Shown here: positions 1 through 64,000 of the stretch, in pieces | How positions within the stretch are numbered: the stretch's first letter is position 1 | Layout: each line of letters starts with the position of its first letter | From: Octopus sinensis | Taxonomy: Eukaryota | Reading direction: 5' to 3' | NCBI RefSeq assembly: GCF_006345805.1 | Contig: NC_043000.1 | Location: 155,806,001 to 155,870,000 of the forward strand | DNA: 64,000 nt | Program-made: the position numbers and the translations under genes | The notes under the pieces: generated by a model | Told to the model about the DNA's origin: nothing | Seen by the model: only the letters and a program-made list of their open reading frames with translations | The model's database searches: none

Positions 1-649
1 GCCCCTTGTGGGTAATAAAGAAATAAGAACTTTATGTAGAGAGTCAGAACGACTACCGCATAAAAAAAAAACCTTAGTCTGTGAAAGGAGACTCTAAGGT
101 TGAGAACTACCAACCTGCTAGAAATAACATCCAAATCACGCTCAAATCACACTTTAGTGCTTTTGAAAGGGAAGGACACATTTGGAAAATGTAGCCTGCA
201 TTAACATTACCTGGAAAAAGAAAGGATGGTCATGACTGGTATACATTTTAGCTCAATCAGGATTAACATGGAATTAAATAATACCACGAACAGTATCCTA
301 GAACTGTACGGTCCTTAACGAGACAAAGGCGCAGGTTAACTTGAGCGCTGAATTTATTGACTGTTCCTATACGTTTGACCAGCTACCAATGGGTCGTATG
401 TATGGTTAAGCAGGAATAACACCAAATAACAACAACCTGGATAATATTGATACACTTGAAAGGCGAATGTTATAAATCTGCTTACAAAAAAAACCTGATA
501 AATGGAACTCGGCTTCGATTTCCGTCTTTTCTCTTTGAGAAATGAATGCACATCACCTAATCTCATTCTTTTATAAACCGGAGACTTTGTGCACAAAGAA
601 ATATATTTTATGTTTTTACCTTTTCTATTCTTTCTGTCTAAATTACTCG

Positions 650-690
650 CTCCGCACTCACACATCCTTACGGGACGTGTGAGTGCGGAG
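650..690. other. GC-rich stem-loop
   Basis: ctccgcactcacac (650-663) pairs perfectly with gtgtgagtgcggag (677-690). Confidence 0.8.
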
Positions 691-722
691 TTATAGAGAC
701 ACCATTAGGTGCGGCAACTCAG

Positions 723-951
723 TTAACCCTTTCATTACCAACCTGGCCAAAACCGACTCTGGCTCTGCAGTATAAATGTCTTGTTTTCATTAGTTTTTCA
801 TTAAAATTTACCACCAAACCTTAGTCACAGTTTATGTTCCTAACACTAGCTTAATGATAACTAAGTTATCTTACTAAATTCTTTGTTATATTTAAAATAA
901 TTGAAAGTAATTTTGACCATCTCAAAATAAATACAGTAACAAAAGGGTTAA
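723..951 (+). mobile_element. piggyBac-type MITE, family P1
   Basis: TTAA-CCCTTT...AAAGGG-TTAA termini, about 230 bp; homologous copies at 28917, 45054 and 46425. Confidence 0.85.
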
Positions 952-2886
952 GGAAAATAAGTAGAGTGGAGGACAAATGTTTCGAGGAATTTGTCCCGGA
1001 TCGTTATGGTCTAAGTTCTTATCCCATCAAGGTCGATTTTGCCTTTCAGCCTTTCGAGACCGATAAAATCAAATTCTAACCAAGTCCTGGATGTGATAAA
1101 GTGACCTTCCTCGTACCCACAATTTTTTTTTTTTTGTGCTTTGTTAAAACTATTTAATTATCTTATTCTGTGTTCAGTTCACGTCAAAGTCAATTTTACC
1201 TTTTATCCTCTTCAAGTTGTTAAAATAAGTACAACTCTTCGAGGCTACTCGCACTGGAGAGTTAAATTCGCTAATGCAAACTAACAGAATATTTATTACC
1301 CGGCTTTTTCTTACTCAGCACTACAAGCGAACGAATCGTTTATCAATTTTACTCTGCCGCCGCCACCACCGCTGCTTGCAATGGTAGATTGTTTCTGTCC
1401 TTTTGTGATACCTCTTTACAGCTAAATACACTGAGCCATTGAGAGTTAATAGCTTTGTCTATCGATTTATCGAAGCGCTTTGGACAAGGTATGAACAGCC
1501 CACTCTTCGGCAGGTAGTGTGACATTCTATCGATTTAGCTATCTGCGGCCTTTTATTCCATTATAGATCATTATTAAATTCTGTTTCTATTAAAGTTATA
1601 ATTAACCTGTGAAAGTTGTAATAAAAGAAAGGTTACAAAAACAAAGAAATGCGCTTAATAAAAGACTGTGTGATTGACTGTGTTGTTTTTATGAGCAGAT
1701 TCCTTCTATCTGACAATGTCTGTTTCTAATATGTACACTGAATGTATTTAGGCATGTACTTACTTGTCTATCTCGCCATCTCTCGACACACGCACACAAT
1801 TTGTGTATACCTATACATTTACTTAGTAATTAACGGCCTTATATATATATATCTATATATATATAAATGCGAATATGCTGTGTTTTAGTCTATATATTGA
1901 GGTGTGTGTATGTAAAGTGTCCGCATCTCTCACTCTCTCTCTCTCTTCTATACATAGTTATAAATAAATTATTGGTGTGTGTATGTGTCCTATAAACGAG
2001 TATGCGCATATGTTTTCTCTATTTGAGCTGTAGTTATGTGTGTAGATGGTGCATCAATAAATTACTTTAGACATCTTTGATATCATAACTGACAATTAAG
2101 TAATTCTCCACTGTTCTCCTTGACATCAAAGACTTGCAGTTTAGTTAGGCTCTTCCTGTTGACATCAATAATTAAAACTCCGTCAACCCTACTCTCTGGA
2201 TTGATCCGTGTTTACGTCACTCCAAGCCTAATGTCATCTCATAATCGATGGCTGTTAGGCTTAAAGGGATGTCGATAAGATGTATCTAGTACTTTATTGA
2301 TCTATATTACTTCAGCGATGAGGTCAACAGGACCTAACCAGTACTTTCCTAATCTATATGCACTTTGTTGTGGGGTTCACGTGTCGCCGATTTTAAATTA
2401 CAATACATCAATTTAAAGAGAAACAATAGAAAAATTATTTAAATCTATATTCATTTATTGGCCCTGGCCTCCGTTTTCTGCATTGCGGCTAAGTTGTGTT
2501 AGGGAACCAGCTTCGAGAACTTTAGTCTATTATATCGACTCTTGTACTTAATACTTATTTTATTGATGGTTGTCAAATAAAACATCAATAAAACAGCATC
2601 ATCGAACTGGGAAATCGTTAGAGCATCAGGTAAAATGCTTTGCGGTATTCATTTCGGCTCACTGGGCTCTGAATTCAAATCCCGTCGAGGTTAGATTTGT
2701 CTTTCCGTCATTTCGGAGTCGATAAAAACAGAAGCACATGTTCAATACTGGGGGCTTCTGCTTCTCTACAGACACGACACGCAGTATGTCACGATGCCTG
2801 CGATTTTATAATGAATCGAAGACTCGAGAAAAAATAATTTATCAAATGGTTTTAAGTCTGTTTGCTTCTGGTATATTTTATATAAT

Positions 2887-3270
2887 GTGGAGGCGCAATG
2901 GCCCAATGGTTAGCGCAGCGGACTCGCGGTCGTAGGATCGCGGTTTCGATTCCCAGACCAGGCGTCGTGAGTGTTTATTGAGCGAAAACACCTAAAGCTC
3001 CACGAGGCTCCGGCAGGGGATGGTGGTGATCCCTGCTGTACTCTTTCACCACAACTTTCTCTCACTCTTACTTCCTCTTTCTGTTGTACCTGTATTTCAA
3101 AGGGCCGGCCTTGTCACTCTCTGTGTCACGCTGAATATCCCCGAGAACTACGTTAAGGGTACGCGTGTCTGTGGAGTGTTCAGCCACTTACACGTTAATT
3201 TCACGAGCAGGCTGTTCCGTTGATTCGGATCAACCGGAACCCTCGTCGTCGTAACCGACGGAGTGCTTCC
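2887..3270 (+). mobile_element. tRNA-derived SINE, family O (probably OR-type octopus SINE)
   Basis: tRNA-like head with A/B-box-like motifs; about 385 bp; 13-bp TSD attttatataatg (2875-2887 / 3271-3283). Confidence 0.88.
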
Positions 3271-4149
3271 ATTTTATATAATGGAACGTAAATTAATAAG
3301 TTGCTTTTATCAGATACACCGACAAACACTCTCAAACGTACAATGAGCTCTCTCTCTCTTGTACTACATATACACAACGAAAGGATATCTGCTTTAACGA
3401 TTGAGTTAACCAATTGTAGGGTTAATATTGTATGTGTACATGATACTGAAATATCATATACGTTGGACACTGATAAACAATAATAAAAATGACCTAAAAT
3501 ACTGTGAACATATATGAACATAATAAATTAATGTATAACATCATTTAACAATACCTTATGTAAATGATTTAACATTATTTAATATAGTATGTAATCGTTA
3601 AATCATAATACCGTAAATTATTGCTTTCATTTATGTGATGTAGATGACATGACATTGATGTGATGAAAGTGGGGTAGGGGTAAAAGTAGCGTTCATTATG
3701 AATTAGAAAATTCTCGTAGAAGCATGAAATAACTTGAAAGGAACTAAATCGACAGTAGACGGGATATCAATATTATCAGCTGACAACAATTGCTGGAACA
3801 GTTTGACTCGAAGTATGAGCCACCTTGCTACTACTGCTTCCGGATAAGGAGTTCTTAAATAATATTAGTAATATTGCTGAAAATCAATTTTTATTGACAA
3901 TTTATGAAATGACGTAATCAAGGGATTTACATATAAAAGGGAGTCTGAGTTTCTCATGCAATGGTTCATCGTCTTCATTCTTACTATTTCTGATGTCATC
4001 TATAAGAGTTTCAGCCATATTTTTTCTTGTTATTACTTGCTATCAAGACCATCTATTTCGCTTGTTCTTTAAACCATACGATGATAATCCTTTACTATTA
4101 ACCCTTTAATATTTATCATAACTCTGTACAGTTTGCTCCAAGCATTGAC

Positions 4150-4900
4150 TAGAATGGTTAAACTTTTCTGCCATCTGTGGAGTTGTTAAAATAAATATTG
4201 CAGGTTTGAGGTTGTATTGATGTTAGTGACAGTGTTGTCATCGTGTTTTCTCCCTAAGATCGTCTTCTAGTATCACAAGAACTTTGTCCATATACATTCT
4301 TTGTTATAATCTTTGCCCGACTATAATTATACCTTGATCCATTGGCTGGATCACCGAGGTGAAATGGATGGCAAAAGCGAGCACCTTCCTTATTGGTGAG
4401 TAAATGCATTATCTGAAATTAGAAACGCCGTTACGTCATCAGCTGAAACTCTTTGAGTGCATCCTCCTGACAATTTCGTTCCACTGGAATGAAATGCAAG
4501 AAAATCAAAGCGATGCATGTCAAACCACAATATTTCAAAATGATAATAATAAACGTGCGAACGCACTGACCTTGCGTACGCCATTTCCTCTAAAAGGTGC
4601 CCACAGTCTGCGTTCGCAAAATACAATGCTGATAAAACGTTTCTTGCTTAGATTATAACCAGGTATAGAGGCTTCATTCTCAAAATCTTGAGTATTCTGA
4701 AATAGTGATCACCAATACAATCCAGTTGTACCTCCATTATATACTTAGGGGAAATTAGAGGCCCCTTCACAATGCCTTTCTGAATGGTTTGTTACTTCAC
4801 TGTCTGTTTCAACGTGGATAATTCTACTTCCATTATGATTTCTAAATCGCCATAATCACACATCGCTAATTTCGAAATTGTTCCCGCCCATTCTTCTTGT
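4150..4900 (-). pseudogene. pogo/Tigger-type transposase remnant (boundaries approximate)
   Basis: Hand translation: LWRFRN, YNGGTTGLYW*SL (cf. YNADETGLYW), SKKRF, TSVIQPMDQG (4332-4361); many stops and frameshifts. Confidence 0.75.
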
Positions 4901-5060
4901 TAACTTGACAGAAATACTTTGAATTTCTAGTTCACAGACGGTGCTACTAATATATTATTGATAAATAGACCACTGCATCACTGCCTAATAGTTAAATCTT
5001 TTGTATCTCTCATACGCTTCCTAACATGATGATGATGACGATTTAGAATATATATTTACA

Positions 5061-5437
5061 CTAGCAGTATTGCCCGACGTTGCTCGGGTTTGTTTCGACC
5101 CTTTAGAATTGGAATTTTTGAAAAAAGTAAAAATGTTGCATTATATAGCTTGTTATTCTCTTTAAGTGAACATTTTTCTGGTTGAAATACACCGAAAAAT
5201 GGCGACACAGCAGTCAAAAGATCGTAAAATATAGGGATTTTCAAAGAAAAAAAGCACCTTTTTGATGTAAATAATTTTTGGTCTTAACGTAGTCCGATTT
5301 GAATTTTATCTTCTACGGAAGGAAGGGCAAGCCTTCTTCTATCATACACTCAATTTTGGTCAACTTGCGCCGCAGGGTCTCGAAGGAGATATTGTTAGTT
5401 AAAGGCTACCAAACCTGCCACACACAGACAACTTCAG

Positions 5438-5512
<75 letters not shown>
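5061..5512 (-). mobile_element. Non-autonomous Helitron, subtype H1
   Basis: In element orientation A|TC 5' end with TC/TA microsatellite, 3' GC hairpin then CTAG|T; homologous to 41419-41812. Confidence 0.8.
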
Positions 5513-5516
<4 letters not shown>

Positions 5517-6749
5517 ATTTTACAGAAAACGTAATGAGTTCGTCCTTAGTACGAAACCATTTTCTTTCTAACGTCTTGCTCTAAAATTTAACTCACACCG
5601 CTGAAGAACCAGACTATACTTTCCTTCAGCTTCAGTTTCTAGTTCACTAATAGTCACATGCTTCTTTAGTTTATTATTCTCCTTTGAAATCATGATGATA
5701 AACTATGAGGCTAAAATAGTGTATGTTAATATGTTAAAACTCCCGCTTCAGTTAACATGACTTTTACTTGGCAACACTGAATTTGCCATGTAGAAGTAAT
5801 GACTCAAGTGGGAGATTTAGCATACACTTACAGATACAAAATACTGAACAGTCTTTAAACCTGCTCTTCACAGTTTCTTTCTAACGCATTTTTATTTTTT
5901 AGACACTACTAGTTTGCTCGATTTTGAGCAAAGATTATAATTGAAAATTCATTCCAACAATAATCATTTACATTTCAAGCATAGCTTGTCTTGAACTACT
6001 TTAGCCAATGTATCATATTCCCTTTAATATTTTAGGAGTGAGAAGACAAAAAAAATCTGAAAATAAAAACACTATTAATCATTTACTTGGTTATCTTTTC
6101 TTTCGTTTTTGTCCTTCCCTCAAACATATATTTCTAGCTAGCATTTTAATGGTCTATACATTAAACGTATTAACACTAAGTTCCCTATGGGTTTTTTTAA
6201 TGATAATTACATCTCTGATTTATCTAATATATAATCAAACAATTGTTTCTGAAATTACATAAAATATGTTGTATATTTTTAAAGGTAACTCCTTGTGTCT
6301 TCTTATCATCGAGTTTTAAACCATGATGATGATGGAGAAGAGGGTATCATCGTTGTTGCAGTAGAAGCAACAACTTGATGATGATGATGATGATGATGAC
6401 AATATCATTGTCACAGTAGTAGTAGTAGTAGTAGTATTTTGCAGCAAGTATTGTTGTATGATGTGCTGTTAAACTAATAAACACCATCCCCCTGCAAAAA
6501 TAAAAAGGAAAGAGAAATGAAATTCTTTTGTCCTTCCTTCTCTATCAATGAGAAAACAGGGTTAATATCCATATAATTCTCTTTTTCTTATACATGAGCA
6601 AGAGACATAATCCGCCTACCCATCAGATCCTGCTGAATCATCCAAGACACGTCTGTATGGAACTAAAAGTAAAACTTAAGATAATGATGATGGTGACAGA
6701 AGTGATGTGGGACAAGTTGAAAATGTTTAAAACTATCTTTGAGAGACTA

Positions 6750-7559
6750 TTCACAATCAAGTTGATTGCAGAAAACCTCTGCTGCAATTCTCTGATGACC
6801 ACCAGACAATTACCATAATCTTTTGCTGATGCAACTTTGGCTTTGGGAAATGTATGAGGGACTATTCACAATCAAACCATTGACCTTATCATTTACAGTT
6901 ATCATAAAGGATTCACTTTTTGTCACAAGTGACTATTCGGTCAAGAAAAGGATCATTGGTGTTTCACAGAAAGAGCATAGTGCACACTTCAAAATACCAA
7001 ACTTTTTGATTTTCATTGAGCTCATGCAATACCCATTTATCGAGCTTTTTTACTTAACCAATCTTCTGCAGATTGCGTGAGACCACTGCAATACCGGCAC
7101 CAAGTGCCTGAGACATTTCTCTGACACTTTGACGTGGGTTTTGTTCAACAATTGCTTTCAATTGTTCATTGCCAAGACAGCATGACCATCCTCTACCTTC
7201 TTCATCTTCAAGGCTCTCATCACCACTACGGAATTTCTGAAATCACCTTCATACTGTGCGATCATTTGTCGACCCCTCTCCCCATGCTCTGTTGATATTG
7301 GCAGCAGTTTGGGGGGCATTGTACCCAAGCTTGAACTCATGCGAGAAAAGTAAGCGAAGGTCCTTTTTTGTCATGTTCATAATTAAGGGCACCTATGCTT
7401 CAAGAATGTTTTCTGTCTGAAATAAGTAGAAAATTATTAAAGAGCACACATCAATTATTAAGTATGTCAAATTCACCTAAAATTTAATTAAAATACTATG
7501 ATAAAATTGCGTTTCAAAACACAACACTTAGAGCAGTCATTATTTTCGGAACAACCTAA
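6750..7559 (-). mobile_element. mariner remnant, Hsmar1/cecropia-like, 3' truncated
   Basis: TA + TIR TTAGGTTGTTCCGAAAATAAT at 7559. ATG at 7380 gives MNMTKKDLRLLF...FRSGDESLEDEEGRG...VKKLDKWVLHEL...DPFLDRIVTCDKK*ILYDN...FPKPKLHQQKIMVIVWWS, with in-frame stops. Confidence 0.9.
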
Positions 7560-8176
7560 TATGTATAATTAGCTAAATTGTCTTTCATTAGATGCAGTCA
7601 CTAATGTCTGTGTGAGTAGCAGTAGCAGCAGCATTGTCTCCAGTGTAGAACTAATATTCTATTATGGGCTTCACTTGAGCCTCATAGAGAGTTAGTAAGA
7701 GAGCTGAAATATTTTCTGGCTCTCAAAACAAGTACTAGTCTTTGAAATATACTTTTAGCTAAATAGAGGATGTCCATTTAGCAGGACCGACCCTCAGTGG
7801 TAGTGAGCCCAGTGTCTGTAGTAAACTTGAGGTTTCTAGTTATGTGTTGGCCATATTTGGTAAGAATGTTTTTTAATTATACAGAGGCCCCAACTACTGT
7901 AGGTGCTTATTTACAGTTAGGTGGATGAATGAAGTGATAAGAATAAAAAGGCAAAAACTAAGAAAATGGAGAACATCCTCAAAACTTGAAATAAAAAAAT
8001 GCTTTAGTTATTAATGTCAAAAATCAACTGTTAAAATCTGTTTTATCATTTCATGTCCAATTTTTCAAATTAGTACAAAATAGGATTTTGTTGGAATGGT
8101 TGATTAATAGCAAGATACTTTCTGTAACATTTACTCTCCAGCAATAGATTAGGAACTTCATGCATTCTTTTCTAGG

Positions 8177-8375
8177 AACAAGGCCTGAAATTTTGGGGGA
8201 GGGGGCCAGTTGTTTAGATTGACTCCAGTATGCAACTGGTGCTTAATTTATTAACCCCGAAAGGATGAAAAGCAAAGTTGACCTCAGTGGTATTTGAACT
8301 CAGAATGTAAAGACAGACGAAATACCGCTAAGCATTTCACCCAGCCTGCTAACATTTCTTCCAGCTCACAGCCTT
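8177..8375 (-). mobile_element. SINE family C
   Basis: gaaaggatgaaa...gacctc...tttgaactcagaa core in reverse orientation. Confidence 0.75.
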
Positions 8376-8978
8376 AGAAACTTCCTGTATTACAGGAAAA
8401 CTGTCTATTAAAGTTAACTGTATTATCGATAAGCACATGTTCATAACTAACTGTACTTCTGACCAAAAATAAATAATCCAGTGTTTTAATCTTGCTGAAT
8501 GGGAGAAGGTGAGACTTGGTAAGTGTTGAGTTGGAAATTTAAGGATTATTCAAAGATGAAAAGCAAGGACATTACATGGGTTTAAGTAGATATTATAAAG
8601 TTGCTTGGTGTATTGATGAGGTAGAGAGGGAGTCCAGCCACATTGAAGAGTAAAGGTTTCAGAAAGTTTGTAAGTGAAGGTTTGTCTATCAATTATAAAG
8701 TCTGTCTCTTGAATGCAGTCAAGAACATAAATGTGTGTATGAGCATCAAGTATGTCAGAATGCCCAGAAGGAAAAAAGTAGGGAACTGGACATATAAGTG
8801 CTATCAATTTTATAGTGAATATGGTTGGAAGTAACAGTGAGTGGGTGGATGAGTGTGTACTCTGAGGCAGCAATGAACTGATTGGTAGATAGAGAGAGCA
8901 AAGGGGACAAACTGATTGAAGAAATAGCTTCTGCTTACATACATTACAATGGATCATCTTATCAGGGAACTTCTAAAC

Positions 8979-9179
8979 CAGTGGTTTTCAACCAGGGTTC
9001 CGCCAGTACAGTCCAAGGGTTCCGCAAGAAGTTACAAAAATGCTAAAATCGGCAGTAATTTTTAATTTTCCTGTGCAGATATGTGTGCATAAGACAATTA
9101 GATTATTGCACAGGGGTTCCTCGAGCCAGTGAAATGTTTCCTTGGGGTTCCGCTCCAGCAAAAAGTTTGAAAAGCACTG
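8979..9179. mobile_element. hAT-type MITE
   Basis: TIRs CAGTGGTTTTCAA / TTGAAAAGCACTG; 8-bp TSD ttctaaac (8971-8978 / 9180-9187). Confidence 0.88.
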
Positions 9180-9225
9180 TTCTAAACAATAAATTAGGTT
9201 GTAGAAACCACAGGGATATTTTCAT

Positions 9226-9478
9226 GTTAGAAAAAGTCAAAAGCTTTGCTGATGTCAAGGGCAGCAACTTGGCATTTGCTGGAGTTCTCAAAAACTAGAG
9301 GAGTGCTAACATATGATAAAACAAGGTCTCCGAAGAAACTGGCTCTGTGAAACTTATTCTGGTGATCAAAGAGAAGACACAAAGGGTGTAGTGGGTAGCA
9401 CCCATTTAGGATCACTAACATCTTAGATATGACAGGAAGAGACCAATTAATAGGGTAGAAGCAGTTATTTTGTCTTAA
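9226..9478 (-). mobile_element. LINE reverse transcriptase fragment (CR1/Jockey-like)
   Basis: CQVAALDISKAFD motif in ORF 9227..9487. Confidence 0.55.
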
Positions 9479-9494
9479 ATGGGGCAATATACAT

Positions 9495-9906
9495 TTACTC
9501 TTTACTCTTTACTCTTTTACTTGTTTCAGTCATTTGACTGTGGCCATGCTGGAGCACCGCCTTTAATCGAGCAACTCGACCCCGGGACTTATTCTTTTGG
9601 AAGCCCAGTACTTATTCTATCGGTCTCTTTTGCCGAACCGCTAAGTAACAGGGACATAAACACACCAGCATCGGTTGTCAAGCAATGCTAGGGAGACAAA
9701 CACACACACACAAACACATACACATACATACATATATATATATATATATACGACAGGCTTCTTTCAGTTTCCATCTACCAAATCCACTCACAAGGCTTTG
9801 GTCGGCCTGAGGCTATAGTAGAAGACACTTGCCCAACGTGCCACGCAGTGGGACTGAACCCGGAACCATGTGGTCAGTAAACAAATTACTTACCACACAG
9901 CCACTC
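9495..9906 (-). mobile_element. tRNA-derived SINE, family A (internal TA/TG microsatellite, (AAAGAGT)n tail)
   Basis: Reverse complement of the full-length copies at 14290, 23739 and 40691. Confidence 0.88.
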
Positions 9907-11598
9907 ATTTTTGGATAAATACCCGTAGAGGGAGAAAGTTTGAAGGATTTGGTGTGTACTGGGGTCAACTAGAGAACACAAACTATCAATGTGATAACTG
10001 CAACATCATTGGGTTCAATCATCATATTAAATTTTTGTGATTAACTTGTCACAGATTGATTAAGAGTGGAAATGAGAGAAAGAGTAAGACAAGCAGAAAG
10101 TGTTTTAAAAACATTACTATTAAGATTGCCATATTCCATGGTGACAGCCAGTCATCTATACTCTTTGCATTATACTTAATTTGAAATAGGATCAATAGCT
10201 TTGATTCATTAACTATTTATAGATCATCTGAAAGTATACATGATGTGCAAGGTAGAGCTTGATACCTCAGTGAAAAGCAGTTCCTGTTTTGTTTTGTTTT
10301 TTTGTTGTTTTTTTTTTTGGAAAAATTTACAAGCCTATAGATCTATAGTGGAGGTTAAGGAAATGCACTTATTCCATCAGGGTATGAACAGAATCTGTTG
10401 AGAATAATGGATATAAATACCAAGGTATTGTGGAGCTTGACAGAATGACAGAGGAAGAAATGAAGAATAGTTTAGTGAATGAGACAATAAAGATGAAGAC
10501 AAGTGCAAACCTGTTCAATCCAAGCAATCATGAGAAGATGATTGTTAAAACATCCACGATGATGATGATGATGATGATGATGAATAGAAAGAAGAGAAAA
10601 TCAATGCAATCAACACCTGGGTGACTGCATTACAAAAGTATGATGCCAGGTAACTAAAATGTAATAACAAAGACCTGAATAGTTTCACCAGAAAGGAAAA
10701 GAATATTGATAATATATGATAGATTCTACATGAAAAGTAGTGTTAAACAGTTACAGTGTTGATAACAAATGAGAGAAAAAAGGTCTGATTAGATAAAAGG
10801 GCTGCAGGGAGGAAACGAGAAAAAAAAAAGTAATGTTTGGTTTGGTTTGGTAAAGAATTGCTTAGAACTAGTTATTGAGAAAATAAAAATTCAACATTGA
10901 TTTGAAAAAAATAATGGTGAAGTGGTGTATAAAACCATGACTAAAAGAGTATAGAATATTTAGGTGAGCAAAGGGACCGGCAGTTGATGCAGAGATGTGT
11001 GATAGAGGAGGCGTAGAGAAGATTGAATCAATGGCTAAGGAAATGTAACCTCAAATGTGAGTCTGACGCTTTGATCTGTCAGCATAAAAAGCAATATCTT
11101 TGAATAAATTAGATCAAGTTCCACATATACAAAACAACTAAATCCTACTGAATATGCTTATTTTATTTCCCCTCCACAATATTTTCTGATGTAAAAAGCT
11201 AGCTTAAAGTAAGGAGAAATTGGATAACAATGTTATACAAATTATTCATTGGAAGCTGTATGGATTCTAGCAGCTAGAGTGTGAACACAACTTGAAAAGT
11301 ATTATAATCTATTAGCGTATTAAAATCTTATAGACATTTCCACATCCAACGTCTTTGTGCATTAAAACACAGCCATACTGACAGTACGATGAAAAAGAGG
11401 AAGAGAATTCAAGCAATCTGTTCCAAGAGACAATGTAGGGAAATGGAAAGTAAAAGAATGGAAACCTAGTTTGAGGAATTGGAAGAGGCATTAAAGAAAG
11501 ACATCAACGACTAGTGTGCAAAGAGATGTAAATAAAGAAGGAAAGAGTGTAAAAGATTGGTGAATGAAAATACTAGGAAAAAAAGCAGCATTCAGAAA

Positions 11599-12000
11599 TC
11601 TTTATAAATAAAAGTAAGGTTGTGTGCTGTCTGTCTCCTACGATTTAGATTCCTAACTACTCCCACATTTTGCGGTGCAGTTTAACCAAAACCGGGTATC
11701 TTATAGTCGTGATTCATATCGAGCCCTTCTGGGTATTAGCACGCGTCTACGATGAGTCTACGATTTAAAAAAAAAATTTACCATCATTTTTTTCCATTTG
11801 AATGCATTTTATCGCTATTATATAAGGGAAGTAACTCTCTAAAAATGTCTACGATGAGTCAACGATTTAAAAAAAAATTTACCATCATTTTTTTTCCATT
11901 TTTAATGCATTTCTTTGCTATTTTTTGGCTATAACTCTCTAAAAATACCTATATAGTTATTTCCCTTACAAACCCGAGCAACGCCGGGCGATACTGCTAG
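11599..12000 (+). mobile_element. Non-autonomous Helitron, subtype H2, with an internal about 95-bp tandem duplication
   Basis: A|TC start; cccgagcaacgccggg hairpin, then CTAG|T at 11997-12001. Confidence 0.82.
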
Positions 12001-12207
12001 TAAATACTAAACTAAGAATTATTAGTGAAATTATAAGTTCACAGGAAAGCTAAAACTGGACATAAGCTTGGAACACTTCCAAAATATTGTTTGTTCAGAA
12101 AAGCCAAAATATTTTAAATATTTTAACCTTCAACTTTTGGATTATTAGTTATAATTAGCTATCAAGGAAAACAAACCTAAAACATACCACACAGTGAAAA
12201 TAAAATC

Positions 12208-12245
<38 letters not shown>

Positions 12246-12246
<1 letters not shown>

Positions 12247-12758
12247 CTGCCTTGATGCAGTACCAGACAGTGGTTCTCATGGCTTCTGATCTTAACTGAT
12301 TGGAAGTGTTATCATGTACATTGTTTTGTCTTGGTATAAAAGATGGGCTACAGCAAATATTCTGCTCAATACCACAGGTTTGCTTGTCAGTTGTTTGACT
12401 TTAACCAGTTGAGCATGTTCCTTAGTGGCTGACAATATGTGCATCTCTGATCATGAGCAGAAGTAGTGGGGGAGCATCATAGCCATGTGTTGAAAGGAAT
12501 TCTTAGAGGTTTGGATAATTCACCTTTGGAAACATGGGTGGTTCGTTCAACATCCTTAAACAATCCTTATTCAGGGACCTTTTGAGTGGGATGGGCTACT
12601 GGACCAGAAGAAAGTTCTTACTGGGCCCCGCCTGCAAGGTCATGTGCTGTTTATCTTGATATGAGATCACCATGTCGCGCACATATGGTTGTGATGCATG
12701 TGCCTAGTGTACCCTTATCAGATAGGTGGTCGTGATGGGTATACTGGGCTTCTCACTC
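12246..12758. mobile_element. Unclassified interspersed repeat embedded in (AAT)n
   Basis: About 510-bp non-coding block with (AAT)n on both sides; single copy in the window. Confidence 0.5.
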
Positions 12759-12789
12759 AATAATAATAATAATAATAATAATAATAGGT

Positions 12790-12990
12790 TAAAAGTTTGG
12801 CACAAGGCCAGCAATTTTGGGGAAGTAAGTCAACTACAACGACCTCCAGTAATCAACTTATGTTATCAACCCTGAAAAGATGAAAAGCAAAGTCGACCCT
12901 GGCAGAATTTGAACTCAGAATGTAAAGGCAGATGAAACACCATGAAGCTTTTTACCCAATATGCTAACAATTCTGCCAGCTAATTGCCTT
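12790..12990 (-). mobile_element. SINE family C (older subfamily, (ATT)n tail)
   Basis: Same core motifs. Confidence 0.7.
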
Positions 12991-13354
12991 ATTACTATCA
13001 TTAAATGATAAGCAGGATTTCTAAGACTGACACATAATGTTGTGGTGAGGCACAGTAGATTCTTTTATCAACATTAGAACATTAATGGTCCTTTTTGTTT
13101 TTTTAATCAAACACCCTCCTCCTCAAGCCCAGAAAGATTAGCATGAGGGGTTAGTTGATTAAATCCACGCCAGAACTTGACTGGTATATTGTTTAAGCAA
13201 TCATGAGGGAGAGAAAAGACAAGGTTGACCTAAACAGACTTTGAACTCAGAGGACAGAACTGGAACAAATGCCACAATGCATTCTGTGCAAAACTTTAAC
13301 TAATCTTCCAGCTGACCGTCCTAATGATTATAATAATGATTTCTAGCATGGATA

Positions 13355-13700
13355 CACTTCATGTCCTTTTTTCTTGCTGTGTCTTTAAATCTCAGTCTAG
13401 GTCTTCTATGGTTTCTTTCCCCACCCCACTTCCATAGTTGGAAGTGTTTTTGTCTGGGTAATCTACTGCTGTCCATCACATGTACGTGTCCCAACCAACA
13501 ATGAAGGATTGATATAAATTTCTATCAATCCTCATTGATAGAAATTTATGTTGGTTGGGACACATCCACAGGATGGACAACAGCAGATTCTCCAGACAAC
13601 TCCTTAATTCCCAACTATGCAAAGAGAAAACAGATCATGGAAGAACTAGACTGAAATTCAAAGATACTGCAAAAAATGGGACATGAAGTGGAAAGGAATT
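13355..13700. repeat. Inverted pair of RTE LINE fragments (foldback) with a perfect central hairpin
   Basis: The right arm translates LCWLGHIHRMDNSRF...RLKFKDTAK; the left arm is its diverged reverse complement. Confidence 0.75.
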
Positions 13701-14090
13701 GATCATAATAAATGGTGAACTCATGCTAAAAGCCAACCAGAATGAAGAAAGCTTATCAAGTCATGCCAAAGCCATGAATGGCCATAGTCACAATGACTGA
13801 CTGCAGATAATGATTTCTAACAAGGATACAAGGATAAGAATATGAGAAGGAAATAGTTGATTATATCACCTCCAGTATTTCATAGACTTGAGAAGGATGT
13901 AAGGCAAAGTTGACCTTGGCAGGACTGGAACTTGGAAGACAGAGAGCTGGAAAAAATATTGCAATGTATATTCAAATCTTTAAAACTCTGCCAAAAATAA
14001 TTCTTTCTACTTTTGGCACAAGGTCAGCAATTTTGAAGGGATGGGCAAGTTGATTACATCATGCCCATTACTTGATTGATACTTATCCTA

Positions 14091-15070
14091 TTGGGTTGTC
14101 TGGAAAGTTTGTGCCGATTTATAGTAGCTTACCTTTCAACTTATTTTAGAACATGTTTGAATGTATAAAATAGGATTTGATTACATCCCCATTTAGAACA
14201 CAGTTTAAGCTATCTTTTCGTGGAAGAAGGTTTATGTTCCTATAACCTGTGTTAATTCTGTAACCCTTTAAAATGGAAGATAAGAAATAAGGCACAGGAG
14301 TGGCTGTGTGGTAAGTAGCTTGTTTACCAACCACATGGTTCCGGGTTCAGTCCCACTGCGTGGCACCTTGGGCAAGTGTCTTCTACTATAGCCTCGGGCC
14401 GACCAAAGCCTTGTGAGTGGATTTGGTAGACGGAAACTGAAAGAAGCCCATCGTATATATGTATATATATATGTGTGTGATTGTGTGTCTGTGTTTGTCC
14501 CCCTGCATTGCTTGACAACCGATGCTGGTGTGTTTATGTCCCCGTCACTTAGCGGTTTGGCAAAAGAGACCGATAGAATAAGTACTGGCTTACAAAGAAT
14601 AAGTCCCGGGGTCGAGTTGCTCGATTAAAAGGCAGTGCTCCAGCATGGCCGCAGTCAAATGACTGAAACAAGTAAAAGAGTAAAAGAGTAAAGTTCATTT
14701 TTGGCACTTGATGCTTTTCTTTTTCCATAAAGGGAAAAATGCCTCACAAGCAACCAAAGAAATATGCGCAGTTTACGGTGATGTTTCTTTATCAGAAAGA
14801 ACTGTACGGAAGTGGTTCACAAGGTTCCGAGCTGGAGATTGTAGCCTTATTGATAAAGAGCGATCAGGCAGACCATCCACTACAGATGATGACCGAATCA
14901 AGTCATTAATTGAGAATAACCCACATTGCAAAACCCGAGAGTTGGCAGAAAGCCTCAGCCTATCAAAGTCTGTCATTCATGAGCACCTGGCAAAGCTTGG
15001 GTAATGGCAAGTATTTATTGACCTTTTTTCTTTCTTTTAAAAATCAGCACAAACTTTCTGGACAATCCAA
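14091..15070 (+). mobile_element. Internally deleted mariner (mellifera-like) carrying a SINE insertion
   Basis: TA-flanked TIRs TTGGGTTGTCTGGAAAGTTTGTGC / GCACAAACTTTCTGGACAATCCAA. ATG 14273 MEDKK, then the SINE, then VHFWHLMLFFFHKGKNASQATKEICAVYG...ERSGRPS...HLAKLG* (HTH domains only). Confidence 0.92.
14290..14690 (+). mobile_element. SINE family A inserted in a mariner element
   Basis: Head ggagtggctgtgtggtaag...ggttccgggttcagtccc (Pol III A/B-box-like), tail gtaaaagagtaaaagagta. Confidence 0.9.
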
Positions 15071-16341
15071 TATCATCTCAGAAAGGATGAAAGACAAAGT
15101 TTACTTAGCAGGATTTGAACTCAAAATAAAGAGTTGGAAAAAATACTGAGATATTTTATCCAGTGCTCTGATGATTCTACCAATTCAGCATCATGTTATT
15201 TCTTACATTGGCACAAAGCCAATGTAAGAATTTGAAGGACACCAGTTAGTTATATTGGCCCCAGTTATTTTATCCACTCCTGGAGAGAGGAGAGGCAGAG
15301 TTAGCTCAGCAGAATTTGAACTCAGAATCATAAAAAGCCAGAAGACCACAAAATATTTTATTCTCTGTGGCTTCTACCATTCCATCACTTTCAATGTTAA
15401 CATTATTTTCTAACATAGACACAAGAGCATAACATTTTTTTAGGAGTATAATTGATTTAATAACCAAGTTGTTCACCAATATTATTTTATTGATCTCGTT
15501 TCTTAGAGGGATGAAAAGTAAAGTCGACCTCAAAAGGATTAGAGCTGAGATTACAAAGAGACCAAAATAATATCACAAAGTATTCTGTCCCTTGCTTAAG
15601 CACAAAGCCACAGATTTTGGATGAGGGGTATAGTTAATTAAATCAATTCCAGTATTTGATTGGTCCTTCAATTTATCAAGTCTTGAAGGACGAAAGTAAA
15701 CTTGTCCTCAGAGTAAAATGAACTCAAAACAGAAACCACACATGGCACATAATATGCAGTTGCATATAAATTCTGACACTCATTACTCTCTTAATCATGT
15801 GCTTTGTGGTAATTGTTCTGGCACTTTAAGTTTTGATATCCAATCCCAGTAAGGTCAACTTTACCTTTCACCCCTCCAGGGTCAATCAGGCACTGGTGTC
15901 AATATATTCAACTAAGCCTCTTCTTTCAAATTTTAGGCTTTATGTTCTGTAAGAAGTAGGGGGTGCTTTTTTATGTGGCGCCAGCACTGGTTCTTTTTAC
16001 ATCACACAAACACCAGCTGGGTTACCAAGTAACTTGTGGTCTTTGACTTGCATGTTACATGGTGACTCCACTGATGTTGGTGCTGCATAAAATGCACTCA
16101 GTACACTGTGTACAGTGGCTGGTGTTAGGAAGGGCATCGAGCTATAGAAACCATGCCAAAGCAGATGAGCCTAGAGCAGCTCTCCACTCTTTCACACTTT
16201 TTCCTTTTCTCAATTTTTCCTTTTTCATCTTCTCCAGTCTTGTTCATAAGTGATTTTGACTTTTATTAACTTCTCTTAACTTAGTTTAGCTTCCCCTGAT
16301 TTATTCAGATACTATCTTTCACCTTTCCAACCTTTCCTAAT

Positions 16342-16470
16342 TCTTTACTACCCACAAGGGGCTAAACACAGAGAGGACGAACAAGGACAGACGCATGGAT
16401 TAAGTCAATTATATCGACCCCAGTGCGTAACTGGTCCTTAATTTATCGACCCCGAAAGGATGAAAGGCAA
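16342..16470 (-). mobile_element. SINE family C, 3' part
   Basis: Reverse complement of the 32469 copy tail. Confidence 0.8.
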
Positions 16471-16975
16471 AGAATGCCTAGATATTTGTGTTTGGGTAAA
16501 TAGTGCTCAGTCGAAACCTTTCAACATGGGTGTTGGGTATCAGTAGGGTTGTGTATTGTCACCTCACATTTCCATAGTTTTTATGAACTGGATCAACATG
16601 TGGCAGCTATTGTGGGATTGGCATCACAACCAGTGGTTGTAGGATCCATCAGCTGATATTTGCAGATGATATGGTGCTTCTTGACTCATCAGAAGATGGT
16701 CTCCATCATGCACTGAATGGCTTTACTGTCAAAGGCTGAAAGGCAGGGATGAGAATTAGTGTTTCAAAGACTGAGACATTGTTCCTCTCAAGAATCTTTT
16801 CCCAATGTGCACTCTGCATGCTAATGAAATATCACTGAAACAAATGCAGAAGTTTAACTATCTCAGGATTATATTCACAAGTGATGGAAGGTAGGAGGAT
16901 GAATTGGATGCAAGAATTGCAGATGCTGGCATAGTAATGCAACAGCACCAGCATTTGATCCTCAGAAGAAGAAAG
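16470..16975 (+). mobile_element. RTE-like LINE reverse transcriptase remnant
   Basis: Degenerate GCVLSP and LIFADD motifs. Confidence 0.65.
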
Positions 16976-16993
16976 ACTGGTAAAAAAGTCAAT

Positions 16994-17505
16994 CATCATC
17001 ATCATTGTTCGACCGTGGTCGAGACAATGGAATTTACCATGCTACGCCAGACTTCACGGTCCATCATGGTATTACGGAGGTCCTATTGCTGGATGCCTGT
17101 ATCCCTGGAGATTACATCAGGGTAGGAGAGTGTGCACCCTCTGGTATTGCTTCCAGAGTAGATGGCTTCCAGAGGAGAAGAGTAGAAATTACCTCTTTTT
17201 CAGCTCTACAACAATGTCCAGCAAACTGGACTCTCCTACCTTTCACAAGAGATGACACAGGTGGTAGTTTCCCATATATTTGCATTTTGGTTGGATGGCG
17301 CTTCCATGAGAGATTTTGAGCTCTCATTAGGAGGCGAGTGCAGGTTCCATCCAACCGCCTCTCAAGCTTCTTTGATAACGTCCAGGTTTCTGAGCCATAT
17401 AGTAGAATTGGTTCGACTGTGGCTTTGAAGATTTCAAGTTTGAAGTCTCTACTTAGATTTGATGACCAGATCTTATGCATGTCATTACAGGCTAACCAGG
17501 CCATA
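16994..17505 (-). mobile_element. RTE LINE 3' end with (TGA)n tail
   Basis: ORF 17112..17504: KATVEPILLYGSETWTL...RRVQFAGHC; (tca)n tail on the plus strand at about 16990-17006. Confidence 0.88.
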
Positions 17506-17559
17506 CCAAATTTAAAAAAGCCAAAATTGCTATCAACATTTCAGTTTTTGTGCCTATCT

Positions 17560-18400
17560 TCACCTATGGCCATTAATGAGTACAATTACAAATACAAGGG
17601 GCTGAAATAGGGTTCCTCTGAAGGATCTCTGAAGTAATGTTCTTGATAGGGTGCTTAGTTTGGCGATCAGAGAATCTCTTTAGGTTGAGCCACATTGAGA
17701 GGTCACAGCTCTGGTACTACAGACATGCGATCAGAATGTCTCAGGAATGAATTCTTCAAGCAAAGTCAATCAGCAAGAGACCTAGGGGTTGACCAAAACT
17801 GAGATGGTTGGATAATATCCAGTCTTTGTTGGTCATGTTCGGGAATCCTGCTGGAAAGTCTAAAGACTGTTTCTTCAAGTTAGAATGATTGACCTTATCA
17901 AAAGCTTTCAATTGATCCAAATAGACCAAACCTTTATTGAAGTCAAGCTTGTTACCCAACTTCATTACAGTGTATCACATGAGTTGGAGGCTGTTCTAGA
18001 TAGACCTACTTGGGATCACACAAATCTGTGCTTTTCTAATTTCACTATTGATGATAAGCTCCAACCTCTTTCCAAGCACATTCACCAAAATTTTTATTTC
18101 TGCATTCAACAGATCTACAAACTGCATATTATTAACTACATTCCCATTGTTCTAAGCTGAAAACAATTGGAAATTTCTTCAGTTTGGCTGCCAGTTATAA
18201 AAAATGTCTGCCAGGACTTTGGCATGTATATGTAAAGCTCTTTGAGCAGACTATCCAGCTCAGGTGATCAGCACCACACACAATCCCTAACTACCAGCCA
18301 TACAAAAACACAAAAAATAATAAAAGAGAAAATTTCCCAATCTTTGAAATTTGTTCTCCATCCACCATGATCAAAGAAGATAATCCTTCACATGGTTTTC
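17560..18400 (-). mobile_element. L1/Tx1-like LINE reverse transcriptase remnant
   Basis: YLDQLKAFDKVNH motif in ORF 17756..17965; otherwise degenerate. Confidence 0.55.
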
Positions 18401-18627
18401 ATGTGGCTACAGGGTTGTATCCAATCACTGAAAGAATAGAATTATAATAAAAGATACACAACAGCAATTGTCACAAGCAGTCACACTAAACCAATACCAG
18501 CACCAAAGAGTTAAATATATCCAAAGAGTTAAATATATATGTATATATATATGTATGTGACCTCGTGTGTACCGTTGGCGATTTTTTTTCCTCTGTCTTC
18601 CCTTCTCTGGATATTTCCTTCTCCTAT

Positions 18628-18662
18628 GTTTCCGACGAAGAGCTCCGCTCGAAACGTTAAAC
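18628..18662 (+). ncRNA. Minimal type I hammerhead-ribozyme-like motif (Penelope-type), imperfect core
   Basis: GTTT-CCGACGA-A-GAGC(TCC)GCTC-GAA-ACGT-T-AAAC: 4-bp stem I, 4-bp stem II, palindromic ACGT stem III; core has C instead of U4 and one extra A. Confidence 0.45.
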
Positions 18663-18777
18663 CCTCCTTCTTTCCTTAGCGTCCAATAATACTATATTTG
18701 TTCCACGTCCTCGCTTTGTTGTGTTTTTTTGTGCTTTCTTGTTTGGATTAACTTTATATATATATATATATATATTC

Positions 18778-18977
18778 ATATTATATAGAGGGCATTATTA
18801 CACATAAATGCCACATGCTAGGAGGGACTCTTAAAGTCAAAACTACTAAAATAAATAAACACAAAGCTTTCAGAGTTTGCATTCGGTACGATGTGTTTAT
18901 TTATTTTAGTAGTTTTGACTTTAAGAGTCCCTCCTAGCATGTGGCATTTATGTGTAATAATGCCCTCTATATAATAT
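18778..18977. repeat. Perfect 86-bp inverted repeat with a 28-bp spacer
   Basis: 18778-18863 is the exact reverse complement of 18892-18977 (checked base by base). Confidence 0.95.
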
Positions 18978-20312
18978 AAATAAATAAATATATTTAAGTG
19001 AAAAAATTGGTGGATTTTTTTTTCTCTTATGAGGTTTTTCACACTGACTACTTGATAAATTCTTATAAAGATTTTATCCTATTTTTAAATTATATATATA
19101 TTACGCACACATATCCTCCATCATGGTTTACAGCAGGTCGATGAAAAAGGCACAAAGGTTTACTGCTCGCTCCAAGCTACAGAACAAATTGCAGCTGGAA
19201 AACTGCACACAGATGCATGGAACTGAGTAAAATGGATATGTCTGACTTTATCAAAGATTAAATTGGGGCTTTATTACCCCTCTGCACTTCTGCCACTCAA
19301 GCCTATTGAATTGCTTTCTTTCCTTTGCCTCTTAGAACACATTACACAGCTCTGATAATGTAAAGTACAGGTTCTGCATTAAAGAGATGGCTGAGAATTA
19401 TTCTCATCACTAGCATGTTGGTCACGAGGCCTCACCTAATCATTTCTTCTAATTTATTCACTAGTTCTTCTCTAATCTTTTCTTCTTTATCACTACTTTT
19501 CTGCTAAATCCTTTTCATCTAACTATAAACATTCTCTTCAGAGCAACCCACAACTGGATACTGATGATTAACCCATCAACTGCCACTTTATTAATTCATT
19601 AACTCAGTCATTAAAAGCTTTGCACACCAGGTATGATGCATTCAGCTACCAATAACCTGTTCTCTGTCTATGCATTATAACTAAATTGACCATACTAATT
19701 ATAAATTTGCAGTCTGTCTAGCTAACCAGTTTAAATTGTGAATAAATTATCTCTATCCACTGACCTAACAAATACCCTATTAGTTGACCAAATGCAGCTG
19801 CTCTATGCTTATATCATGTGAACTGTCTGAGCAGATATGAGAGGTTTTTACACCCTATTTTCAAACCCAAGGTAATTTAAATATGCATCTAAAATACCTT
19901 CCTAGTCATCAACTACAATTAGAGAGTAGGATGTTTGAAAGAATGGTCTGAGACACTTGAAATCTAGCTGTCCTGCCACTGTCAGAGCACTGACAGCAGC
20001 TAGTCTAAAGGCACTTTGCTGCTGCTCACATCCAGCACTACAATCTTAGATGAACTCAGGAAGACTGGCTGTAGTTTGAGGCACAAGCCTTTTGAGACCT
20101 TTGGAAGTATGCTGTGCGTGAGAAGACCCGGCAGGAAAAGTGAGGCCATAACCCGTGGCCCCTACCTGGGACGTAGTCAGTCCACCTGTGCATACCTTCC
20201 TTCTTGGGACACATAACTCTACTTGTGAAGACCTGTTGAGGCAAGTGAAAATCATCAACAAAGAATCAAATCAAAATCAAAATCGATCCACATCAATGGA
20301 ATTTGTAGTTTG

Positions 20313-20695
20313 TGGTACCAGTGCTGGTGGCACATAAGAGAACCATCCGAACGTGGCCGTAGCCAGCACCGCATCGACTGGCCTCTGTGCTGGTGGCACA
20401 TAACAAACACCATCCGATCGTGGCCATGCCAGCCTAGCCTGGCCTCCGTGCCGGTGGTACGTAAAAAACACCATCCGAGCGTGGCCGTCCGCCAGCCTTG
20501 TCTGGCACCTGTGTCGGTGGCACATAAAAAGCACCCACTACACTCACGAAGTGGTTGGCATTAGGAAGGGCATCCAGCTGTAGAAACACCGCCAGATCTG
20601 ACTGGCCTGGTGCAGCCTTCTGGCTTCCCAGACCCCAGTTGAACCATCCAACCCATGCTAGCATGGAAAGTGGACGTATGATGATGATGATGATT
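20313..20695 (+). mobile_element. Repeat family B: RTE-type 3' tail or SINE with about 55-nt internal subrepeats and an (ATG)n tail
   Basis: Conserved ttaggaagggcatccagctgtagaaa...ccatgctagcatggaaag...(atg)n. Confidence 0.8.
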
Positions 20696-22765
20696 ACCAT
20701 CATTGTCACTCAGGCCATGTTAACTATAAGATGTGATGCACACTTCCCAGAAATCCTAGTCTTTCTAAAGGTGACTACATCTGTGTCTAGTGACCCTGGG
20801 GCCTTTGAGTGACATTACCAAGCAGGCCAACACTAGATCACATACATATATATGTCCTACTCTGAGTATGACCATTTGGTTGGAGAAAAACAACAATGAT
20901 AATAATACCAACATAAAAGAGAAAAAGAAACATTATTGTGAGTGTAAGGAAATTAGCTGTAATTTTATTTTTGATATTAGAAGATTATCTATACAATGCT
21001 GATGAGCAAACTGGACTTGAAGTGGAGGGAGCAAAGTTATGTTTAAGGATTAGGACTGGTAAAAATTGACCAGATGTGATATGTAAGAAGAAAAAATAAT
21101 GAATGTGTTAATAACTTTTTAATACTCAAATTCGTCATAATTTTTTTTGTTTTAAATTATGATACATCCTTTCCACATGACTATTTTAAATGTTTATGTT
21201 GTATTAAATAAAAATATTTATATAAAAAAAAAAATTTTAGGAAAACTTTAGCCACCCACCACCATAAATCCTGGTCAGTAAGAATCTGGATAGGGGTTGG
21301 AGGGAAGAGCACGAATGAATAAGATGAGTTACAGGTGTCACTGTTGTTGTAAAACTAAAGAACACTCAGGTGTTGTTACTGTTTGGAGATGGCAGTAAAT
21401 GCACAAAATAAAAAAAGAAAAATAGTATCAACCGCATCAAGGATTATTCATGCTGCAGTGAATACGACAAAACAGTAAACATGGCAGTTGTTAACAGTGG
21501 GAGAGAAATGTAGCAGAAGGATTATTTTCTACAAAACATGCCACAGCTTTTGATATTTTTATAGTTGCAATAGATGTGACACATACGTTAAATAAAGCCC
21601 TGTTATAGCTGTCGAACTGAGATACAATTTTTGTAGGAGAAAGATTACAACCAACTAAGAAGACACCTGTAATTTTATTGGTACTTATTTTAGTGATCCT
21701 AAAGAGACATAATAAGATTTGAACCCACGAGCTGCTCAGCAAACTGGAAGGTTGGATCTAAAGAAGGTATTTATTCTAGTACTTCACTGTCTCAGTTGGT
21801 TCTGTTGCAGAAATTTCAGTAACCACAATGGACGTTTCTGGAGGTTGATGGTTACAACTAGTGATACACAGGCAGTGAGCAACTGTGAAAGATCTGCTTG
21901 TTGGTTGATAGTATTTGAGTGACAGCGAAAAACAATAAGCAACTGTTATGGATGTTTATCACTTGTGACAAACAAATGCTGATAACCGTAGCAGATTTCG
22001 TTACGACTGGTCAAAGTAGGTGTGACACAATGAGAAAGAGCATCTCTCACGGATGTTTTTCATCGTTTCTGGATAAACTAGATAAATAGTTGATAACAAT
22101 ATTGAAATTAAAACAAAAAAAAATAATAATAAATATAAATGTAACAATCAATGTTTGGTTAGTACAGCAGTTGTCAGTCCAACCGACTTTAACATCTGTC
22201 AACTACTAATATAACAGTTGTTATTGTAACATCTATTATTGTTGTAAACATTTATACAACAACACTTGTTGATAGGTTAGGATCTGATGTCACTCAAGCA
22301 GTAACAACATCAACAAATAATTCGAATAACAATACTAGTAACCATGGTTACTATGGTTATGACCAAAGTAATAAGTTAATCCCACAAGAGAAGTGTGTGT
22401 ATACAGATACATGTGCATGTGTACACATATACATACATACAAACACAGTTTGTTGACCGTAACCAACAGATAATGAAAGACAGAGAAATAAAATAACAGA
22501 AACACTCCATGTTAAATTTTTCTTTTTTTTCCATCCACCAAGTTCAAAAGAAGATGACCATTTTCCACACACACTGCATTTAATTTTCGTGTGGCTATAG
22601 AGTGTATATAGGGTTGTATCTCATCACTGAAACAACAGCGCAATCATAGAAGACACACAACAACAGCAACCGTTTCCTTTCAAGTAGAGAGTGTTATATC
22701 AGCCTATGTCACAAGCAGTCACGTTAAAACCAGTACCAACATCAGAGAGTTAAATGTATCCATTT

Positions 22766-22800
<35 letters not shown>

Positions 22801-22811
22801 GCAGTATCAAA

Positions 22812-22817
22812 TTTATT
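22812..22817 (-). promoter_or_regulatory. Candidate polyadenylation signal AATAAA for VPS13B
   Basis: tttatt on the plus strand, about 55 nt after the stop; one of several possible signals, no transcript evidence. Confidence 0.3.
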
Positions 22818-22870
22818 AGTCCTTCTGATATTGTATAAAATGTTTTGTGTCTCATTCCCCAGAGGAAATC

Positions 22871-23167
22871 TCACAAGAGGAAGCCCCGTCCAACCAACCT
22901 ATTCTTTGCCATCTGAAATAAAGTCAGGAAAGTTTCTCTATAGTGTGGCTCAACCCTAAACTCAAAATAAGGAGCTGCTGTTGATTGTGTTGGGCTTGAA
23001 GCGATGCTGCTGGACTGATGATCACATACCACAGTACCACCAGCACCACTGTCAACACTACAACCAGCTCCGTTATCAACAGTGTCACTGCTAAGTCCTG
23101 GCAAAGGAATGAAACCTGGTGTGCTATCAAGGAAGGCTGTCACTCGGTCTTTGTTTGGGTGTTGGTC
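22871..23167 (-). CDS. VPS13B: VPS13B last coding exon, DQHPNK...YFEFRVEPHYRETFLTLFQMAKNRLVGRGFLL-stop
   Basis: ctttgttttcag acceptor, phase 0, TGA at 22873-22871; the C-terminus resembles vertebrate VDPHF..FL..F.M.KN....GF as recalled. Confidence 0.92.
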   Translation of the reverse strand, partial: DQHPNKDRVTAFLDSTPGFIPLPGLSSDTVDNGAGCSVDSGAGGTVVCDHQSSSIASSPTQSTAAPYFEFRVEPHYRETFLTLFQMAKNRLVGRGFLL

Positions 23168-23284
23168 CTGAAAACAAAGGACAGAGAGAGTTAAACATTT
23201 CATAATAAAAAGGAGTCAAAATTGTGACGTACATAAAGAGAATACAAAGCTGATATCAAATCAACATATAAATACAATGAGTGA

Positions 23285-23686
23285 GCTCGTTGCCAGAGCA
23301 ACAAGCTGGCCTTCGTGCCGATGGCACGTCAAACACACCATTCGAGCATGATCATTACCGCGTCACCTTACTAGCACTTGTGCTGGTGGCACGTGAGACA
23401 TTTGAGCGAGGTCATTGCCAATACCGCTGGACTGGCTCCTGGGCAGGTGGCACATAAAAAGCACCATTTGGGCATGGCCATTGCCAGTACCACCAAATTG
23501 ACCCTCGTGCCGGTGGTACGTAAAAGCACGCACTACACTCTCAGAGTGGTTGGTGTTAGGAAGGGCATCCAGCTGTAGAAACTCTGCCAGATCAGATTGG
23601 AGTCTGGTTCACCAGACCTCAGTCAAATCGTCCAACCCATGCTAGCATGGAAAGCGGACGTTAAATGATGATGATGATGATGATAT
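23285..23686 (+). mobile_element. Repeat family B
   Basis: Same conserved block and tail. Confidence 0.8.
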
Positions 23687-23738
23687 GTGAAAAGGCTTTT
23701 GAATGCAATATTATAAAACAATAAAACAGTTATAAAAT

Positions 23739-24151
23739 AGGTGCAGGAGTGGCTGTGTGGTAAGTAGCTTGCTTACCAACCACATGGTTCCGGGTTCAGT
23801 CCCACTGCGTGGCACCTTGGGCAAGTGTCTTCTACTATAGCCTCGGGCCGACCAAAGCCTTGTGAGTTGATTTGGTAGACGGAAACTGAAAGAAGCCTGT
23901 CATATATATGTATATATATATATATGTGTGTGTGCGTGTGTGTCTGTGTTTGTCCCCCTAGCATTGCTTGACAACCGATGCTGGTGTGTTTATGTCCCCG
24001 TCACTTAGCAGTTCGGCAAAAGAGACCGATAGAATAAGTACTGGGCTTACAAAAGAATAAGTCCCGGGGCCGAGTTGCTCGATTAAAGGCGGTGCTCCAG
24101 CATGGCCGCAGTCAAATGACTGAAACAAGTAAAAGAAAAAAAAGAGTAAAA
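23739..24151 (+). mobile_element. SINE family A, tail about 12 nt from a VPS13B exon end
   Basis: Full-length copy, antisense to VPS13B. Confidence 0.9.
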
Positions 24152-24162
24152 GAGAGAGTTAC

Positions 24163-24490
24163 CTTGAAGCTCATCTGTTTTGTCTGGTCTTGCCATACGA
24201 AGGAAAGGACACAAGAATCCTCCTCTAAGTCTTCCATACTACTAGTAGCAGCAGCAGCAGTAGCACCAGCTGCTGCCGAACTATTGCCACGCAAGTTGGT
24301 GGCAGCAGGACACTCTATCTCGGCAAGGGCAAATGTCTGGAGAGACATGTCTTCTTCACAATCATAAACAAACAGCAGTTCAGGGGTCAGCAGAAGAACA
24401 ACTTTGGAGCCTAATCCAGCAAAGTCAAACTGTACGACATCAACAGCCATCAAGAGAGTTGCTACTGGCATCACAGACTGCAGTGTTTTG
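24163..24490 (-). CDS. VPS13B: VPS13B penultimate coding exon, (F)KTLQSVMPVATLLMAVDVV...LLLTPELLFV...QMSFK (PH-like region)
   Basis: atttcctcag acceptor, gtaact donor; 328 nt, phase 2 to 0; K.LQS and LLLT.E.LFV motifs. Confidence 0.92.
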
Positions 24491-25737
24491 CTGAGGAAAT
24501 AGAGAGAAAAGCAATTCAGAAATATAATTCCTTATATCATTCACAGACAGCAGGAAGCCATAAATATCACAATACATTTTCATTTTTTTTTCTTTCTTTT
24601 TTTTTAGTTTTTTTTTTTTTTTTTTTTTGCAAAATCTGTTATATCAGTATGTAGTAAGCAGCAGAGAACAAGAGAAAAACTCTGGATAAACTGACACCAC
24701 AACTGTTTCAATTCCCAGCTGAAGATATTTCACTTAGAGCTCTACTGACATTCAAAAAGGCATGAGCATCAATATGTCCCACTTTTCTCTCATAAATCTA
24801 TGGCGGAGTCTGGTAACTAGTCAAAACGAACTAATATTTATTATATCCCAGCAGTGACATCTAAAGAACTATCTGGCAAGCCAAACTCACAACCTGGAAT
24901 TGATTTGTGACCGAAGCCACATCACTTCACTTACACCATTAATGTTTAGAGAAAGCCAGAAGCATCCTATTTCTCCTCCCCAGTAAAATCTACTTCCTTA
25001 TGTCATGTCAAAAATAAATCAATATTTCTCATGTCAGTTTTTATGTTTGGTATATGTTGCAAGGTTCTACTTCTTTTAGATTTTTGTCAGAGCAAGAAAT
25101 TTTACTTCCTAACCATTTCATGACCAGGAAGCAGTCATACAACATACTTTTTCGATAAGGCATGCAGTTGAGTGAAATAGCAACTTAAACTGACCTTGAA
25201 TCCTACCATACCAACTTAGAAAAGCAGGACATATTGAAAATGTTGTCTTAGATGGGATGGTCATGGTTGGGACACCTCTGAACATAGGTTAGTTTGATCA
25301 GGGTTGACCAAGAGATCAACATCAACAAAATAGACAGATGTAGTGAATGTTGTGCTTAGAAACTAGTCCGTCCAAAACTAGTCCGTCATGAAAGATTGTG
25401 GTTATTCAATATGTTAGAAATAGCAGTAAAATCTCTCTCAAACGACATCCTACTATCTTAAAAAAGAAATGACACATTACATAATGTAATCCTAGATATA
25501 CTATGTGTGAAGTAAAAACATAAACAGTTGGAATGCTTTTGACTATAAAACTGACCAAGAGCTAAACAATAACAACCACACACACACACAATAATGATTT
25601 CTGGTTTTTTTAAACACCTATTCAAACCAAGTTTGAATAAAGCAGAATTTACAACACAAGAACCATATTCTGAATAACAAAATTTGCCTGAGGCGCTGTC
25701 CTCATGACCAGGCTCTTCCTGGAAGTTTCAGATCAAA

Positions 25738-25902
25738 TATCATCATCATCATCATCATCATCGTTTAGCGTCCGCTTTCCATGCTGGCATGGGTTGGACG
25801 GTGCAACTGGAGTCTGGGAAGCCAGAAGGCTGCACCAGGCCCAGTCTGATCTGGCAATATTTCTACGACTGGATGCTCTTCCTAACGCCAACCACTCCAT
25901 GA
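25738..25902 (-). mobile_element. Repeat family B (truncated)
   Basis: (cat)n followed by the reverse conserved block. Confidence 0.8.
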
Positions 25903-26107
25903 GTATATCAATTTAAGTTAAATCTATTCAGTCACTTCGAATTGCAACAATGAACTATTATCTGGGCAAGCACAACAATAACAACAACATATTCAAGCAA
26001 TAAATTGTGGCAGCAACAGCTAATTCACAAGCACCCAAATTTTGTGCAGGGTTACCAATCACTTCTAGCAGTCTCCTAGGAACTAGAACAGCTCTACAGT
26101 GAACTGG

Positions 26108-26253
26108 TTCCGTCTACCAAATCCACTCACAAGGCTTTGGTCGGCCCGGGGCTATAGCAGAAGACACTTGCCCAAGATGCCACGCAGTGGGACTGAACAC
26201 GGAACCATGTGGTTGGTAAGCAAGCTACTTACCACACAGCCACTCCTGCACCT
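26108..26253 (-). mobile_element. SINE family A, 5' part only
   Basis: Head region up to ...ggtagacggaa. Confidence 0.8.
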
Positions 26254-27169
26254 ATATTGTGGTTTATAGATCAAATTAAGCTGGATATATCTAAGAGGAG
26301 AAAGATTATTTGTTTTACTTATTTTCCTGCACAATTTCACTTCTCAAAACCACCAAATGAAAAAAAGACAAGCTTGAGCAAGAAAAAAGAAAAAGACACC
26401 ACGGGGCTAAGAAAGTCTTTTGGTCTTGTCCTTGACAAGACAGCTTCCCCACTATTGGAAACCACTATAAAATGTACCACATACAACCCTTTGAAATGGA
26501 TGGTATCAGGAAGGGAAAACCAGGCATACAAATGATACCAAAAATCAAAATATATGAGCAAGAAGTGGGTTCTCCAGCCTGTTTAGAAGGGCAGTGATTT
26601 CAAATAAGAATTGAATTGGGTCACGATAACCTTTATGATCCATACCGGCATGGGAAGTAAACACGTGATGGTAATGAAAATGACAACGATGATGATGATG
26701 ACAACAATGATGATGAGCAAACGATGAAATTTCATTTGTCTTGACTTGCTAAAAACAGGTACCAATTCTTTCTCAAAGACACTTTATCTTTAAAATATAT
26801 TTTTAAAAAAGGAGGACACACTATATAGTTTAGTCCTAAATACAATAAGAGGTGTAGTCATGGCTGGAATTGTTTTGATCACAATCTTTACTGACACAGA
26901 GCTCATACAGGGTTAAATAACAAACATAGCAACAAGACAAACACGGCAACAAGTGTAGGTGATCGCAATACATTTGCATACTACTATGAGCGATATTTTG
27001 CAGCTTTTACTTGAAATGAAAAACAGAGAAAAGAAGCAACAGAGTAACACCAGCACAACACATACGCATAATCTGTGATAGAAGAATAATCTACACGATA
27101 TCTGAAACCTAACAAATTAGCTTATGTAAGGAGATACAAACATAAACTGAAAACAGAAATGTGTGTGTA

Positions 27170-27173
27170 TAAG

Positions 27174-27231
<58 letters not shown>

Positions 27232-27293
27232 TATATATACATATATATACATATACATATATATACATATACATATATATACATATATATATA

Positions 27294-27334
<41 letters not shown>

Positions 27335-27357
27335 TATATATATAAATATTTATAGAA

Positions 27358-27390
<33 letters not shown>

Positions 27391-27410
27391 AATGTATAAG
27401 TATATATATA
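27170..27410. repeat. Long interrupted (TA)n/(TACA)n microsatellite
   Basis: Direct reading; other tracts at 5440-5510, 9700-9750, 31305-31350, 33917-33998, 36165-36245. Confidence 0.95.
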
Positions 27411-27847
27411 ACATCAGAATGAAATAGTTGAATTTTATGGAAGAACATACGAATAAACAAGCAGACTATAAAAATATAAAAAAAAAAAGGAAACCTTGTA
27501 AAATACAAATAATGAAATGCTGTCCAAAATAGGAAACACAAATAAAAGAAGAATAGAAGAAAAAAAAAACATAAACAAGCCTACGAAAAATGATTACAAA
27601 ACAGCAGAGAAAATGATAATAGTAACTAATTATGAAAGAATTAAGGCAACAGATCTTCCTGTAGACAAATAGAAAAAAATCTTTCTCAAAGATAAAACCT
27701 GATGATATTATGATAGTGAATTCTTTAATTTGACACAGGGCTACGCATTTCTAGGAAACGAATATAACCAATAGCTGTGATCTTGATGTTTTGCTTTTTG
27801 TTTTCTCAACTCCGTTGGAATTTGAAGAAAACAATGGAAAACTCACA

Positions 27848-28230
27848 TCATTATCATCATCATCATTGTTTAATGTTCACCTTCCATGCAGGCATGGGTT
27901 GGATGGTTTGATAAGAGTCGGCCAGGTAGAAGACTACCCCAGGTTGCTCTGTCTGTTTTAGCTGGGTTTTTATGGCTAGTTGCTCTCTCTAACACCAACT
28001 GCTTCATAGAATGAACTGGGTGCTTTTTACAAGGCACCAGCACAGGAGAGGTCAGTTTGGGCATGGTTTTTACAGCTGCATGCCCCTCCAAATGCCAACC
28101 ACTTTACAGTGTGGACTGGATGCTTTTTACGTGGTACCAGCACCAGCAGGGTCACCAAGTAACGTGCAAGACAAGGAATTTTGAGAGGGGAGGGGGCATT
28201 GGAGAAAGGGATCTTGTGTCAGATGATGAA
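27848..28230 (-). mobile_element. Repeat family B
   Basis: Reverse conserved block. Confidence 0.75.
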
Positions 28231-28437
28231 ATAATAACAATTATAAGGATGGTTTCGAATTCTGGCACAAGGCCAGCAATTTTGAGAGGTGGAGATAAGT
28301 TGATACTTTATCAACCCCCAAAAGATGAAAGGCAAAGTCAGCCTAAGTGGAATTTGAACCAAGAGCATAGAGGATCAGAAGAAATGCTGCTAAGCATTTT
28401 GTCTAAAGCACAAACAGGTTGGCCAGCTTACTACCTC

Positions 28438-28654
28438 AATCCTTTAGCATTTAAACCAACCATAATCAGCCCAAATATTCTACCCACACTGACTAGATCA
28501 GGTCTCTCACACCTACCCTTCAATGCCCTTCTAAAAATGAATTATCTATCATCTATCATAAATTTTGATGCTGAGATAATACATGATTAATTCAAATTGT
28601 TTTGAATAAATGAGTATGACATTAGATATAATAATCTGAAAATGAAAGGGTCAA
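28438..28654 (+). mobile_element. piggyBac-type MITE, family P2 (degenerate)
   Basis: aatcctttagcatttaaacc start and aatctgaaaatgaaagggtcaa end resemble the P2 copies. Confidence 0.55.
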
Positions 28655-28744
28655 TAAAATAGAACTACAACAATAACAACAACAATAATATGGGAGAAAG
28701 AGAAGCAGACTGGATATGATGATTGAAAGTGGGAAATAAAAAGT

Positions 28745-28916
28745 ATGGTCAGTGAAGAAGGCGAATGCTGTATCTTATGTTGTTGGGGCCTTGGGTACTG
28801 TAAGTATGAAGCTTACAAACTGGATTGGAAAGATAGGGGTAAATGTGAAGATAAGACATTAACAAAAAACGGAGTTGCTCAGGACTGCACAAATTCTCTA
28901 CAGAATCCTTGAAATC
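28745..28916 (+). mobile_element. R4/Dong-like (RLE) LINE C-terminal fragment; similar piece at 30160-30365
   Basis: WSVKKANAVSYVVGALGTVSMKLTNWIGKIG...QKTELLRTAQILYRILE (cf. VIPVVVGALG...LLGTARILR). Confidence 0.7.
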
Positions 28917-29145
28917 TTAACCCTTTCATTACCAACCCGGCTGAAACCGGCTCTGGCTCTGTAGCACAAATGTCTTATTTTCATAAGTTTTGAATTAAAA
29001 TCTTCTACCAAACCTTAGTCACAATTTATGTTCCTAACACTAGCTGAATGATAACTAAGTTATTTTACTAAATTCTTTGTTATATTTAAAATAATTGGGA
29101 GAAACACAGAGCATCCCAAAATAAATACGGTAACGAAAGGGTTAA
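28917..29145 (+). mobile_element. piggyBac-type MITE, family P1
   Basis: TTAA target duplication with CCCTTT/AAAGGG inverted ends. Confidence 0.88.
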
Positions 29146-29453
29146 TGAAGAATGCTACCTTAATCCATTAATTACAGAAAACTGATGCCTTGTAAAATTC
29201 TCCAGCAAAGTTGCTGTTAAACAACAAGTAACAACAACAATAGTGGTTTCAAATTTTGGCGCAAAGCCAGCAACTTTTGAGAGGAAGGAGTTAGTTGATA
29301 TCATCTACCTGAGTATTTGAGTGGTTCTCAATTTTATTGACCCAGGAGGGATAAAAGGCAAAAACTAACCTCAGTGGGATTTGAACTCAGAATGTGAAAG
29401 GATGAAAGAAATGCGATAAGGCATGGTATCTGCTCTAATGAAGCGTCCAGTTC

Positions 29454-29863
29454 ACTCTTTTACTTGTTTCAGTCATTTGATTGTGGTCATGCTGGGGCAC
29501 CACCTTTAGTCGAGCAGATTGACCCCAGGACTTATTCTTTGTAAGCCTAGTATTTATTTTTTCGGTCTCTTTTGCCGAACTGCTAAGTTATAGGGATGTA
29601 AACACACCAGCATCAGTTGTCAAGCTATGTTGGGGGGACAAACACAGTCACACAAACATATACACACACACACATAACATATATATATATATATATATAC
29701 AACAGGCTTCTTTCAGTTTCTGTCTACCAAATCCACTCACAACGCTTTGGTAGGCCCGAGGCTATAGTAGAAGACACTTGCCCAAGGTGCTACACAGTGG
29801 GACTGAACCCGGAACCATGTGGTTCGTAAGCAAGCTACTTACCACACAGCCACTCCTACGCCC
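29454..29863 (-). mobile_element. SINE family A, full length
   Basis: Homologous to the other A copies. Confidence 0.88.
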
Positions 29864-29868
29864 ATTCA

Positions 29869-29899
<31 letters not shown>

Positions 29900-30862
29900 T
29901 TGGTTCCTAAGTTAAGTACAAGGCTAGCAATTTAGAGGAGTGGGAATTAGTCAATATTATCACCCCAGTATTAGACTGGTACTTTATTTTATCAACTCCC
30001 AAAGGGTGAAAGGAAAAGGTTGATCATGAAGGGATTTGAATTCAGGAATGTGAGGAGCCAGAACAAATACTACAAGGCATATTTTCTGATGGACCTCAGT
30101 GAATTCACCCAATAATAATGTTAACAATTTATCTCCGAATGAAATCAAGAAATTATCCAACTATAACAACCTGCAAATAGAGATAATGAGATTATGAGGT
30201 TTTGATAACAGAAACAATCCCCATAGTAATAGGTGTCTTGGGAATGTTTAAAAAAAAACAAAATCATGCAAGCAATTATATAAGCAAAACCACAAGGTTT
30301 TTAAACGTGGTTGCAACAGATAGAGAAACACGGCTACCAGGCACCGTATACATATTATGCAATTTTTAATGCATTAGCCAAAGCACGAAAATGAAACAGA
30401 TCAATGCATGAATACACAAAGTTGCACATGATTATGCAGTGGAAATGATTACAATAAAACTAAAACAATTGAATAAATATAAAAATTATGATGAAAATAA
30501 ACTGAACGTGGCATGTCAAGGTTATCCTGGTCGAACTGATATGAACATTCATCATATTAGAGTTAAACAACTACGTTATGAAGTAAGTCTCTTGACCAGC
30601 TAGAAATAGTAGCCAAATTACCCTTGCTTCACACCAAACCATGTTATACAGAGGAAGCTCTCATGGCTGTGTGGTTAAGAAGCTTATGTTGCAACCACAT
30701 GGTTTCAGGTTCAGTCTCACCGCGTGAATATGTTGGGCAAGTTTCTTTTACTACAAGCCCAGGACTGACCAATGTCTTGCAAGTGAATTTGGTATACAGA
30801 AACTATGTGGAAGTCCATTAAAAACTTCATTAACAAATAAATTAAATGTTGATGATACTTAC

Positions 30863-30965
30863 AAGAGATATTTAACACTGGAATTCCTTCCTTGATGAAC
30901 AGGTTCTAGGGATGGCTTTAACCGGGCTTTTGGCACTTGAGTCAAGCCAACACCATGCAGTATAC
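30863..30965 (-). CDS. VPS13B: VPS13B coding exon, GILHGVGLTQVPKARLKPSLEPVHQGRNSSVKYL
   Basis: Found by hand. cttttctttttccctag acceptor, gtaagt donor; 103 nt, phase 1 to 2, exactly bridging the neighbouring exons; GILHG.GL and NS.VKY motifs. Confidence 0.93.
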
Positions 30966-31306
30966 CTAGGGAAAAAGAAAAGTCACCATACACAAAAAAA
31001 AAATTTTTGTGAGATCAAAGTATGTTTCTACATTTATATATATATATATATATATATATAGTAGAAATATGTAACAAAAAGAAAATATAAAATGCACGTG
31101 GAAATGTAAGGGTAAAATATGAAAAATCAACGAAAATGCATATTGCAAATAGAAAAAGGCTATTTATGACAGGTAGTGACAAATATATACATTTAGATTG
31201 ACTGAGGTAGTAATACGAGTCATAAAGGTCATTATTATGAGATGATTATAAGATGATAATAATAATAAAGTAAGAGAACATGAACCAGTGGTTTACACGA
31301 AGGCTA

Positions 31307-31350
<44 letters not shown>

Positions 31351-31466
31351 TATAATTAATAATAAAAGGGTAAAATTAATTAAATTAATTAACTAATCAA
31401 TCAATTAATTAATGATTTCACCAAGTAGATCACTATGTTAAAATAACCTTTATAGGTAAAATTATA

Positions 31467-31643
31467 CAAATATTTTATAGTTATAAACATAATTATAATT
31501 AGGGTTCAGCTAATTGCTTCATCACATATCGAATTTAGAAATAGGAGTTAAAATTCCTTTTCTACTACTATAAGAATCTCCATGGTGGTAACATACTTAG
31601 TTGAACCCTAATTATAATTATGCTTATAATTATAGAATATTTG
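31467..31643. repeat. Imperfect about 46-bp inverted repeat
   Basis: ...cataattataattagggttcagcta / tagttgaaccctaattataattatg... Confidence 0.75.
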
Positions 31644-31644
31644 C

Positions 31645-31670
<26 letters not shown>

Positions 31671-31675
<5 letters not shown>

Positions 31676-32046
31676 TTGCTTTGAGGTTTGAAAATGCACC
31701 TGAACTTCAAAATGTGTCATCATTTTAAAATTTTGTAATAGATTTATTCAAATACCAAACTGGTTTCAACAATTTTTGGCTTATTAATATATATATAAAG
31801 AGCTGAGGAGAGTTTAAACTCATTTAAATTTCTGTGACTATTAAAACATTTGATCATTTAAACATTATTTCTAATTTTTACCTTGTAACTTTAAACTCTC
31901 CAAAACCCTTTATTTATATATTTGGACCATTGATAAGCAAAATGTTGTCGAAACCGGTTTCACATTTGAATAAATCTATTAAAAAATTTTAACATGACTA
32001 CATGTATTGAGATTCAGGTGCATTTTCAAACCCCAAAACAAATTCT
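31671..32046. mobile_element. Foldback MITE with about 150-bp imperfect arms
   Basis: agaatttgctttgaggtttgaaaatgcacctgaa / ttcaggtgcattttcaaaccccaaaacaaattct, continuing inward. Confidence 0.75.
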
Positions 32047-32078
32047 CTTATATTTTTCATGCATGGATATACCCCACC

Positions 32079-32116
<38 letters not shown>

Positions 32117-32468
32117 CCTTTTATTCTTTTACTTGTTTCAGTCATTTGACTGGGGCCATGCATCAGCTAGACACAGCCAGTGAAATTTCCACTCATGATG
32201 TCGAGAGCTACTTATTTGTGACTTCCATGCATAGATCCAGCAAAAAGTGATGAGGAGCCAAGCATACATATATATATGAAAACTACTGATGAGAGACACT
32301 CACAGGTAAACTGATAACCCTAATGCATTAACTACTAGTATTAAGCCAAAAGCTTTGTCATCATAAGAAATTACAAAAATGTAAGACCATTGACCACAAG
32401 TTTACTTCAAACCCACAAAGTATGTCACAACATGAAAGGTCATCCCACCAAGGTATGTAAAGGCACCT

Positions 32469-32699
32469 AGGGCGGTGAGCTGGCAGAAATGTTAGCATGC
32501 CGGGCGAAATGCTTGGCGGTATTTCGTCTGCATTACGTTGCGAGTTCAAATTCCGCCGAGGTCGACTTTGCCTTTCATCCTTTCGGGGTCGATAAATTAA
32601 GTACCAGTTACGCACTGGGGTCAATGTAATCGACTTAATACCTACGTCTGTCCTTGTTTGTCCCCTCTGTGTTTAGCCCCTTGTGGATAATAAAGAAAT
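32469..32699 (+). mobile_element. tRNA-derived SINE, family C (best-preserved copy)
   Basis: Head ggcggtgagctggcag...gagttcaaattcc; 18-bp TSD aggta(t/c)gtaaaggcacct (32451-32468 / 32700-32717). Bases 1-27 of the window are the tail of another copy. Confidence 0.85.
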
Positions 32700-32819
32700 A
32701 GGTACGTAAAGGCACCTCCCCAGGATGATTAGAATCACCTGAGTGGCAAATCTAGAATATAAATCAACATCACAACCATGTGCAATGTGGTTAAATGAAA
32801 CATAAAAAGAGTGCAGAGC

Positions 32820-33850
32820 AAATGTTTCTCTAAAACATCACCAGTGAAATTTCACCAAACAGTTGTTGCAAAAACTACCAAATGGAATATCACCTAATAA
32901 AGACTGGTAGTCAACTATTGGTATAGGAAATTTAGGTTTTGGAGAGAAGCTCTGATCAACATGATCAAAAGAACAAGGGACACTGAACTTGAAGTGCTAC
33001 ACTGGTTAACAGTTGCACAAATATTTATACATAAGAACCAAGAGACACATGTGACAAAAAAACTGCAGGCCCATAAAGCAATAGCATGCTTAAAAGTTAT
33101 GTATAAACTGCTTAAATGATAATGATGATGTACACAGATTCCTGTAATCTATTTATCCAACATCATTGGAAAACAAAAACATTTGGTAACTGATAAGCAG
33201 ACAGGAAGAAAGAAGAGAGTCTGGGGTTGTGCCTGTACCAAACAGCTCCTTATCAATAAAGTTGTTCTCAAGAAAATTAAGCATTTTTGTTAAAGTCTAC
33301 TGACTGTATGCTTAGATTATAAGAAGGATCTGACATCTTGTCCATTCATAGATAGTAGAATCACTATGCCTTGCAAAGGTGCCATCTGCTACAGTTGATG
33401 TCATTAAAAAACTAACAACAATACAGTCAACACAGCTAACAAATGGACAGAATCCACTGTTACAGTCACAAACAGAATCTAGTTATCACCAGAAATATTC
33501 TAGAGTGACAACTTGTCTGTAATGCCTTTCACCCTGGCAGACTTGTTACGAATATCCAGATACTACATGACAGGACTTGCAGGGAAGAGAAAAATTTGTG
33601 TTACCCATGACAGGTGAGGAATATGGATATCAGTGTCTCTGCTACAAATATCTCAGAATTGATAAAAAATATTGCAGACAATAGTGTTGTGTATAAAGTT
33701 AGTGACAAAGGAATATGTTCGTAGAATTTGGAAGATATGGAAATCTACAATCAATAAGAGCATATCCCAAATTGCATTAGCAATGTTAGTGCTAATATCA
33801 ACATCTGGAAGGATATTAGACTGGGCATTTAAAAATACCTGCAACTAAAC
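32820..33850 (+). mobile_element. R4/Dong-like LINE reverse transcriptase remnant
   Basis: Degenerate QLLINKVVL, LDYKK..D..., GDNLSV..FTLA and YKYL motifs across frameshifts. Confidence 0.6.
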
Positions 33851-34837
33851 ATCAAGACTAGAAAGGTACCACTTGTAACATTCACTAGTAATTGATGTTA
33901 AATGAATGATGAGGACATACATACATACATACACACATACATACATACATACATACATACATACATACATACATGCATACATACATACACACACACATAA
34001 TCTTCATTTATATATAAAAAAAATTATAGGTGAGTTAACCAGGTTTTGTTTCCTTATTATAATGTACTATAGACTGTATCTGTAGGATTTTTAACCAACA
34101 CACAGTATTGCAACAATTGTAAACAATTTGTTGTTAAAATATGTGTATGGACATAAAAAGGAGAAATAAGTTGATGTATATATTGACTCGTTTTTGGAGT
34201 CTTAGTTGACAGCTTTGCACCGCCTTAAATATTCACAAACACATCCCTTATAAACCCAGTAATATTACAAGTTAAAGTAAACTGGATAGACTAATTCGCA
34301 TATTTAACACTTTCATAACAGCATAATTGAACATCAAATTACTGCTATCTCAGGATATTTGAAAGTGGCACATAGCTGCTGATAAAGACTCCGCAAAGAG
34401 ATGCAATGTACACACAGCTGCTACCCACTTTTTATATCTGTATACATATTGTATAGAAGAATTGTTTACAATCGGCATAGCAGTGTTGGACAAAAGAATT
34501 TATCAATATGTTCTATGGTACACAATATATATAAGCTATCAGGTATAAACCATTCGTTTTATTATCTAATACATGCATACATGAATGCATGCACACACAC
34601 CCTTAGATAATGACTGGCAGAAAACTACCCAGAGGGCAATTTTTCCGCATGTAGATCTAATCTTTTCTGACATTTGATTTTTAAGAAAATAGAAGCTAAA
34701 CAGCATATTATATTTCTGATTTGTTTCCTGATCAAGGAAGTAAGTCTCTGCATAGTCACTTGACTTACTAAAAATAGCAGTCAACTCTCCTTAAAACCAT
34801 GTTGTATAAGCTTTAAGAAGGAAAAACACATTGGAAT

Positions 34838-35027
34838 CATCATCATCATCGTTTAACGTCCACATTCCATGCTACTATGGGTTGGACGATTTTGACTGAG
34901 GGCTGGCGAACCAGAGGGTTGCACCAGGCTCCGATCTTGATTTGGCAGTGTTTCTACAGCTGGATGCCCTTCCTAACACCAACCACTCCGAGAGTGTAGT
35001 AGGTGCTTTTTATGTGCCACCGGCACT
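34838..35027 (-). mobile_element. Repeat family B
   Basis: Reverse conserved block. Confidence 0.8.
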
Positions 35028-35167
35028 AAAACTTATTTATACATGGGTGAAGTAGTTAATAATTTGGATATTTCCATACCGTTGGAATAAACGCTTTGTT
35101 TATAACATACAGCAAAAATTTCCTAACCCACTGTTGACCACTGAAGCTTGAAATAGAAGATGCTTAC

Positions 35168-35338
35168 CTTGACCAGTCTGTGAAAGGAACTCTGCTGCAC
35201 CTCCAATTGGTTTAGTAACAACACCAACTAGCCCTTTACCGACTCCAGTTACAAATCCGCTTGCTAATGAATTGTCGCTGAGTAGCTGCGAGGACAAAAC
35301 ACCTTGAATTGGTTGGTCAGCAATCCCTGCAATAGCAC
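35168..35338 (-). CDS. VPS13B: VPS13B coding exon, GAIAGIADQP...GVGKGLVGVVTKPIGGAAEFLSQTGQ (ATG2_C-like amphipathic region)
   Basis: gttgcag acceptor, gtaagc donor; 171 nt, phase 1 to 1; GVGKG..G..TKPIGGAAE is a VPS13 family motif. Confidence 0.96.
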
Positions 35339-35478
35339 CTGCAACAGAAACAACCACAATAGCATACATAAGCAACAAATGGGAGAAAACAAGTCAATGA
35401 TAAAGCCTCTACAGAGTCACTTGATATGCTCAAAAATAGCAGCAAAATTCCACTCAAGTCACAACTTATTGTCTTCAA

Positions 35479-35672
35479 ATCGTCATCGTCGTCGTCGTCA
35501 TTTAATGTCCGCATTCCATGCTAGCATGGGTTGGACGATTTTGACTGAGGGCTGGCGAACCAGATGGCTGCACTAGGCTCCAATCTTGATTTGGCAGAGT
35601 TTCTACAGCTGGATGCCCTTCCTAATGCCAACCACTCCGAGAGTGTAGTGGGTGCTTTTTACGTGCCACCAG
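35479..35672 (-). mobile_element. Repeat family B
   Basis: Reverse conserved block; same orientation as 34838, on the other side of a VPS13B exon. Confidence 0.8.
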
Positions 35673-36010
35673 CTTTATCTAAGAATGCTTTAGATAACGT
35701 AGTCTCAGATAGACAATGCCTGAAAAAAGGAGGTGATAGCTATGACTTGAACTCCTTTCATTATAGGTTGGTTTAATCAGGTCCTACCCAGATTTCATCA
35801 ACAACAACGACCGGTAAAGAAAAAGCTGCAACAAAGTTTCAAAGAACAAAGGCTGTAATAAAATCTGACATCCCTCCAACCTCTCCTCCCTCCCCACTCA
35901 GTCTGCTCAATAAAAGTAATCTCCCACAAACATCAACAGTTTACTTTGGCTTAGGATAAGGATGAAGTAAATCTATGAAATCTGCAATGTCCACACCGTA
36001 AAAGTAAATA

Positions 36011-36175
36011 TGCGCAGGAGTGGCTGTGTGTGAAGTAGCTTGCTAACCAACCACATGGTTACGGGTTCAGTCCCACTGCGTGGCATCTTGGGCAAGTGTC
36101 TTCTGCTATAGCCCTGGGCCGACCAATGCCTTGTGAGTGGATTTGGTAGATGGAAACTGAAAGAAGCCTGTCGTA

Positions 36176-36240
<65 letters not shown>

Positions 36241-36449
36241 ATATGTTTGTGTGTCTGTGTTTGTCCCCCTAGCATTGCCTGACAACCGATGCTGGTGTGT
36301 TTACGTCCCCGTCACTTAGCGGTTCGGCAAAAGAGACCGATAGAATAAGTACTGGGCTTACAAAGAATAAGTCCCAGGGTCGATCTGCTCGACTAAAAGC
36401 GGTGCTCCAGTATGGCCGCAGTCAAATGACTGAAACAAGTAAAAAGAGA
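36011..36449 (+). mobile_element. SINE family A, full length with expanded (TA)n(TG)n
   Basis: Homologous to the other A copies. Confidence 0.88.
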
Positions 36450-37046
36450 AAAAAAGATGTAATGAGCTCGACCTAGCAGAGATAGCAGGCAAGTCTCTCT
36501 CAGACTATTCCTCTATCTTTAAAAAAGGAAGGACAAACTGGATATTGTAATCTATAATAGTAAAATCATAGTTTAAAAAACATTATCAGAAGTATCCAGT
36601 AAGCTCACAGCCATCAGAAAGGTGCACCCCCAAATTGCTTACAGAATCTTATGAGATAAATGCCAAGCTAATTAATCATGTTATATTATTTTTTAAACTA
36701 TAAAACTGTAGTTTACAAATGCTAGAAAAAGTATCCAGCTGGCCCACAGTCATATTAACTTTACCTTCCCACTATAACCCTATTCTTGACAGCTTTGGCC
36801 CTAGCATGATAACTCCCTTGCTGTTTCTCTATCTGTTTGTTTCCCGCCTATCTGTTCATATCTCTATCAGTGACTTGTTTCTCAGTGACTTCTCCAGAAG
36901 ATTAATTCAGGAGGTGAGTAATCAATAATGGTGGTTCAATGGATATGGCATATTATTCCCTGCTTCTCAAGGAAGCCAGAACTAGTCTAAGCTAGTGGAG
37001 AATTATTATTACTGTTATTAAGGCTCTCTCTAACTCACTCCTTACA

Positions 37047-38732
37047 TACTGTAAAAACCCTTGTAATTTACACACTTTTTCACAAAAATAAAAAATAAAC
37101 TCTATGGGGTGTGTAAATTACATGAGTAGATCATTCCACAATTTTTCTTTTTTTTTGGTGGGGGGGGGGGGGGAATTCTTTTTGTTGTAAAAACATAAAC
37201 ATTCATACCAGAAGTTGATTCATTCAATGTCAGAATAGGTTTTTACAGAAAAAATAGTGACTTAAATATATAATGAAGCTGAGCAGTATAATGCTTACAT
37301 TTTCTGTATAAATTTACTAAAACCATTAACTGGTTAACTACTTGTTGAAGTCTGATGTCCATGCTGGTAAAACACAGTCTGGGCCATATTTTACATTGCT
37401 CGCAGTTTCTACCTATCGCAATGAAGCACCATTGACATACATAATGATACGGATACTTCTGACTGAAAAAAATGTAATGCTATGGATAATCTTGATTGTA
37501 TGTTTTTATTTTTGTCTGTTTATTACTAGGCACAGTTTTAAGTTTGCCGTACTGTTTATGCCAATTTCAAACATTAGCTTTATTAAAATGCCTTCTTGCA
37601 GCTCTACTGCCATGTTCAAATGTATACTCTTTTACTCTTTTACTTGTTTCAGTCATTTGACTGCGGCCATGCTGGAGCACCGCCTTTAGTCGAGCAAATC
37701 GACCCCGGGACTTATTATTTGTGAGCCCAGTACTTATTCTATCGGTCTCTTTTGCCAAACCGCTAAGTGACGGGGACGTAAACACACCAGCATCGGTTGT
37801 CAAGTAATACTAGGGGGACAAACACAGACACACAAACACACACATATATATATATACATATATACGACAGGCATCTTTCAGTTTCCGTCTACCAAATCCA
37901 CTCACAAGGCATTGGTCGGCCCGGGGCTATAGCAGAAGACACTTGCCCAAGATGCCACGCAGTGGGACTGAACCCGGAACCATGTGGTTGGTAAGCAAGC
38001 TACTTACCACACAGCCACTCCTGCGCCTAGTATATTCAACATATTTAATTTCTCCTTCACAGTAAATGATTCATAAGTTCTACCCACACTGACAATAACA
38101 GTAATGACAAATTTTAAAGTTTGCTTGACATTTTATAAGTGTGAAAGGGATTAAAATTTCGATACTCCATATCAAAGGTTCTGACAAGAATAGGCGGAAA
38201 AGAATTCTGTTTACATAATCAGTTTGATCGGTCACCTTCCTCTGTCGGTTGAGTAAAGTGTCATCCAAGCTGATGTTTATTGGTAATTAAACTTAATTTG
38301 CAACACCTGTGCGTATTTATCAGCTTTGTTTTTGTTGGTAATTCTTATCAACAACTTTTCCTGTGATCATGATTGGAGAAGACATACAGCAGTATGCTAA
38401 AGATCCGACATAAACTCTTGTGGCCAAGAAATGTAAAATAAAGTTTATTAGAAACAACACAAACACTTTGTGATTTAATAGCTTTCAATGTAATACCTGT
38501 TAAACAGAAATTATTGTTATTTAATGAAAATTTAATAAAATCTAATCATAAGTAAGTAAAATTATGCTAAATACAACTAAATTGAAAACCTTTTTCGCCT
38601 GGCTATATAGGCAATTCTGAAAACTTTTGGGTGTGAATTTTACATGAGTAGAAGCCTTTTTTAATAAATTTTATCCTGAAAATCATCTGCATAAATTACA
38701 CAGGTGCGCAAATTACATGGGTTTTTATGGTA
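37047..38732. mobile_element. Tc1/pogo-type non-autonomous element
   Basis: TA-flanked imperfect TIRs TACTGTAAAAACCCTTGTAATTTACACAC vs (reverse complement) TACCATAAAAACCCATGTAATTTGCGCAC; contains SINE A 37625-38028. Confidence 0.6.
37625..38028 (-). mobile_element. SINE family A, full length, nested in a Tc1/pogo-type element
   Basis: Homologous to the other A copies. Confidence 0.88.
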
Positions 38733-39689
38733 TGTCTCTCTTTTGGCAGCTTCATCTGAAGATTCATTTCAGTTGGTAATTGGTGACCCACAAACATGAT
38801 CTATTATCTATTACCCTCTTTTTATGGAGGCTGGAGTTAGTACTAAATTTATGCTAAGCAAATAATTTATTTTTATCATAAGGATATTTTACTAGAATCA
38901 AAACAATGATGATGATAATGATGATGATGAGGGTGCAGTGCTGTGCTGATAACCAGCTGGTAGAAGATCTGCCTGGGGTTAAAATAGTAGTAACATGGAA
39001 CAGCCACTTTGATGTGGCGATTAACTTTACTGGTTAGTATGGTTACTACTCTGATCTCTTCTTGAGATTTTACAACTAGCTACTTTGCTTATCATTTAGT
39101 TTCCCCTTTAACATCAAGAAATTGAATGTATGCTCGGGAACAAAATCATGAATGATCAAGTGAATGATACCTCGTCCCCGCCCACTATGAACCCTTTGGC
39201 TTATCTTTACTTAAAATAAGCAATGAAGAAACCTCTTTTCTGATCCTCCTAACTAATTGTATCTGCTTAGTACCATGAGACCCCATCCCTTATTCAGTAC
39301 AATAGAGACAGTCCCCTTCCTAGCCATCTCTTTGCAACTATAATGGATAGTCAGGGAAAACTGCATCTGTTCCAGGAGAACCTCAACCAGTTGGTAAATA
39401 CTCTGCTCAGTTCAGTATTAGTTAAATAGCATATCTTACCTACACTAGGGAAAGATGGGATATCACAGAAGTACCAGAACCATGAACTGTATAGGAATTC
39501 ATATACTCCAAACAAACCCACCATACTTCTGTAAGACCGCCATATTTCTACCCTCCCCTTACTATGGGTACCCTAAACAGTATTGATCCCTGCTATGAGA
39601 CCTATGGAAAGACATTGACACAGATATGATATATGAAAGAAAATGTTGTATACAGTGCTCAGGTGCACTACAACTAAAAAAAAAAAGCC

Positions 39690-40560
39690 ACCAGGTGTAC
39701 TGTTGGTGGATTTCAAGAAGCATGGATGTTTTGAAGGATGTAGTGTCTTGACAGCCAACAACTGATGCAGGTAGTTTATTCCATGCTTCAACAATTCTGA
39801 GCGTGAAAAATGTTTCCGAAAGTCATATGTACTGTGTTGTTTTTTGATTTTGCGAGCATGTCCATGAGTGTTTGACACATGGAATTCAAAAAGGTGCCCA
39901 AGGTTTTTGGAAAGATGGTGGATAATCTTGTGGGTGTCTACCAAGTCAGTTGCCAGACATCTGAGCTTCAATGTGTCCGTGCCCAGGGAAGCAAGACATT
40001 CTGACTATGAAAGATACCTGACGGTGAGTATTTGTTTTGCTGCATGTTTCTGAAGTTTCCAGGAGAGGTATATGCTGAGTAAGATAGGGCTCCAGGCTGG
40101 TGATACAAATTCTAAGTGTGGATGTACCATTGTCATATACAGTTCTAAACAGATAGCTGGAGAGAGGCTGACAAAGGTCTTACTGAGTGATGCTAGGACA
40201 CCCTCAGCCTGTCCAACACAGATCACTGTTTACAATAATACCCAGATCATGTTTACTAGAAGACTTCTCGAGATTGGTGTTGCTGAGGGAGTATGTAAAG
40301 GCTGGGTTTTTCTTCCCAAAGTGCATGGTGCACTTGTCCACCGCTAGCACTTGAGTTGCCAGTCTGAGATTCATTGCTGCATTGTGTCCAGGTCTGGTTG
40401 CATGAAAGATCTATAGCACAGAGGATCTATTCTTTTTATTTCAAGATACAGCTTGATGTCATCTACATATTTCAACACTGTAACATCCCTCAAGTTTGCA
40501 TCTATGTCATTAATATATGCAACAATTGAAGGCAACCCTGCTAAAATGTTGGACAATTCA
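39690..40560 (-). mobile_element. CR1-like LINE 3' region
   Basis: YINDI..YVDDIKLY, HLEFVSPAWSP, DLVDTHKII...GHARKIKKQHS..DFRKHF motifs. Confidence 0.85.
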
Positions 40561-40690
40561 AAAATCTCCCTCAGAAAACAATAACCCAGCAAAAAAAAAA
40601 AAAAAATTCAGGTGTCATTCACAAGCAAATTTGACAAAGTTGACTTCAATGAAATTTGAATTCAAAATGCAAAGAAAAACTGCAATACAT

Positions 40691-41100
40691 AGGCGTAGGA
40701 GTGGCTGTGTGGTAAGTAGCTTGTCTACCAACCACATGGTTCCGGGTTCAGTTCCACTGCATGGCACCTTGGGCAAGTGTCTTCTACTATAGCCTCTGGC
40801 TGACCAAAGCCTTGTGAGTGGATTTGGTAGACGGAAACTGAAAGAAGCCCGTCGTATATATGTATATATATATATGCGTGCATGTGTTTGTGTGTCTGTG
40901 TTTGTCCCCCTAGCATTGCATGACAACCGATGCTGGTGTGTTTATGTCCCCGTTACTTAGCGGTTCGGCAAAAGAGACCGATAGAATAAGTACTGGGCTT
41001 ACAAAAGAATAAGTCCCGGGGTCAATTTGCTTGATTAAAAGGCGGTGCTCCAGCAGGGCCGCAGTCAAATGACTGAAACAAGTAAAAGAGTAAAAGAGTA
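40691..41100 (+). mobile_element. SINE family A, full length
   Basis: Homologous to the other A copies. Confidence 0.88.
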
Positions 41101-41418
41101 AGGGCTGATATAAAATTTGTATGACATAAAGAAGAGAAAGTAACTTATCTAGAAGAGTAACTTAGAATACATTTCTGCATAGGAGAGATGTGAACTCTAT
41201 CAGCTGCAGTGGAAATGGCCTATCTACGAGAGCAACAACTCTGAATAAAAATCAATGCAGTCTAACCAAACAGCTTCTCTATAGTACAAATGGCAAAATT
41301 AAATTCATTCAGTCTATGCTGTGAAGTAATAGAAAGGACATCCAGCTGTGAAAAACGGGCCTAAAACACATCAGTCAAATCAAACTTAAACTCAAATTAC
41401 ATCTACAGAATTGATACA

Positions 41419-41812
41419 TCTCTATATATATATAAAGCTAAAGTTGTTTGTGTATGGCAGGTTTGGTAGCCTTCAACTAACACTATTTCCTCCGAGACCG
41501 CGTGGTGCAAGTTGACCAAAATTGAGAGTATGATAGAAGAACGCTTGCTCTTCCTTCCGTAGAAGAAAAAATTCAAATCGGACCATGTTAACACCAAAAA
41601 TTATTTACATCAAAAAGGTGCTTTTTTTCTATGAAAATCCCTATTTTTTATAATTTTTTGACTGCTGTGTCGCCATTTTTCGGTGTATTTCAACCAGAAA
41701 AATATTCACTTAAAGAGAATAACAAGCTACATAATGCACAATTTTTACTTTTCAAAAATTCCAATTCTAAAGGGTTGAAACAAACCCAAGCAACACCAGG
41801 CGATACTGCTAG
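41419..41812 (+). mobile_element. Non-autonomous Helitron, subtype H1
   Basis: A|TC...cccaagcaacaccaggcgatactgCTAG|T; no TSD. Confidence 0.82.
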
Positions 41813-42277
41813 TACAAAGATAATTCTGTGCATGGTAGATAGATAGACCGTTAGGAATATCTGATCATGTCTGAGAACCTCTCAAACATAAAATTATATC
41901 AACAGCTCTCTTCCTTTTAGATACAGAAAATGAATATCAAACAGTCAAAACTCCACCAGAAAATCTTTACTGTTAGAGACTAAACGTTGATAAGATGAAA
42001 GTGAAATCAAGAGAGATTGTAACAATTCTCAAACAATGGCAGGTAGACACAAGTAGTATTCATGAGGGAATATGGAAAGGAATCTCTCAGCCAGACTTCC
42101 CATGAACTGGAAGAACATGAACATTTTTCTGGGAAGGTAACACATCTGGAATTGGTGAAGTAGGCATATTTTTGACAGAAAAATGGATAAAATGATTGAA
42201 GTATTCAGAGTGGTTAACAGAATAATTAATCTTAGACTAGTCATAAGCAAGACTTCAGTGATCTTTGTATATGCACT

Positions 42278-42666
42278 GTGGAGGCGCAATGGCCCAGTGG
42301 TCAGGGCAGCGGACTTGCAGTCGTAGGATCGCGGTTTCGATTCCCAGACCGGGCGTTGTGAGTGTTTATTGAGCGAAAACACCTAAAAAAGCTCCACGAG
42401 GCTCTGGCAGGAGATGGTGGTGATCCCTGCTGTACTCTTTCACCACAACTTTCTCTCACTCTTACTTCCTGTTTCTGTTGTACCTGTATTTCGAAGGGCC
42501 GGCCTTGTCAATCTCTGTGTCATGCTGAATATCCCCGAGAACTACATTAAGGGTACACATGTCTGTGGAGTGCTCAGCCACTTACACGTTAATTTCACGA
42601 GCAGGCTGTTCCGTTGATCGGATCAACCGGAACCCTCGTCGTCGTAACCGACGGAGTGCTTCCTCC
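42278..42666 (+). mobile_element. tRNA-derived SINE, family O
   Basis: Near-identical to 2887-3270; 11-bp TSD tgtatatgcac; inserted in an RTE endonuclease remnant. Confidence 0.88.
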
Positions 42667-42967
42667 TGTATATGCACCACATTCAGGAATGACAGATGAG
42701 CAAAAGACCATTTCTATGGTAACATCTTTCAGAACACCTCAATAACAGATGATAGCAACTTGGCTATCATGGACGGTGCCTTTAATGGACATGTTGGAAA
42801 ACATGGCAATGGCTATTCTGATGTACACACTATGGCTATGTTACACTAAATGTAAAAGGTTCGACATTCTTGGGGTGTTATGTGTATGTAATGATAGTCA
42901 ATTACTTGCTAATGCCTTGAAAAAAGAGACTTGGAAATACTACAAGATGCTGATGAATAAGGACAAT

Positions 42968-43228
42968 CATCATCATCGTTTAAACGTCCGTTTTCCGCGC
43001 TAGCACGGGTTGGACGGTTCGACCGGGGTCTGGGAAGCCAGGGGCTGCACCAGGCTCCAGTCTGAACTGGCAGAGTTTCTACAGCTGGATGCCCTTCCTA
43101 ACGCCAACCACTCCGCGAGTGTAGTGGGTGCTTATTACATGCCACCTGCACAGGTGCCAGGCGAGGCTGGCAACGGCCACGGTCGGATTGGTGCATTTTA
43201 CGTGCCACCAGCACGGAAGCCAGTCAAG
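42968..43228 (-). mobile_element. Repeat family B
   Basis: Reverse conserved block with subrepeats. Confidence 0.8.
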
Positions 43229-45053
43229 AAGAATTACAGTAACGCCAATGTCTGTTGACCAGTCTATGGTTAAAAGAGCTATTGAGGATGTGAAGAATGT
43301 AGATGGTGAAAATAATTAGTGTAGCACTGGGAGGTGTTATCTTTAATGAATGGCAAAGCAGTATCATTAACTGTTACATTAGCAAAAATGATGCTCATGA
43401 AAATTTGTAATAACAGAAATATCAAATTAATGGAGCAAGTTGTGAAAGTAACAGGAAAAGTAAGAACATGGCTAATTAGGAAGTAAATAAGCTTAGACAA
43501 AATGCAGTTAGAACTGTCCCAGGATGTGACAATAATAATGTCTTCTTCATGTGACAATTGGGCAACTAAAGGAGAAAATCTTAGCAGAGAGTCAGCCTCT
43601 AAAACTAGCATTTATTGACCTGGAGAAGACTTTTGATAAGGTTCTATGCTCTGTGGTTGTGGGACACTAAAAAAACCAGTGTAAAAGAATGGCTTGTGAA
43701 AGTCAGGCGAGCTATGTACAAAGGTGCCAGAAGCAAGGTGTGAATTAGAAATTAGTTCAATAAAGAATTTATCAGATAACTATTTTTTCAGCACTTCGTT
43801 TATTCCACAATTCTCCAAGCTGTAAATAGAGGATTTCAAAACAGGTCATCTGTGAAAACTTTTCTATGCTGACAATCTAGTTCCCATAGTCAGGTCAGTC
43901 AAAGAGTTTGAGGAAAAGTTCCAAACATGGAAGCAGAGCCTAGATTCCAAAAGTATAAAAGTGAACTTTATCAAGTCTTAACACAGAGGAATACATTCTT
44001 CTGCAATCGAGAAAGTGGCTACTCTTGATATGCCAAAAAGTATATCTTCTACACTGGGTATCCAATGTAAACTATATGTTCATGAGAGATAGAGTGAGAT
44101 GACAGGCAAGCTGACGGAAATAATTCCATATGCAGGTAACACAAAAGAGTAGTTAGCACCATGAAATTAATTCTTTCAAAGGCAGAAATATTTTATAGCT
44201 TCTGTTATCTTGGTGACATAATCAACAGGTGAGATGGGTGTTGTGAAAGTATTGTAGCCAGAATAAGAATGGAAGGAAGCAGTTCAGAGAGCCTCTGCTG
44301 GCGGCAACAAAAGGACTCTCTCTTTCTCTGAGTGAAGAGTAGGCTTAATAATGCTTGAGTATAAAGTGTGACAATAGATGGGAGTGAAACACAGAATTGT
44401 ACACGAAGGATGTGTAAAGGCTGGAAAGAAACACATGAACAATAAAGCATAAACAAACAAGAGGAAAACAGGTTGTAAGAGGAATCAGATAGAGAGAGCA
44501 GAAAAGAAGAACAAGCTAGTAGAAACATGTGTGCAAGAGAGTGGGCTGCACTGGTATGGATACTTGATACATATGAAGGATAATAATTGGGTAAAGAAAA
44601 CCGAACTATCCAGCTGGAAGAAACTTATGTGCGAGGAAGACCAAAAAATATACAAGAGATGATGAAAGTTGATGTCAGAAAGCTTGGTCCTTACAGAAGA
44701 AACCTCAACAAGTGATGAGGCACAGTGTTAGACAAGATGTATTTAATCAATGTAGGTATGGAAAAACAGTCACAAAATGCTGATGATGTTGATGAAGATG
44801 ATAGCTGGCATGCTCCTTTGTCAAAACTTTAACTAACCTTTCGTACTTTGCATAAGTACTTTATAAAATATATTATCATTTCAAAGTTTTCTTCAAAAAG
44901 TTTGATTTCTCCACATTCAATATTTAGCCATGTCCTGAGCATTTGCTTTCCTCTTGTTATTAATATTCATGTGCTGAACAGCTGTTTCCCCACTGTTAAT
45001 TAACACAGGATATTATGTCTATCAGCAGTTAAATAATGTTTTGCCATACTAAG

Positions 45054-45281
45054 ATAACCCTTTCATTACCAACCTGGCTGAAACTGGCTCTGGCTCTGTG
45101 GTACAAATGTCTGTTTTTATAAGTTTTGAATTAAAATCTTTCACCAAACCTTAATCACAATTTATGTTCCTAACACTAGCTTAATAATAACAAAGTTAGT
45201 TTACTAAAGTATTTGTTATATTTAGAGTAATTGAAAGAAATACAGAGCATCTCAAAATAAATACAGTAACGAAAGGGTTAA
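45054..45281 (+). mobile_element. piggyBac-type MITE, family P1
   Basis: Same internal sequence; left target site mutated to ATAA, right TTAA. Confidence 0.85.
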
Positions 45282-45625
45282 CACAGCAACAACAATCCAG
45301 CCGTTTGCTTCTACTTTTCACACTAAGTGTTGCCAAAAATGGTTTGAGGAAAATAAGCAACAGCAACAACACCAACACCAACAATAGAACCAATGTGAGC
45401 CAATACATATAGTCATTCAATCTATAGAAATAGCAGCGAAGTACCATCAAATCAAACCTACCATCTTAGAATACATTATGTCTAAGTAAAAAAAAAAAAT
45501 CAAGACCAGACACCTTTGGCTATCAATATGCTCAATCAAGGCTAACCTTTTTTTATTTTATTTTATTTTATCTAGTTTCAGCTCACGGGCTGTGGTCATG
45601 CTGGGGCGCTGCAACATTTTTCTTT

Positions 45626-45783
45626 ATTAAGTCGATTACATCGACCCCAGTGCATAACTGGTACTTTATTTATCGACCCCGAAAGGACGAAAGGCGAAGT
45701 CGACCTCGGCGGAATTTGAACTCAGAACGTAACGATAAGCATTTCGCCCGGCGCGCTAACGTTTCTGCCAGCTCGCCACCTTA
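45626..45783 (-). mobile_element. SINE family C
   Basis: Head and core close to the 32469 copy. Confidence 0.8.
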
Positions 45784-46424
45784 TTAAACAACAATGAAAC
45801 ATGATATGGTTTATTCAAAATCTGATAGGGGTCTTAGTATTTTTAATATTTCATTCTAATGACAGAATTAACAGACAAAACTTATATGAAAAATCCTAAA
45901 AAGGAAAACATTTTACATATTTAAGATGAAATTCAGAGACAGAAAGAGAGAAGGGAGAACAGATTTACTAGGACAGACTTTACTGCCGTTGCTATTTTTG
46001 TTATGTAATCCCTTGGTCTGTTTGTGACAAAATGAAACTGAACTAATCTACATATTGAATATACTACAATGTTTCAAACAAAGAGAGACATAGTTTTGTC
46101 ATCAAAATTAAGATGAAGTCAGCAATGTCTACATGAGAAAAAAATTAATGCAATCAAAATATAAATATGGAAAAAAAAATGAGAAGTTTAAGTGTAAGTG
46201 ATTTCAATAATTATGACATGAAGTTTCCAGAAAATGTCACTGGCACCAACCAACCATAACATTCACATAAAAAATTTATTAGATGATGTGTTATCAGATC
46301 AAGACATCTTTGGTTTTATCAAATTCTAAGTGATTTATCTGACTTGATATTAAACTCAACAGATGTTGTGGATCTAACATCACACAAGGCACATCAGTTG
46401 ACATGCACAAGTCAAAAAGCAGGT

Positions 46425-46652
46425 TTAACCCTTTCGTTACCAACCCGGCTGAAACCGGCTCTGGCTCTGAGTACAAATGTCTTGTTTTCATAAGTTTTGA
46501 ATTAAAATCTTCCATCAAACCTTAGTCACAATTTATGTTCCTAACACTAGCTGAATGATAACTAGGTTATTTTACTAAATTCTTTTCTATATTTAAAGTA
46601 ATTGAAAGAAACACAGAGCATCTCAAAATAAATACAGTAACGAAAGGGTTAA
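46425..46652 (+). mobile_element. piggyBac-type MITE, family P1
   Basis: TTAACCCTTTCGTTAC...GTAACGAAAGGGTTAA, perfect terminal inverted repeats. Confidence 0.9.
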
Positions 46653-47785
46653 CAATACATCTATGTACAGACACTTGATAACCTTTCATGATGATTTTTA
46701 TCATCACCAAACTAAAAGTTCATCATAAATATCTTCACGTTATCCTCTTTCTGGCAAACAACCTGTAGTTAAATGGAAATACAATCTAATATATTAGGAA
46801 AAAAACACCTTTTACTAGTTTAAATAAAATTAAATAGGGTTAATGACACAGCCTGTTCAGTCCTAGGCTACTAACAAGGATCTCTTTGAAGATATTCAAT
46901 GTTACTTAAAACTTACATAAAATGAGGCACAGGTCTTCAGTTTTATTTGCAAGTGAGAGGTGTCAACTAGCACAATTAGACATAAGGACCTTTTACAGTA
47001 AAAACTTGTACAGAGGTACCGGTGCAACAACCACTGCCACCACTATTTTGCATCCAATTTTCTATGCTTGTTTGCTCTTTTCTATTTCAGCATCTTACCA
47101 CCTGTTGCAGTTCTTTGTCATCTCCTTCATCAAGTTCAGACTCTTGAGATTAGCCTTCAGTAATTTTTCCCATGTCTTCCTTTACCTCCTCTTCTGCAGG
47201 TTCCTCCTCTTCTGCAAGTTCAACTGTCCTACCCTTGCTTGCATAGAAGATGGACGTTAAACGACGACAACAACAATGATGATCATCTCCCTCAAATCAA
47301 ACCCAACCATCTTAAAACAGATACACTGCAGTTTTGAATACATAAAGCCTAAAAGAATGATTAAACAATCACAGTTGGCACACCTTTAATCACAGGTGCA
47401 CAGTCAGAACTGATTAGGATCTAAATAACAACAAATTAATTACTTTCATCGTTCATATTTGAACTGAGGATACTTAACTTTTTAGCATTCAAATTAACCA
47501 AATACGGCCACTGTAAAGACACTACTATTTATGCAAACTCAATACACCTGGTCTTGTAGATACTACCTTTTCAGAGGAGAAAATTCATTTGTTTCAACCT
47601 AATATGAATTGTATGAAAATATTCCATCCTAACCCAATTGATATTATGAATACTAAATGTTTAAATCACAGGTGAACTTAGAATGATGGAAATGATTGAT
47701 GAAATACAGACATGTTTCTTTCTTCTTTCTGAAACTCATGCTTATTAATTCTAGTATTACTTTTTACTGATAATCTAAGCGATTA

Positions 47786-48163
47786 TCTCTCTATATATAA
47801 ACGGCAGTTTGTCTGTGCGTGTTTCTGTGTGTCTGTTTGCTTGTACCCTCACCCTGACCACGGCTTTCAACCGATTCTGATGAAACTTGACACACACATA
47901 GCCCAATGTCATAATTCAAAACTAACGCAGCGAAAATTTTTAAAAGTTCCCCCAGTTCTGAAAAAAATCGATAAATTCAACATGGGGTCGAGAATCAGAA
48001 ACACAAACCGCAAACTGTCTAGGGGACGCAACTCCACCTTTTTAACTAAAAAAAAATTTACCATATTTTTTTCCATTTTTTTGCTATTTTTGGCTATAAC
48101 TCTCTAAAAATGTTTTATAGTTATTTCCTTACAAACCTGAGCAACGCCGGGCGATACTGCTAG
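47786..48163 (+). mobile_element. Non-autonomous Helitron, subtype H3
   Basis: A|TC start, same 3' terminus, CTAG|T at 48160-48164. Confidence 0.82.
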
Positions 48164-48614
48164 TTTATTCATAATTTAAAGGAAGCATTTTTGATTTCTT
48201 TTATTTTTTTATTCTCCTCATGTTATGACGATGTACAGTTCAAAGTTAAAAGAAAGTGTTTAGGAAATGAAATCATTGTGCCAAGTAGCAATATAGCAAT
48301 GATATCTTAAACCAAACCAAACAATGTTTGCAAAAACATCTGACCAATACCTGCACAAACAGCTGAGAAATGAAGATTACTAATAATTATTATCAAATAC
48401 AAAAGATTAAAAACAAAATCCACACCTGAAACAACCCTGCATGATTATTAGGCATGCTAGAATTACTGAAAAGAAGGGAATTTTGAAAATAAAATCCTGA
48501 ATCAATGTGAATAAAAGATAGGATGGTAATGACTAGGAAACCCTTTTCATTATATTTCTGCTCAAACAGAGATGGCCTGGAGTTAAAGAACAAAAAAATC
48601 TGCTAAGAACTCAC

Positions 48615-48785
48615 CAAGTAGACTAATTCCTAGACCACTTAGTCCTTGTTTGAGACCATCAGATAAACCAGTTGGGCGAATTCTTCGATTTTCTTCCTGC
48701 CGTTCTAGATGACCAGCATCTAGTGAGAGGCGGTCCATATTTCGAGATACACTGGATGCAAAGTTTGTTATAGAGGTGAGTGTAC
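48615..48785 (-). CDS. VPS13B: VPS13B coding exon, GTLTSITNFASSVSRNMDRLSLD...GLKQGLSGLGISLL
   Basis: ttctttag acceptor, gtgagt donor; 171 nt, phase 1 to 1; the TLTSITN..S..RNMDRLSLD motif is characteristic of VPS13B. Confidence 0.96.
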
Positions 48786-49472
48786 CTAAAGAAAAATATA
48801 AATAAGCATGTAAGTTCAAAGCTTTCCTTAAATAAATCAAATTTAATAAAAGTGTTTAGAAATCATATCACAAAGTCATTTTAATCAATATTTTATTTGC
48901 TTCATCAAACTAAAATAAATAAAATCAATTTGCATTAGGAAAGGTGTCCTGCCGTAGAAACCATACCAAATCAGACTGGAACTTGGTGTAGCTTTCCCGC
49001 TTACCAGTTTCAATCAAACTGTCTCACCCATGCTAGCAAAGAAAGCAGACACTAAATGATGATGATGAATTTTGAAGATGTTTTGATAGCAGAAGATTCC
49101 ATCAAAAGATGTTTAGTTTTACGAACCCCTTTGGTACCAAACTGCCCAAGACAGCTCCTGGATTTCTGATACACTCTTCCTACCTTAATGTGAACTAAAT
49201 TAAAACCTTCCATAAAAATTTTATGCCAATTAATGTACCAAACTCCAGTATAATAATGATAAAGTTATTTTACTAAATTCTTCATTATTACCAAAATTAT
49301 TTAACACAAAGGTAGTGTATTTCAACAGGATAAATCAAAAGAAATGCACTAAGACAAGAGTTGTGGAATTTACCCATTCTTAAAAACATAAATGATATGA
49401 ATAATGTCAGATTAAGAATCAAAACCAGGTTATAAATCCTACTCCCCAGAAGTTCAGTTTCTAATCTACATT

Positions 49473-49700
49473 GCACGTTAAAAGCACCAACTGATCGTGG
49501 CCGCTTCCAGACTCCCCTGGCACGTAAAAAGCACCCACTACACTTGCAGAGTGGCTGGCGTTAGGAAGGGCATCCAGCTGTAGAAACACTGCCAGATCAG
49601 ACTGGAGCCTGATGCAGCCTCCTGGCTTCCCAGACCCCGGTCGAACCGTCCAACCCATGCTAGAGCGGAAAATGGACGTTAAACGATGATTATGATGATT
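49473..49700 (+). mobile_element. Repeat family B (another fragment at 48935-49068)
   Basis: Conserved block and tail. Confidence 0.8.
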
Positions 49701-50864
49701 GCTTCCAAGGATACATATAGACAATACAGAAAATGTATATCAACTGAATAAGGAGTGTGCATCCATCCAGTCTAACAGACCAGCTTCACATGGGCAGTTT
49801 TGCACAAATGGCTCTTCTGTTTCTACTTTCTCAATGTAGTAGTAAAATGTTTCTCCAAAAATGTGATACCTTCTCTAAAATGGCAACAATAATGTTTCCT
49901 GACAAGGAATACACAGCCACTGGTAGAATGCTGATCAAACGTTGTTGCTTGATTAAAATAATATACCAAATATGTTTGATGTCTTATATCTGCATACTTG
50001 GGAAGCTGGACTAGGCTACCTCTGTACTATTGGTTTAATCTAGTAGAGTAAACCAGAACTACCTAGCAACAATAACATCAACAAAGACAAACCAACAGAG
50101 GAAACCGCTTATGAGGGATCACTCAAACTTTTAGAAACAGTAGGCAAATCTCCCTTAAATCACACCACAAAATCTTTAAAAAGTAAGCATTAATTAGACA
50201 ATAGTCTTAGGTACTTCTATAAAGACAGGATAGTCACAAATGGAATGTCTTTCATTGTGTCTACTAGATCAGGGTAACAACAATAACAACTTCAAAGAGA
50301 AACTTGAAAGCCTTCCATATTGTCATATGAAACCATGGATCTGCATCTGGAAAGATCCTTTCCAAAGCGCAGGCATAATTTTTTTTTCTCTAAGGAAGAC
50401 TACCAGTTGCTCATGTATACAAGCCTTCTCTTTCCATGCCACTGATGCTGTCCGAAAGAAAGGGCAAGGGCTGATACTGTTTGGCATCAGTGCTGTCACA
50501 GGTGTTGCTCTCAGAGCACAGAGCCAGAGCAAACACCTCATCCAACACTCTAGCAATTTCACACATCCTCAGCTCTCAGCAGATACTTCATTTACTGGCA
50601 CCCTGCCACCACAACCACGACCACCACCACAGAAAAGATGAACGGCAAAGATAAAATTTTATCTCAGAGCATAAAATGCCAGAACAACTCTGCTAACTGG
50701 TAAAGCAACATGACTCTATTCATAATGCATAAACGTATAATAAATGAGGCATGGTAGAAACATATGAGATCATTAGATGCATGATATTTTATAACATAGA
50801 TATTATTTATTGTTAATTATTATGATCGAGTTAAAGTGATGTTAGGAAAGCATCATGAACAATT

Positions 50865-51157
50865 AGCTCACCTGGCCTCCATGCCGGTGGCACATAAAAA
50901 GCACCATCCGACCGTGGCCGTTTGCCAGCCTCGCCTGGCCTCCATGCCGGTGGCTCGTAAAAAGCACCATCCGACCGTGGCCGTTTGCCAGCCTCGTCTG
51001 GCATGTAAAAAGCACCCACTACACTCATGGAGTGGTTGGCATTAGGAAGGGCATCCAGCCGTAGAAACATTGCAAGATCAGACTGGGCCTGGTGCAGCCT
51101 TCTGGCTTCCCAGACCCCAGTTGCACCGTCCAACCCATGCCAGCATGGAAAGCGGAC
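50865..51157 (+). mobile_element. Repeat family B
   Basis: Two clear subrepeats plus the conserved block. Confidence 0.8.
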
Positions 51158-52463
51158 GCTAAACGATGAACGATGAAATACAACACTGTCATTAGAAATA
51201 AATAAATTAAGTTATAATTGATCTTAAGTCTTGTAAATTAATTGCTTCATGTTTAACCTTTCAGAGTCCTTAACAAAATCCATTCTATTGAAAACAATTG
51301 AACCATCTCTCAAGTCTGAGGATATCTTATTCTGCTGCTTCCTCCCAAAGCAACATATCAGTCATGAATGACGAAGCCACCTTGACTATGATCCTCCTAT
51401 GAACTGTAAAAATTAATACAGAGAGTAGCTTATTTGTAAAAAAATATAACATGTGACTTCATTGACCGAGGTTACCGTGGTCTTTTCCGTAGGCTTTTCT
51501 TTCCACAGGTAAACCTCACCTGTCTTCCCCTTTACACTTCATATTGACATTTCTGTGATAACGATCCCTACTGATCGATTTTTTCTTTTTCCTCTTTTTT
51601 TTTTTTATTTTATTATTTTTTTTTTTTGCTTTCCTCTTTCCTTCCATTTACGATCCCTTTTGATTGAAAACCAACCCACCTTTTTTATCCCCAAAAGAAA
51701 AGCTCTACCTTGTAATTTGTCCCGTCTGTGTGCAGCCCTGTGTGGCTAATAAAGAAACATATCTATCTCTATTTCTCACTAGTCTCTGAGGCTCTTTAGA
51801 AAAAAAAAAAGGTTATGGCACAACCCTGTCATTTATGACTACTAAGTCACAAAAAGAAAATAATAATAACAATAATCATTTCTGATTTAGGCACAAGGCC
51901 AGCAATTTGTCAGTTGACTCCAGTACTTGACTAGTACTTTATCTTACCAACATTGGATGGATGAAAGGCAAAGTTAACCTCATCAGAGCTTTAGCTCAGA
52001 GTGTAAAGAGCCACAACAAATGCTGTTAGTCCTCCTTATGAATAGCCACCATGTATAAGATGGACTTTGCAATGTTTTACATTGGTGTTCTTGTAAACTG
52101 AATCTTATTCCTGATACATTACACACACACACACACAATCCCTACTCCACATCACTCAAATGTAGATTGAGATAAGCAGAGTTATGTACCTTATTTAAGG
52201 TGCAATAATGGTTTGACAGAATACTTTTGAACTTATAGCCTAGGGTCAACATCATGTAAACACGGGAAGATGAAAGCATGAATATGATGAGGATGATGAT
52301 GGTAGTGATGAATTATTTATTCAGTAAACCAGCACTCTGACCTTACATCCATTAGTACAGTGAATCAAATCACTTACAATCTCCACAATGACACAAATTT
52401 TTAATGTTGCAGCATTTGTAGATTATAGCAGGTGTGGATGTGTGTCAGAGGGTAATGATGTCA

Positions 52464-52464
<1 letters not shown>

Positions 52465-52494
<30 letters not shown>

Positions 52495-52637
52495 GTTTAA
52501 CGTCCGTTTTCCGCGCTAGCACGGGTTGGACGGTTTGACCGGGGTCTGGTAAGCCATGGAGGCTGCACCAGGCTCCAGTCTGATCTGGCAGAGTTTCTAC
52601 AGCTGGATGCCCTTCCTAACGCCAACAACTCCGCGAT
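52465..52637 (-). mobile_element. Repeat family B (truncated)
   Basis: (cat)n plus the reverse block. Confidence 0.8.
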
Positions 52638-54265
52638 ATGAAAGTTAACAAAACATGAAAAGTTGCTTGTTGAAGCAGTTAGTTTTCGTCATTCTATTAT
52701 TGAGGGCATGTCTTGATGTGCTAGACACTGAGGCTGGTCACATAGGGATTTGTCATATTGCAGGAGAGGTCAGCCAAAGTCAACATGGCAAAACAGATGT
52801 TAAAATGATGATCGCTGAGGAAGGAATTTTTCTGAGGATAAAACATCAAGACGATGAATCTGCAGCCTTGGTTTTTCAGTAATTCAGTGAGTAACAAAGT
52901 AGTTAACGAGGGAAGCCTAAAACTACACACAAGTTCATTCAAAGTTAGTGCTTAACTCAGATGCTACTCCGAGTTTCATATCGCGTGGAAAAGTTTTCAA
53001 GTAGATGTATTAAATACTCTGGTTTCTCCCCTTTGCACACCAGAACACTCACAAATACATGAGAGTACCACATGGTGAGTTGTTCTAACTGATGTCTGAG
53101 TTCAAATCTCACTAAAGTCAAGGAGGAATTACAACTGTGTTTTATGGTCTGCTACCATAAAGAGCTCCTTTATAGGATCCAATTAGCTCAAGACATCATC
53201 AGGAGGAACCACGTCCGGTTTCGGCCCCTACTCCTCTACCGTTTTGACGTGGTGCCCCCTCCCCCTTTGGAGGTGTCTTCAGCTCTGGTGTTGGGTGCGT
53301 GTCTTCTTTGTTCTTCTTTCTTCAGTTCTCTGGCCTCTTCGATTTAGTGTCAATGAGTGTCAGATGGTGATTTGTTCCAACTGATGTCTGAGTTCAAATC
53401 CCACGAAGGTCAACTTTACTTTCCATCCTTTCAGGAGCCCATGATGCTAGACTGGCACAATTGCTAGAAGAACATCAGATGGAGAGCTTTGTTCGTCTCA
53501 GCTTCAGCTCTTTGTTGGTGTCACACTGCTCTAGCCTTGCTCTTCTCCTGAACCACATCTACAATGTGAAGAGAGGAAACTTGCATGTGCAGGTTAGTGC
53601 TGGTCTTCTATCAAAACCTTGCCCAAGCCTATACTTTGGAGAGGAACTTTCCAAGTGCAGATATTCAAACTACCTATAACAGACAACAGAGATTATTGAT
53701 TGCTATAATTTGCTGAGAATACAAGATTTACCAAGGGAAAAGTTTCATTGCCAAAACACTTTACAGAGAGTGTATAAAATATTTTGACATGAAACTCTCA
53801 AGGTCTTGAGTGACTCCTATAGTATTTGCAGCAAATAAAACTTTATACATCAGCCAATCAATAGCTTCCGAGTGAATCTGTTAGATGGAGACTGTACAAA
53901 ACTCACTGTGTGCACACACACACACACGCACATTCTATTTTTAAGCAGTAGAAAATTATAAAAACGACTGAAGGGCAGAGTTTTGGTCATGGCACATATC
54001 AAACCTCTGTAGATGTGTATGTGTGTCTATGTGAATGTTCAGCACTTTATATATAAAAAAACCCACATACAGTGATGTTTGTGACATTTCTCTTACAAGA
54101 CATTTCCATTTCATTTTATTCAAGTGTTAAACGAACACTATTTTTAATGTTCTTTGTTAATCATGTGCTGGCTAATGATCTTTTATTGATTTTTACATTA
54201 AATTTATTACAAGTCAGTGAGATACAATTAGTGAAAAGGAAAAAAAAATATTTCAAACAGTATAC

Positions 54266-54442
54266 CTGCAGTAACATTTCTCAGCAATGAAGACATTCCC
54301 TGGGATACACCGGTAAGAAAAGCTCCAGGACCTTGTGTTAGACCAGTGATTGGCAGCTTGAACAGATCAGCCACCCCTGTGCCAATATTGCGCACAAGAC
54401 CAGTTGGATTCCCAAGAATTTCTAAAGAACCAACAACTATTC
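54266..54442 (-). CDS. VPS13B: VPS13B coding exon, GIVVGSLEILGNPTGLVRNIGTGVADLFKLPITGLTQGPGAFLTGVSQGMSSLLRNVTA
   Basis: Hand-translated (below the ORF-track cutoff). gattttcag acceptor, gtatac donor; 177 nt, phase 1 to 1. Matches the vertebrate VPS13B GSLDILGSP..GPGAF motif as I recall it. Confidence 0.95.
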
Positions 54443-54564
54443 CTGAAAATCAAATAAATAAACAATAAGTAGACGAAAAAGGAGGGAAAGTAAGATAAAA
54501 AAGATGCCAAAATCTTTTGGGATTAGATTCTCCTTATTTCGAAAAGCCATACGTACATGCTGGC

Positions 54565-54830
54565 TTGACTGGGTGGTTAAAAAGTTTCTTTTATAATCAT
54601 GTTTTCAGATTCGATTCCACTATATAGCACCTTGAGCAAGTGTTTTCTACCATAGTTTTGGGTTGGCTAATGACATGTGAATGAAACCCGTCACTTAGCG
54701 GTTCGGCAAAAGAGACCAATAGAATAAGTACTGGGCTTACAATGAATAAGTCCCGGGGCTGAGTTGCTCGACTAAAGGCGGTGCTCCAGCATGGCCACAG
54801 TCAAATGACTGAAACAAGTAAAAGAGTTAA
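54565..54830 (+). mobile_element. SINE family A: degenerate head joined to a well-preserved 3' half
   Basis: 3' half 54688-54829 is close to the other copies; the head is diverged. Confidence 0.7.
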
Positions 54831-55505
54831 AAAAGTAAGGCAGATACAAACTGAAACTCATCTGCATTTTACACCTGTTTTTTTTATGCCAAGGTGGGTT
54901 GAACAGGTCATCATAATAATAGCCAATTCTTATTTGAAGTTACTGCTCTCTTGTTTGTGTCTAAAGACCTTGTATTGTTTGAATATTTCACTTTTGGCTT
55001 ACTTTCTAAGGCTAGAAGCTCTTCCTACTTGTTTTATAAAATGGACCGACTGACATATAGATATTTATGCCTGTTATGTGTGCATGCAAGGTTGTGTGTT
55101 TGTCTCTGTATGAACACTGTTTGGACAGCATTTGGTTTAAGTATAAGAAAAATGCTTCATAACTTGGGAGCTCAACATGTGAAGATCAGTGAAATAAAGT
55201 ACTTCTTTGGTCAAAAACAGTAAGGTTCTATGTCAAGCAAGGTATTCAAGTGTAGAATTGCCTCAAAGAGTTGCTTCCAAACCATGCCAGTATAAAAGAA
55301 AATGAATATAAAACAATGATGATGACAGCTTTTCTAAGTCAATCTACCAAAGTATTGATCATTCAATACACAGCTAATTAGTGGATATTTCAAGAGTAAA
55401 TGAAGAACTTCACCTACAGCAAGGTATAAAAGCACTTTGATACCGCAATAGCTTCTTAAAACAATAAACATGGAAACAGCAATAATGCAATTTCAAAACA
55501 CTTAC

Positions 55506-56788
55506 CTGCACGAAACAAGGCTCCAGATGCATAATGCATAGTAATTGAGCGAATGAGATGTTGGCATGATGTAAAGATTTCATCTTTCTCAAACTTGCCA
55601 AATGATAATGGTGAATGGTCTGATGCAATGAAAAGCTTCAATGATGCATGTACACTGAGTAATGTGTTGATAGGATGGATGCACAAATATTGCATTCTGA
55701 TTGGGGAATTGTGAACTTTTGCCGCTTGCAACAGTGATCGTGGCAAATGCTTTAGACTACTGGACTCTTGAGGTTCACTGGAGAGTGGAGTTGGAATGAA
55801 TGCTTGAAGTTCTTTGAAAAGTCGATAAATGAAGGCGTCTTCAACAAACAGAGCCAATGGCTGTACAGAAATGTCTAAAGCTCTGATGAAGGAACCAGAA
55901 TTTGAAACGTCAGTCTCCAAGACTAATTGTAAATGTAGAAAGCTGTCAGATTTCAAAATAGCATGTTTTTCAATTGCACTCATGTGACTCTCGATCGTAG
56001 GTATTGTCGTCTTTTTGGATGATGCTGGAGACTGCTGACGAATGAGAATGACTGGGAAATCATACTGTGCTCTGTGAAATAGTTGATTATCATTTGTATG
56101 TCACCGATGCAAAGGCTACTACAAGATTTCGACATTTGTAGCATCTGTGATGGGAAGTTCGTTGCTGGATAGTGTGCCAAGAAAAAATTGGACAGAGAGA
56201 TACATAAGATTTCACCAATTATATCAGACGAGCTCATTTCATCGAGTATGATAATACAGACATTTTTGAGTAAACAGCCACAATTGAAACAAATGTCCCA
56301 CTTGGGATCTAACGATGTTAGCATATTAGCTTTTTGTAAGGACATAACGGATGAAAATGTTGATGATTTCTTAACAGTCTCCTTCGAACCCGATGTTATT
56401 TGATCCTTGATGAGAACAGTGGTTTCCCGCCCTTTTATTCGACTGCGGATTTCTTTTGCAGATATATCTGCTTTACTAACAGGTTCCAAAATTAAGTATG
56501 TTGTCATGTTAACTCTTTCCACATGAACTTTGATGTCAGAAAAGTTTGGTATACGGAGAAAAGTATCGTAATGTGACAAAATATCAATTCCACTGCTCCA
56601 CCGTGCTTTTGTAGTCCCACAAACGTCGTCCTGTGATGAAACACCAATATGAAGCTTTGGCAATATTTGGCTACCTGGCATTTCAGGGAAGGTAGAATTA
56701 ATAAACGGCATGGTGTAATATACACATTTACCAGCAGCTATTGTAGGAAGAGCATCCAAATACTCTGTTTCTTCTAAAACTGTTACAT
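55506..56788 (-). CDS. VPS13B: VPS13B large coding exon carrying a 1-nt frameshift at about 56091
   Basis: caaattag acceptor, gtaagt donor. 1283 nt where phase 1 to 1 needs 1284. The upstream frame reads ...SSLCIGDIQ; the downstream frame reads DNQLFHRAQYDFPVIL...LALFVEDAFIY...HYASGALFRA, typical VPS13B C-terminal motifs. Confidence 0.92.
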
Positions 56789-57631
56789 CTAATTTGAAAA
56801 CAAAAAAAAAAGAAAGTCCAATTAATCCAAAAGGAAATTAAAAATTACAAGTACAAAATCTAAAATAAGTAAATAAGAATTATAAATTATTTTACAGTCT
56901 AATTGACAATGTAAACTGTAAAAATAAGCTTAAAGTTAAATTTTTATTTCGAGGCTTTTTCCAAAATAAAAATTGTGTTTCATTTAAGCTACAGTCAAAT
57001 TTAAAATGAGTGATCTCCTTTGAAATAAATAACCAGTGTTATATCAAACTACCCTAAATTGACTGAGTAGGTAACATAGATGCTCACATATAAAAGGTTC
57101 AACATTTTGACCCATATAATTTCATGTTAAACTGTATTCATAGACAAAAAACTTCTAATTTATCTCTTGTGGGCCATGGTACCTAGTTATGAAGTAGGTA
57201 GTATTTTGAAGAAATGAAGTTAATTGCTAAAAGCACCAAGGATTTCGTATCACTGAAATACAACAATGGCTTCAAATCAGGGCACACGTATTGGTAAAAA
57301 TAACTTTCTCCACAAATGCTATTTTAAGAAGAATTCCTTAATAATACTCCAAGAATCCAATGAATTATGAAACACACCCACAATATACACACTAACACCC
57401 TTCTCCTCAACACCACATGTAAGAATTTCGTAAAGATATGATTTGGTGAGGCTGGTGAGCAGAGTCTTATCTGACTATTCTAATTAGAATGAAACATCCA
57501 ATTAAATCAATATCTAATGCCACAAGCATTTAACTCACACTGTAGATCCTGTATAAACAATTTATGTCCATTTGTCTTAATTAAAGAAATATATGAAATA
57601 AAAACAATGTCCAAGAATATAAATTCCATAC

Positions 57632-57877
57632 CACTTATGCTGAGATTCATTAAAGTCTGTCCGTAGGTAACTGGGAAAGAACAACAGTTTGAAATCAAGC
57701 AACCCGGAGAATTATCTTGCTCTGCCACAAAGTAAGTAAGTCCTTCATCTGTGTGGCCACTGATAACCAAGGGACGAGTTGTTGCATAGCTGCTGGCTTT
57801 TATTGGCACAGAAGTTGTAAGTCGAACACCAGCTTTACTGGAAGTTATTCTTAAAGGAAAAGACCAAGCAGATTCAT
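57632..57877 (-). CDS. VPS13B: VPS13B coding exon, (D)ESAWSFPLRI...EQDNSPGCLISNCCSFPVTYGQTLMNLSIS
   Basis: ctccacag acceptor, gtatgg donor; 246 nt, phase 1 to 1; W-S motif and SP..LISN.C motif resemble the VPS13 VAB-repeat region. Confidence 0.88.
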
Positions 57878-57924
57878 CTGTGGAGACAAACAAAAAAGGA
57901 GATTGAAAATCACAACAAAAACAG

Positions 57925-58143
57925 TTAACCCTTTAAACTTTAAACCAGACATATCCGGTTCAATTATTCTGTTTTATGTTCACACTAATCCAGCCTCTTG
58001 CACCTACCCTACAATGTTATTCTAAAAGTAACCAATCATATCATTGAAATTGCAAAGCTGTGAGATAATCCATGATTAATTCAAAAGAATGTGAATAAAT
58101 AAGAATTACATTTGACAGAGTAATCTGAATGGTAAAGGATTAG
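57925..58143 (+). mobile_element. piggyBac-type MITE, family P2 (degenerate)
   Basis: ttaacccttt start, aatctgaatggtaaaggattag end; homologous to 58159-58386. Confidence 0.7.
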
Positions 58144-58158
58144 GTGAAGTTAAATGAA

Positions 58159-58386
58159 TTAACCCTTTAGTGTTTAAACTGGCCATATCCGGCCAAAATA
58201 TTCTACCTATTTTATGTTCAAACTAGTCAGATATGGTCATTCATAGCTACCTTATTGTGTCATTTTAAAAATAAACAATCACATCATTGAAATCTCAAAG
58301 CCATGAAATGAGGCAAGATTAATTTTACATGGTATGAATACATAAGCTTTACATTTGACAGAATAATCTGAATGCTAAAGGGTTAA
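58159..58386 (+). mobile_element. piggyBac-type MITE, family P2
   Basis: TTAACCCTTTAG...CTAAAGGGTTAA termini. Confidence 0.8.
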
Positions 58387-58434
58387 TAAAATAAAATAAA
58401 ATTTTAAAAGTTTATCAAAAATCATTCCGAATAC

Positions 58435-58651
58435 CTGTAGGCTCTAATTCATGGATTTGATATTGGTTGCTTTTATCAATCTCTCGCAGTCGAATGTAAT
58501 GAACAAAATTGTTTTTCTGATTGAAATCAATGCCTTGGTGTTTCTCTTGTAATAGGACTGTCCACGACAATAGGGGGCTCAAATTGTCAGCATCTTTGGA
58601 CTGGCTGTGACTTGGAATAATGCATTGTTCTTTTTCAGTAGGGAGAGTAAC
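58435..58651 (-). CDS. VPS13B: VPS13B coding exon, VTLPTEKEQC...HELEPT
   Basis: ttatttcag acceptor, gtattc donor; 217 nt, phase 0 to 1; open frame (ORF 58415..58672). Confidence 0.8.
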
Positions 58652-58949
58652 CTGAAATAATTCCAAAACCAATCACTATTTTGAAGTTTATAGAATTTCT
58701 ATGATAAATGTAATTTTGTGCAAATGCAACAAGTAGCTCACAATGAGATGAGGGAAGATTCTGGGCTCCGAACATTATAATAATATTTCCTTGCAAGGTT
58801 TTGACAATTAGAATTTTTTTTTAGAAAAATGAAAATGGAAAGTTATGTAATCATTTAACCTAAAGGTATTTATAACATAAATGAACTCAAGAACTTATCT
58901 AGGAAATGAACTCAAGGAAGACATAGGACAAGGTGGTGAAGCATGATCT

Positions 58950-59424
58950 TCAAACATTGGGCCTCATGGAGGCAATGACAAATGACTGAGACCTTTTCGC
59001 AATATGCTGTGCTTGAGAAAAGCCATCAAGCCAAGTGAAACTGTAGTCTTGACTAATGCTGTTGTCATGTAACAAGCACCTGTGCTGGTGGTATGTAAAA
59101 AGCATGCTTTGAACATGGGGCCTCACAGAGGCTATGCTAAGTAACCAAAGACTTTTGGCAATATGCTGTGCTTGAGAAAAGTCATGAAGCCAAGTGAAAG
59201 CATAGTTGTGGCCAATGCCGGTGTCACATAACTGGCACCCATGCTGGAGGAAGTGTAAAAGGTACTCATTACACTCTTGGAGTGGCTGGTGTTAGAAAAG
59301 GCATCCAGCTATAGAAATCATGCCAAATCAGATTGGAACCTGGTAAGCTCTTCAGCTTACCAGATTCAGTCAAACCATGTAAACCCATGCCAGCATGGAA
59401 AGCAGGTGCTAAATGATGATGATT
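58950..59424 (+). mobile_element. Repeat family B, diverged variant with an about 159-bp tandem duplication
   Basis: aacattgggcctca at about 58953 recurs as aacatggggcctca at about 59111. Confidence 0.65.
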
Positions 59425-59710
59425 GCAAGTGTTCAATATGAAATTAACTCTGCAACTTAGCAGCAGCCAGTCTAAGAAAACCGGTTGTGATTTTAATGAA
59501 CATACCAAAACAACAGTCGGTTTTTCTTTTTTTTCTTTTTACCATGTATTTTGTGAACAACAGTGTTATTGGTTATAGGTTTCCAATGAGTCAATGGTTT
59601 ACTGTGTTTCCAATAACAAGAACAAGAGGTATCTGTGTAATTTACATAAAATAAACACAAGGTATTCTTGTGCAACCACACCAGTTTCTCAGTGTTCTTG
59701 TCAATATTCA

Positions 59711-60116
59711 TTTACTCATTTACTTGTTTCAGTCATTTGACTGTGGCCATGCTGGAGCACCGCCTTTAGTCGAGGAAATCGACCCCAGGACTTATTCTTT
59801 GTAAGCCCAGTACTTATTCTATCGGTCTCTTTTGCCGAACCGCTAAGTTACGGGGATGTAAACACACCAGCATCGGTTGTCAAGCAATGCTAGGGGGACA
59901 AACACAGTCACACAAACACATACACACACGTATATGTATATATACATATATACGACAGGCTTCTTTCAGTTTCCGTCTACGAAATCCACTCACAAGGCTT
60001 TGGTCAGCCCGAGGCTATAGCAGAAGACACTTGCCCAAGGTGCCACGCAATGGGACTGAACCCGGAACCATGTGGTTCGTAAGCAAGCTACTTACCACAC
60101 AGCCACTCCTACGCCT
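59711..60116 (-). mobile_element. SINE family A, full length
   Basis: Homologous to the other A copies. Confidence 0.88.
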
Positions 60117-60377
60117 ATGTATATGTATATCTTTTGTCAACATAAATAATGAAAGACATATACACACACTAAATCAGATACACACAAAGACTTATCTCTC
60201 ATTTATTTTGATATATATAACTAAGTTGTTGTAAAGAGGACATCTACACAACACACCCATGCTTGTGTCCAGTGGAGGAGAGGGCAGATAGAAAGCTGTG
60301 ATAAAAGAAGATTTTATGGTCTGATAAAGCTCAAACTAAATAATGTAACAACTAGGAGTGAAATATTGGTTTCACAT

Positions 60378-60566
60378 TTTGGCACAAAGCCAGCAATTTT
60401 AGGTGAAGGGTCAGTCGATTACATCGATCCCAGTGTTCAACTGGTACTTATTTTATCGACCCCGAAAGGATGAGAGGCAAAGTTGACCTCAGGGGAACTT
60501 GAACTCAGAATGTAAAGATGGACAAAATGCTGCTAAGCATTTCACCTGGCATGCTAATGATTCTGC
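60378..60566 (-). mobile_element. SINE family C; further degenerate copies near 960, 13130, 13860, 15080, 15480, 28260, 29245, 29900 and 51890
   Basis: Same core motifs; flanked by gtgaaatattg on both sides. Confidence 0.75.
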
Positions 60567-60715
60567 CAGGGGTGAAATATTGCAGAGAAACTTAGTATAG
60601 GAGTGAAATATTGCAGAGAAACTTAGTATATTAAAACATCTCAGTTATTTCAGGTTTAACCAAGAAGAATTATGGTCAAGGAGAGTAGATTGTGACCATC
60701 CTATCTTTTATTCAG

Positions 60716-61030
60716 ATTGGCACGTAAAAAGCACCATCCGACCGTGGCCGTTTGCCAACCTCGCCTGGCCTCTGTGCCGGTGGCACGTAAAAAGCATCAT
60801 CCGATCGTGGCCGTTTGCCAGCCTCCCCTGGCACCTGTGCCAGTGACACGTAAAAAGCACCCACTACACTCACGGAGTGGTTGGCGTTAGGAAGGGCATC
60901 CAGCTGTAGAAACACTGCCAGATCAGACTGGGCCTGGTGCAGCCTTCTGGCTTCCCAGACCCCAGTTGAACCGTCCAACCCATGCTAGCATGGAAAGCGG
61001 ACGTTAAACGATGATGATGATGATGATGAT
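60716..61030 (+). mobile_element. Repeat family B
   Basis: Subrepeats, conserved block and (atg)n tail. Confidence 0.82.
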
Positions 61031-61466
61031 TGTATCTACAACTGCATAATCTAATGAGTACTTTTTAAAAAGACTATAGGATGTAATTTGAGGGACATTT
61101 TGCTGCTGTTTATAGCATATCAGGTAATGACACCCAATTAGGCTTGTTATTTGGATATAAATACAGAAATGGTAAGGACGACAGTGGTGGTTGACTTTGT
61201 ATTCCTTTCATCATTTTATAGCTATTTTTCTGTGTTCATACAATTGAGAGATTCCTGAAAATTTGAATTTTTTCAGAGGTAGATTCTTATTGATCTGTTA
61301 ACATAATTCAATCACAATCTAAAAGTGATACTACATTATCAGCCAGACATTTAAAGGCAAACAGGATTATGTAACTTTGCCAGAGAATAAAACAACTGTT
61401 GCAGAAAGATTTGAAATTGTGACCAAATAGTACAGTTACAGGATTCCTAAAACAACGGGCACTTAC

Positions 61467-61604
61467 CTTACCGTGACCCAACGGCACACAGACCATTTGT
61501 ATTTGATAGGGGGTTCCACTTAGGTTTGTAAGAGAGAACCGTTCTGACACAGTAATGACCCTTATGTTGTGATGTACTGATGAATTCACAGTGAAGAAAT
61601 AAGC
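61467..61604 (-). CDS. VPS13B: VPS13B coding exon (first in window), AYFFTVNSSVHHNIRVITVSERFSLTNLSGTPYQIQMVCVPLGHGK
   Basis: Acceptor ttctttcatttcag before 61604, donor gtaagt after 61467; 138 nt, phase 0 to 0; joins the next exon in frame. Confidence 0.8.
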
Positions 61605-61685
61605 CTGAAATGAAAGAATTGGAATATTATGGTATAAATATCAGAAGTATTAAACAAGAGCTTGGACTATCTTTAGTGTATCACA

Positions 61686-61971
61686 TATGTTGCCGTTGCC
61701 AGCGCCGCCCCGACTGGCTTCCATGCTGGTAGCATATAAAAAGCACCATCCGATCGTGGCCGTTTGCCAGACTCGTCTGGCACCTGTGCCGGTGGCACAT
61801 AAAAAGCACCCATTACACTCATGGAGTGGTTGGCGTTAGGAAGGGCATCTAGCCATAGAAACATTGCCAGATCAGACTGGGCCTGGTGCAGCCTTCTGGC
61901 TTCCCAGACCCCAGTTGCACCGTCCAACCCATGCCAACATGGAAAGCAGATGCTAAACGATGATGATGATA
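61686..61971 (+). mobile_element. Repeat family B
   Basis: Subrepeat, conserved block and tail. Confidence 0.8.
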
Positions 61972-62190
61972 AATGAAAAGCTAGTAAAATTAAAATGTAA
62001 AATGTTTCTGTAGTTGACAATTCTTGGTTAATTCTGTTTGGATGAGGATATTACTTACAGATAGCTAGAAACACTGGGAAACAACTCCTAAATATACCAT
62101 TCTGGACATGAAGATATGTGTCCACATTGCTTAGAGCCAATGTAATTTATATAGCCAACATTCTTGCTTGTGACCATGATATTTCTAAAA

Positions 62191-62709
62191 TACTGTAAAT
62201 CCCCGAGTATAATCCGCATTTTTTCCCCAAAATTTAAAGGTCAAAATCCCTAGTGCGTACTATATATGAGGTTAAAAATGGAAAATATTTTCTAAGCAAT
62301 GTCTGAGTCATTATTTGCTGTCCGGCAATGTTTATTCAGACACATTTTGTGATGTCAGGCGCAAAAATCCCTTAAGCTAAGCCTGAAAGCAATGAAGTCA
62401 TAAAAGAATCATCCATAACTTGCAGTAAGCAACATTTATTAAACGTTATTACTGTTATTTCTTTATTTTCTGCAAGCAAAATGCACAAAAAAGCTACACG
62501 CTTGTATTATGTTATATATACAATAATAATAATAAAGGACGTTACTGTATACATTTTTACAAACCAAGGATGTTATATAGACCTCCTTGACTCAAATTAG
62601 AGAAGGGGTGTGTATTATACACAAGGTTTAGGTTTTTCAGAGCTACAGCCCACTAAAAATCCCCTGCGTATTATACTCAAGGGCAGACTATACTCGAGGA
62701 TTTACGTTA
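62191..62709. mobile_element. Tc1/pogo-type MITE
   Basis: TA-flanked TIRs TACTGTAAATCCCCGAGTATAATCCGC / GCAGACTATACTCGAGGATTTACGTTA. Confidence 0.8.
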
Positions 62710-62955
62710 AGTATGCTTTCCAAATATATGATTTAACTTTTAAAGATCATGCAACAGGCTGAATGTAGGAGCTAAATCTCTACAATACAATTTATGTAAA
62801 ACACCATAAAACATCAAAAGAATTCATTCTGTATGAAAATATACTACACCATCCTCAAATATCCTCTTATCTTAATGATTTACATTTTATACATAGATAT
62901 GTAAATGCACAAAAGGAACCGCACATAATTGCAAAGATGTGTAATACACATAAAT

Positions 62956-63344
62956 GAGGATGGAAGCACTCCATCGGTTACGACGACGAGGGTTCCGGTT
63001 GATCTGATCAACAGAACAGCCTGCTCATGAAATTAACGTGTAAGTGGCTGAGCACTCCACAGACACGTGTACCCTTAACGTAGTTCTCGGGAATATTCAG
63101 CGTGACACAGAGAATGACAAGGCCGGCCCTTTGAAATACAGGTACAATAGAAACAGGAAGTAAGAGTGAGAGAAAGTTGTGGTGAAAGAGTACAGCAGGG
63201 ATCACCACCATCCCTGCTGGAGCCTTGTGGAGCTTTTAGGTGTTTTCGCTCAATAAACACTCACAACGCCCGGTCTGGGACTCGAAACCACGATCCTATG
63301 ACCGTGAGTCCGCTGCCCTAACCACTGGGCCATTGCGCCTCCAC
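62956..63344 (-). mobile_element. tRNA-derived SINE, family O
   Basis: Reverse copy; 14-bp TSD taatacacataaat (62942-62955 / 63346-63359). Confidence 0.88.
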
Positions 63345-63454
63345 TTAATACACATAAATACAAAACAATACACTGGAACACTCTCCCTCACAGACAGTCA
63401 AATGTTTTTATGCAATGTTTTATAATCTGAATATAGAGAATTCTGATCTTCCAA

Positions 63455-64000
63455 ATGGCTATACATGGTTTCAAATCCTTTGCTCTGTTCATATTCAATC
63501 CCACCACCATTGCTACCCTTTATCACTGTATCTCCCCTATACCATCATCCCTCCATCACTCAACATCATCTCCAAATGAACCTATCCATATCCTGTATTC
63601 CCTATCAATACCACTAACCATTAATCTCTCTAACCCATAAGACTCTTCAATAGCATCTATCACTGTCAGTCTACATCTACAATTTCTGTTGCTATTCATC
63701 ATTTGCTCACTTTTAACCATAATTTTAACCCCCAAGCCAACTTTCCCACAGTTCCCCCACACTGCTTTCACAGCTTCTGCTATAACATGTAGCTATCACT
63801 GTCTCTCTACCATTACTCCCTCCCCACCATCCTCTCAGTCTTATCACTGTTTCTCCACTTCATGCTCATATTGTTTCTTCTTTCACCTTCGTGGACACCA
63901 CTCTCTCTTCTATTCACCCACTTTTGGTCATGTTTGGCTTGAAAGAACAGAGACAATACAGAGGAGAGAGAACTTCTTAGTCTTGCTGAGGTCATGGAAA
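63455..64000 (-). mobile_element. Degenerate RTE LINE fragment
   Basis: Purine-rich minus strand resembling the RTE C-terminal region (degenerate W..CGV, R.RW.G motifs). Confidence 0.55.

What the first reader, a model, noticed from the sequence alone, without database searches (positions are those of the whole stretch)
56085..56103. One-base frameshift inside the conserved DIQxDNQL motif of an otherwise intact VPS13B
Seen: the minus strand reads GGT GAC ATA CAA AT GAT AAT CAA CTA. The upstream frame ends at TGA 55982-55980; the downstream frame (DNQLFHRAQYDFPVIL...) is open to the donor at 55506 but has a TGA just upstream at 56103-56101. The exon is 1283 nt where both splice phases require 1284, and no GT-AG micro-intron fits. 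Established: the QxDNQL motif is conserved in VPS13 proteins, and VPS13B loss causes Cohen syndrome in humans. Inference: about 610 downstream codons over 7 exons are stop-free and in phase, so a consensus error (GG, TT or AAA under-call) is most likely. A segregating null allele or recoding is less likely; there is no canonical X XXY YYZ slippery heptamer. Automated annotation will probably split or truncate this gene.
Basis: partly seen in the sequence, partly recalled or inferred. Interest (0 to 1): 0.7.

Follow-up and report, generated by a model that had tools for sequence, protein, structure and literature searches.

The report
One-base gap in octopus VPS13B exon
A single missing T breaks the reading frame of an otherwise well-preserved octopus VPS13B gene; it is most probably a small error in the genome assembly, not biology, though a rare real null allele cannot be excluded without the reads.

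Summary
On the minus strand, exon 56788-55506 is 1283 nt, and the neighbouring exons' phases require a multiple of 3. The upstream frame stops at 55982-55980, and the downstream frame has a stop at 56103-56101. Five independent short-read assemblies of a sister octopus, and a more distant cephalopod, read CAA ATT GAT AAT where the window reads CAA AT- GAT AAT, so one T of a TT doublet (Ile codon) is missing. The shift sits inside Q-x-D-N; Q, D and N are 3 of only 12 invariant columns in 49 homologues. The rest of the gene in the window is intact: 8 exons chain in phase and 610 codons after the shift are open, colinear with a spliced homologue. dN/dS against the sister species is 0.05 upstream and 0.011 downstream. 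That rules out an old pseudogene. No splice can restore the frame and keep D-N-Q. There is no slippery heptamer and no downstream RNA structure. The window's own species was not found in any searchable collection, so consensus error (about 0.8) versus a real, probably heterozygous, null allele (about 0.15) could not be decided directly. Low interest.

The parts
55506..56788 (-). Exon E0 of VPS13B, 1283 nt, one base short of the 1284 required by the phases of its neighbours
   Evidence: Intact orthologous exon in L001-L005 and L006.
56091..56093 (-). Frameshift site: A-T-G on the minus strand, where relatives read A-T-T-G. One T of the Ile codon ATT is missing; the remaining T is 56092.
   Evidence: DNA alignment. 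All 11 aligned orthologues have I/L/V here.
56083..56096 (-). Codons of the invariant motif Q-(I)-D-N-Q: CAA AT- GAT AAT CAA
   Evidence: Q, D and N are invariant in 49 homologues, 3 of only 12 invariant columns.
55980..55982 (-). Premature TGA reached by the upstream frame, 37 out-of-frame codons after the shift
56101..56103 (-). TGA in the downstream frame just 5' of the shift. It shows that the downstream frame cannot be used upstream of the site.
57632..57877 (-). Upstream exon Em1 (246 nt; begins with 2 nt and ends with 1 nt of split codons). It carries a VAB-repeat-like LISNCCSFPVTYGQ signature.
   Evidence: Splice sites and phases. 64% identity by tblastx to L006 8749-9012.
54266..54442 (-). 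Exon E1 (177 nt)
   Evidence: 88% identity by tblastx to L006. Colinear with P0050 and with VPS13C and VPS13A.
48615..48785 (-). Exon E2 (171 nt)
35168..35338 (-). Exon E3 (171 nt)
30863..30965 (-). Exon E4 (103 nt), found by phase and splice-site scan
   Evidence: polypyrimidine fraction 0.89, GTAAGT donor. Colinear with P0050.
24163..24490 (-). Exon E5 (328 nt)
   Evidence: 96% identical to O. bimaculoides.
22871..23167 (-). Last coding exon E6, stop codon included (22873-22871)
   Evidence: 100% amino-acid identity to O. bimaculoides.
58435..58651 (-). Putative upstream exon Em2 (217 nt; phase 0 in, 1 nt out). Supported by splice sites and phase only.
   Evidence: No homologue support obtained.
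61467..61604 (-). Putative upstream exon Em3 (138 nt; phase 0 to 0). Supported by splice sites and phase only.
   Evidence: No homologue support obtained.

Best explanation
The window carries the 3' third of an ordinary, functional VPS13B orthologue of an Octopus species close to O. bimaculoides. The frameshift is most likely an artefact of the assembly consensus: one T of a TT doublet in ...CAA ATT GAT... was under-called, giving ...CAA AT GAT.... In the animal the exon would then be 1284 nt and encode ...GDIQ-I-DNQL.... Shown here: the missing base, its position, the intactness and strong constraint of everything around it, and the lack of any splice or recoding rescue. Inferred: that the base is missing from the assembly and not from the animal's DNA.
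For: (1) Five independent short-read assemblies of a sister species have an identical, uninterrupted ORF over the exon, and so does a more distant cephalopod (L006). Both read ATT where the window has AT. (2) Against the sister species, the only frame-breaking difference in the 1283-nt exon is this base. The 74 substitutions give dN/dS 0.037 overall, 0.05 upstream and 0.011 downstream of the shift, with 1 non-synonymous change out of 24 downstream differences and dS 0.27. The downstream 610 codons have therefore been translated throughout the divergence. (3) All 8 exons in the window chain with GT-AG sites and matching phases, with no stop in 610 codons after the site. They are colinear with a spliced homologue to its C-terminus (E=2e-149). 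(4) The shift hits Q-x-D-N, which is invariant in 49 homologues, and lies in a confidently modelled beta-strand. (5) The deletion is a one-base shortening of a 2-base run next to AAA, the typical residual error of long-read consensus (own knowledge). The window has no N in 64 kb of very repeat-rich DNA, whereas the short-read-based O. bimaculoides locus has a 516-N gap within 21 kb. This suggests a long-read assembly (inference).
Against: There is no read-level evidence. Neither the intact nor the truncated same-species product exists in any collection I could query. The assembly technology and its accuracy are unknown. If it is a high-accuracy (HiFi-type) assembly, a deletion in a 2-base run would be an unusual error, and a real heterozygous variant becomes relatively more likely. 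No second indel error in the window is available to show that the assembly is error-prone.
Confidence: 0.8

Rival explanations
1. The deletion is real: a recent loss-of-function allele of VPS13B, carried most likely in the heterozygous state by the sequenced animal and captured in the consensus or pseudo-haplotype. The mRNA would end 37 out-of-frame codons later, at 55982-55980. It would probably be degraded by nonsense-mediated decay, or give a protein lacking the last 610 residues: the rest of the post-VAB beta-sheet, the ATG_C helices and the PH-like end.
For: The sequence as given has the deletion. VPS13B loss is recessive in humans (Cohen syndrome; PMC7068118), so a carrier would be viable. 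Nothing in my data contradicts a very young allele, because strong past constraint is compatible with it.
Against: The prior is low: a given individual carries a heterozygous frameshift in a given gene only rarely, and the assembler must also have picked that haplotype. The change has the form of a common consensus error. No independent sample with the short form was found, but none of the same species could be searched.
Confidence: 0.15
2. VPS13B is a fixed pseudogene, or is being lost, in this octopus lineage.
For: The reading frame is broken in the only copy visible.
Against: There is a single disabling change. 610 downstream codons are open, all splice sites are intact, and dN/dS downstream of the break is 0.011. 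A pseudogene of any age would show further stops, indels and relaxed constraint.
Confidence: 0.01
3. The frame is restored at the RNA or translation level: an unusual internal splice, programmed -1 ribosomal frameshifting at CAA AUG, or transcriptional slippage.
For: Formally, 915 GT/GC..AG pairs of 26 nt or more within the exon would restore the frame.
Against: Every such splice removes or misreads the invariant D-N-Q, because the first acceptor after the site is at 56072, and none has consensus donor and acceptor context. There is no X XXY YYZ heptamer and no A/T run long enough for slippage. The 126 nt downstream fold no better than shuffles (z=+0.55). The relatives are simply in frame, so a recoding signal would have had to arise together with the deletion. 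Cephalopod A-to-I editing cannot add a base (own knowledge).
Confidence: 0.02

Closest known systems
VPS13B (COH1), the Golgi-associated member of the VPS13 bridge-like lipid-transfer proteins
   Same: The C-terminal region (model residues 444-695) aligns with solved VPS13C and VPS13A at E about 1e-28. Homologues of the exon are named VPS13B by JGI. The order is as described for VPS13 proteins (PMC10953354): VAB-like repeats, then long beta-strands, then the GNPxGL/amphipathic-helix region, then a C-terminal domain.
   Different: There is no biological difference apart from the one-base gap. Pfam models do not detect this region, even at E<=1. Orthology to human VPS13B specifically, as opposed to A, C or D, rests on the JGI names, not on a reciprocal test made here.
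Residual single-base indel errors in long-read genome assemblies (the kind handled by NCBI as 'LOW QUALITY PROTEIN' models)
   Same: A one-base shortening of a short homopolymer inside an otherwise conserved, constrained exon. The window is gap-free through repeats.
   Different: Not demonstrated. The platform and the reads are unknown, and only one such event is visible in the window.
Human Cohen-syndrome truncating alleles of VPS13B
   Same: If real, the change would truncate the protein before its C-terminal targeting region. Such alleles are recessive nulls (PMC7068118).
   Different: There is no evidence that the allele exists in an animal, and no phenotype data.
Programmed -1 ribosomal frameshift sites
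   Same: Only that a -1 shift at this point would restore the downstream frame.
   Different: No slippery heptamer, no stimulatory structure, and no conservation of the shift in relatives.

Membership tests
VPS13 family (bridge-like lipid transfer proteins) | Significant sequence similarity to the conserved C-terminal (ATG_C / amphipathic-helix) region of known VPS13 proteins | tested here: met
   phmmer against PDB: VPS13C 9yqp_B at 6.2e-28 and VPS13A 9yg5_B at 8.8e-28, over model residues 444-695.
VPS13 family (bridge-like lipid transfer proteins) | Match to Pfam VPS13 domain models (SHR-BD/VAB, VPS13_C, ATG_C) | tested here: not met
   No Pfam family at E<=1 for the 924-aa model or for P0001. 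I read this as a sensitivity gap of the models for VPS13B-type sequences, given.
VPS13B orthologue (as opposed to VPS13A, C or D) | Closest to VPS13B among the paralogues | tested here: inconclusive
   Two homologues (P0023, P0033) are named VPS13B by JGI. No human VPS13B sequence was available for a reciprocal comparison. The solved VPS13A and VPS13C chains align only over the C-terminal region (model residues 444-695), at E about 1e-28.
VPS13 VAB-domain repeat asparagine | The Asn of the D-N-Q motif is one of the six conserved VAB-repeat asparagines | tested here: inconclusive
   The AF2 model of P0001 puts the motif at the end of a 17-residue strand (244-260), after a helix and a disordered linker that follow the short-stranded VAB-like part. 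The fold search gave only weak groove-type hits: Vps13 and Atg2 N-terminal fragments, E 0.05-0.06. It is probably the post-VAB 'APT1-homology' beta-sheet (PMC10953354), so probably not a VAB asparagine.
Processed or unitary pseudogene | Several disabling mutations and relaxed constraint (dN/dS near 1) | tested here: not met
   One disabling change only, 610 open codons and intact splice sites. dN/dS is 0.011 downstream and 0.05 upstream.
Programmed -1 ribosomal frameshift | Slippery heptamer X XXY YYZ at the shift site | tested here: not met
   The site reads AUA CAA AUG AUA.
Programmed -1 ribosomal frameshift | Stable downstream stimulatory structure, and conservation of the shifted arrangement in relatives | tested here: not met
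   MFE -14.4 kcal/mol against shuffles at -16.0 +/- 2.9, z=+0.55. Relatives are in frame.
Assembly consensus indel error | Reads of the sequenced individual disagree with the consensus at the site | not testable with these tools
   No reads or other assemblies of the species are reachable: exact look-ups of truncated and intact products all came back negative.

The most novel reading that the evidence does not exclude
The deletion is a genuine, naturally occurring VPS13B null allele carried by the sequenced wild octopus. This would be a spontaneous invertebrate counterpart of a human Cohen-syndrome allele, in an animal with a large nervous system.
Probability: 0.15. Interest if true: 0.3.

Novelty: not a real feature. 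Interest (0 to 1): 0.08.

Why it matters
If it is an assembly error, as is most likely, the value is practical. The site should be corrected or flagged, because automated annotation will otherwise truncate or split a gene of about 4000 codons. If the allele is real, it would only be a rare recessive carrier state, of modest interest to cephalopod neurobiology. Neither reading opens a new biological question.

Tried and rejected
- Same-species evidence. Exact look-ups of the two truncated ORFs, of two other exon-spanning ORFs, and of three intact and two truncated variants with alternative start codons all returned nothing. The first homology search also showed no hit above 97% identity.
- Source of the sister-species runs. 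A literature search for the SRR accessions gave only an unrelated paper.
- Pfam. No hit for the exon halves, the 924-aa model or P0001.
- Profile of exon orthologues against PDB. No meaningful hit.
- Fold search of the AF2 model against PDB. Nothing below E=0.04, so the motif could not be mapped onto a solved VPS13 structure.
- Second homology search with exons Em1+E5+E6. It returned a single protein, useful for naming the genus but not for same-species data.
- Internal-splice rescue. Enumerated and rejected.
- Frameshift-stimulating RNA structure. Rejected.
- Tandem repeats at the site. None.
- Other genes in the window that could reveal further indel errors. None usable; the remaining ORFs are transposon fragments.

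Full report
**What is in the sequence**

On the minus strand the window reads ...GGT GAC ATA CAA AT GAT AAT CAA CTA... at 56105-56080. The frame that is open from the exon's start runs into TGA at 55982-55980. The frame that is open to the exon's end has its last stop, TGA, at 56103-56101.

The exon is bounded by an acceptor AG at 56790-56789, preceded by a long polypyrimidine tract, and by a CAG|GTAAGT donor whose last exon base is 55506. This gives 1283 nt. It begins with two bases that complete a codon started by the upstream exon (57877-57632, which ends with one extra base). It ends with one base that begins the Gly codon completed by the next exon (54442-54266). Its length must therefore be a multiple of three.

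**What is missing**

A search with the exon's two frames joined by an X found an uninterrupted 456-aa ORF, P0001, that is 97% identical and covers the whole exon. P0001 is encoded identically in five separate short-read run assemblies, SRR11869384, -85, -90, -91 and -94 (loci L001-L005). A second ORF, P0002, is 66% identical and comes from another cephalopod assembly (L006).

At the DNA level both relatives read CAA ATT GAT AA[T/C] where the window reads CAA AT- GAT AAT. So one T of a TT doublet, the third base of an Ile codon, is absent. Against the sister species, the only other length difference inside the exon is an in-frame 3-nt indel at 56011-56009.

**Identity of the gene and of the organism**

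- The spliced model I built (below) matches solved VPS13C and VPS13A chains at E=6e-28 and 9e-28 over residues 444-695.
- Two of the exon's homologues carry the JGI name 'vacuolar protein sorting-associated protein 13B'.
- Pfam models do not detect the region at all.
- The C-terminal two exons are 96-100% identical to Octopus bimaculoides XP_014791417.1.
- Non-coding DNA is 85-94% identical to that species' chromosome CM046604.1.

The window is therefore from a congener of O. bimaculoides, not from that species itself.

**State of the rest of the gene**

The following exons all have GT-AG borders and phases that chain without exception, apart from the one-base deficit in E0:

| Exon | Coordinates (minus strand) |
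|---|---|
| Em1 | 57877-57632 |
| E0 | 56788-55506 |
| E1 | 54442-54266 |
| E2 | 48785-48615 |
| E3 | 35338-35168 |
| E4 | 30965-30863 |
| E5 | 24490-24163 |
| E6 | 23167-22871 |

- After the shifted codon there are exactly 610 codons without a stop.
- A spliced, transcript-type homologue from a more distant species (P0050) is colinear with this model across all six junctions to the C-terminus (45% identity, E=2e-149).
- tblastx against L006 independently confirms Em1 and E1.
- Two further upstream exons, 58651-58435 and 61604-61467, are predicted from splice sites and phase only.
- 'Otherwise intact' is thus verified for the part of the gene that lies in the window. That part is only the last 8-10 exons of a very large gene.

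**Constraint**

Between the window and the sister species the exon differs at 74 of 1277 aligned bases. By the Nei-Gojobori method, dS=0.27 and dN=0.010, giving ω=0.037. Upstream of the shift ω=0.05. Downstream ω=0.011, with one non-synonymous change among 24 differences. The codons behind the break have clearly been translated during the divergence of the two species. An old or fixed pseudogene is therefore excluded.

**The motif**

In an alignment of 49 homologues, only 12 columns of the exon are invariant. Three of them are the Q, D and N of Q-x-D-N, immediately around the gap.

An AlphaFold2 model of the intact orthologue (mean pLDDT 72, and 84-96 around the motif) puts the motif at the end of a 17-residue β-strand. 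That strand follows a short-stranded VAB-like part, a helix and a disordered linker. A fold search gave nothing significant; the best two matches were Vps13 and Atg2 N-terminal groove fragments at E≈0.05.

Together with the published architecture, in which post-VAB 'APT1-homology' β-sheets extend the lipid channel (PMC10953354), I infer that the motif belongs to that β-sheet stretch. It is then probably not one of the VAB-repeat asparagines described in PMC7068118. This placement is an inference.

**Rescue mechanisms**

- Splicing. Formally, 915 GT/GC..AG pairs inside the exon would restore the frame. The first acceptor after the site is at 56072, so each of them deletes D-N-Q or leaves it read out of frame. 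None has convincing splice-site context.
- Frameshifting. A -1 shift would be needed for translational rescue. The site (AUA CAA AUG) is not a slippery heptamer, there is no long A/T run, and the 126 nt downstream fold no better than shuffled sequence (z=+0.55).
- Relatives. They are simply in frame, so there is no conserved recoding signal.

**Error or allele?**

This is the one question I could not settle directly. Neither the truncated products the window encodes, nor the product an intact exon of this species would encode, nor other exon-spanning ORFs of the window, are on record anywhere in the searchable collections.

The indirect evidence favours a consensus error:
- The change is a one-base shortening of a short run in A/T-rich context.
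- It is the only lesion in a strongly constrained gene.
- The window runs gap-free through 64 kb of repeat-rich DNA, as a long-read assembly would. The short-read-based O. bimaculoides locus, by contrast, has a 516-N gap within 21 kb.

A real, young, probably heterozygous null allele remains possible, because VPS13B loss is recessive in humans. I put it at about 0.15.

**Verdict**

The feature is most probably not biological. Its practical consequence is that gene predictors will truncate or split VPS13B at this point unless the base is corrected or the model is flagged.

Noticed in passing
L007 1828-2343 and 9983-11093 (O. bimaculoides CM046604.1 44401954-44423046); window 30965-30863, 24490-22871: The O. 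bimaculoides RefSeq 'uncharacterized protein LOC106884511' (XP_014791417.1, 199 aa) is simply the C-terminus of VPS13B: exon E5 from an internal Met, plus E6. The orthologue of exon E4 is not found in that locus, and a 516-N assembly gap sits where it is expected. That species' VPS13B model is therefore probably split by a gap.
   Followed up: partly
window 56009-56011: An in-frame 3-nt indel relative to the sister species: the window has an extra Thr, SSKKTTIPT against SSKK-TIPT. It lies in a poorly conserved stretch of the same exon and looks like ordinary divergence.
   Followed up: partly
window 24163-24490 (exon E5): The Ala/Ser/Thr-rich low-complexity run differs in length between the window (AAAGATAAAATSS) and O. 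bimaculoides (AAAGAI--AATTS). It is an in-frame 2-codon difference.
   Followed up: no
window, whole VPS13B model (57877-22871, minus strand): Pfam-A gives no hit even at E<=1 for 924 residues of a bona fide VPS13 C-terminal region that matches solved VPS13A and VPS13C at about 1e-28. The Pfam VPS13 models appear not to cover VPS13B-type sequences of molluscs.
   Followed up: partly
window e.g. 61064-60873, 59538-59272, 51237-51028, 49739-49464, 23772-23626, 20719-20564: Many copies of one short interspersed repeat. In ORF listings it recurs as '...AFHASMGWTVQLGSGKPEGCTRP...' and in the other frames as '...WHGLDGATGVWEARRLHQAQSDLA...'. It fills the introns and the region downstream of the gene.
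   Followed up: no
window 17112-17504 (minus strand): A reverse-transcriptase-type retroelement fragment. It is 46-48% identical at protein level to two copies in the unrelated cephalopod locus L006 (5147-5494 and 7884-8225).
   Followed up: no
window 58435-58651 and 61467-61604 (minus strand): Two further candidate VPS13B exons upstream, predicted only from splice sites and phase compatibility. Neither had a detectable counterpart in L006 or in the protein search.
   Followed up: partly
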